A DNA stretch of 64,000 bases from Lama guanicoe (Eukaryota). Position numbers and translations under genes: made by a program. The notes under the pieces are model-generated. The model saw only the letters and a list, made by a program, of their open reading frames with translations. It did not search any database and was not told the origin of the DNA. Shown one piece after another: positions 1 through 64,000 of the stretch (position 1 is the first letter of the stretch; each line of letters starts with the position of its first letter). Location of the stretch: assembly GCA_013239625.1 (NCBI GenBank), contig MU053216.1, positions 744,001-808,000 of the forward strand, written 5' to 3'.

Positions 1-399
1 ACCCCCCCAAATTTAAAATACGCTATACAGTGCTTTTAAGAGCAAAGGATGTTTTAAAATCAATCTTCAAAAAGTTAGGGAATCTCTTGTGCATTTAAAG
101 TTCGGTGCCATGTACGTTTATCACCAATTTTCAAACAAAGTAAGGTTAGGCGTCGTGGCTTTCCACAGTAGTTCTCTGACTGCTCCTAGAAACCCTCCCG
201 GCCAGGCTGAGCAGGGGTCCACGCGAACAAGGAAAACAGGAAAACGCACAGCGAAGGACAGGACTCACTGTCCATCGGACACACACGCGTCTGGCGTCAT
301 TCGCGCTCCCGTGGCGCCACAAGGCCCTCGGACACACATGCATCTGAAGAGCCAGCTGAGCCTGGGAGACGAGCCACAGCCCAGCACCCCAGGCCCGTC

Positions 400-540
400 C
401 CTCAGTAGCCGTGTCTGAGCAAGCCCGCCATCTCTGATCTTACCCTCCTCGTAAAGAATGAAACATACCTCACAGGGTTGCGACTTGGACTAAGTGAATC
501 ACTGTAAGTAAAACGCTCAGACTAGTGCCCGGTGGACCGC
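400..540 (+). mobile_element. MIR SINE fragment
   Basis: Decayed MIR core (atacctcacagggttg...aagtaaaacgctcagactagtgcccgg); boundaries approximate. Confidence 0.55.
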
Positions 541-679
541 AGGTGTCCTGTCGCCACAGTCGGAACCCAGCAGGCAAGAGAAGTGACAGCCCATGTGGCC
601 GGGGAGAAAGTCCGTCGCAGGCCAGGCAGAGCGGGACGCTCCTGCTGCGCCCTGCGGCTCTGGGTGTGTTCCTTCCCTT

Positions 680-1000
680 AACTTGCTTTTCTAAAATGCT
701 TCAAACACACAGAAACACTGAGAGCTCAGCACCGCGGGAGGACCCTACACGCTTTCCACCTAATTAACAGCCGCTGATCTTTCGTTCTGTTTGCGCAGAG
801 ACGTGCACTCACACACTAACACATGCAGAGAACATTTTCTTGAACGACTTGAAAACACGAAGTGGACAGCACTTCGCCACCAAGCGCTTCGGGGTGCACC
901 TCCTAAGAACAAGGGCACGGTCTCAAAACACCAGTATTATTCCTAAGGAAACTAACAGCAAGGTTTTAAATTTAATGTCCAGCCCGTATTCGAATCGGAA
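680..1000 (-). mobile_element. Old L1 (L1MC/L1ME-like) 3' fragment
   Basis: aaaatgcttcaaacacacagaa and cctcctaagaacaagggca resemble antisense old-L1 3' ends. Confidence 0.45.
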
Positions 1001-1449
1001 TGATTTCGGCTCTTAAGTGATGCACCTGGATCGCCGTGGGGCGGTGAGGGAAGGGCTGGAGGAACACAAGGCGAGTCGGGCAGTTACGGGGATAACCCAG
1101 AAGAAGAGCGCGGACAGCCTAAGCCAGGGCCGCGGCAAGACAGGAGGGACAACCAGAAGGGGACGCCACCCTGTCAGCCGACTTAACTCAATCAAAAAAA
1201 AAGACAGGGAGGGAACTGAGGCCTGCGCAGATTCACACACTCACGTACACGAGTCAGCGTACGAAACTGGCGGAGTGCAGCGGTGGGGACAGTGGGATGT
1301 GCAGGGCGACTCTCCGATTAGTGGTTTGGGTGATGCCTGAAGGGGGCAGAACTGCAGGAGAGAGAGGGTTACGTGGCTGGAAGCAGAGGCGTGGAGTTCG
1401 GAGGGAGGCGGAGACTAAGAGACACAGACTGACAAGCAGTTTTAAAGCC

Positions 1450-2146
1450 TAAACCGAGCTAATCATCGGCTCAGAAGGTTTGCAGGAGTCGCCATCAATA
1501 TACAAAAAATCAGCTGCATTTCTATATACTAGTAATGAATAATCTGAAAAAGAAGTTAAGAAAGCCATTCTATTTACAAGGGTATCAAAAATTAAATTCA
1601 ACAGAAGAAAAGCAAGATCTGCACACTGAAAACCACAGGACGCTGCTGACACACATCCAAGCGCACCCGGACGGGGGCCCGGCCACGGCCGCGGGGCAGG
1701 CAGCGGCCGCGCTAAGTACCGTTAGGTTGACAGCGCTCCCCAAGTTCACTCCCAGAGCCAGCACGATCCTGACCAAGATCCCAGCTGGCTTATTTGCAGA
1801 GACTGACGAGCTGACCCTAAAACTTACATGGAAAAACAAAGGGCAAGGGCACAGAGGAGCCAAAACTAGCTCGGAGAGGAACGAAGTTGGAGGGCCCACG
1901 TTCCTGACTTCAAAACCTGGGACAAAGCTACAGTGACCAGGGCAGGGAGGACCAGCCAAGGACAGACGTAAGGGTTAATGGAGTAAAGCTGCGAATCCAG
2001 AAATAAATGCAGATGTTTACGGTTCACTGATCTCCGACAAGAGTGCCATGATCAGCCAGTGGGGAAAACAGGCTTTTCAACAAATGGTGCTGGGACATCT
2101 GGACTGCCACTCATCGAAGAATGAAGGTGGGCCCCTACCTCACGCC
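1450..2146 (+). mobile_element. L1 ORF2 fragment (decayed)
   Basis: atcaatatacaaaaaatcagctgcatttctatatac and ttttcaacaaatggtgctggga; translation remnants IPAGLFAETDELTLKLTWKNK. Confidence 0.88.
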
Positions 2147-2639
2147 AGCCAGAGCAGCAGGAAGAGACCGAGACGGGATGCGGCTCACAAGGAAGGGGAG
2201 AGCCTGATGGAGAATCTGGAGAGGATTCTCCTTTTTCTCCTTCAAGATGAAAGAGCAGTTAGCAGCGTTATAACTGAGGAAGGAGCCAACGGAGGGTAAG
2301 AGGCTGAAGATGCAGAAAAGCAGCGTGTGTGTGTTGGGGGGCGAGGCGAGGACCCAGGGCATCAGGCGAGGGTCGCTCTTGGCCGGAGGGACCGCCCCAC
2401 AAGTCAGGACTGGTGAGCCACGCGGAGGGAGCTGGGGAGGCCAGTGGGGGCGGCTCTGGAGGCGCCTGCGTCTTGGCTGAGGAGGAGGTGAGCCTAGTTC
2501 GGCAGGAGGCGAGGCCACGGTGGGAGGCTGAGGATGGTTGACTCCGGATGGAAGGACAGTGAGCGGACCACCCGCCGAGCCAGCTGAGTGAGAGGGAGTG
2601 GTTGGCTGCGTCTGGTGGCCCCGTATCTCTTTCTCGCCC

Positions 2640-2900
2640 TTTTCCCTTCCCCCTGTACTGAGATGCCACTGACATACAGCACCATGTGCATCTAAGGCGC
2701 ACAGCATAATGACTTCCGGACGTCATGAAACGATGACCTCAGCACGTTCAGTGGACGTCTCTCGTCTCACAGACACAACATAAAAGAAAGGTTTTCCTCG
2801 TGATGAGAAAGCTCAGGGTTCACTCTCTGAACAGCCTTCACGGCAGTGTTCACTAGAGTCAGCGTGTTGAACGCGTGTCCTGGTGCCCCGTCTCATGACC
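2640..2900 (-). mobile_element. L1 3' end fragment
   Basis: actgacatacagcacc...aaggcgcacagcataatgac...ttttcctcgtgatgagaa is typical antisense L1MA-type 3' UTR. Confidence 0.6.
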
Positions 2901-3134
2901 GGAGTTCGTCCCTTGGGACCTTTCACCCCCAGACCACCCCTCGACTCCCTCTCGCAAAGCCTGCCTGGCAGTTAAGCCCAAGGCTAACCGGTCACGGAGC
3001 CCCAGAATCCACGCGATCTCTGCCTCCTCTGAAGAGGAGACTCATTCCCCTCGGAGAACTGGAGAGGATCAAGCGAGGTGACACGTGCGTCTGCACACCT
3101 GCTGACATTAAAGTGCAAAGTGCTGGTGTTTCTA

Positions 3135-3830
3135 GACTACTTCTTAGAGCAGCTTTAGGTTCACAGCAAATCCCAGCAGACGGGAGAGACGCCCCCTCTG
3201 CCCCCCGACCCCACACGTGCACAGCATCTCCCACCAGACGCGACGTTTGCTACAATCGACAGACCTGCAGGGACCGTCACCACCACCCAGGGCCCACGGT
3301 CACCCTGCGCTTCACTTCCGGGGGTTTGGACACAAGTCTGAGGACTCAGATCCACCGTGCCCGTGCCCTGCAGAACACTGTCACCGCCCCACAGACCCTC
3401 TGCGCGCTGCAGGTTCATCTCCAGGCCTGACAGCCGTGACCCTTCGTCCCCAGTCCTGTCCTTTCCAGAAGGTCACACAGTGGAGTCAGACAATACACAG
3501 CCTTTTCTGATGGCCTCCTGTCACTTGTGATGCACATCTAAGGCTCCCCAGTGTCTTTTCATAGCTCGAGAGCTCATTTCTCTTTAACGCTGAGTGATCT
3601 TTCACTGTCTGGCTACAGCACAGCTCGTTCATCTGTTCACCTACTGAAGGACATCTGGCCTGCGTCCAAGTCTTAGCAACTGTGAGTAAAGCTGCTGTAA
3701 AGGCCCATGTTTAGGTGTTCGTGGGGACATAAAATTTCAGCTCCTTTGGGTAAATACGCAGGCCACGGGGCGTGACTGCGGGGTCGTGTGGCAGGAGCAC
3801 CCCGGGTTCTGAAAGAATACGGAGCCAATG
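3135..3830 (-). mobile_element. L1MC-like 3' fragment
   Basis: ttagagcagctttaggttcacagcaaa...gttcacctactgaaggacatctgg...tttcagctcctttgggtaaata. Confidence 0.8.
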
Positions 3831-4051
3831 ACTGTCCTCGACGGCTCTTGGGCTCGAGTCTGCAGACCCAGGAGAGGACCCTCCCCTCCCTCGCCCCCTG
3901 GGGTGGCGGGGCCGTGCCCCGGCCCTCCGCCTTGGCCCGCACCTCCTAGAAGTCGGACACGGGGCCTGGCACATTCTGGGCACAGATGAAAACCTGCAAT
4001 CGCTGTCCTTCGCCCCCACTTCCGTTTTCAGTCTGCGGCTGGAGGGCCTAC

Positions 4052-4163
4052 CTCTGGGTGTGGCCTCCGAGGCACTGAGGGCTCCCTGGATGACCGCCTG
4101 GGCCTCAGAGTTCTTCTTCTTCAGAAAGTCAATGGTTTCTCGTAGGTCCAGCAGCTCGGTGTC
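4052..4163 (-). CDS. NAV1: NAV1 coding exon (DTELLDLRETIDFLKKKNSEAQAVIQGALSASEATPR), 112 nt
   Basis: Acceptor ttcctctctgag|GAC (GAG type) and donor GAG|gtaggc. Confidence 0.93.
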
Positions 4164-4395
4164 CTCAGAGAGGAAGGAAAGCAGGGTCACTGCAGGGACG
4201 GGGAGCACCTGCAGTGCGGCCGCAAGGGGCCCTGGGATCTTCAGACGGGACGGAGAAGGCAGGGAGCTGGGACAGCTGTGCCGTGCGGCAGCGGGGAGCT
4301 CGGGTGACGGGGCTGGGGGGGTGGCTACTGCTCAGGACCAGGCAGGTTAGCCTCGGCCCGTGCGTCCGGGACCCCTCCCACCCCTGGCCCCTCAC

Positions 4396-4479
4396 CTTCT
4401 CCTCGGCCGTCTCTGCCAGGTGTCGTAGGCGGGACGTCATGTTCACCAGGCTCTGCTCAAAAGCCGCCACGAGGTTAGC
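4396..4479 (-). CDS. NAV1: NAV1 coding exon (ANLVAAFEQSLVNMTSRLRHLAETAEEK), 84 nt
   Basis: Acceptor tttcag|GCT and donor AAG|gtgagg. Confidence 0.96.
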
Positions 4480-4974
4480 CTGAAACAAAAGGTCAGGAGA
4501 TGCCCGGCTGCCCGGGTTGGGGCCGGAGGGCACGGGAGCGGGAGGCTGTCGGAGATGACTGTCTGAGCTGACCAGGCCCAACCCCTCTTGGTGGTTTTTC
4601 CATGTTGCTCTTCCTGAGCAACAGGGTGGAATCAAACACCTTTCGGGCCTGAGAGAAACTTCTGGAATTTCCTTGAGTAAGGGAGTGGCCCAGACAGCAC
4701 CTGGGCAGGCAGGCCTGGGGAGGCGCTCAGAGACCGGGCAGCAGCGTCTGCAGAGCTGGGATGTCCCTCTGCTCTAAGGGGGCCACCAGCTCGGGGGCTA
4801 TCGTCCTGGGGCGACTCCTCCACGGCCAGACAGGCAGCCCCAGGGCCCCGTCACCTCCCAGTAGGAGCAGTTCGGGCCACCTCTCCCGGGCCTCCGTCCT
4901 GGCTGCCCTCCCCCTCACCCCGCTGTCCTGGGCTGCCTTTTCGGGGCTGGGGAAGCTGCTTGGGCGGCTACAGG

Positions 4975-5007
4975 GGCAGTTCCCAGCCTGGCCACTAGGG
5001 GTCGCCC
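4975..5007 (+). promoter_or_regulatory. Candidate CTCF site with upstream motif
   Basis: GGCAGTTCC-N5-TGGCCACTAGGGGTCGCCC resembles the CTCF upstream motif plus core consensus. Confidence 0.6.
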
Positions 5008-5740
5008 TGCACCGCGAGGTGCCAGGGGGCCTGGAGAGGTGGGGGGTGGGGCGGCTCTGGACCAGAGGGGAATCCCTCTGGGAGGAACAGCGGTCAGTGG
5101 GGAGCATCTGAGCAAACTGGGACCCAGCAGAGGGGACACACTCCACACACAGCTCCGGGTGTCTGCGACCCCCACTGCTTCGTCCCTGCTGGGGCCACTG
5201 CCCCGAGACAGGGCTGGGGGCATCGCTCGGGCCCAGGCCAGGGCTCCTTGCTGGCCGTGCAGGGAGCACCTGCCTCCTTGGCCTCAGGTCACCTCCTGTG
5301 TGTCACTGGTGAACAGACACGCCCTGGAGGGAGGCCCGAGACCCCTGGCCCCGTGAGGGCTTTTCTGTGCTGGCCTCCCCCCACCCCCGGGCCTCCCGTA
5401 ACCCCGGCCCCACTCGAGGGCCTGTGCGACCTCAGGCTAAGCACACAGCCGAGAGAGGCTGCGTGGGGGTTGGGTGGTCTGGGCCCTCCCTGCCCAGGGT
5501 GTGCCCCAGTGGGGGCCGCAGGGAGTCCCAGGGTCCTGAGGGGGGCAGCGAGCCTTCCAGAGTCCTGGCACCACGCCTCTTGCCTGAGGGCTGGGCTGCG
5601 ACCAGAGGGAAGCAGCCTCTGAAGTTCAGGACCGTGTTGTGACTGGGTGTCTAGTCTGTTCTCTCTTAGCCAAAGGGAACCTCCTGTTCTAAGAAAAATC
5701 ACCCTCTAAATTCACCTTCCTGGCTCTTACCCAGACCCGA

Positions 5741-5810
5741 CAGCACTGTGCTGACAGAGTGCGGTGTAGACGGATCAGCACGGTGACGACAGAGTGCAGT
5801 GTAGACGGAT
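5741..5810. repeat. 35-bp tandem duplication (2 copies, 4 mismatches)
   Basis: cagcactgtgctgacagagtgcggtgtagacggat followed by cagcacggtgacgacagagtgcagtgtagacggat. Confidence 0.9.
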
Positions 5811-6896
5811 CTCTTCCCCTTTTGTCCCCCCGCCACATCCCCTGGACACAGATCTCCTGATCTCCTGGGCTGTGGGACGGCCCCAGGCCCAGCCGCGGTG
5901 GGTAGGGCACAAGGCAGAGGAGAGGGGCTTCTTGCTTCTGTTAAGATTCTTTCGGTCCCCAGTTCCCCAGCTGTGGGGACAAGGGCTTGATGGGGCTTCT
6001 CACCGGCCGGGAAGCTCATGGCTGACCGACCAAGGTTTTGGGAAGAGACAGAGAACACCCAGAGACGGAGAGAGCTGCTGTTGAAATGCCCTGGCGGAGC
6101 CTCTTCCTCCTGCCCGACTTCAAGGGGAGCCCTGGGCCTGACAGCTGGGCTCCCTAGATGGGAAGAGCGGAAGAGGCGCCTGAAACGACCACGGAAGTCG
6201 CAGCCGCACTGCCTTTTGTGCAAACACTTGGAAGCCCTGCAGATCCGGCTCAGCTGGTGTTTACAGCCTGGGGGAGAATGGCTCCCATGTTCTCCGTCTG
6301 CAGCTTGGCCCCAGGGGAGAGGCCACCGCCCAGTCCGGGAAGCACCTCTTTTCTTTCCGCCTCATGGGTGGAGAAACCCAAGCTGAGGGGCTGTGCTCGG
6401 ACAGGCCGAGGGCCTCCGCCTATAGCTCAAGGGTCCAAGGACACTGCTGAGAAAAGAGCCTCCAAGAACCAGGCTGGGGTCTCAGTGTCACGTCCCAGCC
6501 GGGCCTGTCGCTAGCTCTGCACTGCCCAGTCCAGTGACGGACGCGCCCAGGGCAGAGGCAGAGGGTTCCCGGATGGATGACTGTGACCCGTGACTCCTCC
6601 CGCCCACGGCCGAGGTGAGGTTGTTCCCACCTCCACTGAGCACCTCCCACTGACAATCTTTTCTTCTTTCTCCAGGGACTTCAAAGACCAGCAGACGTGA
6701 ACGCCTTCACACCCATTCGCCAGGGCGGGGGCAAAAGCGGTTCTTTACAGACACCCAGACTCAGAGGGGGAGAAGGCCTGTCCCCACGTCGAGGCCCACA
6801 GGACAGACAGCTCATGAGGCAGCTCCCTGCTGCGGGAACACATCTAACTTAGGGCCAGACAACCAGCTGGCCCGTCCCCGACTCGCCGGGACTCAC

Positions 6897-6974
6897 GTTG
6901 GCGGAAAGCTGGGACGTCAAGGTGGCCACTTTTTCCTGGGATGATTCCAGTTCCCTTCGGAGCTTCCGGATTTG
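6897..6974 (-). CDS. NAV1: NAV1 coding exon (QIRKLRRELESSQEKVATLTSQLSAN), 78 nt, coiled coil
   Basis: Acceptor ccacag|CAA and donor AAC|gtgagt. Confidence 0.96.
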
Positions 6975-7084
6975 CTGTGGAGGAAGAGAGACAGCAACTG
7001 ATGGTGGCAGCAGACGTGGTTAAGGTCGGGAAGGAGACGGGGCGCGGTGGTGTTAACAAGCGGGACGAGGGCTCGGCACCCTAC

Positions 7085-7108
7085 CTCAGACTGCATCCTC
7101 TCCTCAGC
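7085..7108 (-). CDS. NAV1: NAV1 24-nt microexon (AEERMQSE)
   Basis: ttctgcag|GCTGAGGAGAGGATGCAGTCTGAG|gtaggg; symmetric phase 0. Confidence 0.94.
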
Positions 7109-7778
7109 CTGCAGAAGGGAGCACGGGAGGAGAGAGAGAGAGGAGGCGGTTACTCCGGGGGTGGAGGGTGGGCAGAGGACTCGAGGAAGCGTGACCAGAG
7201 GCGCGAAGAGGCTGCAACCCTGTCTCCGGCCCTGGCTGCTCGCGGGTGGCTCAGACCCCACGCCACGCTCTAATAAAAGACTTCTCCTGAGCCTGTCTCC
7301 AGCCAGCTTTGTCATCGCCAAGAAGGCTGGGCAGTGGGACCTCCGCTGACCTGGAGACCGACCCTTACGGCCACCGATCTGGAGCGAAGCACTGGGGGCA
7401 GAGTGAGCCCAAGAACCAACCGACACTGAACAGCCCAAGGAGGGGACGCTCGCGCGCTGCTAGGTTCCGAGGCCCTGGGAAGCCACCCTCTCACCCTGCT
7501 GTGGGCGCTGCCCGCGCCCCAAGCACAGAGCACCTCTCCAACACAGGGTCCAACATGCGTTCTTCAGAGGAGGGGCACAGAAGGCAGCAGAGCTGCTCGG
7601 GAACTGGCGGCGAGGCCAGAAAGACCCCTCACTGAGGGTGCCAGGCGTCCCCACCCCACCCCGATCCGGGCGTGGCCGAGACAGCTGCGCCTGCCCCTGC
7701 CCAGCCCTCACCCCCGGGGGGCTCTGGGCGCAGCTGGGGGGGGGTGTGCAGCGGGGAGGGAGGGGGTAGTGTTCTTAC

Positions 7779-7801
7779 TGAGGAGTAAGTGGAGGAATGA
7801 A
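7779..7801 (-). CDS. NAV1: NAV1 23-nt exon (V-HSSTYSS), apparently shortened by 30 nt
   Basis: ttctcttgcag|TT CAT TCC TCC ACT TAC TCC TCA|gtaaga. Phase 1 to 0 bridges the flanking exons exactly. Confidence 0.88.
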
Positions 7802-8794
7802 CTGCAAGAGAAGCAGAACACGGAGTTAACGGGGGGGCTCAGAGACGGGGAGGGGGTCGGGAGTTTGGATTCTGACAGCAGGGCACCTGGAACAAACAGA
7901 ACAGAACATGCACTCAGCTGGATCACAGCCTGGGCGGGGCTGTCAGCGGAGGACCGAGGGCTGAGGCCGGGGCAGAGCCGGCCTGCAGAGCCGGCCTCCT
8001 CCTGCGGCCCAGCGGGACCCCCGGCAGCCCGCTCCTCTGAGGGCAGGCGAGGGCGCGAGGGCTAGGGGAGGGAGAAGAGGTGCTCGCGGACAGGTGCTGC
8101 CTCCTCCTCCCGGGCAGGAAGGGCGGTTTCTCATCAGAGCTGCTCAGAACACACCTACAGTTGTGCCCGAGGGTCCTCTTCCTGGTGGGGCCACTCGGGT
8201 GGAGGAAGACCCACGTGCAAGACACCCCTCCCGATCACTCAGGAGCCAGAACCACAGCCCTGCGTCGAGAGCGAGCCCGTCTGCGAGGAATGGCTCCAGG
8301 GACGGGTCCTGAACACCTCGGGGGTGGAGCCCCCAGCACGCCGGCTCTGCCAGCTCCGACCGCAAACACCCAGACCACCGAAGCCCAGAGCGCCGCCCTG
8401 AAGCTGGTCTCTGGAACGTTCTTGAAAGAGGAGTGAGATGCCTAACTCTGCAAAGATTTGAGCTGCCTCTGTGTCCCTGTGAGTTTCGTGTCCCCTGAAG
8501 GGCCAGGAGGGCAGGAGCCTTCTGAGACTCTGGGGCCACGGAACCTTCCGGCTGTTCCCTGCCCCCTCCAGGAGCTGCTCCACCCCAAAGCCCCAGTGCT
8601 CGACGGTGCCACCCAAGGTTTCTGGGCCCCTAGACCATTCGAAGTGATGGGAAGAAAGAGCTGAAATGGCCCGACTGGATGTCCTGGGAATCACACATGT
8701 GCGTAAACGTGGCGGTGGTGGTGGTGGAGGTGGGGGCGGAGAGGGGCCCAGCAGAGCCGGAATGAGCGTGAACCGCGCTGGCATGAAGTCTCAC

Positions 8795-8965
8795 CGTCGT
8801 CCGTGGGGTCTCGGAAGGATCCTGACCGAATCATCCCCTTGGGTCTGTCGGCCAGGGACAGGGTGCTCCCCATTTGGGAGCCGCTGTACAGCTCGAAGGC
8901 GGCCTCGTGGGTGGGGATGCTGTTGGAGCGGGTGATTCTTGGCGCGGTGGCCGCAGTGGGGCTCA
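8795..8965 (-). CDS. NAV1: NAV1 coding exon (VSPTAATAPRITRSNSIP...SFRDPTDD), 171 nt
   Basis: Acceptor ttccag|TG and donor ACG|gtgaga; matches ORF 8691..8966. Confidence 0.96.
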
Positions 8966-10479
8966 CTGGAAGGACAGAGGGAGGGGACAGGAGAGGAAGG
9001 GAGGGCAGGAGAGAGGCAGGGGCATCAGCTCTGGTCCCTGGGGGGCACCAGGAGCCTGAGAGGTAAATGGGGGGTGGGGGGGCAGGAGTGTGCAGGCAGC
9101 TGCGGTCTGAGTGGTGGTCTGAGTGGGTCCCCTGGGAAAGCGAGCCCTACTGGGGAGGCCCTGCGTCTGGAGCAGAGGACGAAGATCACGGCCTATTTGA
9201 AAGCCCTTCCCTTGGGCCTGCCTGCCCTGGAGATGTCACTTTTGAAGGTGAGGCTGGGGGCCTAGTGGCTTTCCAGAACCTTCAGATCCTTGGATGTGCC
9301 AATGGAGGTGGGGTGTCCTGGTTCCCTAACAAGCTGGCGGCCTGGGAGGCCTGAGAGTTGGCACCAAGACTCAGATCGGAGCAGCGATGGAAAGAGTCGG
9401 CAAGAGAAGGGGGATCAGGCGGGGCCCCGCAGGGAGAGCAGGGCCCCCCAACACGCACACCATCAGGGCTGATGCTCCAGCAGCAAGAGCCGGGCCCCGT
9501 GCCCTGTCCCCACTAGCTGGAAGGTCAGAGCCAGTCAGAGTGTCGGGAGGCTCCACAACCCTGCTGACTTGCAGAACCTGCCCCTGTGAACCCTGGCCAC
9601 TCAGCGTTCACGCCCATGTGGGTCACGCTCACAGGCCCCAGCTCCTGTCGTGGATGTGTCTCCACCAGGACCCAGGCAGAGGAAGGCCCCCACCTCCCTT
9701 GGGCCCTCTGCACGTGGACCCTCTGAGGTGATCGCGGGCCCAGCCCTCGTCCCAGTGTGGTCCTCCCCGGACACAGAGCTGACTCCCAGTTTTCTCAAAG
9801 TCCCCACAGTCGCCCCCTAGGCTGCTGCAGGCCCTCGTGCTTTCCTGTTTTCCTTCACTCAGCGAAAGAGGGGAGGGTTTAGAGACACAGCGAGGCAGCA
9901 GAGGCCCGGCCCGGCACAGTCCCACCAGGCCACGCAGCCTCGGGAGCCAGCGCTGCAGAACCAGGGCTACGAGCCTTGCACCTCTGCCCCTCCCATCTCT
10001 GAATCAGAGTGGCCTCCTTCCCCTGCTCCTGGGCCAGGAAGGGTGTGGCCAGGACAGCCTCACCCAGCTCTGCCTCCAGGGCTGGGATGGTCCCAGGGGC
10101 CAGAGCAGCTGGCGAATCATGGATTTCCTGGACCCAGAGGCATGGCCCATCCTTGCCATCAGCCGCCCTCCCCTTCCCCCCAGCGGCCCACATGGAGGGT
10201 CCAGGGTCCTGGGTCAGTGCTGGGAGGGGCGGCTCCTCTCTGGCTGCCCTGGCCTAAGCGCTGGGCCTCAGGTTACGGCTTTTCCACATCACCACGACGC
10301 AGACTCCCTGAGCTACGAGGACCCACAGCGTGTGCCCAGGGCCACCTCTCCACCATCTATCTCCCGCTGGATGGGTAAATGGAGGCACCGCGCACCAGCC
10401 AACACGGCGCAAATCAAGTTCGAGATGAAACCCGAGGGCCGGCTGCCTCCGCCGCGGTCTGGTGACCAGAAACACTGAC

Positions 10480-10628
10480 CTATGTTGGTGAGCTGGCCCT
10501 TGGCGCTCAGGGACGTGGAGAGTGCCGAGGGGGACGGCAGCTCGGACCGGTCGTCGGACTCGGGCAGCCCCCCGATGGTGTGGGAGTGGCGCCTCTCCTT
10601 GGCCTCCTCCTGGGACTGGAGCTGGTAC
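10480..10628 (-). CDS. NAV1: NAV1 coding exon (YQLQSQEEAKERRHSHTIGGL...GQLTNI), 149 nt
   Basis: Acceptor ctgcag|G and donor TAG|gtcagt; frame-consistent. Confidence 0.95.
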
Positions 10629-11169
10629 CTGCAGAGGCAGCCGAGAGCTCAGTCTAGGTGTCTACACTCGAGGCCAGAGGCTCTGACGGCAGGACAAGGC
10701 AGGCGGGGCAGACAGGCGGTGACCAGGCCCCCCTCAGGCCGTCAGGAGGTGTGGAGGGACTAGGTGTCCCCGCAGGGCTTCCCGAGGCGGGGTGAGAAGA
10801 TGGAGGAGGCTCTGTACGTGGCCGTCTGGGCAGCAGGTGTCACTGGACTGAGCACTCGGTGCTGCGGCCGTGGTGGGGAACTAGGGGTGACCTACTCCAG
10901 CCCACCTGAGCGACCCCAGAGCTGGGCCTGGGTGAGGGTGCAAGTCCCAAGTGCACACCCGCGCCTCCTTTGTCACCGAAAAAGAACGCCGGCTCTAAGC
11001 TGACTCACACGGAGGTGAGCCTGGGGAGGGGGTGTGCAGAACCACAGACAAATGACTCGGCTGGCAGGGTCACTAAATTCACGGTGGGGGCCTGGGTCAG
11101 GCCAAGTTACGTTTTTCATTCAGGGCAGGAGCCTCAGGTCTGGGAAGAAGGAACACATGTAAGGGTTAC

Positions 11170-11211
11170 CTGAGTCCTTTCTTGGGAAGAGTGTTCCGAT
11201 CTCGCTGATTA
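11170..11211 (-). CDS. NAV1: NAV1 42-nt exon (S-NQRDRNTLPKKGL-R)
   Basis: Long CT tract with ccacag|T acceptor and CAG|gtaacc donor. DRNTLPKKGLR is a motif of the navigator family. Confidence 0.95.
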
Positions 11212-11464
11212 CTGTGGAGGAAAAGAGAGAGAGAAGCACGTGGGTCCATCCTAGAAACTAGTCTGGGGCCGGAGGTTTGACGGATGCAACATCGGACACC
11301 GGACTGGAAGCGCCTTCCTCCCACACACGGAGGAAGAGGGGGCAGGCCGCCTCCAGGCCAGTGACCAGGGGACAGAGCCGAGACGTTCAGTGTTTTTCTC
11401 TGATCAGGAATCAGGGGGCGGCGAGCCTTCTAAAAGACCATATTATGACAGATGAAAACCAGGA

Positions 11465-11640
11465 TGTAATGGAGCAGAAATGATTTGGGTCCAGACAGCA
11501 AAGCTTCGGATGACCTTAAGCCAGGCACGGGATCTTAGAGAAGTCACTTAATGTCTCCGTGTGCTGGTCTCCCCTTGTCTGGGACAAGAACGGTAATTTA
11601 GAAACAGAATCCTACCTATTTCGCAGAGTTGTTGTGAAGC
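11465..11640 (+). mobile_element. MIR SINE fragment
   Basis: aagtcacttaatgtctccgtgtg...acctatttcgcagagttgttgtgaag. Confidence 0.65.
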
Positions 11641-11747
11641 AAACGAACTCACTTACCGTTACAGAGATACTGAAAGTCACAGCGTGACGAACGACACAGG
11701 ACACAGCTGCAGTAACAAGTGCCCCGACGTGGGGCCCACCCACCTAC

Positions 11748-12172
11748 CTGTCCAGCTGTCCGGTCCTGGGGCTTCCGCTCCAGCTCATCTCTTCCGCGTC
11801 CTCCTCGGCGGGGGCGGCGGGGGGGGTGGACTGCTGGGGGTGGCGCCAGGCAGGCTCATTGGCAGCTGCTGGGACTCCATGCTCCTGTGCAGGCCTGAGA
11901 GCTTGGGGTACATGCGCGTCTCCCTGGGGACGCTGAAACCACTCATGAGCTCCAAGCCCTGGGAGAAGCTGGCCGAGTTGATGTTGAGAATCGGGGCCGG
12001 ACTAGGGCTAAAGCACGAAGTGGGGGTGCCTCCAGCAGCTGGGCCCGGAGCCTGCAGATCCGGCACCTTTGAAGCGTGGGTGTCACTGGATGACGGAAGG
12101 TCCAGACTGTTAGAATTGACCTTGTCCAGACTGGCCAGTGACGGCGGCTTGACAAAGCTCTTGGCTGTGGCC
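11748..12172 (-). CDS. NAV1: NAV1 coding exon (ATAKSFVKPPS...SWSGSPRTGQLD), 425 nt, with apparent frameshift at the G8 run 11819-11826
   Basis: Acceptor cctcag|G and donor CAG|gtaggt. Phase 2-2 requires a multiple of 3, but the length is 425. The conserved reading AAPAEEDAEEMSWSGSPR resumes in another frame. Confidence 0.9.
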
Positions 12173-12568
12173 CTGAGGAGCAAAGATGAAATAGCGTGTT
12201 CAGGAAAACGGAGTCAGAGAAGCAACAGGCACGTGGCATCTCAGAGACAGCCCAGTGCTGTCCCCGCTCTCTGGCTCTTGGCAAAGCGCGGAGGCTTCGC
12301 TTAACACCACCATGGACCCAGTGGAGGAGACCGGATGCCCCAGGCGGGCACCTTCAGGTCTTCAGGGGCGGCCAGCTCACGCGCAAGGGAGACACTGCTG
12401 AACGCGTAGGCGTATGTGTGTCAGTGAGCAGCACACCACCTGCACGTGTGCTGGGAGGCAGGCTCAGAGCTGATGAGGAGGGCACAGCCCGCAGCTCGGA
12501 ACAGGGAGAAGGAACTTGGCCTTCGGGGGAGCAGGGGGCCGTGGGAGGATGCCACCCAGCCCGGGTAC

Positions 12569-13262
12569 CTGAGAGGCGTTGGCGGCAGCTCTGCCAACTT
12601 GGGGGCTGGGGAGTGGCTGGCTAGGTTCTTGGGCGTGCTCTCTGGGGAGCCCACGCTCTTCACGGAGACACTGTCCACGTCCAGGGCCACGGCCTTGGCT
12701 TTGGCCTTCTCCTTCTCTCGGTCTGTCTGGTTGACGGGGGCCGGGGTGGTCCGGCCGCTGGCCACCTTTGAGGGCTCCTTCAGCCTGGAGGGGGTCAGGC
12801 CAGCCTGCTTGGCACTGAGGAGACTGGGGTCGATGCTGCTGCTCACGGGCCGGGGTCCGCCCCGCCCGCCCGTCACGCTCATGGAGCTGGACTTGGCCGG
12901 CCGGGGCAGGCTGCGGTACTGGATGTTGGACCGGGCTCCGGGGGCCAGGAAGCCGGGCTCTGCACCGTTGGACACGTCCAGGCTGGTCTTGCGTCCGTTT
13001 GCTGGCTTGACGGGGATGCCTGAGGACTTCTGGATCTTGCCGAGCGTGGCGGAGCCGCCGGTCTGCACAACGGTGGCCGTGCCTGTGGCAGGAGGGGGCT
13101 TCTTGTAGCCGAAGGATCCCGCAGTGGAGGGACGAGCGATGCCCGAGGGGGGCTTCTTGGCATCGCCCAGGCGGTCGCGGCCGGCGTCGGAGGAGGAGCG
13201 CTGCAGGCCCGCGCTCTTTACCGCGAGCTTGCCCTTGTCCGCGGCCTTGCCCTCAGGTCTGC
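12569..13262 (-). CDS. NAV1: NAV1 coding exon (GRPEGKAADKGK...ELPPTPLR), 694 nt; Ser/Pro/basic region with SxIP motif SGIP at 13012-13023
   Basis: Acceptor ccgcag|GC and donor CAG|gtaccc; lies within ORF 12421..13500. SxIP motifs are established EB1-binding motifs of microtubule plus-end tracking proteins. Confidence 0.96.
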
Positions 13263-13536
13263 CTGCGGGGTGACACGCACGAGTCAGAGGAGCCCCCGCC
13301 TCTCCCTCCGCGGAGAAGGGAGCTTGATCAGTGTGCTGGGGGAGTTTCATGGGCCTGGCGGTGGGTGAGCAGGGGCCACACAGGCTGAGGACCCCCCTCA
13401 CCAGACGGGGGACTCGGCAAAGCTGGCCTAGCACTGCTGGTTGGTTTGCTCTCATTTTCTGCTCCCATGGTAGGCCATTCCACCTTGGCTGACATGGCAA
13501 AGGTGATCACAAAGGCTACCAAGAAGCAAGTAGGTC

Positions 13537-13630
13537 GGGGAGGGTGGAGCTCAGCAGTGGAGCACATGCTGAGCAGGCGCGAGGTCCTGGGTTCCATCCC
13601 CAGTGCCTCCAGCAAAAAGGAAGAAGAAAG
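13537..13630 (+). mobile_element. tRNA-Ala-derived SINE (camelid vic-1-like)
   Basis: ggggagggtggagctcagcagtggagcacatgctgagcaggcgcgaggtcctgggttccatccccagtgcctcca plus A-rich tail; A and B boxes visible. Confidence 0.85.
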
Positions 13631-14092
13631 CAGTCTAAGCACAGGGCAAGGAAGGGAGGGGGCGCGAATGGCCCAGGCTCTGGACCAGGCTCTGACAGTG
13701 CCTGCGGCCTCTGGAGACCCAGCTGAGGCCAGCAGCTGCCCAGGGGCCAGCCGGGAGGCCTGGGCTCTGACTGTGTTCCCAGGACCTCCCTGAGCTGGCA
13801 GACAAGGACCCAGGGAAGGTAAGATGCACGTGTCAGCCACGTGTGCAGGGAGAGGAAAGGGCCCCGGAGTATCTGAGATGGGTCAGACCAGGCTCTGATC
13901 GCAACACCCTCCTCATCCGCCTCCTGTCCGCCTTTTAGCCCCTAGGAGTGTGTCTGCACACGGCACTGGGGACAGGAACACCCTCTTCCCTGACTTGGGC
14001 CAGACAGCGCGTGGCCTCCCCGGGGAACTGCCTGCTCGCCCCCCCCGGGGCCACATCCCTGTGGAAGAGGGGCCACCGCACACTGGGCTCAC

Positions 14093-14390
14093 CTGCCACC
14101 TTGAGGGCGCTCTGGGCCGTGTGAGTGATGGGGGAGGTGACGGCCACTGGCGGGGCCTTGCCCTTCTTCAGGGAGCCAGGGTGTCCCAGGGCGCCGGGCT
14201 TCCTCAGCTCCCCAACCTTGGACGCATCATCGCAGCTCTCCGGACGCTCCCGCCGCCACTTGGAGGCGCCGGGCTCCATCTTCAGGCTGCCGCTGTCGTA
14301 GTCCAGCCTCCGGGGGGCCTTCTCCTCCGACTCACTGAACCAGCTCAGCCCGCTCTCCGCCAGTGAGCGCTTCTCCGAGTCTGTGCGCAG
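14093..14390 (-). CDS. NAV1: NAV1 coding exon (LRTDSEKRSLAESG...SALKVA), 298 nt
   Basis: Acceptor ccgcag|CTG and donor GCAG|gtgagc; overlaps ORF 13935..14279. Confidence 0.96.
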
Positions 14391-14798
14391 CTGCGGACGA
14401 GAAGAGAAAGTAGCGTGGACGCTCGTCCAGGGACGGAGTGGGGGGCCGGGGCTACTCTGGCTCCGGGTGGCCCTACTCTTCCAGGGAGTTCAGTCAGCCC
14501 AGGGTTTGCACTGGCACCTGGAGGCGCACGTACCCTGTGCACCCTCTCTCTCTCGTGTGCACCGGTTGAAACTGGCGCGGGCACTACACACAGACGCTCA
14601 CCACACTGCCGCTCACGTCTCAGGGACGGCTGGGTGGCTGCAGCCTCCTCCCGCCAGCCCAAAAGGTCTTGGCCAAAGGTGTTCGGGAACCAGCCCCAGG
14701 GAGTCGGGGGGAAGTGTGCCAGCCCGCGCACAGGCCCCAGCCGGTCTGCCCCGGGCCTCCTCCCCAGCCGGTGGCCGGGCTGTCTGCAGGCCACGTAC

Positions 14799-14937
14799 CA
14801 CCACGGCGGAGTTCCTGCGGGACGCGGTGGGCGTGCTCGGGAGGGAGTTGAGCGAGGAGCTGGCGTTGAACTTCTCCGAGCTGAGGTTGTCTGAGGCATC
14901 GCTGAGCCCACTGCTGATGGAGCTGCTCTCGTCCCAG
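14799..14937 (-). CDS. NAV1: NAV1 coding exon (WDESSSISSGLSDASDNL...RRNSAVV), 139 nt
   Basis: Acceptor cggcag|C and donor GTG|gtacgt; frame-consistent with both neighbours. Confidence 0.95.
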
Positions 14938-15789
14938 CTGCCGGCAGGAGGGGAAGGTGAGCGGTTAGAACAGAAGCCAAGCAGGAAATAAACTTCTCGT
15001 AATGATGGAAGAATGGCTGGATTCCCAGGAAAAAGCAGCCAAAAGGAGAAAGCGTGGGGGTCAGTCCTGGTGCGATGTGAACGGCCTGGTAATTTGGTGA
15101 GGTTCTTTCATAAGAGGAAAGGATTAGCTTTATCTGGCCAAGGATGGTGTTCTGTCTCCTACAGGGAGGTATGTTCACAGACAAGGTAATTCTGGGGTCA
15201 AACTAACTGCACAGACGACTCCCTCTCTCTGCAGTGGCCTCCATTCTCGTAACCACCACACCTGTGCTCGTGTTCAGGTGCGTCTTCTAGATACTTCTCC
15301 TCCCTTTTCTAAATTTTCCATGCCTGGTGACTCGGGCCAGAGAAAGGCCGATCTTTCCAGAGCCCCCACGCCTGTCACTTCTCACTGCGCTTGCCCGCGG
15401 TTCTCCCCGGCCCAGACCAGGTCCGGCTGCTAAACAGCACGTCCTGAAGGTGCCGAGGCCAGGCAGAGGTGCCAGGTTTGCATGGCATGGTTTCGCTCTC
15501 CTGCCAGTTGCTCGGAATATCAGATCCGTGGTGTGGGGAGAGACTGTGTCAAACATCTGTGTCTGCACGACTTCATGGCAAGAACCCCAGTCCACGTCGC
15601 CAGCGGGCTATTCGAATACCACCCGCCACTCCCCAAAACCCTCTCGTCGGTTTCTGCGTTTGACAAGTTTCGCCGTCAGAAAGCTTTTACTCTCAGCATC
15701 TGAACGACGCCTCCTCCCCAGGTGCACCCGTCTCCCTCTGTGCTGGCCTCGCTGGCTATCAGTTTCTTTTCCCCCACTTTAAAAAAAAA

Positions 15790-16126
15790 ATTGGAGTACA
15801 ATTGAGTTACAACACTGTGTTAGTTTCTGGTGTACAGCACAGTGATTCAGTGCTGCCCGTCTATTCCTTTCCACATGCTTTTTCGTTATAGGTTGTTACA
15901 AAAGTTGAATATAGCTCCCTGTGCTGTACAGTGGGACCCGGGTGTTTATTTTATATACAGTACTTGGTTTCTACTAATCCCAAACTCCTAATTTGTCCTT
16001 CCCCCACCCCAGTGAGTCAGACAAATCTCATATGATACCACTTACACGTGGAATCTAAAAAATGGCACAAACGAGCTTGTTTACGAAGCAGAAACAGACT
16101 CACAGACAAGAGAACAAGCTTGCGGT
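15790..16126 (-). mobile_element. 5'-truncated, 5'-inverted L1 3' UTR insertion
   Basis: 15790-16010 is an antisense L1 3' terminus; 16011-16126 is the adjacent upstream 3' UTR segment in the opposite orientation. Confidence 0.8.
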
Positions 16127-17479
16127 GAACAGGTTTCCCTCTGGTCACACGTTATTTCTAAGCTCAGACTCTGTGCCCTCTGACCTTCCTTCAAAGGTCC
16201 TGTTCCTCAAGTCTGGCCCCATTTCTGCTTCTTCCTTCTGGAACCTAAGAAGGTCCTCAGCCTCCACTCAAGCTCTAGGGCGGGGCCTCCAAGGCCCCAC
16301 ATCTGCGATCGCAGTGGGTTTGCCAGCTCTGCGTGTGTCCGAGGACTCGGATGCTTTCTGTGAATCAGCTGGTGTCTGGAAACTTTCCCTTTGGATTTAT
16401 TCTGAGTTCCATACGATGGAACAAAAAGCAGACGCGCAAGTCGTCTCCGTGCTTGGCCTGGACTTCAGCCGGCCTCCCTCTGATTTACTTGCTGGGAATA
16501 GGAAAGTGGGTGGTTTGGCCGTTCGGCTTGTTGCTCTGCGGGGATTAATCCAAATACACTGAGAAAGAGCAAAGAAAGCGCAGGGATCACAACACACGGC
16601 AGGGAGATCTCGATTTTACTGCTGTGAATACAGCCGTTATTGACTGACAGTCCACCTCTCCCCCAGCCAGTGACGTCTACTAAATCTCACGTCTGTCGAC
16701 GGCTAAAATACCGCCTCTCCCCGCGCCCCCACCCCGGCACTGTAGAGAAAGACTGCTGACGGGGAAGGATCGATCGGGTTTTACGGTGCTATCGGCTCTC
16801 CTGGGTCAAGGTAAGAGGAACAGCTGGCTTTTAGGGCAACGGCAGAAGACGCCTGACCTTCCGCGGAACCGTCCACCTGAGATTAATTCTTGGTAATCAA
16901 GCCCTCAGAGCAGAGGACGTTCTGTCTGCAGGGCCCTTGCAAAAAGAGGACGGTCGTCCACCGACCCCAAGGAAACCCTCCCTCTGTCCTGCGCTTTACG
17001 GAAACCCCTGCAGTGGGGAGGGGAGTTTCTCTTCTCAGAAAGAGCGCGGTTCCTCCCAAGTCACAGGCTCTTCCTGGAGCAACAGGGTAGAGGACTACAG
17101 CCACTGGGCAAGGCTGGCTGGAAGATTAAAGCTTTCCCAGTGAAGTTCCTTTGCAGGTTCTGAATAAAAGGAAAATTCTGTCGTCATGACTTCAGGGTGA
17201 AGCGTCTCCATTGGAGAGAACATATTTTCTTTCTTTAAAAAAAAAATTATAAGTAACACATGCTGTAGTCAGGACTCAGACTACAGGAAAACGCCGCCTT
17301 TCTGCCCTCCCGCTGCGGCGTCCAGGCACCCGGGTCAGGAGTTTGCTGTGCCTCCTTCAGAGCAGCCGGCCTGGCTCCCGGCTGTCCGCTGTCCAGTCTG
17401 TGGGCCACCCCGGGCTCTTCGCCTGCCTGCGGGGCTGGAACCTCGGTCCTCCTCTTTGCTCTTGTCCTCTCTCGTTTTC

Positions 17480-18450
17480 GAGAAGCGCCTCTTCTAGGAG
17501 GTTCCTGGAAAAAGGTGCTTGGGGAGCAAACTTCACAAGCTCTGACTTACTAGGTAAGACGTCTTCATCTTCTTCTACACACGCGGTCTTGGCCAGGTGG
17601 GGAACCGTCAGCTGAAGCCAGCGGCCCTTCAGGAGGTAAGGAGGTAACGGCTCCAGCGCGCACCGCTGCTGGTCTGACTCCCGGTCCTCAGGAAGGGACC
17701 TGTGTCTCTCTTTCTCCCTGGGACCTTCAGCACGCTCCCTGGTGTTGGGAACCTCCCTGAGGATGGGCTTGGTGTGGGCCGTTTTCACCCACTGAGTGGA
17801 CACCTTCCTGGGCGCTTTCAGCCAGGCGCTCGGGCCCTCAGCTCTGGGAAGTTTCTCTAGTCATTTCTTCGATGATTTTCTCTGCCCCATTTTACAGTTC
17901 TCTCTCTTGGGAGATTCTGCAGCCAGCACACTGATTCCGTCTTATTTTCCAGCCATACACACACACACACACACACACACATACATATGTGTGTCTATTT
18001 TAATTTAACTGCTTTTTGGGCAGCAGCCTCACTTTCGCCCTCCACCGCCTCCGTACGGCGTTCGTTCCTGCTACCATTTTTAATTTCCAAGGGCACTTTG
18101 AGGCCCCTGTGTCGTTCTTTCCTCCAGGGATGCAGTCTCTCTCCCTAACTCTTCAGGGCCCACGATCTCTGCCCGGCGTCCGGCTCCAGGGTGCTTGTTT
18201 CCATTCCTGTCGGCGAGACCTCCAGGTTGCAGACTCCCGAGACCTCCGACGACCCGCGGCTGTTGGCTCGCACGTAAGACTGGGACCGGCCTCCCGCTGC
18301 ACCTTGTGCGGAAGCTCTGTGTACGTAGGTGGGACGTGGCAACAATGGCTTCAGTACAGAGGAGATGAGAAACTAAAGTTTCTCCTCTGGGGCTGCTCAG
18401 AATTCCTAGTGATGGATCTTCCAAACTCCCCCCTGGAGGAAGTAAGACCA
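17480..18450 (-). mobile_element. Highly decayed L1/HAL1 ORF1-region fragment
   Basis: Pyrimidine-rich antisense pattern (gacgtcttcatcttcttc...ctctgggaagtttctctagtcatttcttcgatgattttctctg); boundaries approximate. Confidence 0.45.
17957..17980. repeat. (AC)12 microsatellite
   Basis: Directly visible. Confidence 0.95.
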
Positions 18451-21400
18451 ACGTTCTAAGAGCGGAGACAGGGAAGGGCCAGGGGTCTCAACGGTCAGCA
18501 CGTAAAGCCTCCCTTAACACTAGTTCAGGATCCGCGCCCCACCGGGCCTCGGCCCACGCGTTCAGACCCCCGTTCTGCCCCGCCCGGAGCCTCGTCTCCT
18601 GCGGCCGAGAGGGAGGGGCCGCTGGCTTCCAGGAGCCGTGGGGGAGGGCAGCTGCGTGTCCGCGTGTTTCTCATGTAACTTTCCACCCAGTCCTCCGGTC
18701 TCTAGTCTCCCCTCCTCCCCCACGAAAGACATCTGATGTCACCGACCGCCCGGCGTCCTGAGGGCTGGGATACAAACAGGGCTGCTGCCGCCTCGCCTGC
18801 AAACAGGCTGAGGGCTCAGCTCCAGGCCAGCGGATCCAGCCACACCTGCCCTCCTGATTTCCAGCTTCCCCGAGTTGTGTGGCGGCTGCCTCTCCCCTCT
18901 CCTAGTCTCTGTCCTTGTGGTTTTGTGATTTGAAAAAACCCCAAACCCTTTACTGCCATTTTACCCTTGGGGCAGTTGTGAGCTGTTCTTGACTAATTTT
19001 TTTGCAGCGGCAAAACGCCCCTGCACGGCACTTCGCAGAGCTGCTCCTTCGGCCTGGACGTTCTGGCGGGCAGACTGAGTCGCGTGAGGAAAGGAGACGC
19101 TGACCTTGGAGTTTCACCAAATTGGGACGCGGCAGAGGGAACCGTGCGGATGACAATGTTTTGCAGAATCAAGAGCTGGGAGAAGAGCGCTGTTGGGCCC
19201 GCCCTTCCGACACGGGACTGCTGCGGGTGTGAGAATGGGGCTCCGGGGGAGCCTGTGGGATCTGTCCGCTGGGGAGTCAGAGGGCCGCAGGCGCCGCGGG
19301 ACCTCACGGGCGGGGGCGGGAAAGGCAGCTTCGACCCGGCGGCGCCACAGGAAGGGGGACAGCAGGCCGGGCTCGGGGCACCGGGGCCCCCTTCTGTCTG
19401 GGACTGAGAGTCTCCGCTTGCTCCGGGCTGGGCTGTGCCGTCTCCCTCTGCCGGTGCCTCTCGGCCGGGGCTCAGGTGGGAGAGGGCGGGTGCTGACAAG
19501 CCGGGGCTAGAGGCACCGGACATGAGGAAGACAGGCCGCAGGGGGCTGCCCGTGCCCGGTTCTGCGTCCAACGACCTCGCTGGCGGCGACCGGTGTGAGA
19601 GAAGTGGTCCCTCGCGCAGGTCTGCGTCGCTTTACGCCGTCCGCTTCGAACGGCGTGGGACAGTTGTTACAAGGACGGTGACACTTCCTCACCCTCGCCC
19701 ACCCTTGGAACAGAATGGGAAAGAGGTCTGAACTAGCAGCCTCACGAGGCACCACGCACACGCACGGGACGACAAAAGGGCTCCTGCCCCGGCGACCCGA
19801 AGGCCCTGAGCGGGCCGCGAGCCACAGCAGACTTCCCGGCAGGGTCTCGTCTCCCCTCTTGCAGCCGCCTCGTACCCCTCAGCCCTCCCTCCAAACCCTA
19901 AACTCCTCGGTTCCCGTTTCCACGAGAAGTATTCTGGGCTTTCCTGGCCCCTCAGCGCCGCACACACACCTCCTCCCCTCTCTCCCCACGTCCCGCACCA
20001 GGCTCCCTGACAGGACCGCCTCCTGCCTCTCTGTCTTCTTTCTGGACGGTTCTCCTGCCCTGACTCTGGTCAGATCTACCGTGAGACCTTCTCACGTGCC
20101 CGCTGCCTGAGCCTCGCCCTTGCCGAGACACACTGAATACAAGAAGCCAAGTCCCCCTAAGGTGTAGCTCTTCCCGAACCCTCACTAGCTCCTCACCGCT
20201 GACACACCAAGTCAGAGGCCGCCGTCCCGCTGTTCAAGACCGTCTGTGAGCCGTCACAAGCACAGCGAGGTCACGGAGAGCCAGATGTTGTGGCCAGACC
20301 GTGTGGACTCAAGTTCCATCCACTCTGCCCAGGCTTGAATTCCATGTCCATGTGGCAGACGTCCACTGAGCTAGTGGACACACAGGGCCGTGTCAGCTGG
20401 AGGGACGCCTGACAGTGAGTGGCTGTCCAGAACGAGCTCACAACCCAGGAGGGGAAAGACACAGAAATGAAACGCCGTATCTGAAGGACAGGCCACGTAC
20501 GGGGGAGACCTCGGATAAAGGAGTGGCCCGATTCTCTGACAAGATCCAGGCGTGACTCCCACAGTGGGGTGTGGACAAGTCTCCACTCACGCCTCCTCTG
20601 GCTCCCCCTCTGCTGCGAATCCCTAGGCCCCTCGGGCTCTCCCTGAGGTGCGGGTGTGAGGGAGAGCTCCTTGTCCCATCGCTGCGCGAGGACCTGGTCC
20701 TGCAGAGGATTCTAGGGTCCGAGAGTGACCGAGCAGGACCCTTGTGTCATCAGTGACGGTGTTCGTAACTGCTAATTGTATAATAATTTCAATGGTTTTT
20801 CTCATGCTCTTGCAGACCAGGGCTGGGCTGGAGAGGAGGGGGCTTGGGTGGTCCGCCCAGCCGCCCCGTGGTGCTGCGTGCAGGGATCGTGCTCAGCGCT
20901 CTTGACTCCGACACTTCAGAAATGGTAGCTGGGTTTGTTTTCGGTATCTTGTTGTTCATAACTCACCCCAACTGTGCACGCACACAATTATCTTCAGTCC
21001 CTCGTGGTTTCTTTGTATTCTGTTGTTCGCGGTGCAGGTCTCAACCTGTGCAAACACTGCAGCCTGCCTAAAAGGCTCAAAGCATTTATCCACCTGACTC
21101 CACACTGCACAAGTTTTCCTCTAGAGCTCTTTTCCACAGGCCCCCTTCCTAAGCACTCTTTGTTCCAGGCACAAGAACGTTAGGAGTCCCAGAGCCGGAG
21201 GAAACATCACACCCAGCAGCCCAGCAGAAGGAAGGGGACCCGCTGCAGCTGCAAAGACAAGAACTTTGCAACAATCTGTTGCCCTGTATACGATCTCTAT
21301 GGAAGGCAGCACTGCCCCTTAAACTTTTATTACAAATGCCCCTGTCTCTCTCCCCAGTAGGCTCACAGTCTCAGAGGCACTGGCCCACTGTGACCTCTGC

Positions 21401-24400
21401 CTGGCAGAGAAATAAAGCTGCTTTTTCTACTTCGTCCAAAAGCCTGTCCTCGAGTCTCACTTCAGTCTTCGGGATCCGGAGGCCGGGTTTATGCAACAGG
21501 GGCATTTTCACCGGGACTTGACAGGAATGAACACAAACCCTGCCTGATTCCCGTGGGCAGCTCCCCGGCTGTGCGTCTGAAATCTTACCTTTCCTCAGAC
21601 CAAGCAGCACGTTTGCTCCGAGGCTCCCCAGGATCCTCCTCGCCCTCCTGTGGCAGACACACCTGTGTCTCTAGCAGAGCACTCTGCCTCTAGCTGGTCC
21701 TGTCCACACGTCTCCACCAGACTGCGTCTCCCGGGGGCAGGACGGCGTCTCATGCATCTCTGTCCCTCACAGCGCATCTGTATGTGGTGGTCCTAGACAG
21801 ACTTACAGACTGAAGTCCTGGCTTGTGTGACAGTCAAAATGCGTCCGCTCAGGGAAGGGTTATGGTTTTGGAGCTGCTATGTATCTGTTCTCCAAGAATG
21901 ACCAGCAGGTTGCTTCCAAATAATCCCTGCTCCGGTGGGAATGCACAAACTTTCTCTTTTTAGGACTTTTAGTTCCCTGCTTAAATTCCCCATCTATTCC
22001 AGAGTGAAAGCCACCTTTTCTCCCAGACCCTTAAAAATATTTGTAAGAAGTATCTAACAGTCCTTTCTGCCAGTTCCCACGTTTCAGTCGTCCACTGGCC
22101 TGCTCCTGCTGACTGTTCCTCTCTCGGTTGTGGTCTCCTGACTCTTCATGAGTCTGGTAGTGTTTTACAGCACACCAGGTGTTGTGTGGGCACCGGCACC
22201 GCCTCTGCTGGAGGAGGACCGCCCCTCCCGGCCAGGCTGCTGGGGTCGAGGGCTGAGCCGGCCTCACCCGCGGCACAGCTCCGTCTGGGCTTGCTGTCAC
22301 TTTGGCTGAAGTCGGTTTGGCACTGGTTCGATGACCTAAGGGCAGGATTGGGCTGTCCTCCCTGGAGGGCTCACGCCTGACCATGTGGGACCACAGCGGC
22401 CTCTCTGCGCTGGGCAGCCCGGCCGCCAGCTCGCGGGGCTGCTGTGGGCTCTGGCCCGAGGTGACAGCCTCCAAGCGCTCAGGGAGGGGCCCCTGTGCTC
22501 CGCGGGGTCTTCCTCGCCCTCCGGCCTGCTCTGGGACTTCTCGGTGCTGCACTGCTGGGGGGCCCTTGCTGAGCACCCGGGGCGGGGGGTTCTCAGCTTT
22601 GCTCAGGGAGGGAAGGCCTCTGGGCAGGAGGTAGGGGTTAGGCGTCTGCTGTGCCTAAGTCTCCCTTTGCTGGTCCCCGGGCAGCCTTTGGAAGTCTGTG
22701 TGCAGCCCGGCTACCTTCTCCTGACCCCCGTCTCTGCTCAGTTAACCCCCTCCCCGAGCCCCTCGAAGGAGGAAGGGCTCGTCCGCTTCTGGAGACAGCT
22801 CTGCTAGCCACTCTGCATGCTCTGCTGTCTCCTTTCTTTTCTGACTTCTGTTACGTCCCAGCTGGCTCTCGTGGTTAGGGCGGAGGGCAGCGCGCTGTGA
22901 CCCTCTACCATGCCTTCAGACAGCCTAGCCCCGCAAGTGCTGATGTAGCAAGCCCTCCATGGAGGCTGTAAGCAGAGAGCAGACCCCTCCTCCTGCTCGC
23001 CCGCCCCTCCCCAGCACAGGTACACTCGTCTCCGGGGTGTGGGTGCACCCATGTCCTCTGGAGGAGGACAAGAAGGACTGTGGGGAGACACCGCCCTGTG
23101 TACGTCTGTGCGGATGCAGGACAGAGCCCGGGGCGGGGAACGCCCCCCGCTCTGGGAAGAGCACAGACACTAATGCAGCTCTTGGCCGGGACTGGCCGCC
23201 CCTCCCAGACTTCTCCCCCACGGACAGCTCCCCACACAGCGGGTCCAGCCGCTCCACAGAACTCGAGTGACCAGGGAGGCCCGCAGGCAGCCAGGGGGCC
23301 AAGGGTGTGGGCGAGCCAGCGGGAAGGGCGGATGGCCTGTGGTCACACAAGTCCTCTCTGCTCCTCCAGTGCAGCCTGGTTCTCGGGAGTCAGACTCCAA
23401 CACTGGATCGGTTTTCCTTTCATCCTGAATACATACACCCGGCGAAGCAGGAACCAAACGTCGCTGGTTATTTACCACGTAACAGGAAAGCGCAAAGCAC
23501 CCAAAACCTGATTTTCTCCTCTGAGAGTGGAGAAATGCCTACAACGCAAGAGGCTGGTGTAAGAGCTGAGCTGGTTTCTTCCTTTTGGGGTGATTTTTGC
23601 CCCCAGAGTTTGTGGAGTTGGAAGCCTAGCCCTACCCTCCGCAGACACCGAGGACGTCCAGCAGCCCCACCCCCCCCCCCCCATGACTACACAGCGGCCC
23701 AACTTCCCGAAACCGAGTCCACAGACGACTCGTAAAACGCAGCTGGAGGCAGACTAGAGGCTCTCCGGTCCCCTTCACGGAGCCAACAAGGGTGACTGCA
23801 CTCTAGAAGGCAGAGGACGTGGGACGGGGCGGGGTCGCCCACACACGAGTTCTGACGCTGGCTCCCTGGTGAGAGGCGAGTCTCGTAAGGAGGCTCAACG
23901 CTAAGCATCCTCTCGGGGAGCCTGACGGCGGGGCTGGAAGCGGGCCGGGCTGACCCCTACGTCCTCTTCTGAAACCCTGCACGACGTCCCCGGAGCGACG
24001 GCAGAGTTAACACCCAGCCCCAGCTCGCCGCCTGCGGTGGAACAGAAGAGGTCAAACCACGCGAAACCGCCGAGTCTGTAGGGAGAAAACAGTTCACCAC
24101 GTGGACTCCCCGGGGGTCAAGTCCAGGATGTCTCCTTTCGTGCGTGGCCTGTGCTTCTGCTACAGAAGCGTGCTCATGGATTCCAAACTCCTGACAATGG
24201 GAAGACACTGAGTTCTGGAACCTGAGTCAAACAGCAGGGGTGATGACCTGTCCTGATCTAGGCCTCGTCTTGTCCAGGTGAACAAGGGGACACGCCTTGG
24301 ACTCTTCTCGATCCAAAGTTCCCAAGAGACCCCACCCTCCTTGTCTTTCACACTTTCTTCAGGCCCGTTCCAAGGTGAACGGCTCCAACGACAGCCAGAG

Positions 24401-24515
24401 GTCACCCACAGCCACAGCGACGTCGGGTCCTAACAGAACTGTCCGTGATGCTCCCTCTCCGGTCCCTGCAGCAGGTGAGACCCTTGCTCCCCTTCCTTAC
24501 AAGGTGGTAATCGCC

Positions 24516-24810
24516 CAGATCTGTGTAACATGGAGCCACCGGCCACTTACACACACAGACCAAGCACTGGACATGTGGCTGGTCCAAACTGAGATGTACG
24601 GTAAGGTTTCAAAGATTTAGCATGAAAAATAATGTAACCCATCTTATTAGCAATTTTACTTTACATATTTAAGTGACAACATTTTAGATGCATTGCATTA
24701 AATAAAATATGTTACAATTAACTTCACCTGCTTTGCTTCTTAAAAAAGTGTCTACTCGGAACCTTAAAAGGGTGTGTGTGACTTGTGCCGCGTCTCTGTT
24801 GGAGAGCTCT
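24516..24810. mobile_element. hAT-Charlie non-autonomous DNA transposon (MER33-like)
   Basis: gcactggacatgtggctggtccaaactgagatg...aaataaaatatgttacaattaacttcacctg...ctgttggagagctctg; AT-rich island. Confidence 0.7.
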
Positions 24811-26604
24811 GTCCCCAGAGGGAGCTTCTGGCCCGTGAAACTGACGCTGCTTTGAAGCGCTCGCGTCTCTCACTGCTCCAGTGGGTAGTGGGTCCACGAG
24901 CTCAAGCAGCTGTGGTTTGCAGCTAAATCTTGCTCCTCCTCCTGATGTCACCAAATGTGGCAGAACTGCTGGGCACATCCGCTGGATTATTAGCCACACT
25001 CCTCAGAGAGCACTCGAGAGGTTAAAAAGGATGAGTGGCTTAAAATTTTGAAAAAAGAAAAGAAAAAACATAGATCATGGAAGAGTCAGAGTGAAACTGC
25101 GATTTTGTGACGCTCAGTTTTGAAGGCATCAAGGCCGCGGAGAGAAACCAACATGCTCCTGGAGAGTGTGGCGAAGGTCTCAAAGGCAGCAACCACCCCG
25201 CTCCCACCCCACGTGGCCGCAGCGCTTCCAGAGCACAGCGTCTGCTTCATTACATCTGTGGTTTGGCCGAGACCATGGCAAGCTGGCCTGATCCGGCCCG
25301 CGAAGCCTGGCAGCCGGAGGAAAGGATGAATTGCACAGAGAGAAAGATCTGGGGGGGAGGCGGAGAGAGGGGGCCAATGTAAATTTTTTGAGCTAAAGGT
25401 TTGCCAAGTCTTAAGGGCAAAGCTCAGCAAGGAGGAGGAACCTTACAGAACCAGGTAACCAGAGGCCGACAGGGCACTGGAGGGCGCGTCCGATTAGCGA
25501 AGTTTGCTTGGCCCCCTCAGCACTTCGGCAGCGAGTTCACGCTCCCACCCCAGCCCATGAGAAAATTAATGGTTTCAGTAACTTGTTAAAGACACTTCTT
25601 AAACTCCAGTTTGAGTCACAGAAGTATCTGATTAATTCTGCTCAACTTTCAAATGCTGAGGCTGATTTTGTGAATGGCTGCCGTAGGCTGGGGAACCCGA
25701 AAACTCAGATTTACTTTCCACGGCTCAGCTGCATGGCAACGCTGGCCCTGTTGAAAAGTCTGGGAAAACAGGCACCACCACTTCAGGGTGTCTGCCGCAA
25801 CAGCTAGGTGATGGGCTCTCACTCAGACTCGACTGGAAGACGGTGGTGGCTGACGCCACCAGTTCTGAGGAAGTTTCCTGGCGCTCAAACCCAGCTGACG
25901 TGAAAGCCAAGAAAATTAGACCCCGTGCCCTGCTGGATCTTGGCCGCTCCACAACTGTGAGAGCACCCGTTTCCACGTTGCCTTTTCCCTTTGTCACTCA
26001 GGTCGTATTTCTACAGTGAGCACCAGAGCGGCCTGTGGCGTGGGGAGAGGGGCTGGTGTGAATGAACCCAGGCCGCTGGGCACCACCGGGGACATGAAGT
26101 CTCGGCCTCCCAGTCCACTGAGGACGTCGCAGAAATGGGAGACGTCTGTCCGCCGGGCCCCAGCCTTAGTGCACCTCAACTGATCCTTGCCGAAGTTCCA
26201 ACCACCACCAGCACGTCCAGATTAGACCCTCCCCTTTCCCGGAGGGTCAATGTTTTTAACGGTTGCAGTAGGGTCACCCCTTCGGTCCCAATAAAGCCTG
26301 TGCCTGGATCTGTCCAAGTGCCATCTCATCAGCGGCAGGAGTGTCTTGGGGGGCCCAGCCTACCGTCACGGAGGGCGTAGCTGGTCCGGTGAGCTGGGCC
26401 TCTTGGGGTCAGACACAAAATCCTGTGCCCGTGTGCAGTTTTCTGGTGTCCAGTCATACCTTCAGGTGCTCAAATGTCTAGGACCCAGGAAAAGTCTCAG
26501 AAATCCTCACCTTGTCTCCTAACCCCCGGCTTCCAGCACTGCCTTCCGGACTCTCCATGAAATCTTTGGCCGAAGGTTAAGACAGCCTCTTACACTTGGA
26601 CCGT

Positions 26605-26935
26605 CGTTGTGGACGAACTGTGTCCCCTGCAGGCCCTCAGGCTGAAGCCATAACCCCCAGTGACTGTATTCGGAGGCAGGACCTTTAGGGAGGCAATTAA
26701 GGTTCAACGAGGTCAAGCGGGTGGGGCCCCACCCAGCGTGACAGGCGCCCTCCTAAGGGGGGGCGGCACTGCAGCTGCTCCTCTCCCCGCGGGCAGAGGT
26801 GGCCCCGGGAGGACACAGAGGAGCCCGCCCAGGTGGTGCCTTGATCTCGGGGTTCTAGCCTCCGAGACTGAGAGAACATACATTTCTGCTGTTTAGGCCC
26901 CCACCTAGCTTGTGGCACTTTGTTAGAAACCATGA
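26605..26935 (+). mobile_element. MaLR solo LTR (MLT1-like)
   Basis: gaactgtgtcccc...gtgactgtattcggaggcaggacctttagggaggcaattaagg...ttctagcctccgagactgagaga...atttctgctgtttaggcc. Confidence 0.8.
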
Positions 26936-28393
26936 AGTGATGAGAATCAGCTTGCTCTTTGCTGATGCAGACACGCCCCCACGAGGCTGCACCAGACGCT
27001 GACCTCCTTCCTCCCTGATTCAGGCTGGTTTTCACCTCGGGGACGTGCTAACGTGGGGCCTTCCGTCGTGGTGCCCCAGGCCCGTACGGCCACGCCAGCC
27101 GGCCTCGGCGGCAGCGCTGGGCAGAGGCCGGGGCGGAGGAAGGAATGGTCACCGAGGCTCTGACTTGGCAGCAGTCTAACCCTGGCGAGACCCCGCCTTT
27201 TGTGATGCAGCGAGGACCTGCGTGCGGTCCTCGAGTGGCGCGACACACAATTACTCGGTCCTGCGAGCGGCTCGGCTAGCACTTCGTGGGACCAATGGAT
27301 GCAACTAGAGGGGCATCAGTACATTTGACTGGGACCCTCACGTGGGAAAGGGGAACTGCAGGGTGCTGGGCGGAGGCGGTGAGAAGGCGGGGAAGGACGA
27401 GGTGTGGGCCGAGGTGTGGGCTGGGGCTTGGCCACGTCGGCGGGCAGGGCCGGAGCGGAGGGCGGGCAAGAGTCAAGCGGGTCAGTGGAGTCTCCTTAAT
27501 TAGGACCAACTGCGGCCCGGCGTGCAAGGAACTCTGACTCGGCCGGCCAGTTTGTTTGAGTTCTCTTGTTTCAGAGACGTCCCTCTGCCCTGCCCGAGCC
27601 CTGCCCCGCCTCGCCGACTTTCACAGGGGCAGGAATGGACAAAAAGAAAAAGAGATAAAAGGCATCTTCCTCTTTCTCAGATGTTTCCAAACGAGGAACT
27701 GTAAATCCTTCAGAGTAAAAGCCAACCAGGAATCTCAAGACACGGGAAAACTCTAAGGGGTGGAGGATAACAGGCAGCCGCGGGGAGCGTGGTCCGGGGC
27801 ACTGAACACGGCCGTCCCCACCACTCTCACACTGGGGGCGCAGCCCCCTGCCCGTCCCTGCCTCACTTCCCGAGGATAAACAGGTAATTCAACACCTCGA
27901 AGCAAAATGTCTGGGAAGCTGAACGTCTGGTGAAATAATTTTGATTCTTGTGCAAAAAACAAAATCTTGACAAAAACAAACAAGTCCCAGAATTAGGGTG
28001 TCAGCTGACCAAGGACGACCTGAATCTGAGTTTCCCTGTTCTGATCAGAGGCCCGAATGAAGCTCTGAGAACAGGGCGCTTTCTGGGGCCAGCGTTTCCT
28101 TCTCTTTCTGAAGCCATCGGAGACGTCCCATTTTACAGATTTCTGGAGAGGGGCGAAAGTGCTATTTGATTTGAAATTTCATGAGATATTTCCTGCCCCT
28201 CCCCCACTCCTCACCTCACTCTTCCAGGCACTTCCTTAGGGGTCGGGCAGCACACTTGTCCCAAATCCCCTGCTGACTCAAAGGAACCAATACAGCATGT
28301 TTGCCTTTCTGCATCGTCTTTAAACCAGTGAGGCATTACGACACCTTGAAAATGCTCTGCAATGTAGGCAAGGTTCAGGTTACGTGCCTAGCG

Positions 28394-28718
28394 CAGGGCT
28401 GGCAAATTTCTCCTGTGAAGAACCAGACAGTTGACGGGTTAGGCTTTGCGGGCCATGTGTCCTGTCGCAGCCATTCGACTCTGCCCCTGCAGCAGAGAGC
28501 AGGACAGACCACGTGGAGACAAACGAATGCAGCGACGTCTGAGATAACTGTAGGCCCGGACGAAGGGATCACGTGCCGTGAAATACTCTTCTTCTTTTAA
28601 CCTTCCCCTCCAGTTCCTTAAGAACGTGAAAGCCATTCTTAATTCTTAGCTTTGCTGGCCAAACAAAAACAGGCGTAGGCGAGATCTGGCCCAGAAGGCC
28701 AAAGTTCGCTGCCCGCTG
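28394..28718. mobile_element. hAT-Charlie MER58-like element
   Basis: Termini cagggctggcaaatt and gttcgctgcccgctg; internal ttaggctttgcgggcca. Confidence 0.75.
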
Positions 28719-31249
28719 GGCGAGACCACACCAAAGCGAAACGGAAAAGAGTAACTCCTCAAAGCCTCGGACGTAAAGCAGCTCTGAACCGAGAGGGCCC
28801 GCTGCTCGTCCTCCCCGTCAGTGCCTTTCTGATCTAACTCGCTCAGTTTACAAGTTAAAACAAGACTTTTCTGCCAGCCATACTCCCAGCTGTTTTTGAC
28901 TCAGGAAATAAAAGGGTGGAGTGGGGAGGGCGGGGCAGGGGGAGAAGAGAAGAAAAGCCCCAGGGTGGCTTGTCCCTCCCCCACCCGCCACTGGAATCAG
29001 GCAGAGCCACAAAACAGGAGGGGATTCAAACAGGATAATTTACACAGGGTCGCCAGAAGCAAAGCCTTTTTTCGTAGAAGCACAAATCCTGCCACAGGGA
29101 CGGCTGAAGAGTCACACGGCAGCGGGCACAGGTCCCAGCATCCCCGTGAGGGTCACGGCAGCACGGGAGTCCCTGATAGGAACAAGCCGCCAGTCACCTT
29201 CGGATCTCCAATCAGCTCGGTTCGCAAAGCGAGGAGCAGGGGAGGTGACAGGGAGGAGCCGGGCCCTCATTCCATCCTGGGCCACAGACTCTGTGCACTC
29301 TGAGCAGCTCCGGAGGACCCGGCCAGGCTGCTGGTGTGGGACGCTGAGCTGGCCATAAACACCTCCAGCCTGGAAGCTGCCCTCTCGCGGCGCCAGAATG
29401 AGGCTTCCTACCTCGACCCTAGCCAGCGGCCCGGCGCTCCCTCTGAACACATCATCCCTCTTCTGGCTTCTCAGCATCACACTCAGCCCTCCCTCCCCAG
29501 AGTCCCTGGCCTTCCCTTATCACCTTCCTTCTCTCTCACTCCACTAAACGAGATCACTTGCCAACTTCCTAGTGTTTCTGCATAAACCAAGGAGGCCGCC
29601 TTCTTTCTGTTCACTGAGCCTCCTTGTTCGGTCAGAACCCCTGACTCAGCAGAGAGGGCGACGTGCCACCCAAGTTTCCTGTCTGTGATTGCGCTAATCC
29701 TGTCCACATGTAATCCACCCAAGAGAAACATAACAGGGGCCGTTCAGAGGGAAAGCAGCACGGAAACAAACGCAAATTCCAAATCCTGAAGCCTGAAGAG
29801 GAACGCACGGAGTCTAAGGCCCCGTGCCCGCCTGCGTGGGCACCAGCTCCCTGAACTGGCCGGCAGTGCACCCCAGAGCCCCGTGCCCTTCACACCCAGA
29901 CGCCTTGTGCGCCAAGACCAGCGGGGGACAAGCACAGCGTACGCGACAGCCCGACACCTGTCGCGCACCCAGGGAGTGCCGTCCGGATCCTTAACTTGTC
30001 TCCCTTTTCACAACGGACCCCGAGAAACCCGCGCACAGCAGACACGACCGCCCCTCCAGGAGCGCACACCCTCCCGAGACCCCGAGGGAGAAGTTCAGCC
30101 AACAGCCTTGGACGAAGAAGGCTGCACCCTCAGGCCAGCCAGAGGCAGGGCCGCACAAAAACCCTTGCCCTTCACTAAAAATAAAGGAAAAACACCCCAG
30201 TCTGAAGAGTCATAAACAAGATAAAAGACGAAGCTGTTTTCCAGATTACGGAGAGTTCTATGCAGCCGACTTAGGTCACTCTGAAGTTCTGACTCAGGGG
30301 CTCTGGCTGGATTTCTTCATTCCCACAGCTTCTGCCCATCCTCTTTATGCCCCACCCTCCTTTAAGCCCCAGACTAAAAGTGTCAGTCATGTGTTAGGGC
30401 GGGGGGGGGGGTAGGAGGCCAGGGTGATAAGGTTTCTCCCCACGAAGAATCAGAACCCGAGGGCGACAAGGAACCAGAGAGGCTCATCAGCTTGTTCCCG
30501 GGGAGCTTATCCAGTGGGGACCCCGATACGACTATTTCAAAAGAGAGTCGTGAGAAGGGAGGAGAGCAAGGGCACACTCCATGACTGCACACGAGTTAAT
30601 TTCTGTGGAGTTAACAGTAAGGATTTCCACTGGAACAAACCCATCCATGTGTAAGTCTGAGACTGCCTTGTGGAAGGCTGCTGCTCCCTTGCCGGCAGAC
30701 GGGCTGGGATCTGACTGAGCGTCAGCTATGACTTACGTCCACCCGGGCAGACACAGCCTACACCACTCTACACCGCTGGACGTAACACAGCAGCGCCCTG
30801 CACTTCTCCAGAGCAAAGTCTGCAGCTTTACTGAACTCGAGGCTTTCTGGAAGACACCCTGAAATGATATCAGTGGGCACTGGAGGACTCTGCTTCCCAT
30901 CTGTCCCCAGAAACCCTGGAGCGGAGGTGACAGCCCTGCAGCCTGCGGAGTTGGTGACGTTACCAAGTTCACTCACGGTTATCCGTCCACAAACTCGTTC
31001 AGATCAAAGCAGTTTCTCCACTTTTCCACAACCTAATGCACTGTGGAAATCCAAACAGTGATTCTCAAATGCTCGCTATTAAAAGGCTTCTTTAATATGC
31101 TCCCATTTACACTGACCCATGACACCTTCTTTGGTCGGAAGAACATGGCTTTTACTCTACATTCTAGTGGAGATGCCAGATTTATGCTGACCCATGCATG
31201 TATTCTAATCTTATTTTCCTTTGTGAGTATCACCGGATCATTACGAAAA

Positions 31250-31493
31250 TAACAGTAACCATATTCATACGTAGTATTTAAGTGTGTGTTCAAGCACTGT
31301 TACATCCATGTACAACCTCACGCAATCTCCGTATCAGCCTGGAGTTAGACATCACCTCCACTTCACCCGTAAGAGAACAGAAATTCAAGACAAGTAAAGT
31401 CACGTGCCCGCTCCAGTCCCACAGCTGGTTAAGAACCAGACTCAATTTAATACCAGGAGGTGTCTGACTCTAGAGACCGTCTTTAACCACTAC
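31250..31493 (-). mobile_element. MIR SINE
   Basis: Antisense MIR ending in gtctgactctagagaccgtctttaaccactac. Confidence 0.7.
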
Positions 31494-32894
31494 GTAGACT
31501 ATAAACACTGCCATCACGAGAGATCACTGAAGTTAGGGGTGGTCACAGACTAGCAAAACTAAACCAGCCATTTGCTCAGATCACGAGGGAACCATTTGGC
31601 GTTGCTTCCGCGGTGCACTGCCTGGCAGCTTTCCACGTGGTGTCCCACTGGAGGGCGGGATCACTAACTCCGCTCGGAAAGGTGGCATCCAGGTCAAATT
31701 TAATTTGAGTCTGCTCCATCGCTTTGACACCGCACCTCGAGTGACTGAGGTCAGCATTGAGAATAGTGGAAAAGAAACGGGGTTAGTCCAAGACCTCAAA
31801 GGCCTGCACGCCAAAACTCAGTGTTTCTGAAAGAGGGGCTGCCTCTGGGCAACCAGAGGAGGGGCCTGAGTGCACGAAGGCGGTAGGACGCCCAACCTGG
31901 CAGCTCCCTTCCTGCCTGCTCACACTGCTTCCCACCCTCTGCACCGCCACACGCCTGCAGCAGTGGGTGGAGACATGAAGGGCAGCTCGTTATGACTCAG
32001 GTGCCCCAGCCTGGGGTGGATGGAGTGCTCCGTGGACCCCTGCCCACGATCTTCCACTTCTGGGAGTGCTTTGGGACCCGGTTGCCCCTGAGTGTTAAAT
32101 GCAATCCCCAGGATATCGCTTTGCAAAAAAGTCTTTGTAACGACAGATAAAAATCATACACCCCTCATAGTGAGGACCAGGGACTCTGAGTGAGGCCCAC
32201 AGTGGGCACTGCGCTGGGACACCAGGCTCAGGTGGGTGCCCCTGGGGGCAAAGGGGGTGGGTCACCTAAACTGGGAGTCAGTAGGGCCTTCCTGATGGCC
32301 GCGTCGGGAAGGACCCCGGTCACTCTCTCCAGACCAAGTCGAGGACAGCCAGCGGCTCCAGAACTTCCCCTCCCAGTGCAAGCTTACCCACTCTGAGCCT
32401 GGCTCGGGCCCCCACACTAAGCCCCGCCCACCGCCCACGCCCCGCCCACCACGGCTGGTCCCACGTTCCCCGCGTGTCCCCCCTGGTTTCCTCCCTTGGG
32501 CACTCACTTGCTGGTGGCACCAAAGCCGGGTCTGGGCAGGTGGCACCAGGGCAGGCCCGGCTAGACTGAGTGTGGGGATCCCAGCGGAGCCCCCGGACCC
32601 GTGCGCCCTGGAGGGAGTGGGTAACACAAGCCCACAGCAGTCTCCCAGGGCAACGGCAGAGCGCCCGGGGAGCCGACTTGGGGTGATGGCGCCTGAGGAC
32701 AGCACGGAAGATGCAGACCCAGTACGAAGGTGGAATGAAGAGGCTGGAAGAACTCCTTCCCCTGAGGAGGTCTGGAGGAGCTGCTCTTTGGGATGCTGGG
32801 CGGGTTTCGGGCAGGGAAGACAAGCTTGGGCAGGCTGCTGGGCAGGGGTTGAGGGAGAGCGCCTTCAGTCCAGAGAGCAGGACGGGTGGCGGCC

Positions 32895-32968
32895 GCGGTG
32901 AGGGCCAGGGGCGGCGAGGGCCAGGGGCGGAGAGGGCAAGGGGCGGTGAGGGCCAGTCAGGGGCGGTG
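32895..32968. repeat. 16-bp GC-rich minisatellite (GGGGCGGNGAGGGCCA, about 4.5 copies)
   Basis: Directly visible; each unit carries a GC box. Confidence 0.85.
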
Positions 32969-34490
32969 CCTGGACAGCACAGCACAGCAGTGCTGTGCTG
33001 AGAGCTTGCTCTTATGCCAGACCAGCTGCTGTACTTTTGACCACAGAAGGAACTCTTTGGGGACAAGAGAGAATCCTTTTCTGATCAATTACAAAGATAA
33101 TCAAAGTGGAAAAGAAAAAAAGAAAAGAATTTCTCATTAGTTCTGTGCCCCTTTTCCAGAGCCCTGGAGGATGAAGTATAAAAAACACTGGATGTGTTAG
33201 GAGAGAAACCTGTTAGTCTGCAGACGGAATTTTTCTTCAGGGTGGAAATGCAGAGAATGTCTACATATTCAGTCAGCTGAAGGCAGAACGCTGAGAAAAA
33301 CTAAGCAGCCAGGAAGTGGGGATTCTGAGGCCTTAAAACCAAGAACGTTTTGGAGTCTGCCCTCTTGGGCAGCAACCCAGGACGTCAGAGAGGTCCAATG
33401 TTCCGTTACCAAACAGAGAGCCCCTTGAAGAGATGAAAAACGGTTAAATAAAAACTGATAAAATGGCTTGCTCCAGAATTAACAAGGAAGTATGAAGTGT
33501 TCAGAGAACCAGGCTTTTCGAAGGCTTGAAAACATGATTGCAGCGCCAGAATCCAGACCACCTCTACGAAGACTCGGGGACACTGAGGACTTACACACTC
33601 CTGTGCAGGCTCCGAACGAGCCCCCACTGTGCCTTTCCCCCTTCATTTTCAGTCTGTTCCTTGCAACATCTTAACTTTTAGAGGCAACTTTTAACTCTTC
33701 AAAGGCTACTCTTTCATGCGGGAGCTTTGCTGCCCACCCTCTATAATTTAAAAAACAACCCCAAGCCAAAACCCCAAAAGCCCTTCTTCCTTCTAGAAGC
33801 CCCTTCCCCATTTCAGGTACTAGGAGTATGTTCTCTTTAACGGTTTCGCCTTCGCGGTGCTTCCCCACAGATGGGAACTCATGGACCTAGTATGGCAGCT
33901 GCCGGGTTGCACCACCCACACCACCAGGACGCTTGTGCTACTGCAGTCAGACCAAGAATTCAAACACTTCCGCAGCCTGCGTGTGGCCCAGAAGCCAGAG
34001 TCGTCCCCGATCTGCAGTCATTACTGCCCCGGGCACGAGGACGGTAAAAGCGAGTGAGCCAAAAGCAAGCCGCCCTTTCGTCACCTTGAGGGGTTTTATC
34101 CTTGCTTATGCGGAAGACTTCATTTTAATTTTCCTAGGATAAGATTTTTGGGTTTTTTTATCAGCTCTTTCCAGTTGGTTAAGAGCAGCTGAAGTGTAGT
34201 GTGCGCAAGGCACAGCACGCAGGCAAGACAGCAGGGCGGGCCGCCTTCACTTTGCCTTCTCACTGATGTCTGAGGGCACTGGCTTCTCTGAAGCGTTATC
34301 TCACAGTATCTAAAGGTGTTCCTCTGTTCCTGACTGGCTTTGTTTTTTTTAAACATTATACCTGATACTACATTTTCATTAACACTCTGGTAAAATTCCA
34401 CTGTAAGAAACAAATTATTTCATTTTGAGAGCCCATTATAAATACTGAATGAAATGGAGTCTTCCCCCATTTAAAAAAAGTAGTCAGGTT

Positions 34491-35270
34491 TGTGATACTA
34501 TGATTTATAACAAGAAATAGATGTATTTGGTCTTCGACCCCATCTCTGGCCCAGAGCTCCTAAAACTCTAGGAGTTCCCTAGTGCTGAGGGCCGTGAAGG
34601 TGTCTTTTGGCATGTTAATGGGGCGACTTTTAGAAAGCACCTGAATGTGAGGACTGGCCACCAGCAGAACCAACCCCGAGACTAGAGGGCAGAAACTTTC
34701 AGCCCCACCCCGACCTCCGGGCAGGGGTCCGGGGCTGGAGGTTGGACTAACAGGTAAGGATTTAATCAGTCCTGCCTATATAATGAAGCCTACATAAACC
34801 TAAAAACTCGGGGTTCCGAGAGCTCCTGGGGTGTGAAGGCGTGGAGGGGCTGGGAGAGTGGTGCCCAGACAGCGCGGACGCTCCACCTCCATTTCCCCAT
34901 CACCTGTCCCATGCAGCTCTGATCTGGCTGTTCCTGAGTTACAACCTTTTATGACTGACCGGTAATCTAGAACGGCAGTGTTCTCCTGAGTTTGGTGAGC
35001 CGCTCTAGCAAGTTAACGGAACCCAAGGAGGAGACTGTGGCAACCTCCATGCTACAGCGGTTGGTCAGATCAGGTGACAACCGGACTTGCCATCAGTGTC
35101 TGCAGGGGGTGGGGGACAGTCTTGCAGGACTGAGCCCTTCACCTGTGGGATCTGCTGCCTCTCCAGGGAAACTGTCTGAACTGAGCTGAACTGTAGGACA
35201 CTGTGGTGTCAGAGAACTGGTTGGGGGAAACCCCACATCAGAATGGGTGTCAGAATCGAAGATGATGTAA
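34491..35270 (+). mobile_element. ERVL solo LTR (MER21-like)
   Basis: Starts tgtgatactatgatttataacaagaaatagatgtatttggtc...cagagctcctaaaac; internal ttctcctgagtttggtgagccgctctagcaagtta; ends near gggaaaccccacat. Confidence 0.8.
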
Positions 35271-37164
35271 TAGGAAAAATAAAACTGTACCCTGAGGTGC
35301 GACTTTCTAGTAGAGCAACTTAGGACTAAGAAGGTAAAAGCAGCCCCAGGGGATGGCTCTGCCGGGTTGGCCTGGTGCTCCTCACTCAGGACTGAACGGC
35401 CTTCCACGCGTCTGTCCCTTCGCCCCCTGCACCGCCATCCCCGCCTCTCCTCCCCTGCACCTCCACTCACTAAACTGGGCTTCCTTCCCTGCCGCTTCCC
35501 CAGACTGTCTGGCCAGGGCTGCCAAGGAGCTGCACGTTGCTAAATTCAATGAAGACTTTTTAGTCCTGTCTTTCCAGCCTCTCAGTTGAATTGAACAGTG
35601 TCAGTCACTCCTTGAAATTCTCCCTTTGTCAGCCTCAGTGACACTGGGGTCTCCCTGCCCCACCAGGATCCAGGCTCCCTCCTCCTCCCTGCCCACCTGG
35701 GGGCCCTGCCTGGGGGCCCTCACCCGGGGGCCTGCTGACTTACTGGAGTCCTCTCCCCGCTCCCCCGAGAGGTCACCCTCGGTACAGGGTAAGGGAAGTT
35801 GGATGGCAGGGCTGGCACACAGTGGGTTCTCAGTAAACCCTTGTCAAATGAATGAGTCAAAGGGTCATGTCAAAATATTTTCTCCAGGAAGGATATGGCT
35901 GAGAACACTGCCAGGTTCCAGGGCAGGAAAGAAGGCCCTATGGAAAGACAACAATTGCTAAAAGCTTTCACGACAGCTGTCTCCCCCGGGCGTTCCCTCA
36001 CTCACTCTCCCCTGCCTCGGGCATCTGCCTGCAAACTGGCAGACACCTACTCTGGCAAAGAGCTGAACTTCTTCAGCTCGGGCTTAGACAACCATACAGT
36101 CACCCCCTTCAGTTCAGCGACAACCCCTGCCATCTACCCACCAGAGGCCAACACTCACGTGGCCCTAATGCTTTTGGAAGGCCCTCCTTTGTGGAACTTG
36201 CCCAGGACAGCCTAAAAATAAAGGACCAAAGCAGAATTTGCAGGGAAGTCGTGTGTGACGCTGTCTGACCTCATAACGTGCACTTATCCCGGCCAACGCA
36301 GAGCACACAGCGCTTCGGTCAAACAGTGCCGCTTTGGAGGGACTGCTGGGGGAGCCCTGCGGAGGCCACACGTTACCCCAGTCTCTTCCCCTAACCAGGA
36401 CACTGGACAGGTTCTTCTTTACACAGACCTGAACCACCCTCCAACTCCAAATGTAAGGTCACTGAGTTTTCCCGTCATCCACTTCACGGTGGAATTTAAT
36501 TAAGTAGGGGCTTCTCCAGCCACCCAATTATGGGCTGAAACTTAAGCCGGGACAATTGCTTCTGCGTCCTCCACTTATGAATTACGCCACGTAGTTCGCC
36601 ATCAGTTCCGTCCTTCGGGACAGACTGCAGTGTTCACACCACAGTGGCTCCCGAAGAGGCAACTTTAAAAGCATTTACGCCATCGTCTTCTCCCTCTTCA
36701 TTTGGGAAGACAGTTTCGGGCAGGCAGCCAAGAGAACTTTCTTTGCCTGGGGGGATACGGGTTTCTAACGGTCCTCAGGTCCCGGACAGATCGAGATGCC
36801 ACACAAGGTATTCTTCATCCCAGCCTCCCTTCCCCTCAAAGAACAACCCGTACATTCTTCTCTAACATAAAGATTTCCAATAACAGCAGAAAACTAGCAG
36901 TTAATAATAGGTCCCAACATGCAAATTACAGTGGTCTCCAAAAATAGAGCTTCATGGGGGAAAATTTTGCCAGTTACCACTGTGAGGTGGATGCAGCAAA
37001 GGAACAGTGTCCTCACCCCACAGAAATCTGGATGTCCTCCCTCAGCTGGCAGACAGGGATTCTGAGCACAGTCCTCGGAGACGGTTCTGCGGAAACCACA
37101 CCGTGGCTTGTCCCTGCCTCCTCAGCAACCTTACGGTCGCACACCCGAGGTTTGTTCCCTCTGC

Positions 37165-37287
37165 ATTTCTTTTCTTTTTTCACTTTAGGGTCACTCGTGT
37201 ATTTATTTTTAGAGGAGGCGTCAGGGACTGAACCCAGGACCTCGTGTGTGCTGAGTGCGCCTCTACCCCCACGCTGCACCCCCCCCA
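37165..37287 (-). mobile_element. tRNA-derived SINE (vic-1-like)
   Basis: Antisense gggactgaacccaggacctcgtgtgtgctgagtgcgcctctacc with a T-rich tail. Confidence 0.8.
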
Positions 37288-40259
37288 CACTTCCGAGGAG
37301 CACGCGGGGCAAGGCCGTGCCATGGCCTGTTGCCTTCTCAGCGCTTCGGCTAAGGCGACGTCTGGGACCACACGTTATCTGTAGAGTTTTCTTTCTTGCC
37401 AGCTGACCCGTAAACGCGTTACACCCTGGAGACCCGGAGGGAGACGGCTTGCTCAGGATTTCAAAAGGAGAGCTCCCAGGAGGCCCCTAGGTTCCTTCAT
37501 TCTGAACCGCGCACCGCGCCCCGCCACCCGAGACTCTTTTTTTTATCAACTCTACCAAGAAACACTGGGCAGCACTGTCCAAAGAGATCCTGGCATTAAG
37601 AAAGCCCTGTGAACAGAACGCTGACTTGTCTCTAATCTAGGAGGGCTGCACTGTCACCACCGCCTGGGGCATCCGGGGTCCCGCCTTGGTGGGCACTGTC
37701 GTTTTGAGAGACCTCTTGCCTTCGGCCTTATCTCGAAATTAAGGGCCTTCTTATCTAGGAGTTGCTGAGTTCATGGGCTGCTTACTCTGGAAGCACCTTT
37801 GTTGAGGGCTCAGAAGGTTTTCGCGTCAGGGGGCAGGACGGCTGAATGCCGCATTGTGCACGGGGGTCAGAGGTCAGGGCCGAGAGACCCCGGCTAATGC
37901 CTTGCGAAAGACCTCGTTTTCATGGGTGAGGTTCCCAGGCCTGTGAACGCAGTCCGTCCCTCACCTCACAAAGCCCTGAACAAAGGGGAGGAGAAGAAAA
38001 GGGGGCTTAATTCTCAGCCAGCAAGCAGAAGTAGAGCTCTTGCTCCAGAGACATGGCTCGCAGGTGTCTGGGCGCCCCCGCATGACTTCTGCCCACATGA
38101 GGAGGAAGCGCGGATGGAGGGGGAACAACAGGGAACTGAGAAGATTTAAACTTCTCCAACCCTCACCTGCAAAGGCCAGGTATCCCACCGGCACCGACAC
38201 ATCCGCCGCGCTTTGCAAGCCCCGCCCCCCGCCATCCCCACCCGGAGCCGGCTGCGGCTTCCTGCAGCGATCCTGACCCCCGCCCCTCCTCGGGGAGGCC
38301 CTCCATCCCCTTGGCGGCCTCTCCACTGCGGGGCTCTGCTTCTCCTTCCACGAAGGGGAACCTGAGGCTGAGAGTTTCGCCCTGGGTCCGTAGCAAATTT
38401 TGGGGGGCTTCATCTCTTCACTTCAGCATCGAAAATGTACATTTTATACACAAAGCGTACACTTAGCGTGACGTCAGCCCGTCCCCGCCTCGCTGCTTAG
38501 CCTGTTCCTCCTACACCCCCCAGGTCACCCCCCAGGTCGGGAAGGAGGGCAGTCTTGTTATCTAAAGGTAACTATCTTAGGAAAAGATCAGCCTTGAGAA
38601 CACAGGAAATGACTGGCTGGAAGTTGCCCCGGGTGTCAACATGCTTCTCTGGGCAACCCCGAGATGGACTCTCTGTTCTGAGGCCTTCTGATCAGGCCGG
38701 GGCTTTAGCATAATCCTTAAAGAAGTCAGGAGGAGGACTAAAATTAAAAGAAGAGAAAGTTAATCAAAATCAAACCGGTTTTATTTCCGGGGAAGGTGCC
38801 TTCAGGCCACAGACAGGAACAAAAACACCCCGTTACTCCCGCCGGCGGGGCGCAGGCAGCACCAGGGCCCGCACCTCCAGAGGCCTCAGCAGTCCGCCTG
38901 CCTGTCTGGGACTGGGAAGCACAAGGCCCTCAGGGGCCCCCTCAGAGGGACAACCCCGGGGCATCGACCAAGCCTTAGGTTTGAGTAAACATATACTCAT
39001 CCGCTACCCCTGGAAGGACCTGGAAACAAACGGACAGAAGATGCGACCTGGGCACAAAAAACACATGCTCCAGCCTCCCTCGGGTGAGCTCAGCTCTGTC
39101 CCGCGGGGCCTGAAGAGACACAGAGAAGAACCAGCCTGGTAGCTGGCAAGCCCCCTTTTGAGACGGGGAAACCTCTGTGCTAACGTCTTTACCAGAAGCC
39201 CCCCATGTACAAAACAGGGAAATCGGGGCTGCTCTGGTTGAAGGGAGGCAGGAGCTGGGATCCACCTGCCCCGCCGCCAACGCCCCAGTCATCCAGGCGG
39301 ATGGGTGCCTGTCTCCGTTTAAGGATGTCCAGGGAGACCCTCCCTGAGCTACAGCCACCGGTAAATTCCTCGCAGAAAAGTCAGTCCTTGTTATGGAGCA
39401 GCCCCCAGAAGGTCACCCGTGCTGGTCAAGGGCCCGGAGCCAGCAGGGACATTTTCCACGTCCGCTGCCCACACCCACACCCACAGGTGCCTCCGGCGGC
39501 AGCGTCTTCAAAGCCGGACAAGAGCGAGCCTCACCACGCGGAGCAGCCTGGGCACAGCCCCTTCCCGAGCTTTGTCGCCTCCCCCAACCCTTTAAATCCT
39601 ACACCTGGCTCGGCCCCCGTCTTCCTAATAATTTGCCTTATCAGGCCCTCGAAGCCTCCAATGCAGGTTTTACAGAAACAGCCTCCTCTTCACACTCACA
39701 CTTCGTCCATGTGCATAATAATTAAACGCTGTCGTTTCAACCGCACAGACAGGTCTGGGAACAAGCAAGTCTCCGTGGGAGCAGGAGGGCCCCGGATCTG
39801 AGCCCAGAGCCGTCCCAGGAAGGTGTCACCGCCGCTCCACTGCCGCCCTTTCCCGTGTGCCGAATACTCCTCTGCTTCACTTCTGGCTTCTCAGCTAAAT
39901 GTAAGGATTTAGCAGGTGAGGATGGGGTGGGAATGAGGAAGTGAGACTGACAGAAATACAAATTCGAGTTGTTTCTGAGTCCCTGGGCTCCAATCACATG
40001 ACGGCGTTATTTCACGTGAACGGCATTATTTTACCGGTAGACCTGTCCGGGTTAGTCTGGGGTGACTCCCCAGCGCTTCCCCACCCCACGTCGGGGAGTT
40101 AAGGAGGTGGGGCTGAGAGGCTTCTCCAGAGCAGGCTGTCAGGTGCAGACCAGACGCTGAACCCGAGCCCTGACCTCCCTGGGGCCCCCCAGGCCACCCC
40201 GACACAGCACCATCTCTCCCGAGGGCTTCTGGATTCTTTGGGGGAATCAAAGCTGCTCT

Positions 40260-40357
40260 CATGCATGAGGTCCTGGGCTCAGTCCCTAGCACCTCCATTA
40301 AATAAATACATACACTTAACTACCCCTCTCCCCCCCAAAAACAGTTTTTAAAAAAAG
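40260..40357 (+). mobile_element. 5'-truncated vic-1-like SINE
   Basis: catgcatgaggtcctgggctcagtccctagcacctccattaaataaata plus tail. Confidence 0.75.
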
Positions 40358-40464
40358 ATCTTACTGAAAAAAAAAACCACTGTACACGTGCCGATCGTCT
40401 GGAGTCACAGTTTTGCTGGGGGTTTCCACACAGAGACGCAGAACAAACCACCTCACAGATGGTT

Positions 40465-40655
40465 TGCACATACACACTACTACGTACAGAACAGAAAACT
40501 ACAAGGCCCTGGTGTGCAGCACAGGGAGCTAGTCACTGTCCTGTAACAGCTGACAGTGGAAAGCAACATGAAAAGGAGCGTACGTGTAACTGAACCTCTG
40601 CTGAGCACAGAAATTAACTCGGCATCGAAAACCAACTGCGCTTCAGTTAAAAACC
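40465..40655 (+). mobile_element. L1 3' terminus fragment
   Basis: tacacactacta...gcagcacagggagcta...gtaactgaacctctgctg...aaccaactgcgcttcagttaaaaa. Confidence 0.75.
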
Positions 40656-42979
40656 AGGTGCCCAGGGCAGTGCCTGACGCACACGCGAGGTGTGTGCACG
40701 GGGTGGACGTCACCTCTGCAAACCGCAGGGGAAGCGGGTGCTGCTGCACGTGCCGCCTACACGTCCAAGTCAGAAGGGCCGCGGGAGGAGGCCTGCTAAC
40801 AGAGGGGCGAGGAGACCGATCAGTCAGCAACCCGCTCACTGTACCTCGAAGGTGATCCTAAACCCGTCGGAAGTGCTAAGAACAGCGGTCTTTGCGGGTT
40901 TCCTCACAGAGCCAGCTCCGCGGGAAAGGGCGAGTCCCAAGTCCTCCCCGATCTCAGCTCAGCGCTCGCCTGAAGGGCTAAGTCGTTAAGCGCGAATCCC
41001 ACGTACTGGGGCGCCCACTCCTGTGGGGCGCTGCGGGAAGTCCGAGTTCCGGAAGGACGCGCCAAGGAGCGGCAGGTGCGGACACCTAGCCTGGAAACTA
41101 CAAAGACGTTTACCTGGAACGTGTGAGAAAGAAGCGTGAATGGGAGGAACAGTGCAACTCGCGAGGGAACGCTGCTCAATGCGGGAAACAGAAGGCGCAG
41201 CACAGATGCCCAGCACGTGGAGGCACACCACCGCGACGCCAGCCAGCCAGGGCTCCGGGGGACGCGCCCCAGGCGCGAGGCAGCCACTCCCAGCGCTTCA
41301 CCACCCCGCGCTGGGGAGCTAAGAAGCAGGCTTTAGGGTGTGAGCGCGGTCCCCGTGGGCGGGGCTCAGGTGCCAGCCCTGCCACACAGCAATAAATCCC
41401 GAGTACGTTTCCCTTTTGGCCTCGGAGCCATAATTCTACCCACCGACAGGAACACTACGTCTATTTTAAACCTGTTAAAACTTATTTTTAAAACCACACA
41501 GTGGATAGATCACAGGATTAAAACCCAGCAGTCTGGTAGAGGCTTACAGAAGAATTTACAATAAGCCATGGGAGAGTGTTCCAAGCCTGAAAACTAACAC
41601 CTTCACTGGCACACAACGCGCACACACGCGCGCACGCAGGCGGTAGCACGTGTGCCCAGACAGCCTTCCGAGCGGGGCCGAGCGGGGCACCAGAGGCAAG
41701 GGGAATGTGCCGTGGTTCCAGCTCTCACGTCACCCACTGATCCCACGCCCTGTAAATTCCTTTCAAGATGCACAGGCCCCCACCGTCTCCCCCCTCCCTC
41801 CAAACACACCCCCCAAACGCAGCCCTGTGCCCTGGGTGCACAGCTCCTGTGCTTCTGACCCGCCTGATTCCTGCTCCCAGCTGTCCTCGCTCTCAGTGTC
41901 AGAAGTCAACACGCCACTGCCTGTCACCAGCTGACCCCTCCGCTGCGTGGACTGAAGTCAGGTGCCCGCTGCTGTGCCCGGCACAGTTCTTGGCAAGTCG
42001 CAGATGAGTCATCCACATGTGCTGGGGGGGAACCACTGCCTGCCCCACTGCTTGCATCCTGTGCAGCACCTGGCCCAGCCTAAGCGCTGGTGGGACGCGG
42101 TGCAGAATAGGCGTGGCACATCCAAGTCTGTGCTGCTGCAGGACCTCATGGCCGGGTCCTGTGAGCTGTTTGTTGTCACTGTTGAAAGGCCACTACGAAG
42201 TTCCACGTACACAGCACTGAGGAGCCCCTGCCCAAGTCACAGTGAGCAGTAGTAACCAAGGCAGGAATTCCGCGCCCAGCTTGAGCCCCAGCAGGGCAGG
42301 CGGTCCAGGGCCTCCCTCTGCTCTCCGCTGTGGAGTAACCCCCTTGCTGCCCAGGGGCACCTGCAGCAGGACACTAAGGAGGGACACAGATTAGACCCCT
42401 ATCTGCTCCAGCCTCGGCAAGCGCACGGGTGACGCGAACCATTTCCTGACTCTGCTGCCAGGACTGCGCCAGCGGGTGGGGGTGGCGGGGCTGTGACCTC
42501 CCTGCCTTCTCAGTACTTCTCCCCATTTGGTGTCTTCGTGGACAGAGGCTTCCTATGTCCAGAATGTCCAGGAACTTAGCATTTCTGGGAAAGCCCTGCA
42601 GCAGCTCCAGGAAGGTAGACTGAGAATGACTTCCCCGCACTGCAGCTCGCCACGTGGTAGCATCAGCTGACTGTGCGTTAAGGGCCAGGGCGAGGGCGGT
42701 CGGCCGCTGGCCACAAACTTAACGTGAGAAGACACTGGAAGCCAGCTCCAGAGGAAACAAGCCAGTGGTGCCTCCGATCAAAGGCTCTCAGACAGGATTC
42801 CTGGTGGGGCCGAGCTGGGACGAATGTATTCAGTTGTCTGGCTCAGAGGATTCTGTCTTAGACAAGGAGTCTGTGTGATGGAAGACGCCACAGTGAAGGC
42901 AGATCTGGGCAGAGAAGCAGGAGACGCAAAACCGAGGAAATCCCCTCCTCAAAGGAGCTCCTGTTCCTCTGGAAACTCC

Positions 42980-43330
42980 ATTTGAGCTTCAAGGCCCAAG
43001 GAAAATGGCACTTTCTCTGTGAAGCCCTCCCTGACCACTCCAAGTGCAGCCCTGCCCTGCTGGCCTGCAGGCACCGCACGTCTGAGCCGGTACCAGTCAC
43101 CTGCACCCTGCGCCTCCTCCACCAGACCACAGCCTCCTGCACAACTCCCTCAGATTTTTCTCGATGGGAAACAACGTACGTATGTGTCTGCCGACTTCTG
43201 CCTGCCTGCTTTCACTGTCTGAGCTCCCCCAGGGCAGGACGGTGTGAGTCTTGCTGGGAGCCACTGTGCCCAGTTCCCAGCACTGCCTGCAGCTGGGAGG
43301 CACTCACCACCGCTTGCTGAATAAACGAAC
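42980..43330 (+). mobile_element. L2 LINE 3' fragment
   Basis: ctctgtgaagccctccctgacc...gagctcccccagggcagga...cttgctgaataaacgaa. Confidence 0.65.
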
Positions 43331-43661
43331 AAGGAGTGGGCGTCGGCTCCTCAGGGGCCTGCTCTGCTCCTCCCGCACCCTGCGCGGCGGCGGGCACGGG
43401 TCATCACACGGCAAAGGCTGGAGGAACGAGGCTTGGGGTTTTTAATGATTAAGGTTTTGAGTGGTCTACTCTTACGTAAACTGCCATCGAAAACAAGATG
43501 TAAAAATATGCTGCCCTAATTAGCACGAAATTTGGATGGAATATAAATCTGAAGACGGATAATTAAGAATTTAAGTAAAAACCAAAGATACATTCAAAGC
43601 TGGGGACCTGTGTGGTCTTCATTAGGGTCCCAGCAAGATGGAAGCGAACGGTGCCAAGGGA

Positions 43662-43680
43662 GAGCGCCCTCTGGAGACCC
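43662..43680 (-). promoter_or_regulatory. Candidate CTCF core site
   Basis: Minus strand reads GGGTCTCCAGAGGGCGCTC. Confidence 0.45.
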
Positions 43681-44069
43681 CTGGGAGGACCGGCTGCCTG
43701 GGCGGGCCTCAGCCGCGCACCGCCCGCCCGGGACTCTGACTCACAAGTGGAAAGCCGTCTGCTCTTCACACGCCTCCCAGCGAGGGGGCCGGTCCGGAGT
43801 TCGAGGACACTGAGGCCAGAGGATAAGCAACCAAGGTGACAAACCACATCGGCTGTGAGTCTGGGCTCCGAGGCAGGTCCAGCCCACTCCCAGTCCAGCG
43901 CTCTTCCCAAGACGCCCTCAAGGGGTCCGGGCCAGCCCAGACCTCTGTCCAGACCCCCGTGAGGCCTCAGCACGCTCTGCTGCCACGTCCCCAGCGTGGA
44001 CCCCCCTCTGGGCCAGAAGCAGTGCCAAAGGGAGCGGTGCCTGCAGGTTGGCTTTAGCATCAGACAGGC

Positions 44070-44225
44070 CCCCTGCTGTGACCTCAGGCACGTGCACCAC
44101 GCCTCCCTGTGCCTCAGTTTCTCCACCCATGAAATGGAATAAGATGTGCCCTCCCCGCTCCATGTGGCTGTCACGGGGATGAAACGGGCAGGTGTTTACA
44201 ACGCACTCAGCACAGGACTGTCCTG
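44070..44225 (+). mobile_element. MIR SINE fragment
   Basis: gctgtgacctcaggca...ctgtgcctcagtttctccacccatgaaatgg. Confidence 0.75.
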
Positions 44226-46812
44226 GAGCATCACATTACCAGGAGAAAGGTGACTGGCCCAGTTGGACCCTGGCTGCTGCCACACTGGCCTTCCTGGCTA
44301 CGATGCTCCCTGCCCTGCCCTGCCCTCCCTCCGCCTGGCCTCCCAAGCAGAGGGCAGGGCTCCACGGGAAGACGTTCAGCAGCAAGTCTGGTGTGCCTGT
44401 GGTGTGCACGTCCAGCCCCACAAAACCCTCCAGCCAGAAGCAGCCGCTGGCTCTACTGTCCTGAGGCATTCTGTCCCCTCACAGGGGCTGACTCTGCGCC
44501 AGATCAGTGCCCTCTGCCCCAGAGGTCTCTGTGAGCAGGTCTTGTCCCCACAGGGCCCCCCGCTCCAGCTCAGGGCCCTTCCCAGGAGGGAGTCCCGGTG
44601 TGCTGAACAGGACAGATGCCTGCACTCCAGGCTTCCTGCCTGGAAGACACTGAAAGACTGTTTTCTGGGGCAGAAGAAGAGAAGGCTCTCTGGGAGAGAC
44701 CGTAACACTCAGGTTGTATAAGAAAGGTGACAGCCTCCCTGCCCCCGCCCCCAGTAGATGTAACAACCACAGGCATCTGGGGAGGAAGGGCCCAGGGATG
44801 ACCACAGTGTCCTCGGGCCGTCGGTCATGGAAACGCTGGAGGGCCGCCCAGCCATTCCCCCTGATGCTGCACATCCTCCCCTGGCTGCCTCCTCAGGAGC
44901 CCGAGCCGGCAGGGAAGGCAGCTCTTTGATCCCTGCTGGCCCCAATCAAACATCATTTACAAGTTAAGCTGTGAGCCATCCCCAGAGCAAGGGCCTGGGC
45001 TGAGCCCTCCCTCCGTGGATTAGAGCCGGGGTCATTAAATTTTACATTTGAACTCTGGCAATCCTTGGACTGGCCTCCACTTTACAACGTCCCCCCTCTC
45101 CTAACTCACCAGCCACAATCCCGCTGCAAGTTTGGGGCTTGAATGAGAAGGAAACCACGGGCCGAGCCAGCCCCGCCCCAGGCGGATGGCAGGCTGAGTA
45201 GCTGCGACGTGCCCTGGCACACCTGCTCAGAAGCCAGGCTCCGGCAAGACACCCAGTGAACACGCAGCAGCCGCGGCCCCAGGACAGGGAGCTAAGCTCA
45301 CGGCACACAGCCTTGGTCTCCTGGGCGGGGCAGGCAGAGCACCAGTTCTAGGAATGACCTAGGAAAGGCTGGTGTCCGAAGGAAGGAGGGAGGGGCCCAG
45401 GGATGGGGTGCTGGAGTCGCCCGAGAGATTTTCACGTCTTCCGCGGTGGGTGAGGCAAAGAACCGGCGTAAGAACTCTCCTGCACACCCTGTGTGGACCT
45501 GAAGCGGCGCCTCAGCCGGGGTGGCAGAGGGAGCCGTGCGGGAGGAGGTTATGAAGGGACCCTCCCCTCTGCCTTCTCCGAGCCAGGCACTCAGGACTCA
45601 GGGCTCAGCCCAGGATCTTACCAGAAGGAGGAATGCCCAGAGGTCCCTGAATAGACCTCTGTTCTACAGAATATTCTGTTCATGAACTGACTCCTCTTAC
45701 GACACCCCCAGTAGTCATCTTAGCCAAGTGACTCCAAGGGTCCCAAGTCACATTCTTACCGTGGTGGGGGTCAAAAAGCTAGAGGCCAGCGGGACTCTGC
45801 TTCCGAGGAGCTCCCAGTGCTGGAGATGCCCTCCCCTCCCAGGCCTTGCCCAATTCTTTGGCTCTGACCACGAGCCCTGAGACGGAGTGTTCGGACTTGC
45901 ACTGGGGCTCCGCTGGGGAGCACCTCACAGGGCAGTCAGGGATCCGGGCAGCCCAGGGCTGCGAGGCTGGGGGAGGGAGTGGTCACAGCAAGGGGCATCC
46001 GGCCTCCCATTCAGCTCCTAATCTCCAACTTCCTTCGGTCCCGCAGGTCGGCAGGGAGACGAGGGGAGGGAGTGTGTACCCCAGGGTGGAAGCTCCCGGG
46101 AAGGCCAGTGTCAGCCCTCTCTCTCAGGCTGCTGGAATTTCCGAATCCTCTCGGAAGCGTGGTTTCCAAGTCGGCTGGGAAGGTCCCAGGGCTGGTCCCT
46201 GTCCTCCAGGATGCCTCTCCCCAGATCACGGGCTCTCGAATTATCCCAGAGAAGGGCTCCAGGTTCCACTCCGCTCAGAGACATCCGGTCAGCTGTGGGC
46301 TGGCAAATTCACCCCGACCCCCACGCCAGGTCTCTGCCTACACCTCCCAGCACCTCCTTTCACACCGAGAGACCCCCAGACCTTGCGGGGCTAGGGGAAC
46401 CTAGCCGGGCCCCGGGGGGGCGGAAGCCTTCTCTCCTTCCACTCCCCAGACCCCCAAGACCCCGGCTCCCACAGCCCTGCAGGGAACCGGGGAAGTTCGG
46501 TCCAGTTGCGCTTCGTCCGGTCCCCGGGGACCCTACGCGTCCTGCCTTCCCTCCCTTCCCGAGACCCCTCCACACCCCCACCTCCAACCCCGGTGCCCAC
46601 AAGCCGAACGCTCGGAGCCAGAGACTCAGGTGGCGCTGCCGTCCTCCGTCCTCCGTCCTCCGCGTCGCAGACGCGAGGGGGGCCAAGACCCTCCCCCTTG
46701 CGCACCCCACACCCACCCCCGCGAGGCTGCGGTCGCGGTGGGGCTGGGGGCGGGAACGGGGCGACGACGCGCCCGCGGGACTGCGGCCCGGCGGCGGGCC
46801 CGGGGCGCTTAC

Positions 46813-46865
46813 CTGCGGGGGAAATTCGCCGTCCTCCCCGCCCTGGGCGGGGGCAGATGCAGCAT
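46813..46865 (-). CDS. NAV1: Coding part of alternative first exon (MLHLPPPRAGRTANFPR) of a short NAV1 isoform
   Basis: ATG at 46865 in context aggATGc, 17 codons plus AG, strong donor CAG|gtaagc. Phase 2 joins in frame to the 14937 exon (FPR-S-WDESS). Lies in a CpG island and resembles the human short-isoform N-terminus as I recall it. Confidence 0.85.
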
Positions 46866-47199
46866 CCTCCCCGGCGCAGGCGGCCGCCGGCCGGTGGGCA
46901 CCCAGCGCAGGACCGCCGCGCCCGCGCCGCCGACCCCGCGGAGGTCTGAGCGCGGCCACGCGGACGGCCGGGGACCCGGGACCGGCCCTCGCCCCTCCGC
47001 TCCCGCCTCTCCCCCGCCCGCTCGCACTCCCGGCTCCAGCTGCACTTAAAGCGACAGAGCCCCACTTCCCCGTCGCCGCCTCAGGTCCCGAGCCCCGGCT
47101 GCGAGCGGGCCCTTTAACGCCCGGAGCAGGTAGACAAAGAGCTGCCGCGGCGCGGCCGTTCCAGGACCGGGAGGTGCGACCCGGCCGGGGCCCCGACCT

Positions 47200-47343
47200 C
47201 CACCCGGGCGGCTGCGGGTCACAGCCCCCCATGCCGGCTGCGGGTCCTGAACCCCACCCCACCCCACGCCGGCGGCGGGTCACCTCCCCCGACGCCGGCT
47301 GCAGGTCACAACCCCCACCCCACGCCGGCTGCCGGTTGACCCC
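47200..47343. repeat. Degenerate tandem repeat (core CCCCACGCCGGCTGCGGGTCAC, about 5 copies) upstream of the alternative promoter
   Basis: Five recurrences of (c)ggc(t/g)gc(g/a/c)ggt with variable C-rich spacers. Confidence 0.8.
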
Positions 47344-50300
47344 AGCTCTTCCTCGCGCTGCGCGGGCACATGGGTGTGGGCATCCCTGGTCTCTGGGGAC
47401 AGGAAGCCCGCGTGCGGTGGGTCGGGGAACCTGAACCCTCCCCAGAGGGCTTCCTCCAGCCGCCTCTCGGCCCCTTTCCAGGCTTTTAAAGTGGTGGGAG
47501 TAGGAGCATGGGATCAGCACATCCCCTAAAACCAGGTCTGCACAGGGTGCCGCGGGGGGTGCCAGGCAGGTGGGGCACAAGTGCCAGAGGCAGCTCAGAA
47601 CTGTCCTCCTTACGGAGGGCGGGGGATGAGCACCCCCTCACCCGAGCAGTAGCCAGGGTCAGTGCCTCCATCCAGGGGGCATTTTCAGCTGACTGATTAG
47701 GAAGAAAAGGACCCCAAGAGGTGAAGATTTCAATGCAGAGTAAGAAAAAAGTGGGGCCCAGCAGGAGAGCTCTCCCACCCCTCCCTTCAGGGAATTCCTG
47801 GTAACTCAACCCCCTTTGGAGGAGGAAGGAGGCGGCACTGGGGCCTCACCGCCCCCTCCCCTGCCTCCTCCGGGCCTCACTCCCTGCCTCTGGGAGGGGC
47901 TGCGTGTGGAAGGCTAGTCCCAGTCCCAAAGTGACCCGGCAAACTGGGAGGACACCTTAGGTTACAGCCGCAGTTTCTTTAAACAAGAGAAGCAATGCCA
48001 GCACTGTTTGTTAAAAGCCCCAAAGTACCGAGCTAAGCTGACTGAGAACCACAGAGGCTCTGGGTTTGGGCCACGTGGGTAACAGCCACGCGCAGAGACC
48101 CAGGCCCAGGCCTCTCATCTCCTCACCTCTCAGCTTCCGGGCTACGTTTTCACCAATGTTAAGGCAGAGGAGATTCTCACCCACCCCACCCACTCCCCTC
48201 CTGCAGCAAGGCCTGGTTGGTGCTTTGAGTCCTGGAGAAGCCTCCTTCTCCCCCCCCCCCCGCCCCCGACTGGCTACAGTCCTCGGGGTGCCCAGCGCCA
48301 CCGCTCTGGCAGCAGCTCCAGCAGGTGGGAAACCTCACAGAGGCAACTCAGTCCTGGACCCCCGAGCAGTCTGAGTTGGGGAGGGGTCTGTTTCTGAGGG
48401 TGCACTGTGGCCAAGTTTCCCAAACATGCTTTGAGATCAGAGGTGAGTCCACAGCGGCAGTGCTCCCCCACCAACCTCTCAGGCGACCCCCTAGCATGGG
48501 GGGAAATTGGTTTGTATCCCCTTTACGCTTTCTGAGTTGTGGGATTTAGGAAAGATGCCCCAGGCTGACCAGCTTTGGGCGGTATCAGCAAGGCACCTCG
48601 CTCCAGGACGGTGTCCCTACCCCCCCTCCCCCTCCTGGCCGTCTGTCCTGGTCCCTGCCGGCCACCCTACCCTCACCACCACCCGAAACGGACGGTGAGT
48701 CTCAGAGCCCCTGCCTGTGCAGCTGTGCTGGGGCCAGCCTGGCTCATCTGGGCAACAGCTTAGGGAGCTGGGCACCATGAGGGATTCTCTTCAGGCTCAG
48801 CCAGCACGGAATCCCGAGTAATGCGACTTGGTCTCAGCCAGAGGAATGTCACCAGCAGGAGATGTTTTTCCTCCAGATCTGGCTGTGTGGTTTCCATAAG
48901 GTTTCCTCCTTTGTGGCTTTCTGGGCAGAGCCTGAGGGGAGGGAGAAGAGGCCTGGAAGGGGTAGAGCACAAGGCTTTACTTGGAGGACGCCAGCAAGTC
49001 TTTTGTGTGGGGGACTGAGCTGTCCCTGGACCTGCCTGCACAGCCCTGCAGAGCCCAGCCTCCTCTCTCTGCCTCCTCACACCGGCAGCCTGCCCAACTT
49101 CCCCTCCCCAGGCACTTCACCCCCCACAGAAATGGGGGAACAGGCCCGAAAGAGAGCAAGTCTCAGCCAGCAGCTTAGCAGGGGAGGGGTCCCATCTTTC
49201 AGGGTCCCCCAATAAGAGAATTCTGGGCCAGAGGATCTGTGAACCCCCTCCTTCTTGGCGCCGGTTCCTGAGCAGCCAGAACCCAATAGAATCTGAGGTT
49301 TTCCTCTGCGTCGCCCCCTTCCTTCTCAGCGAGGAACGTGGGCTGCACGGAGAGTCTACCTCCCTCCACTTTGGGACCCACCTTCCTGTTGTGGCAGGCT
49401 GGAGTGGACAGTCACCAGGAAAGACAAGGGTCCCTGGAGGCTCCTTGGGTGAAGACCATGCAAATCTGTACCTGCTGTTTTCAGCCAACAGGTCAAGGCC
49501 CTTTGGGTAACTGAACAGAAGGGCTATCTGGGTGCTTTTGTGAAGACAGGTAATCACAGCCTCCCTGATCAGCAGCCCCCACCTCACCCATCATGGGGAG
49601 GGGGCAGAGTGTAGGGGACTGCGGTCTAGCTGCCTGGACAACAGTAGGGGGCACGCAGGGATGACTCTGAGCTGTCTTTCTAGGTCCCCGGCTGCGGGTT
49701 GTAGCCTGGGGCAGAGTGGCTGGGGGCCCGAGGCGCAGGGTGGAGGGGAGACACCTGCTGAAAGGCAGCTGAGAGTTAAGCACTTTTCCAGAAAGAAAAC
49801 CCAGCCAAAGAGGGAGAGAAAAAAGACCTGTCCATCTCAGCCAGCCCGCTCCAAGCTCCTCCCCCAAAGAGCCCTTGGGAGGCAAGATCCTGTCCATCTC
49901 CGGTGCCGGGTCCACCAGGTGGCTCTTTACAGGGGCAGCCGAGACCTGGAGAGGCCAGGGAATGTCCAATGCAGAGGGCGGGGCTCTTCCATCCAGATCC
50001 CCTCCCCCCCGCCCCTTTCCACACACACCTTGAAGGATCTCAGGCCCAAGGTCTCCAGACCAGTGCCCCACTGCCAGCAGAGACACCCAAAGATAGCTGG
50101 GGGGAGGCTCTGGTTGTCTCCCTGACAGTTACCTCAGACGCTGTGGGTTTGGTGAAAGCAAGGCAAGAAAAAAGGGAGAAAGACTTGCCGGAAAGTTCCG
50201 TGTGGTCTGGGTTCCTGGGTCACCTGTCTGGGCCCGACCACAGCCCGGAGTTCCTGCTGAGCCCCAGAAGTGAGACCCTCGAGAAGCCCAGGGCCCCAGG

Positions 50301-51789
50301 GTCGGCTCTGTCTCTGGACAGACTCCCACGTCCCCTCTTTCCCACCATTTCTGGAGCTCTTCACCCCTTTGGCAGAAAAGTCACACAGCAGGGGGAGCTG
50401 GGCCTGGAGACACCGCTGTATCTTGTATCCCAGCCGGACTGAGCTGGCAGCATCTTGGCAGACGCAGGACAGAAAGCGTGTCAGCACGCAGAGAGAGGTG
50501 GAGAGAGAGAATTAAACCAGAGTGGGGGAGGGGGTGAACTAACCGTGATCACCCTGTGCTGGGGCCTCACGCGGGCCCTGGGGAATGACCGGGCCACTTC
50601 TCTAATCCCAGCTTTTCCAAACCTACCCCAGACCCCGGCGACTCCACTGAATTCTGGGGAATCATTTGTTGTGACCTTGGTAGGAAAACCTATAAAAGTC
50701 ATTCCTGGCCTCTGGGTGTCCCTTTCACATTACAAAACAGGGTTTTATTTCCAAATGACCCGGTGACCTCAGGCGAGCAGGTGTCATTACACTGGCTTTA
50801 CAATACTGTGCCCAGGAAGGTCTGGAGAGCAGCCACAGGCACGGGAGCCATGACGACGCAGCCCCAGGTCAGGGGCCACGGGAGCCCCAGTGGCTGTCGT
50901 GGCCACTCGGGGAGGCAAGGGTTTTCAGGAGCTCCCTGTGTGTGACCCTGGCGAGCTCTCCCCTCCTGACCCAGCAAGGCTGCAGGCATCCTCACCAACC
51001 TCCAGGCCCCGCCAGAGGGACACACTGGGCAGCCCTGAACAGACCCGCTCCGAGAATCCAGGTGTCAGAGCCCAAAAAAACCTTCGGAGAGCATCCAGCT
51101 GGGCTCCCTCATCCTCCCAGAGGACAGGAGGGCTCAGAAAGGGCAAGCGAGGTGCTCATGGCCCTCCTTCCGTAGAAGCCTCTTGATTCCCAGGACAGCG
51201 CTCCTCCCCAACCCCTCCCCAGGGCAGCCAGCCGGCCGGGGCTCAGAGGGAAAGCTTCCGAGGGTGGGAGGAGAGTCTGGATCGGGCCCTGGAGCCAGCA
51301 GATGGACTGTGGAGTGTCCCAAACAAAGCCCAGCCCTTCTTGGCCGGGCGAGATATCCCAGGGTAGGAAGTGAGCCAGCTGGGGGAAGGGGTCCGGCTTC
51401 CAGCTGTGTTACCGCTCCCCAAATATTTACAGGACCTCCAAGGAGGCTGGCCTTTCTCACCACCGCACAGCTGGGACGCGGGGCAGCCCCGCCAGATCTC
51501 ACACAGTGGGCTACTGTGTTAGTTGTCTCAGCTTAACACCCTCTGTCCATGTCCCAAACCTCAGTGCCTGTGTGGTTCCGAGAGCACTGGGCGGACGGAA
51601 CGGTGGGCACGGGGCCAGCAGGGAAGCTGCCCCTCCAGCAGGGCCTGGAGGACGCTGGCTGCCCCGGGCAGATACGAGCGTGTGAGCGTGTGTGTGTGAT
51701 TTCAGGAGTCCCAGGGTCCCCATTACTGAGTTGGACCTCTAATCTCTGGAGAGAAATAGAAATAAAATCTCATACCACGTGCGGATGCA

Positions 51790-52365
51790 CTGTAAATGCC
51801 TGTCTCCTTTTACCCTGAACCCTGCTCTCCACCTCCACCTCCAGCCCCGCCCCTGCTCCAAGCCGCCATCCTCTCCTGCCCAGCAGCCTCCTTCCCACGC
51901 TCCCCAGGCCCCCGTGGCAACACGTGTCAGGCCTCATCGCTCCTCTGCCTGAACCCGCCTACGCCCTCCCCTCATCTGCGCCACCCGGCCCCTGGCTGCC
52001 TCCTGACCTCATTTCTGACCGCCGTCCCTCGTTTACTCTGCTTCAGCCATGCTGACCTCTCTGCAGGTCCCTGAACACGTGCCCTTCTTGCCTCAGGGAC
52101 TTGAACGTGCTCTCCTGTGCACGGTTTACTGGCGTTTCCCCCGACCACCCTCTCTAACACCCCCACCCTGCCACTCTGCCCCTCGCCCTGCGCTACCACC
52201 CTCAGGGCGCAGGTCCCTCCTAGTCTACTGTATACTTGCCAGCTGGCTTGCTGGCCCTCCCTCGTCTGTACATGAGTGTAAGAATGCTGTCTTCTCCCTC
52301 CTGCTGTACCCCCGGGCCTGGGGCTGAACGGGCTCGACAAGTACTCACTGGACATGTGAATAAGC
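51790..52365 (+). mobile_element. L2 LINE 3' fragment
   Basis: ctccaagccgccatcctctcctgcc...gcctcagggacttgaacgtgct...tactcactggacatgtgaataa. Confidence 0.6.
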
Positions 52366-52379
52366 AACTCAAGGCAGCT

Positions 52380-52495
52380 GTCATCCCCTTTCCTTTCAGA
52401 CAGTGAGACTGAAGCACAGAGAGGCTAAGTCACCCATCCAGAGTCATGCGGGCAAGGGTGGCAAAAAATGTCCAGGTCCATCGGACTCCAGGGTG
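52380..52495 (-). mobile_element. MIR fragment
   Basis: cagacagtgagactgaagcacagagaggctaagtcacc. Confidence 0.65.
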
Positions 52496-55399
52496 TTCCA
52501 GGGGCATGGCCAGCCTGCCTCCCAAGAACAGGAACCTACGTACAGGGACCGGAGGAGAACAGAGACATACAGCTGCTGCCACCCAGCCTTCGGGGCAGCT
52601 GCTCAGAGCTGGGGAGGGCAGGACCTCACATAGGAGCCTAAATCCAGAAAACAGCAACCATTCGAGGACAGGTCAGCACAGCCACGGGGCAGCTGGCTAC
52701 GCCCGGGGCCCCTCTGCAGGGGCTTGGGGCTCAGAGAGGGATGGTGACAGGCAGGTGATAAGCCCGCGTCCTGGGGGCCTCTGCTACGGAAAGTCCCACT
52801 ACCCGAGTCTGCCCACGTGGCCGCGCCCATGGAGGGGGGTCACTCCTGAAGCGCCCCTTGTCATCAGACCTACAAGGACCAGGGCACAAGCGAGACAAGG
52901 GATAGGAAGGCTGAGAGACGGAGGTGACCAGTGAGAAGAGAGGCCAGGAAAGAAGCCAGTCGGTTGGGGGTGAGCAGCCAGGAAAAGAGGACAGCAGCTC
53001 GACGGAGATGCGCCCCGTCTCTCCAGCCGGAGACTGGAGGCACAGGCAGGGCACAAGGCAGCCGCCTTTAACACGAGCTGGCCCCGGGAGCAGGGCGGGT
53101 GGGCTGGCGGGAAGGCTCGCCCTGCTCTGGGTCCGGCCCCCGGGGGCCGCTCCATCTTGGGGCTCACCGGCCTGTCAGGATGCCGGCTCCCCGCCCTCAG
53201 CCAGTGGACCTGGTGCACACACTGCCTCTGTGTATCCGGCCCCTCACACACGTGTTTGGACGGGTCTCACACAGCGTCTGTCTCTCACTCCCCTCCTTGG
53301 CGTGCACGTCACGAAGGCACTGGCTGTGTGTACTGATGGCACAAGCCCCGGCAGCCTGTCCTACCTCGTCTCTCTGTGACCCTGTCTTGCACATTCCGTG
53401 AGTGTGGATCTGTCTGATGCGGCTGCGTGCCTGTGGTCTCTCTGGGCCTCACTCTTCCTGCCTGTTTCTCAAATCCAGACTTTCATGCGTCTGCCTTTGC
53501 TCACCTGCAAATCACCCGACAGGCAAGGATGTCCTCGCACGCGTCTCAGCGGGCAAGGGCCCCGCCCGGCCTGCTGGCTTGTCTTCAGCTGCAGTGAATG
53601 GTCTTTTGCTGCCTGACCAGAGACATCTGATAGCCCAGAGGCCACAGCTGGCCCCCCGGAGCATCCTGGGACCTGGGACAGCTCCGCCCTTGAGCCGGGC
53701 CCACAGAGCCCCAGTCATAGGCGTGGTTGGCTCCCTCTGTCCCCAGCTGTGGCTGCAGTGGTTTCCCAAAGCACGACTCCACGTGAAGACGGAGAGGTCG
53801 CTCAGGGGCATTGTGGGAGGGTCTCTAAAGAAGACGCACGGTCCGCTGACAGCATGGCCTGCAGGGGGGCTGAGGGAAGCTCCTACCCCAGTGGAAGGCG
53901 TGGGGTCCCTGCCCCTGACGCCTCCCCAGCAGAGGGCACAGGCACTGCATGCACAGGGAAAGGGCTCTGCAGTGCAGAGAAGAGCCGGGCCAGGGTGGGG
54001 CGGGGTGGGGGCCCGAGGCCCAGGTTTGCTCTGGTGCCGCCACTTGTAAGTTTGTGCTCCTGGCGCACTGAGCGGAGTTCCAGGTTCCTCACCTGTCAGC
54101 TGCGGGAAAGAACACCTAATTCGTGATGCTGTTAAGATTAAGTAAGATAAAGCCCCTGGTGTTTTGTGAACCACATGTGATGCGATTGTCAGGCAGCCAT
54201 GAAAGCACAAGCCACCACGGTGCAGGCGGGGCCCTGGTTCCAGGATGACCTGGGGTGGGACAGGGCCCACCCTGCAGAGGAACTGGGCAGGGCCGCAGGG
54301 GGTGGGTCTGGCAGAGACCAGAGAGCGACTGGGCACCGCCACCCAGGTTGGAAGGGTCCTTTCCACAGGTGGCCTTCAAACCTCTAGAGCTTTGGTTTTC
54401 TGGGGGCCAACCAAGAGAAGGGAGGGAGGTGACACGTGCTGAGCACCTGCTGTATGCCCAGCATGTTAACACAATGCACTGCAGCATCCCATTCCCGCTA
54501 GAGCAGTGCGCACTTTCCCAAAGCCTCAGAGCTAGGATCTGAGCCCACTCCAAATTTGTGCTCTTCCTGTAATATCAGACGGTGTGGGCTCCCCAGGCAC
54601 CACACAAGCCCAGCTGGCTTATCCCAGAACACAAGGTGTGCGGGGCAGAGGGAGAGGCTGACGGTGAAAGAGGAGAGAGGAGCAGGCGGGTAGGCAGTGG
54701 ACGGGGCCGGCGGGGGGATGCCAAACCATCCCAGCAGCTTCCTCAGCCTGCCCCCGTCTCGACTGTCAACCAGACTGCATGCCAACAAGCGCAGAGAAAC
54801 CCAGCAGCTCTGCTGCAGGCTACCAGGATGCTCCAGAGGGGCCCCTCCCCAGCCTGCGTCGGTTGCCTTGGCAACCAGCACAATCACCACCTTTGGAATA
54901 CCTGGCTCACTCCAACCTTCCAGCATCCCAGTCCGGTTTGAACAGACCCGTGGTCCTGATGGCCCCACACCGACTCAGGAGTGCTAGCCCTATTCTGTTT
55001 TAAGAATTAAGAGTGTTTTGAGAGCCAGGGGCTCTCTAAAGCCACCCACTCCCTCCCAACAGACCCAGGAGTCTTGATTCCACACCCTCCTTCCTGTCGT
55101 GCCGTCCTTTATAACTGATACTCTTTGTATCCCCACTGCGTGCCCTCTGCAGCCACAGCTCCGCAGACACAGACGGAGCCCCTCTGCGGGCACCTGTGAC
55201 TCTCAGCCTGAGGGATTCCTCTCCGCCCTTGGAGAGCAGCCAGAGAACCAGGATGCAGTATCCCGGGAGCTGCGCTCAGCCAGTCACGGACGGGAATCGA
55301 AAGAGATAAATGTGTCCTTGTCCTCGGGTGGGACGTGATCCCCGGGAGTCCCCAGGCCCCACAGACCGCAGCAGTGACCTGCACACGACGGGCCCTGCG

Positions 55400-55500
55400 C
55401 TGGCCTCCCCACCCCCATCAGTGCTTTCTGGAATTGCCTCCCAAATAAACCACTTGCACTCAAACCCTCGTCCCAAGGTCTGCTTCTGGGGACCCCATCC
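55400..55500 (+). mobile_element. ERVL LTR (LTR16-like) 3' end
   Basis: ctcccaaataaaccacttgcactcaaaccctcgtcccaaggtctgcttctgggga. Confidence 0.65.
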
Positions 55501-56229
55501 CAGGCACCCTTTACATACTACACACATGAGCTAGTGTGAGGGACAGACCACCCCGCTAGCCGGGCCACCTGTGTGGTCCCGTGGGCAATGAGCTTGGCCA
55601 CACTGCACAAGCACGTGCTGGACCCACGGCCGGTCTCCAGAGCACATGCGGGCTCCCTCTGCCACACGAGAGCCTCGTGTGAACAGGTACCACTGGGCCA
55701 GGACACATCCCACCAGCCTGATAACCTGCTTGGTTTGTTGCTGCCAAGTGAGGATCAGAAACATCACTTTTAAGCATGAAGGTTAGCATATGCTTTTCCA
55801 AATCCTGTCTCATCACGGAGAGTGAGCACGTGGCAGCTTAGGCCCGCCAGCGTGCCACCGCCTGGCGTCAAACGGCTAACCAGCAGCAGCCAGCGATCAA
55901 CGCCTGACATACACGAGGTAAACGCGTCCAAGAGTCACGGTCCTCACTCCGCCCGCCCGACGGCACTGCCTATGCCAGTAAGGCCGCTCTCGAAGGTCAC
56001 TGAACGGCACACCGCAGGACTAAAAGCACACCAGGACACTGTCACAAAGCAATAAGACCGTCCCTCACAACAGACTCACGCCCAAGCTCAGCGAGCTCGC
56101 CCGTCGAGTTTAAGAAGTCTGGTTCTGATTCTCTAACGGTCCCCTGGTGAAGACAGGGGCCATCAGGTAAATGAGCAGAACAGTAAGTTGAGATCAGAGC
56201 AAACAGATTTCAAACCAATGGTTCTTTAC

Positions 56230-56392
56230 ACGCTTTTAAGCACTCCTGCTCTTTTCCACTTGATCCTCACAAGGCAAAGTGATCACCTTTTAACAAATGA
56301 ACAAATTAAGACCCAGAGAGGTTGATGACCTGCTCAGGGCCACACAGCAGGTGAGAGGGTGCTCAGGGCGGAGCTCCAGGCATCCAGATGCC
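56230..56392 (-). mobile_element. MIR fragment
   Basis: gatcctcacaa...aaattaagacccagagaggttgatgacctgctcagggccacacagc. Confidence 0.7.
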
Positions 56393-57096
56393 CCTTCCCC
56401 GGCACCGCAGGCAACATCGGCCATGGCTGTGTGAGTGATCCAGGGTCCACACTGTAATCGTGAGCTTTACCCCCAAAGAGGCAGCAACAAACGTCTGGTT
56501 AACACCACATCACCTCTGCTGCCCAGACCGCAGCCGTCCCACCTCCCTGCTAGACTGAAGCCGCTCAGGGGCAGGAACTGTCTCCTCCCTGAGCCTGAAT
56601 GCTGGGTCCTCCCCAGGACAGCCCCTCTCCTCTGTCCCCATCCTCATGTCCACCGGCAAAAGCCAGGCCTGGCCCAGCCGCCCACTGCGTGGGATGCCTA
56701 AAGGCCTGCCAAGAATGGGGGAGACAGAGACTCTCCTCCCGCCTGCCCAAGTCCAGGAGTTCTCTCCCTTCTGTACAAACCCCACAAACCCAGTGCCCAT
56801 GGCAAGAGGGCTCTGTCACCGAAGCTAGGGGGTGGGCACCTTGGGGCCCGCCAAGCCAGGGCACGGCCAGCGAGGCCCCTGCTCGGGAGCGCAGCTGCAC
56901 GGGCCCTGGCCGCCGCTCCGCAAGGCGGGAGGGGCTCTTTAAGGCTGGAGCCCCTGCCTCTGGAAGCCCAGAGCCAGCCTGGGAGGAGGCAGAGGCCTAC
57001 GGTTTATTTTATTTGACATCTTTCAACGTCAGGACACTTCAGCGCCAAGGAGGAAACGAATCCCGTCTGTCCCCAAGCCCCAAGGACAGCTCAAGA

Positions 57097-57376
57097 GGGC
57101 AGGCTGGGGGGGCGGGGCCAGGAGGGGCCAGGCTGGGAAGGGAGGGGCCAGGAGGGGGCCANNNNNNNNNNNNNNNNNNNNNNNNNNNNNNNNNNNNNNN
57201 NNNNNNNNNNNNNNNNNNNNNNNNNNNNNNNNNNNNNNNNNNNNNNNNNNNNNNNNNNNNNNNNNNNNNNNNNNNNNNNNNNNNNNNNNNNNNNNNNNNN
57301 NNNNNNNNNNNNNNNNNNNNNNNNNNGCCAGGGCCAGGCGGGGCCAGGCGGGGGGGCGGGGCCAGGCTGGGGCCGC
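57097..57376. repeat. G-rich GGGGCCAGG minisatellite spanning an assembly gap (N at 57162-57326)
   Basis: The same GGGGCCAGG unit occurs on both sides of the 165 Ns. Confidence 0.88.
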
Positions 57377-58479
57377 CAGCCGCACGGTGCGGGGCGTGGG
57401 GACCACCTGAGGACAGTTTCTGGGAGACCCGCCGAGCCCAACACACCGGCAGGGCTCCGTTAAGGAGGCTGGTCAGCTCTGGCTAAGATTCTGCGGCTGT
57501 GGGCCGCTGGACAGCGCTCCTGCCAGTATCGCAGAGACAAGGCTACAGCAGATGACAACCGCCCCTTGGAGGTGTGCGACAGGCAGCGCTGCTGGTGACA
57601 CGGCTGGGATTCCTGCCTGACGCTGCGAAGCCCAGACACAGCCTAGAGCATCACTGGCCTGGCGGAAATGGAGACAGTGAGAGGCAGGTTCAAGTCAAAG
57701 GAGGGAGGGGCCGCAGGGCAGTCCTGCATCCACCTCTGCAGGTGCGGCCCTCCACCCCTCCCGCCCCGAACCCCAGGCCAGTGACACAGAGATGGCTGTG
57801 CAACTTACCTTCTTACTCAGATTAAATTCCAGACCTTCCTATCTTCAGAAAAACAAATTCCTTTTCTTTTTTCAAGAGGTAAAAGCGTCCTGAGCTGCCA
57901 TTTGGACAATCAGCAGCCCGTCGATGTTGCTGGTGGTGGTGCACGCCGGGCACCACCCTGCAGGACCCGAGGCAGGTGGCAGTCAGTCCAGGGGCCAGAG
58001 TTTAAGAGGACCATTCACAGCCTGAAACCTTCCAGAGGAGGGTGACTGGGATAACTGGGATCTGGAAAACTGGGCCATGTAAGGAAGCACTGAAATGAGC
58101 CGGGGCCTTTTTTTGGTCTTGAGAAGAAACTGAGCCATCATTGAGAACACGCCGAAATATCTGAATGAAGAGTTCCACCTCCTCTCTTTCCCTCGGATGA
58201 CAACATTTGAACCAACAGGCAGCAGTGAAGCCTTAGAAACTGTCCTGTGACCTCGCTTGTTTTGGAATGGAACGCGTCTCCTGTCACTGACCACGCAAAC
58301 CATGGCTTGAAGACTGGCTGTCGGAGTTCCTGCAGGGAAGATCTGCACACTTTATGGAAAGGACTGGCCCCAGTCACTGAGAAAAGTCAGAAACGATGTT
58401 TTCTTGAGCGAGCGGAGGATCGGCCCAGCAGGCTGGGCGTGAGACTTGGGGTCTGTATTTTTTTAAAAATCCCGTCAGC

Positions 58480-59600
58480 TTAGAGGAAAGCATTGGGGAA
58501 GAAGTTCCTGACGCAGGACTTGGCAATGAATCCTTGGCTACAACACCCACGGTGCGGGCAACAAAAGAAGCAGCAGGTAAATTGGACATCACAAGGTGAG
58601 AAGTGTGTGTGCATCCAAGGGCACAAGTGGCAGAAGGAGAAGGCGGCGCACAGGACGGCAGAAAGTGCTTCCTGCCCAAGAAGGGCCTGCCACCCAGAAC
58701 ATACAGAGCTCCTCCAACCCCACAACAGCAACGGAACGGCCCCGTTAAAAAGCGGGCGAAGGGCTGCCTTGAATGGGTATTTCTCCAAGAGGACAAAGAA
58801 CAGCTAGTAAACACGTGAAGAGGCTCGGCATCACTAGCCATTAGGGAGATGCAGGTTAAAACCGCAGCAACATACAACTGCGCACCCATCGGGATGGCTG
58901 TTATTAAAAAACCAAATAGAAAGTAGTGCCAGCGAGGATGTGGGGACACCGGGACCCCCAGGCCTTGCCGGCAGGAATGTGAAATGCTGTGGCCACTGTG
59001 GAAAACAGTAGGGAGGTTCCTCAAAAAGTTTAAAATAGAGTTACCATGTAATCCAGCAATTCCACTTCTGGGTACACACCCAAAAGAATCAGTGCACACT
59101 CTCAAGGAGATACCCGTGCAGCCACGTTCAGGGCCAGGTTACTTACGACAGCTAAAGGGGGCAACAACCCACATGTGCATGCTGCCGTGCACATGGATGA
59201 ACGGAATGTGGTCCATATGCACCATGCAATATTATTCAGCCTAAAAAGGAAGGAAATTCTGACACCTGCTACCGCAGGGATGAACCTCGAGGACAAGATG
59301 CCGAGTGAAATAACCCACTCACAAAACGACAAACACCGTGCGGTCCCACTTACAAGAAGTCCCTGGGGGAGTCACGCTCACAGAGACAGAAAGTGGAAGG
59401 GCTGGGGCCAGGGGCTGGGGCCTGAGTACAAATGGGGCAGAGTTTCAGTCCGGGGAGGTGAGCAGGTCCTGGAGAGGAGCGTCGGTGACTGCGAGACACT
59501 AGTGTGAACATCGTCAGTGCCACTGCGCTCTGCACTTAAGAGTGGCTGACGTATTAGCCATTTACCGGAGACACACTGCACCACAATTTTTAAAAATACG
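58480..59600 (+). mobile_element. L1 (L1MA/L1MB-like) ORF2 end plus 3' UTR
   Basis: Remnant PLWKTVGRFLKKFKIELPCNPAIPLLGTHPKE; aatattattcagcctaaaaaggaaggaaattctgaca; ends accacaatttttaaaaa. Confidence 0.92.
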
Positions 59601-60859
59601 TAATTTTAAAGGGTATGATCGTTTCGGCAGCTGCAGCCAATTCCCCTTCCTCATTCTAGTTTGCTGAGCTTCAGTTCGAAGAATTTGCCTTCCCGAAGCT
59701 CCCCCAGATCAGCAACCCAGGAAGGGGCCCGGCATCCGGACGGAGCAGGGGGAGATGCCTGGGGCCTGAGCACGGGCCTGGGAAGCATCCTGGGGGACAA
59801 CCCGCAGCAGACGACAGAACACCAAGAAGCCTCAGGGCCACTGCCATCCTGCACGGCTCACCAGGGTGGTTTGTGGTGGCTGCGTCGCCGGCGGGGGCAG
59901 CAGAAGCCCAGCGCTCAGCCTCACCAGTCCGGCTGGCCCAGGGCTGGGAGTTCCGAGAGGCAGGAAGTGAATGGCCACGGGCAGTGGCTGGTGGGGGAGG
60001 ACGGGTGTCACTGGTGGGTGAGAAGGGAAGGGCATAGCCCTGCCCATTTATTGAACTGGAAAAGCAGCTTTCTTAGGAGCAGGACATTTTCTAAATTGCA
60101 AAACCCAGATGGAAACCACAGTGGGGCGGGAGGACATGAGGAGGCCGGCAGGGCAAGTGTGGCTCAGGTTGGCCGGTTTCTCCAAGGTCTGCGGAACTTA
60201 GGATGCCCTGTTTCTAGCAAAAACACAACACTTAACCATGAAAACACATCCTTGAGGAGGGACTGCTTATGTTACAGTGACTGGGGCATGCACACAGAGT
60301 CCTGTCAACTCTGCCCAAGCAAGTGGAAGGACCGGCGTGCCCACAGCCCTGGCGGGGAAGGGGACGCCGGAGAGTCCGCAGACCGGAGCGCTGGGAGACG
60401 CTGCTGACTGCAGACTGACTGCAAACAAGTCCTGTCAGATTATCTTGGAACCGGCACTGCAGTCACAGCGAGGCCCACTTTACAGGGGTGGCCATGCCAA
60501 CACGCTTTTCTGGAGCCCCGAGAACTCGAGGCTCCCCTGGGCTGCTGGTGGGTGAGTGCGCAGGGAGGGAAGGCCTCATTCCCGCCAGACCAGGGCACTC
60601 TGCTTTTTCACACACACACAGTGTCCAGAGGGAAGAGGAGAAGGAAAGCGTGCAGAGGCATCTGTCCTGGCTCCCCCAGCACGCACACCCCACCTCTGAA
60701 TCTATGCCCCCACGACTGTCCCTGCTGCTGACCCCAACGGGCTCTGCTCAGACTGCCCAGGGCCTCAGGGCAGGGCTGGGGCCCTCAGGGGCAGGAGTCC
60801 GTCCCCTCCTTTGGAGGGGTATTTTAGCAATAGTAACAGCAGTAACCACAGCAATTAAA

Positions 60860-61035
60860 ATTAACAGCTAATACGTTATCGAGCAAAAAGCCAGCGAGTA
60901 TTCCAAGCACTTTACGTGATGAATGCCCGTAATCCTCATAACCACCCTGAGACAGGTTCTACTGCTACCTGCATGGGGCAGGTAGACAAACCGAGTTCAG
61001 AGAGGTTAGCTGGCTTGCCCGCGCTCACACGCGGT
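60860..61035 (-). mobile_element. MIR SINE
   Basis: aagcactttacgtg...taatcctcataaccaccctgagacagg...cagagaggttagctggcttgccc. Confidence 0.75.
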
Positions 61036-62426
61036 GCCAAGTCCCACCACCTGCCCTAGACTGGGGGCTCTCCAAAGGCAGAGTCCTGGCCCTGGGAGTT
61101 TTCAGCCCTGGGCAGGGAGGGGCCCTCACCTCCCTCCGTCTGGTCTGGGAGCTCCCTGAGAGTGAGGCCCTGATCCTTCCCACACCTGGGGACTCTCAGA
61201 GCCCTGGGCCCCCAGGGGTGGTGCCCCTGCCCTGTCCAGCTGGCGCTCCCGGAGGGCAGGGAGCTGACACGTCCTCAGAGAAAAAGAAGCTTCCTGGGAC
61301 AGAGGCTGAGCCTGGCAGCACCCGACACCCAGGCCCTCCTCCTGCCCAGCAGGGCCTCTGCGCACAGGAGGAGCTGGACGACCCCTCCCAGGTCCCAGCC
61401 CCAGGCTGGTGGATCTGAGCGTGAGGTCGGCGGTCCCTGGGACTCGCAGGCAGTAAACAACCCCCTTCATGAGTCAGTTGTTCTGCTCCAGAGCAGTCTG
61501 CCAGCTGGACAGGCCCTGCCAGGCCCTCCCAGTGCATCCCAGGGCGGGGAGCCGTGGACAGTCTGGAGCTTGGCTACTTTCCAGTCTCTTCCAGTTTGAG
61601 CTGTTTACTGGGAGAGGGAGTCCCCGGAGAGGCCAGGGGTGGGGTGCCCCACTACCTGTGTGGTCCCCTGGAGGGCCCACAAACCAAGGACAGTGGAGGG
61701 AAGCAGAGTCAGCAGAAAGGTGCCCGCAAGCTTCCAGGAGCAGCGCAGCTCTGCTCTCAGGGCTGGGACCCCCACGTCCCCAGCTCTTCCTTCTTCCTCC
61801 CCTCTTGCCCACCTCCCCACTCTGTCCCCTCTGGCCCCCTCTGGCCCAGCTGCCCCGCAAGCCCAACCTGACCATTGGGGCAGAAGAAGATAAGCAGAGG
61901 AAGACGGCAAAGGGCTGGACAGGCCGGGGTCGGATGGGGAAGTTGTGTGGCTGGCAGAGGTATGCTGAGGAGAAGAGATGGGGCCAGGGTGGCGGGGCCG
62001 GGGGCTGGGAAGCCGGCGGAGGAAGCCCAGCCCCCTCTGCCCCCGGTTCACCAGCGCTTCCAACACGCACTTCCGTGCTCTCCCCTCGGCAGCCCCTCCA
62101 GGTAATGGGGCCCTGTCACCCTCATCCTCTAATGGGGAAGAGGTCAGGCGGTCCAACGTCCCCAGGGCAGCCTGAGGAGGGCCACCAGCAGGAGGAGGGC
62201 GGGGCACGCCTCAGAATGACAGCCACGGGAGCCAGTGACAGGGGCACCTTCGCTGACCAACCAGCTCATCAGACCTCGGCCTCACACCCCACGCAGCCTT
62301 GGGGTCCTCAACCGGCAGCTTCACACGTGGGCCCAGCGCAGCGCCCTCCCGTGGGGGAGGCCCATCCGCCCCACGGCGCGCGCCAGCTGGACTGTCCACC
62401 CCCAGCTGCCCACGGGCTGCCCCTAC

Positions 62427-62789
62427 CCGGTGGTGATGTCGTCGTCCTCCGTCATGGTCTTCCCCATGAGGTCACTGTCGCTCATGTAGCCGGACTTGAG
62501 GTCCACGTCGTCCGAGTCCAGGGACTCGACGAGCTCCAGGCGCGAGATGTGGCCGAGCTTGCTGGGGGAGCGCATGGGCATGGTGTGCGAGTAGTGCGCT
62601 CGCTCCCCGTGCGCGTACCAGGCGGGCGGCCCCTCCGAGCGGCCGCCGCCCACCGACGGCGCGTCGCCCGCCTGCAGCCGCGGGCTGGACTGGCCGTAGC
62701 GCCAGGACAGGGGCGACGAGCGGTTGGACAGGCTGGACACGCTGCGAGGGTTGGCGTCATCACTGTCATAGCAGGCCATCTCCAGGGAG
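62427..62789 (-). CDS. NAV1: NAV1 coding exon (SLEMACYDSDD...EDDDITTG), 363 nt, phase 2-2
   Basis: Acceptor ccgcccag|C and donor GG|gtaggg. Matches ORF 62423..62779; contains GYMSDSD, typical of navigators. Confidence 0.96.
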
Positions 62790-63084
62790 CTGGGCGGGGC
62801 GGAAGGGCACCGGTTACTCTGCAGCCCGGCCGCTCTGAGCCTGTCCCGCGTCCACTCTCACGCCCTCCCGCCTCTGTGCGCCGCCCCAGCGCCCGGGCCT
62901 CCAGCGGGCCTCTCGCGGTGTGTGCGGCCCCTGCCGTGAGCCAGCTCGGACTGTCGGAGGAAGAGGACGGTGAGTGCTGGGGCAGGAGTCCTGCACACGG
63001 CCGCGGGCACAGGGTTTGCGGCACGACCTGGGCTGGAACCCTTCCCCACCACTGACTAGTCAGCCACCAGAGGAAACGCATCAG

Positions 63085-63212
63085 CCTCGCCAGGCCTCCA
63101 CCTCCTCCTCTGCAAAGTGGGCATAGCAGCTGCTTCGTCCTCTGTGAACGGGTAAGGGTCACACGTGCAAAGACCTAACACGGTGCCTGCTCTACGGAAG
63201 GTGCTCAGAAAA
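63085..63212 (+). mobile_element. MIR fragment
   Basis: ctcctctgcaaagtgggcat...gtgcaaagacctaacacggtgcctg...aggtgctcagaaa. Confidence 0.6.
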
Positions 63213-64000
63213 CAGGAAGAGAGACCTGGGGGGGGGGTCGCCTGAGCGTGGGAGGCCTGGATCACTCCCTTTGCTCAGGTACCTCTTTTCTGTTTCCAAG
63301 CTCAGGGTGAACTGCTCCCAAACCAGAGACGGCAGAGCCAGGAGTAGGGTGCACAGCGTACAGAACAAGCTTTAGGAACCTGAGATGTCCCCAGCACGAC
63401 TGGCCCAAGGTGAGGGCATCAGAGGCAGCAGAACCTCACCAGAGGACAGAGCAGCCCAAGCCGGACAGGAGAGAACACAGGGAAACGGACGGACGGGGTG
63501 AAGGCCAGGACTTCCAGGGTGCCCAGTCCCAGGCCCCGCTGGGCCAGGTGGAAGAAGCAGCCTAGATGGCCTGAGCCCAGGGCACCGGGGGGCTGTGGAA
63601 GGAGATGCCTTTCTCCCGTGGGGGCCAAGGTGCTGCAGAGAGAAAGCATAGCTGGGATCTGCTTGGACCGGTGGCCTGGATTTGGGTTCACAGACCCATA
63701 GCACCACCCAGCCTACGGTGCTCCTGCCCACCAACCACAGGGAGGGGCTCAGTGGCTTGGCCTAAGTGAAGCCACAGGTCTAGGAAACGAAACGGGACCT
63801 GTGGACCGAGAGCGCTGGACGGTGAAAGCAACTTGAGTTACCCAAAGCCCAGGAACCTTCACTCCGCGCACACACCTGCTTCTTAGCCACTCTGTGGGGT
63901 TGGACGGGGGTGGGACACTGATTTTTCTATTTCTAAACTGGAGGGAGCAGAGTGGGCCCTGAGCCTGATGGTGGTCCCTGCAGAAGTCCTGTGGATGGGC

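Follow-up and report, generated by a model that had tools for sequence, protein, structure and literature searches.

A 23-nt NAV1 exon in a guanaco genome assembly lacks ten conserved codons, probably through assembly error

Neural microexons are typically frame-preserving in length, and those of the SRRM4 type have a UGC enhancer that closely precedes the 3' splice site. For neural microexons under SRRM4, the available text of 10.64898/2026.05.02.722430 gives lengths of 3-27 nt. Exons can also appear altered for technical reasons. According to the accessible part of PMC9516821, false indels of short-read assemblies occur in GC-rich DNA, and Illumina assemblies show fewer frameshifts than assemblies of Sanger reads. 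Illumina indel errors increase in homopolymers and are mostly of a single base, as described in the available portion of PMC3334598. The published assemblies of llama, guanaco and vicuna were built from short reads, as stated in the accessible text of PMC7331169.

NAV1 is a one-to-one orthologue across 11 species in the available text of PMC12127551, where it is absent from the indel table of Old World camels, the New World list lying outside that comparison. The gene is also absent from the supplement of PMC10873959 and goes unmentioned in the accessible text of PMC7331169. Nothing on point was found, in the parts of the literature available to us, on a NAV1 microexon or on a change in camelid NAV1. 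Here we describe a NAV1 exon of 23 nt in a stretch of 64,000 nt from Lama guanicoe, hereafter the window (assembly GCA_013239625.1, contig MU053216.1, positions 744,001 to 808,000), and we weigh the explanations for its length.

The NAV1 gene and its exons as assembled

Mapping of C. ferus NAV1 placed 30 exons in collinear order on the minus strand, in the window and in the sequences L002, L003, L005 and L011. These 30 collinear exons establish that the gene is the NAV1 orthologue. The exon upstream of the short one (8965-8795) matched NAV1 of both C. ferus and C. dromedarius with 100% identity and that of most other mammals with 96%. At the other end of the gene, C. ferus XP_032322779.1 carries C-terminal ubiquitin-like and AAA+ lid domains (PF23092, PF25408), and the exons matching these domains were 96-100% identical in L002 and L003. 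All mapped exons except two lesions were open and about 98-100% like those of camel, the first exon being about 93% like camel, with scattered substitutions relative to camel NAV1. Decay of the gene was rejected as an explanation because all the other mapped exons are open and near-identical to camel, NAV1 being otherwise intact. The coordinates of the features are collected in Table 1.

Table 1. Coordinates in the window of the NAV1 exons, lesions and G runs discussed in the text
Feature	Position	Strand	Remarks
NAV1 exon	7779..7801	-	23 nt, encodes V-HSSTYSS, phase 1 to 0; orthologues have 53 nt
Junction of the missing 30 nt (GSVLSLASSA)	7796..7797	-	from comparison with C. ferus, C. dromedarius and human NAV1
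Upstream NAV1 exon, ...RSGSFRDPTDD	8795..8965	-	100% identical to camel
AEERMQSE exon	7085..7108	-	24 nt, frame-preserving, alternatively used across mammals
Downstream exon, QIRKLRRE...	6896..6974	-	start of the confident coiled-coil helix
Second NAV1 lesion	11789..11838	-	50 nt against 20 camel codons (60 nt), frameshift, G8/C8 run at 11819-11826
G9 run	7736..7744	+	closes the G-quadruplex-like stretch 7716-7744; junction 52 nt away
G7 run	7831..7837	+	34 nt from the junction, on its other side

On the minus strand the short exon is preceded by a pyrimidine tract and a CAG acceptor and followed by a GTAAGA donor. It bridges the phase-1 donor of the exon 8965-8795, which ends in DPTDD, and the 24-nt exon 7108-7085, and splicing as assembled gives an open joined frame (...RDPTDD-VHSSTYSS-AEERMQSE-QIRKLRRE...). 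The first-pass annotation of this DNA had named the gene as NAV1 and had placed the exon at 7801-7779 with the translation V-HSSTYSS and intact splice sites, and it was right on all of these. The locus is present once in the assembly (2.05 Gb, 55,231 pieces), and no second haplotype contig is present there. The 23-nt exon with 30 nt missing is confirmed as assembly text. Among the phase-compatible AG..GT candidates in the intron, the donor of the 23-nt exon was the best, and it is shared with a 59-nt version of the exon that begins from a further-upstream AG; the 59-nt version was rejected as not homologous. The QIRKL exon has CAG-CAA at its acceptor. We used the CAG at 6977-6975 as the acceptor; read as coding sequence, it adds one Q.

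The 24-nt AEERMQSE exon is a real, ordinary conserved alternative microexon. In 282 proteins it was included in its plain form in 133 and skipped in 68.

The second lesion amounts to a shortfall of 10 nt near camel codons 912-931, with the changes L>Q and L>M nearby. The NAV1 reading frame is consequently broken at 11789-11838 as assembled, and this frameshift is likely an error. At face value, the shift would cut NAV1 short ahead of the coiled coil and the AAA+ domain. Near 11830 lies a Pro-rich stretch in which camel NAV1 is three residues shorter than human NAV1, and the length of the stretch thus varies naturally.

Conservation of the exon and of its Ser-rich motif

The full 18-residue exon is kept in Camelus ferus (XP_032322779.1), C. 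dromedarius (KAB1258651.1), human (Q8NEY1) and kiwi, and the orthologous exon was found in every NAV1 isoform spanning the region. The ten lost residues, GSVLSLASSA, correspond to human NAV1 1058-1067. Full VHGSVLSLASSASSTYSS was present in 118 of 120 homologue matches; the other two were intron read-through fragments, and none was short. The exact peptide occurred in 263 and the short form in none of the 430 proteins compared, many of which are isoforms of one species. Both flanks of the exon were present in 220 proteins, with 219 exact matches and one full-length variant.

Neither llama, alpaca, guanaco nor vicuna was represented by a NAV1 protein among the homologues retrieved or among the cluster members listed for 20 proteins, large clusters being listed to the extent of 15 of 28 and 15 of 32 members. 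No camelid-derived fragment appeared among 409 candidates obtained with the overlapping plus-strand frame as query, and a pattern fitting both exon lengths matched 0 stretches in metagenome contigs. Part of the region 6900-8900 was present in 20 of 24 public runs, 14 of them DNA runs from four closely related organisms with 0.81-0.94 of the words, a kind of share that cannot resolve a 30-nt change.

The conservation extends beyond NAV1. Of 150 representative proteins, 52 span the region, and GSx[LIVM]SL was found in 31 of the 52, some of which are only 35-55% identical to the query. We take the distant motif-bearing sequences to be NAV2, NAV3 or invertebrate Navigators. In alignment A1, S76 is invariant and S73, L77, S79 and S82 are nearly so across 43 rows, made up of four NAV1 sequences and 39 of the 52 region-spanning proteins, the 13 omitted ones including those without the motif. 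Four of these five positions fall inside the lost segment. The first-pass annotation had stated a 53-nt exon for human NAV1, which is borne out by Q8NEY1, and a similar motif just before the coiled coil of paralogous Navigators, which agrees with the 31 of 52 representatives, distant Navigators included. It had also stated that a short form widespread in mammals would refute its reading, and none was found among the 430 proteins.

Nine of the 18 exon residues are Ser or Thr. In the AlphaFold model the lost segment has a pLDDT of about 50 and stands directly before a helix at residues 80-174 that is predicted with confidence from about residue 90 onward. Judged from the alignment and the model, the segment is most plausibly a conserved linear motif heading the coiled coil. 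The pattern GSx[LIVM]SL..S..S..YS appears to be a functional site not yet characterised, and from its composition it is likely phosphorylated. The deep conservation of the motif makes its fixed loss improbable a priori.

The described sites of Navigators map to other regions. The actin-binding region of NAV1 (aa 424-762) and its SxIP motifs map elsewhere in the accessible text of PMC7480110, the EB1 sites lie outside the lost segment in that of PMC9877351, and the 14-3-3 site of NAV2 maps to aa 761-960, also outside it; so the deletion hits no known site. The Ser-rich motif (human NAV1 1057-1072; P0004 residues 71-86) seemingly has no described function in the available text of PMC9877351.

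Origin of the missing 30 nt

Assembly error is the probable source of the 30 missing bases, and the animal's NAV1 likely keeps the ordinary 53-nt exon. This explanation, drawn from sequence context, is the likeliest because G runs neighbour the exon and two similar lesions occur in the assembly. Short reads may have failed or disagreed at the G runs, the assembly graph may have broken there, and the ends may have been rejoined with 30 bases dropped; such a loss would be in frame by chance in one case in three. The 23-nt exon shares its error-prone GC-rich and homopolymer context with the other lesions. One contig of the independent run X11 stops at the final G of the G9 run (7744), which points weakly to a break of assembly graphs at this place. 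Over 7450-8150, four DNA runs gave one contig and left the exon uncovered; this hole is no evidence, because a filter can drop such contigs. Since no read was seen over the exon, we infer the error.

One of the two similar lesions is the frameshift in NAV1 itself. The other is in an ORP3-like gene (G000:C1600, L012:6848-6960) that lacks 12 codons: the alignment to ORP3 leaves off at residue 214 in one exon and resumes at residue 227 in the next, a C18 run stands just before the acceptor, and the 109-nt intron holds no exon. Like the NAV1 deletion, this is a clean in-frame loss from a conserved exon adjoining a G/C homopolymer in the same assembly. The two differ in position, since the ORP3-like gene lacks 36 nt at the exon start, directly at the C18 run, whereas the 30 nt absent from NAV1 are internal to the exon, with shorter runs at distances of 34 and 52 nt. 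Both N gaps seen (window 57162-57326; L009:6461-6522) also adjoin G-rich tracts. In 28 NAV1 exons, 309 of 5,497 coding bases (5.6%) lie at most 60 nt from a G/C run of at least 7, and both lesions are included in this fraction. At the exon level, lesions were present in 2 of 8 exons near a run and in 0 of 22 others (30 exons; p about 0.064), a weak and post hoc enrichment, as the run thresholds were chosen after the data had been seen.

Several features tell against assembly error. The deletion is clean and in frame and spares both splice sites. The mostly single-base size of Illumina indel errors and the lower number of frameshifts in Illumina than in Sanger assemblies likewise speak against it. 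The second NAV1 lesion may combine a real 9-nt loss in the variable Pro-rich stretch with a one-base homopolymer slip, which would be a more trivial kind of error. The ORP3-like deletion weakens the case as well, because it is itself seen in assembly text alone.

The missing codons had been attributed by the first-pass annotation to a loss in this lineage or allele, with assembly error left unweighed. If it is taken to be camelid-wide, the loss is contradicted by the full exon of C. ferus and C. dromedarius, and a camelid-wide loss was rejected since both Old World camels keep it. What may remain of the claim is a narrower loss, which we rank below assembly error.

Such a loss could be a deletion allele in the sequenced animal, private or polymorphic and probably heterozygous. 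We regard this as possible, though on the whole unlikely. The allele would strip the first conserved coiled coil of the disordered Ser-rich motif at its head, which is likely a docking site controlled by phosphorylation, while the coil itself, the EB1 motifs and the AAA+ domain would be spared. The clean in-frame loss and the intact splice sites speak for such an allele, and with the segment predicted to be disordered (pLDDT about 50) ahead of the helix 80-174, folding of the protein would be preserved. There is a G-quadruplex-like tract at a distance of 52 nt, and G-rich tracts can promote real deletions too. However, the segment contains S73, S76, L77 and S79, positions that are invariant or nearly so in A1, whose rows were picked from those showing the region. 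A second haplotype contig, moreover, is absent from the assembly, and a real allele would leave the frameshift in the same gene unexplained.

It is improbable that the change is fixed in South American camelids or in the species, a constitutive 53-nt exon having become a frame-shifting 23-nt microexon beside the 24-nt one. Camelid NAV1 has diverged somewhat elsewhere, one exon showing 99% identity to camel and about 91% to the exon of other mammals, and the Pro-rich stretch is already 3 residues shorter in camels. Yet the exon is invariant in 219 of the 220 spanning proteins, Old World camels included, and is recognisable in distant Navigators, and similar losses adjoin G/C runs in this assembly. 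Most likely the short exon is not a fixed trait of the animal's genome. Were it real and fixed, an unstudied, deeply conserved linear motif heading the Navigator coiled coil would have been knocked out naturally, and a microexon would have arisen by internal deletion, which is rare. NAV1 would then be made where the microexon is spliced in and would be subject to nonsense-mediated decay where it is skipped.

That the ten codons moved to a separate exon or to a second copy of the locus is very hard to credit and was rejected, as a matching peptide occurs in no frame of the intron, a degenerate peptide pattern gave 0 matches in the whole assembly, and there is a single locus only.

Comparison with known systems

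The closest counterparts are NAV1 of camel (XP_032322779.1, KAB1258651.1) and of human, in which the gene, the exon order and the flanking exons are the same as in the window. They differ from it in that camel and human NAV1 have the full 18-residue exon, whereas NAV1 of the window lacks ten residues and is frameshifted.

The exon resembles SRRM4 microexons in its length of 23 nt, its strong splice sites, its 24-nt alternative neighbour and its place in a neuronal cytoskeletal gene. Unlike them, it is not conserved as a microexon (0 of 430 proteins) and its length is not a multiple of three; as it runs from phase 1 to phase 0, its skipping would shift the frame. TGC occurs at -14 and -5 of the exon, the copy at -5 being part of the acceptor, in a count made without a control.

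If the missing bases are an assembly error, as we favour, other exons of this assembly that lack codons cleanly and in frame next to G/C runs deserve distrust. The errors in the accessible text of PMC9516821 were proved against long-read assemblies of the same animals, whereas the present one is deduced from assembly context, and clean losses of 30 nt are absent from the descriptions given in that text. The likeness to the false indels described there lies in the GC-rich context, the coding indels, the otherwise intact conserved gene and the fragmented assembly of 55,231 pieces.
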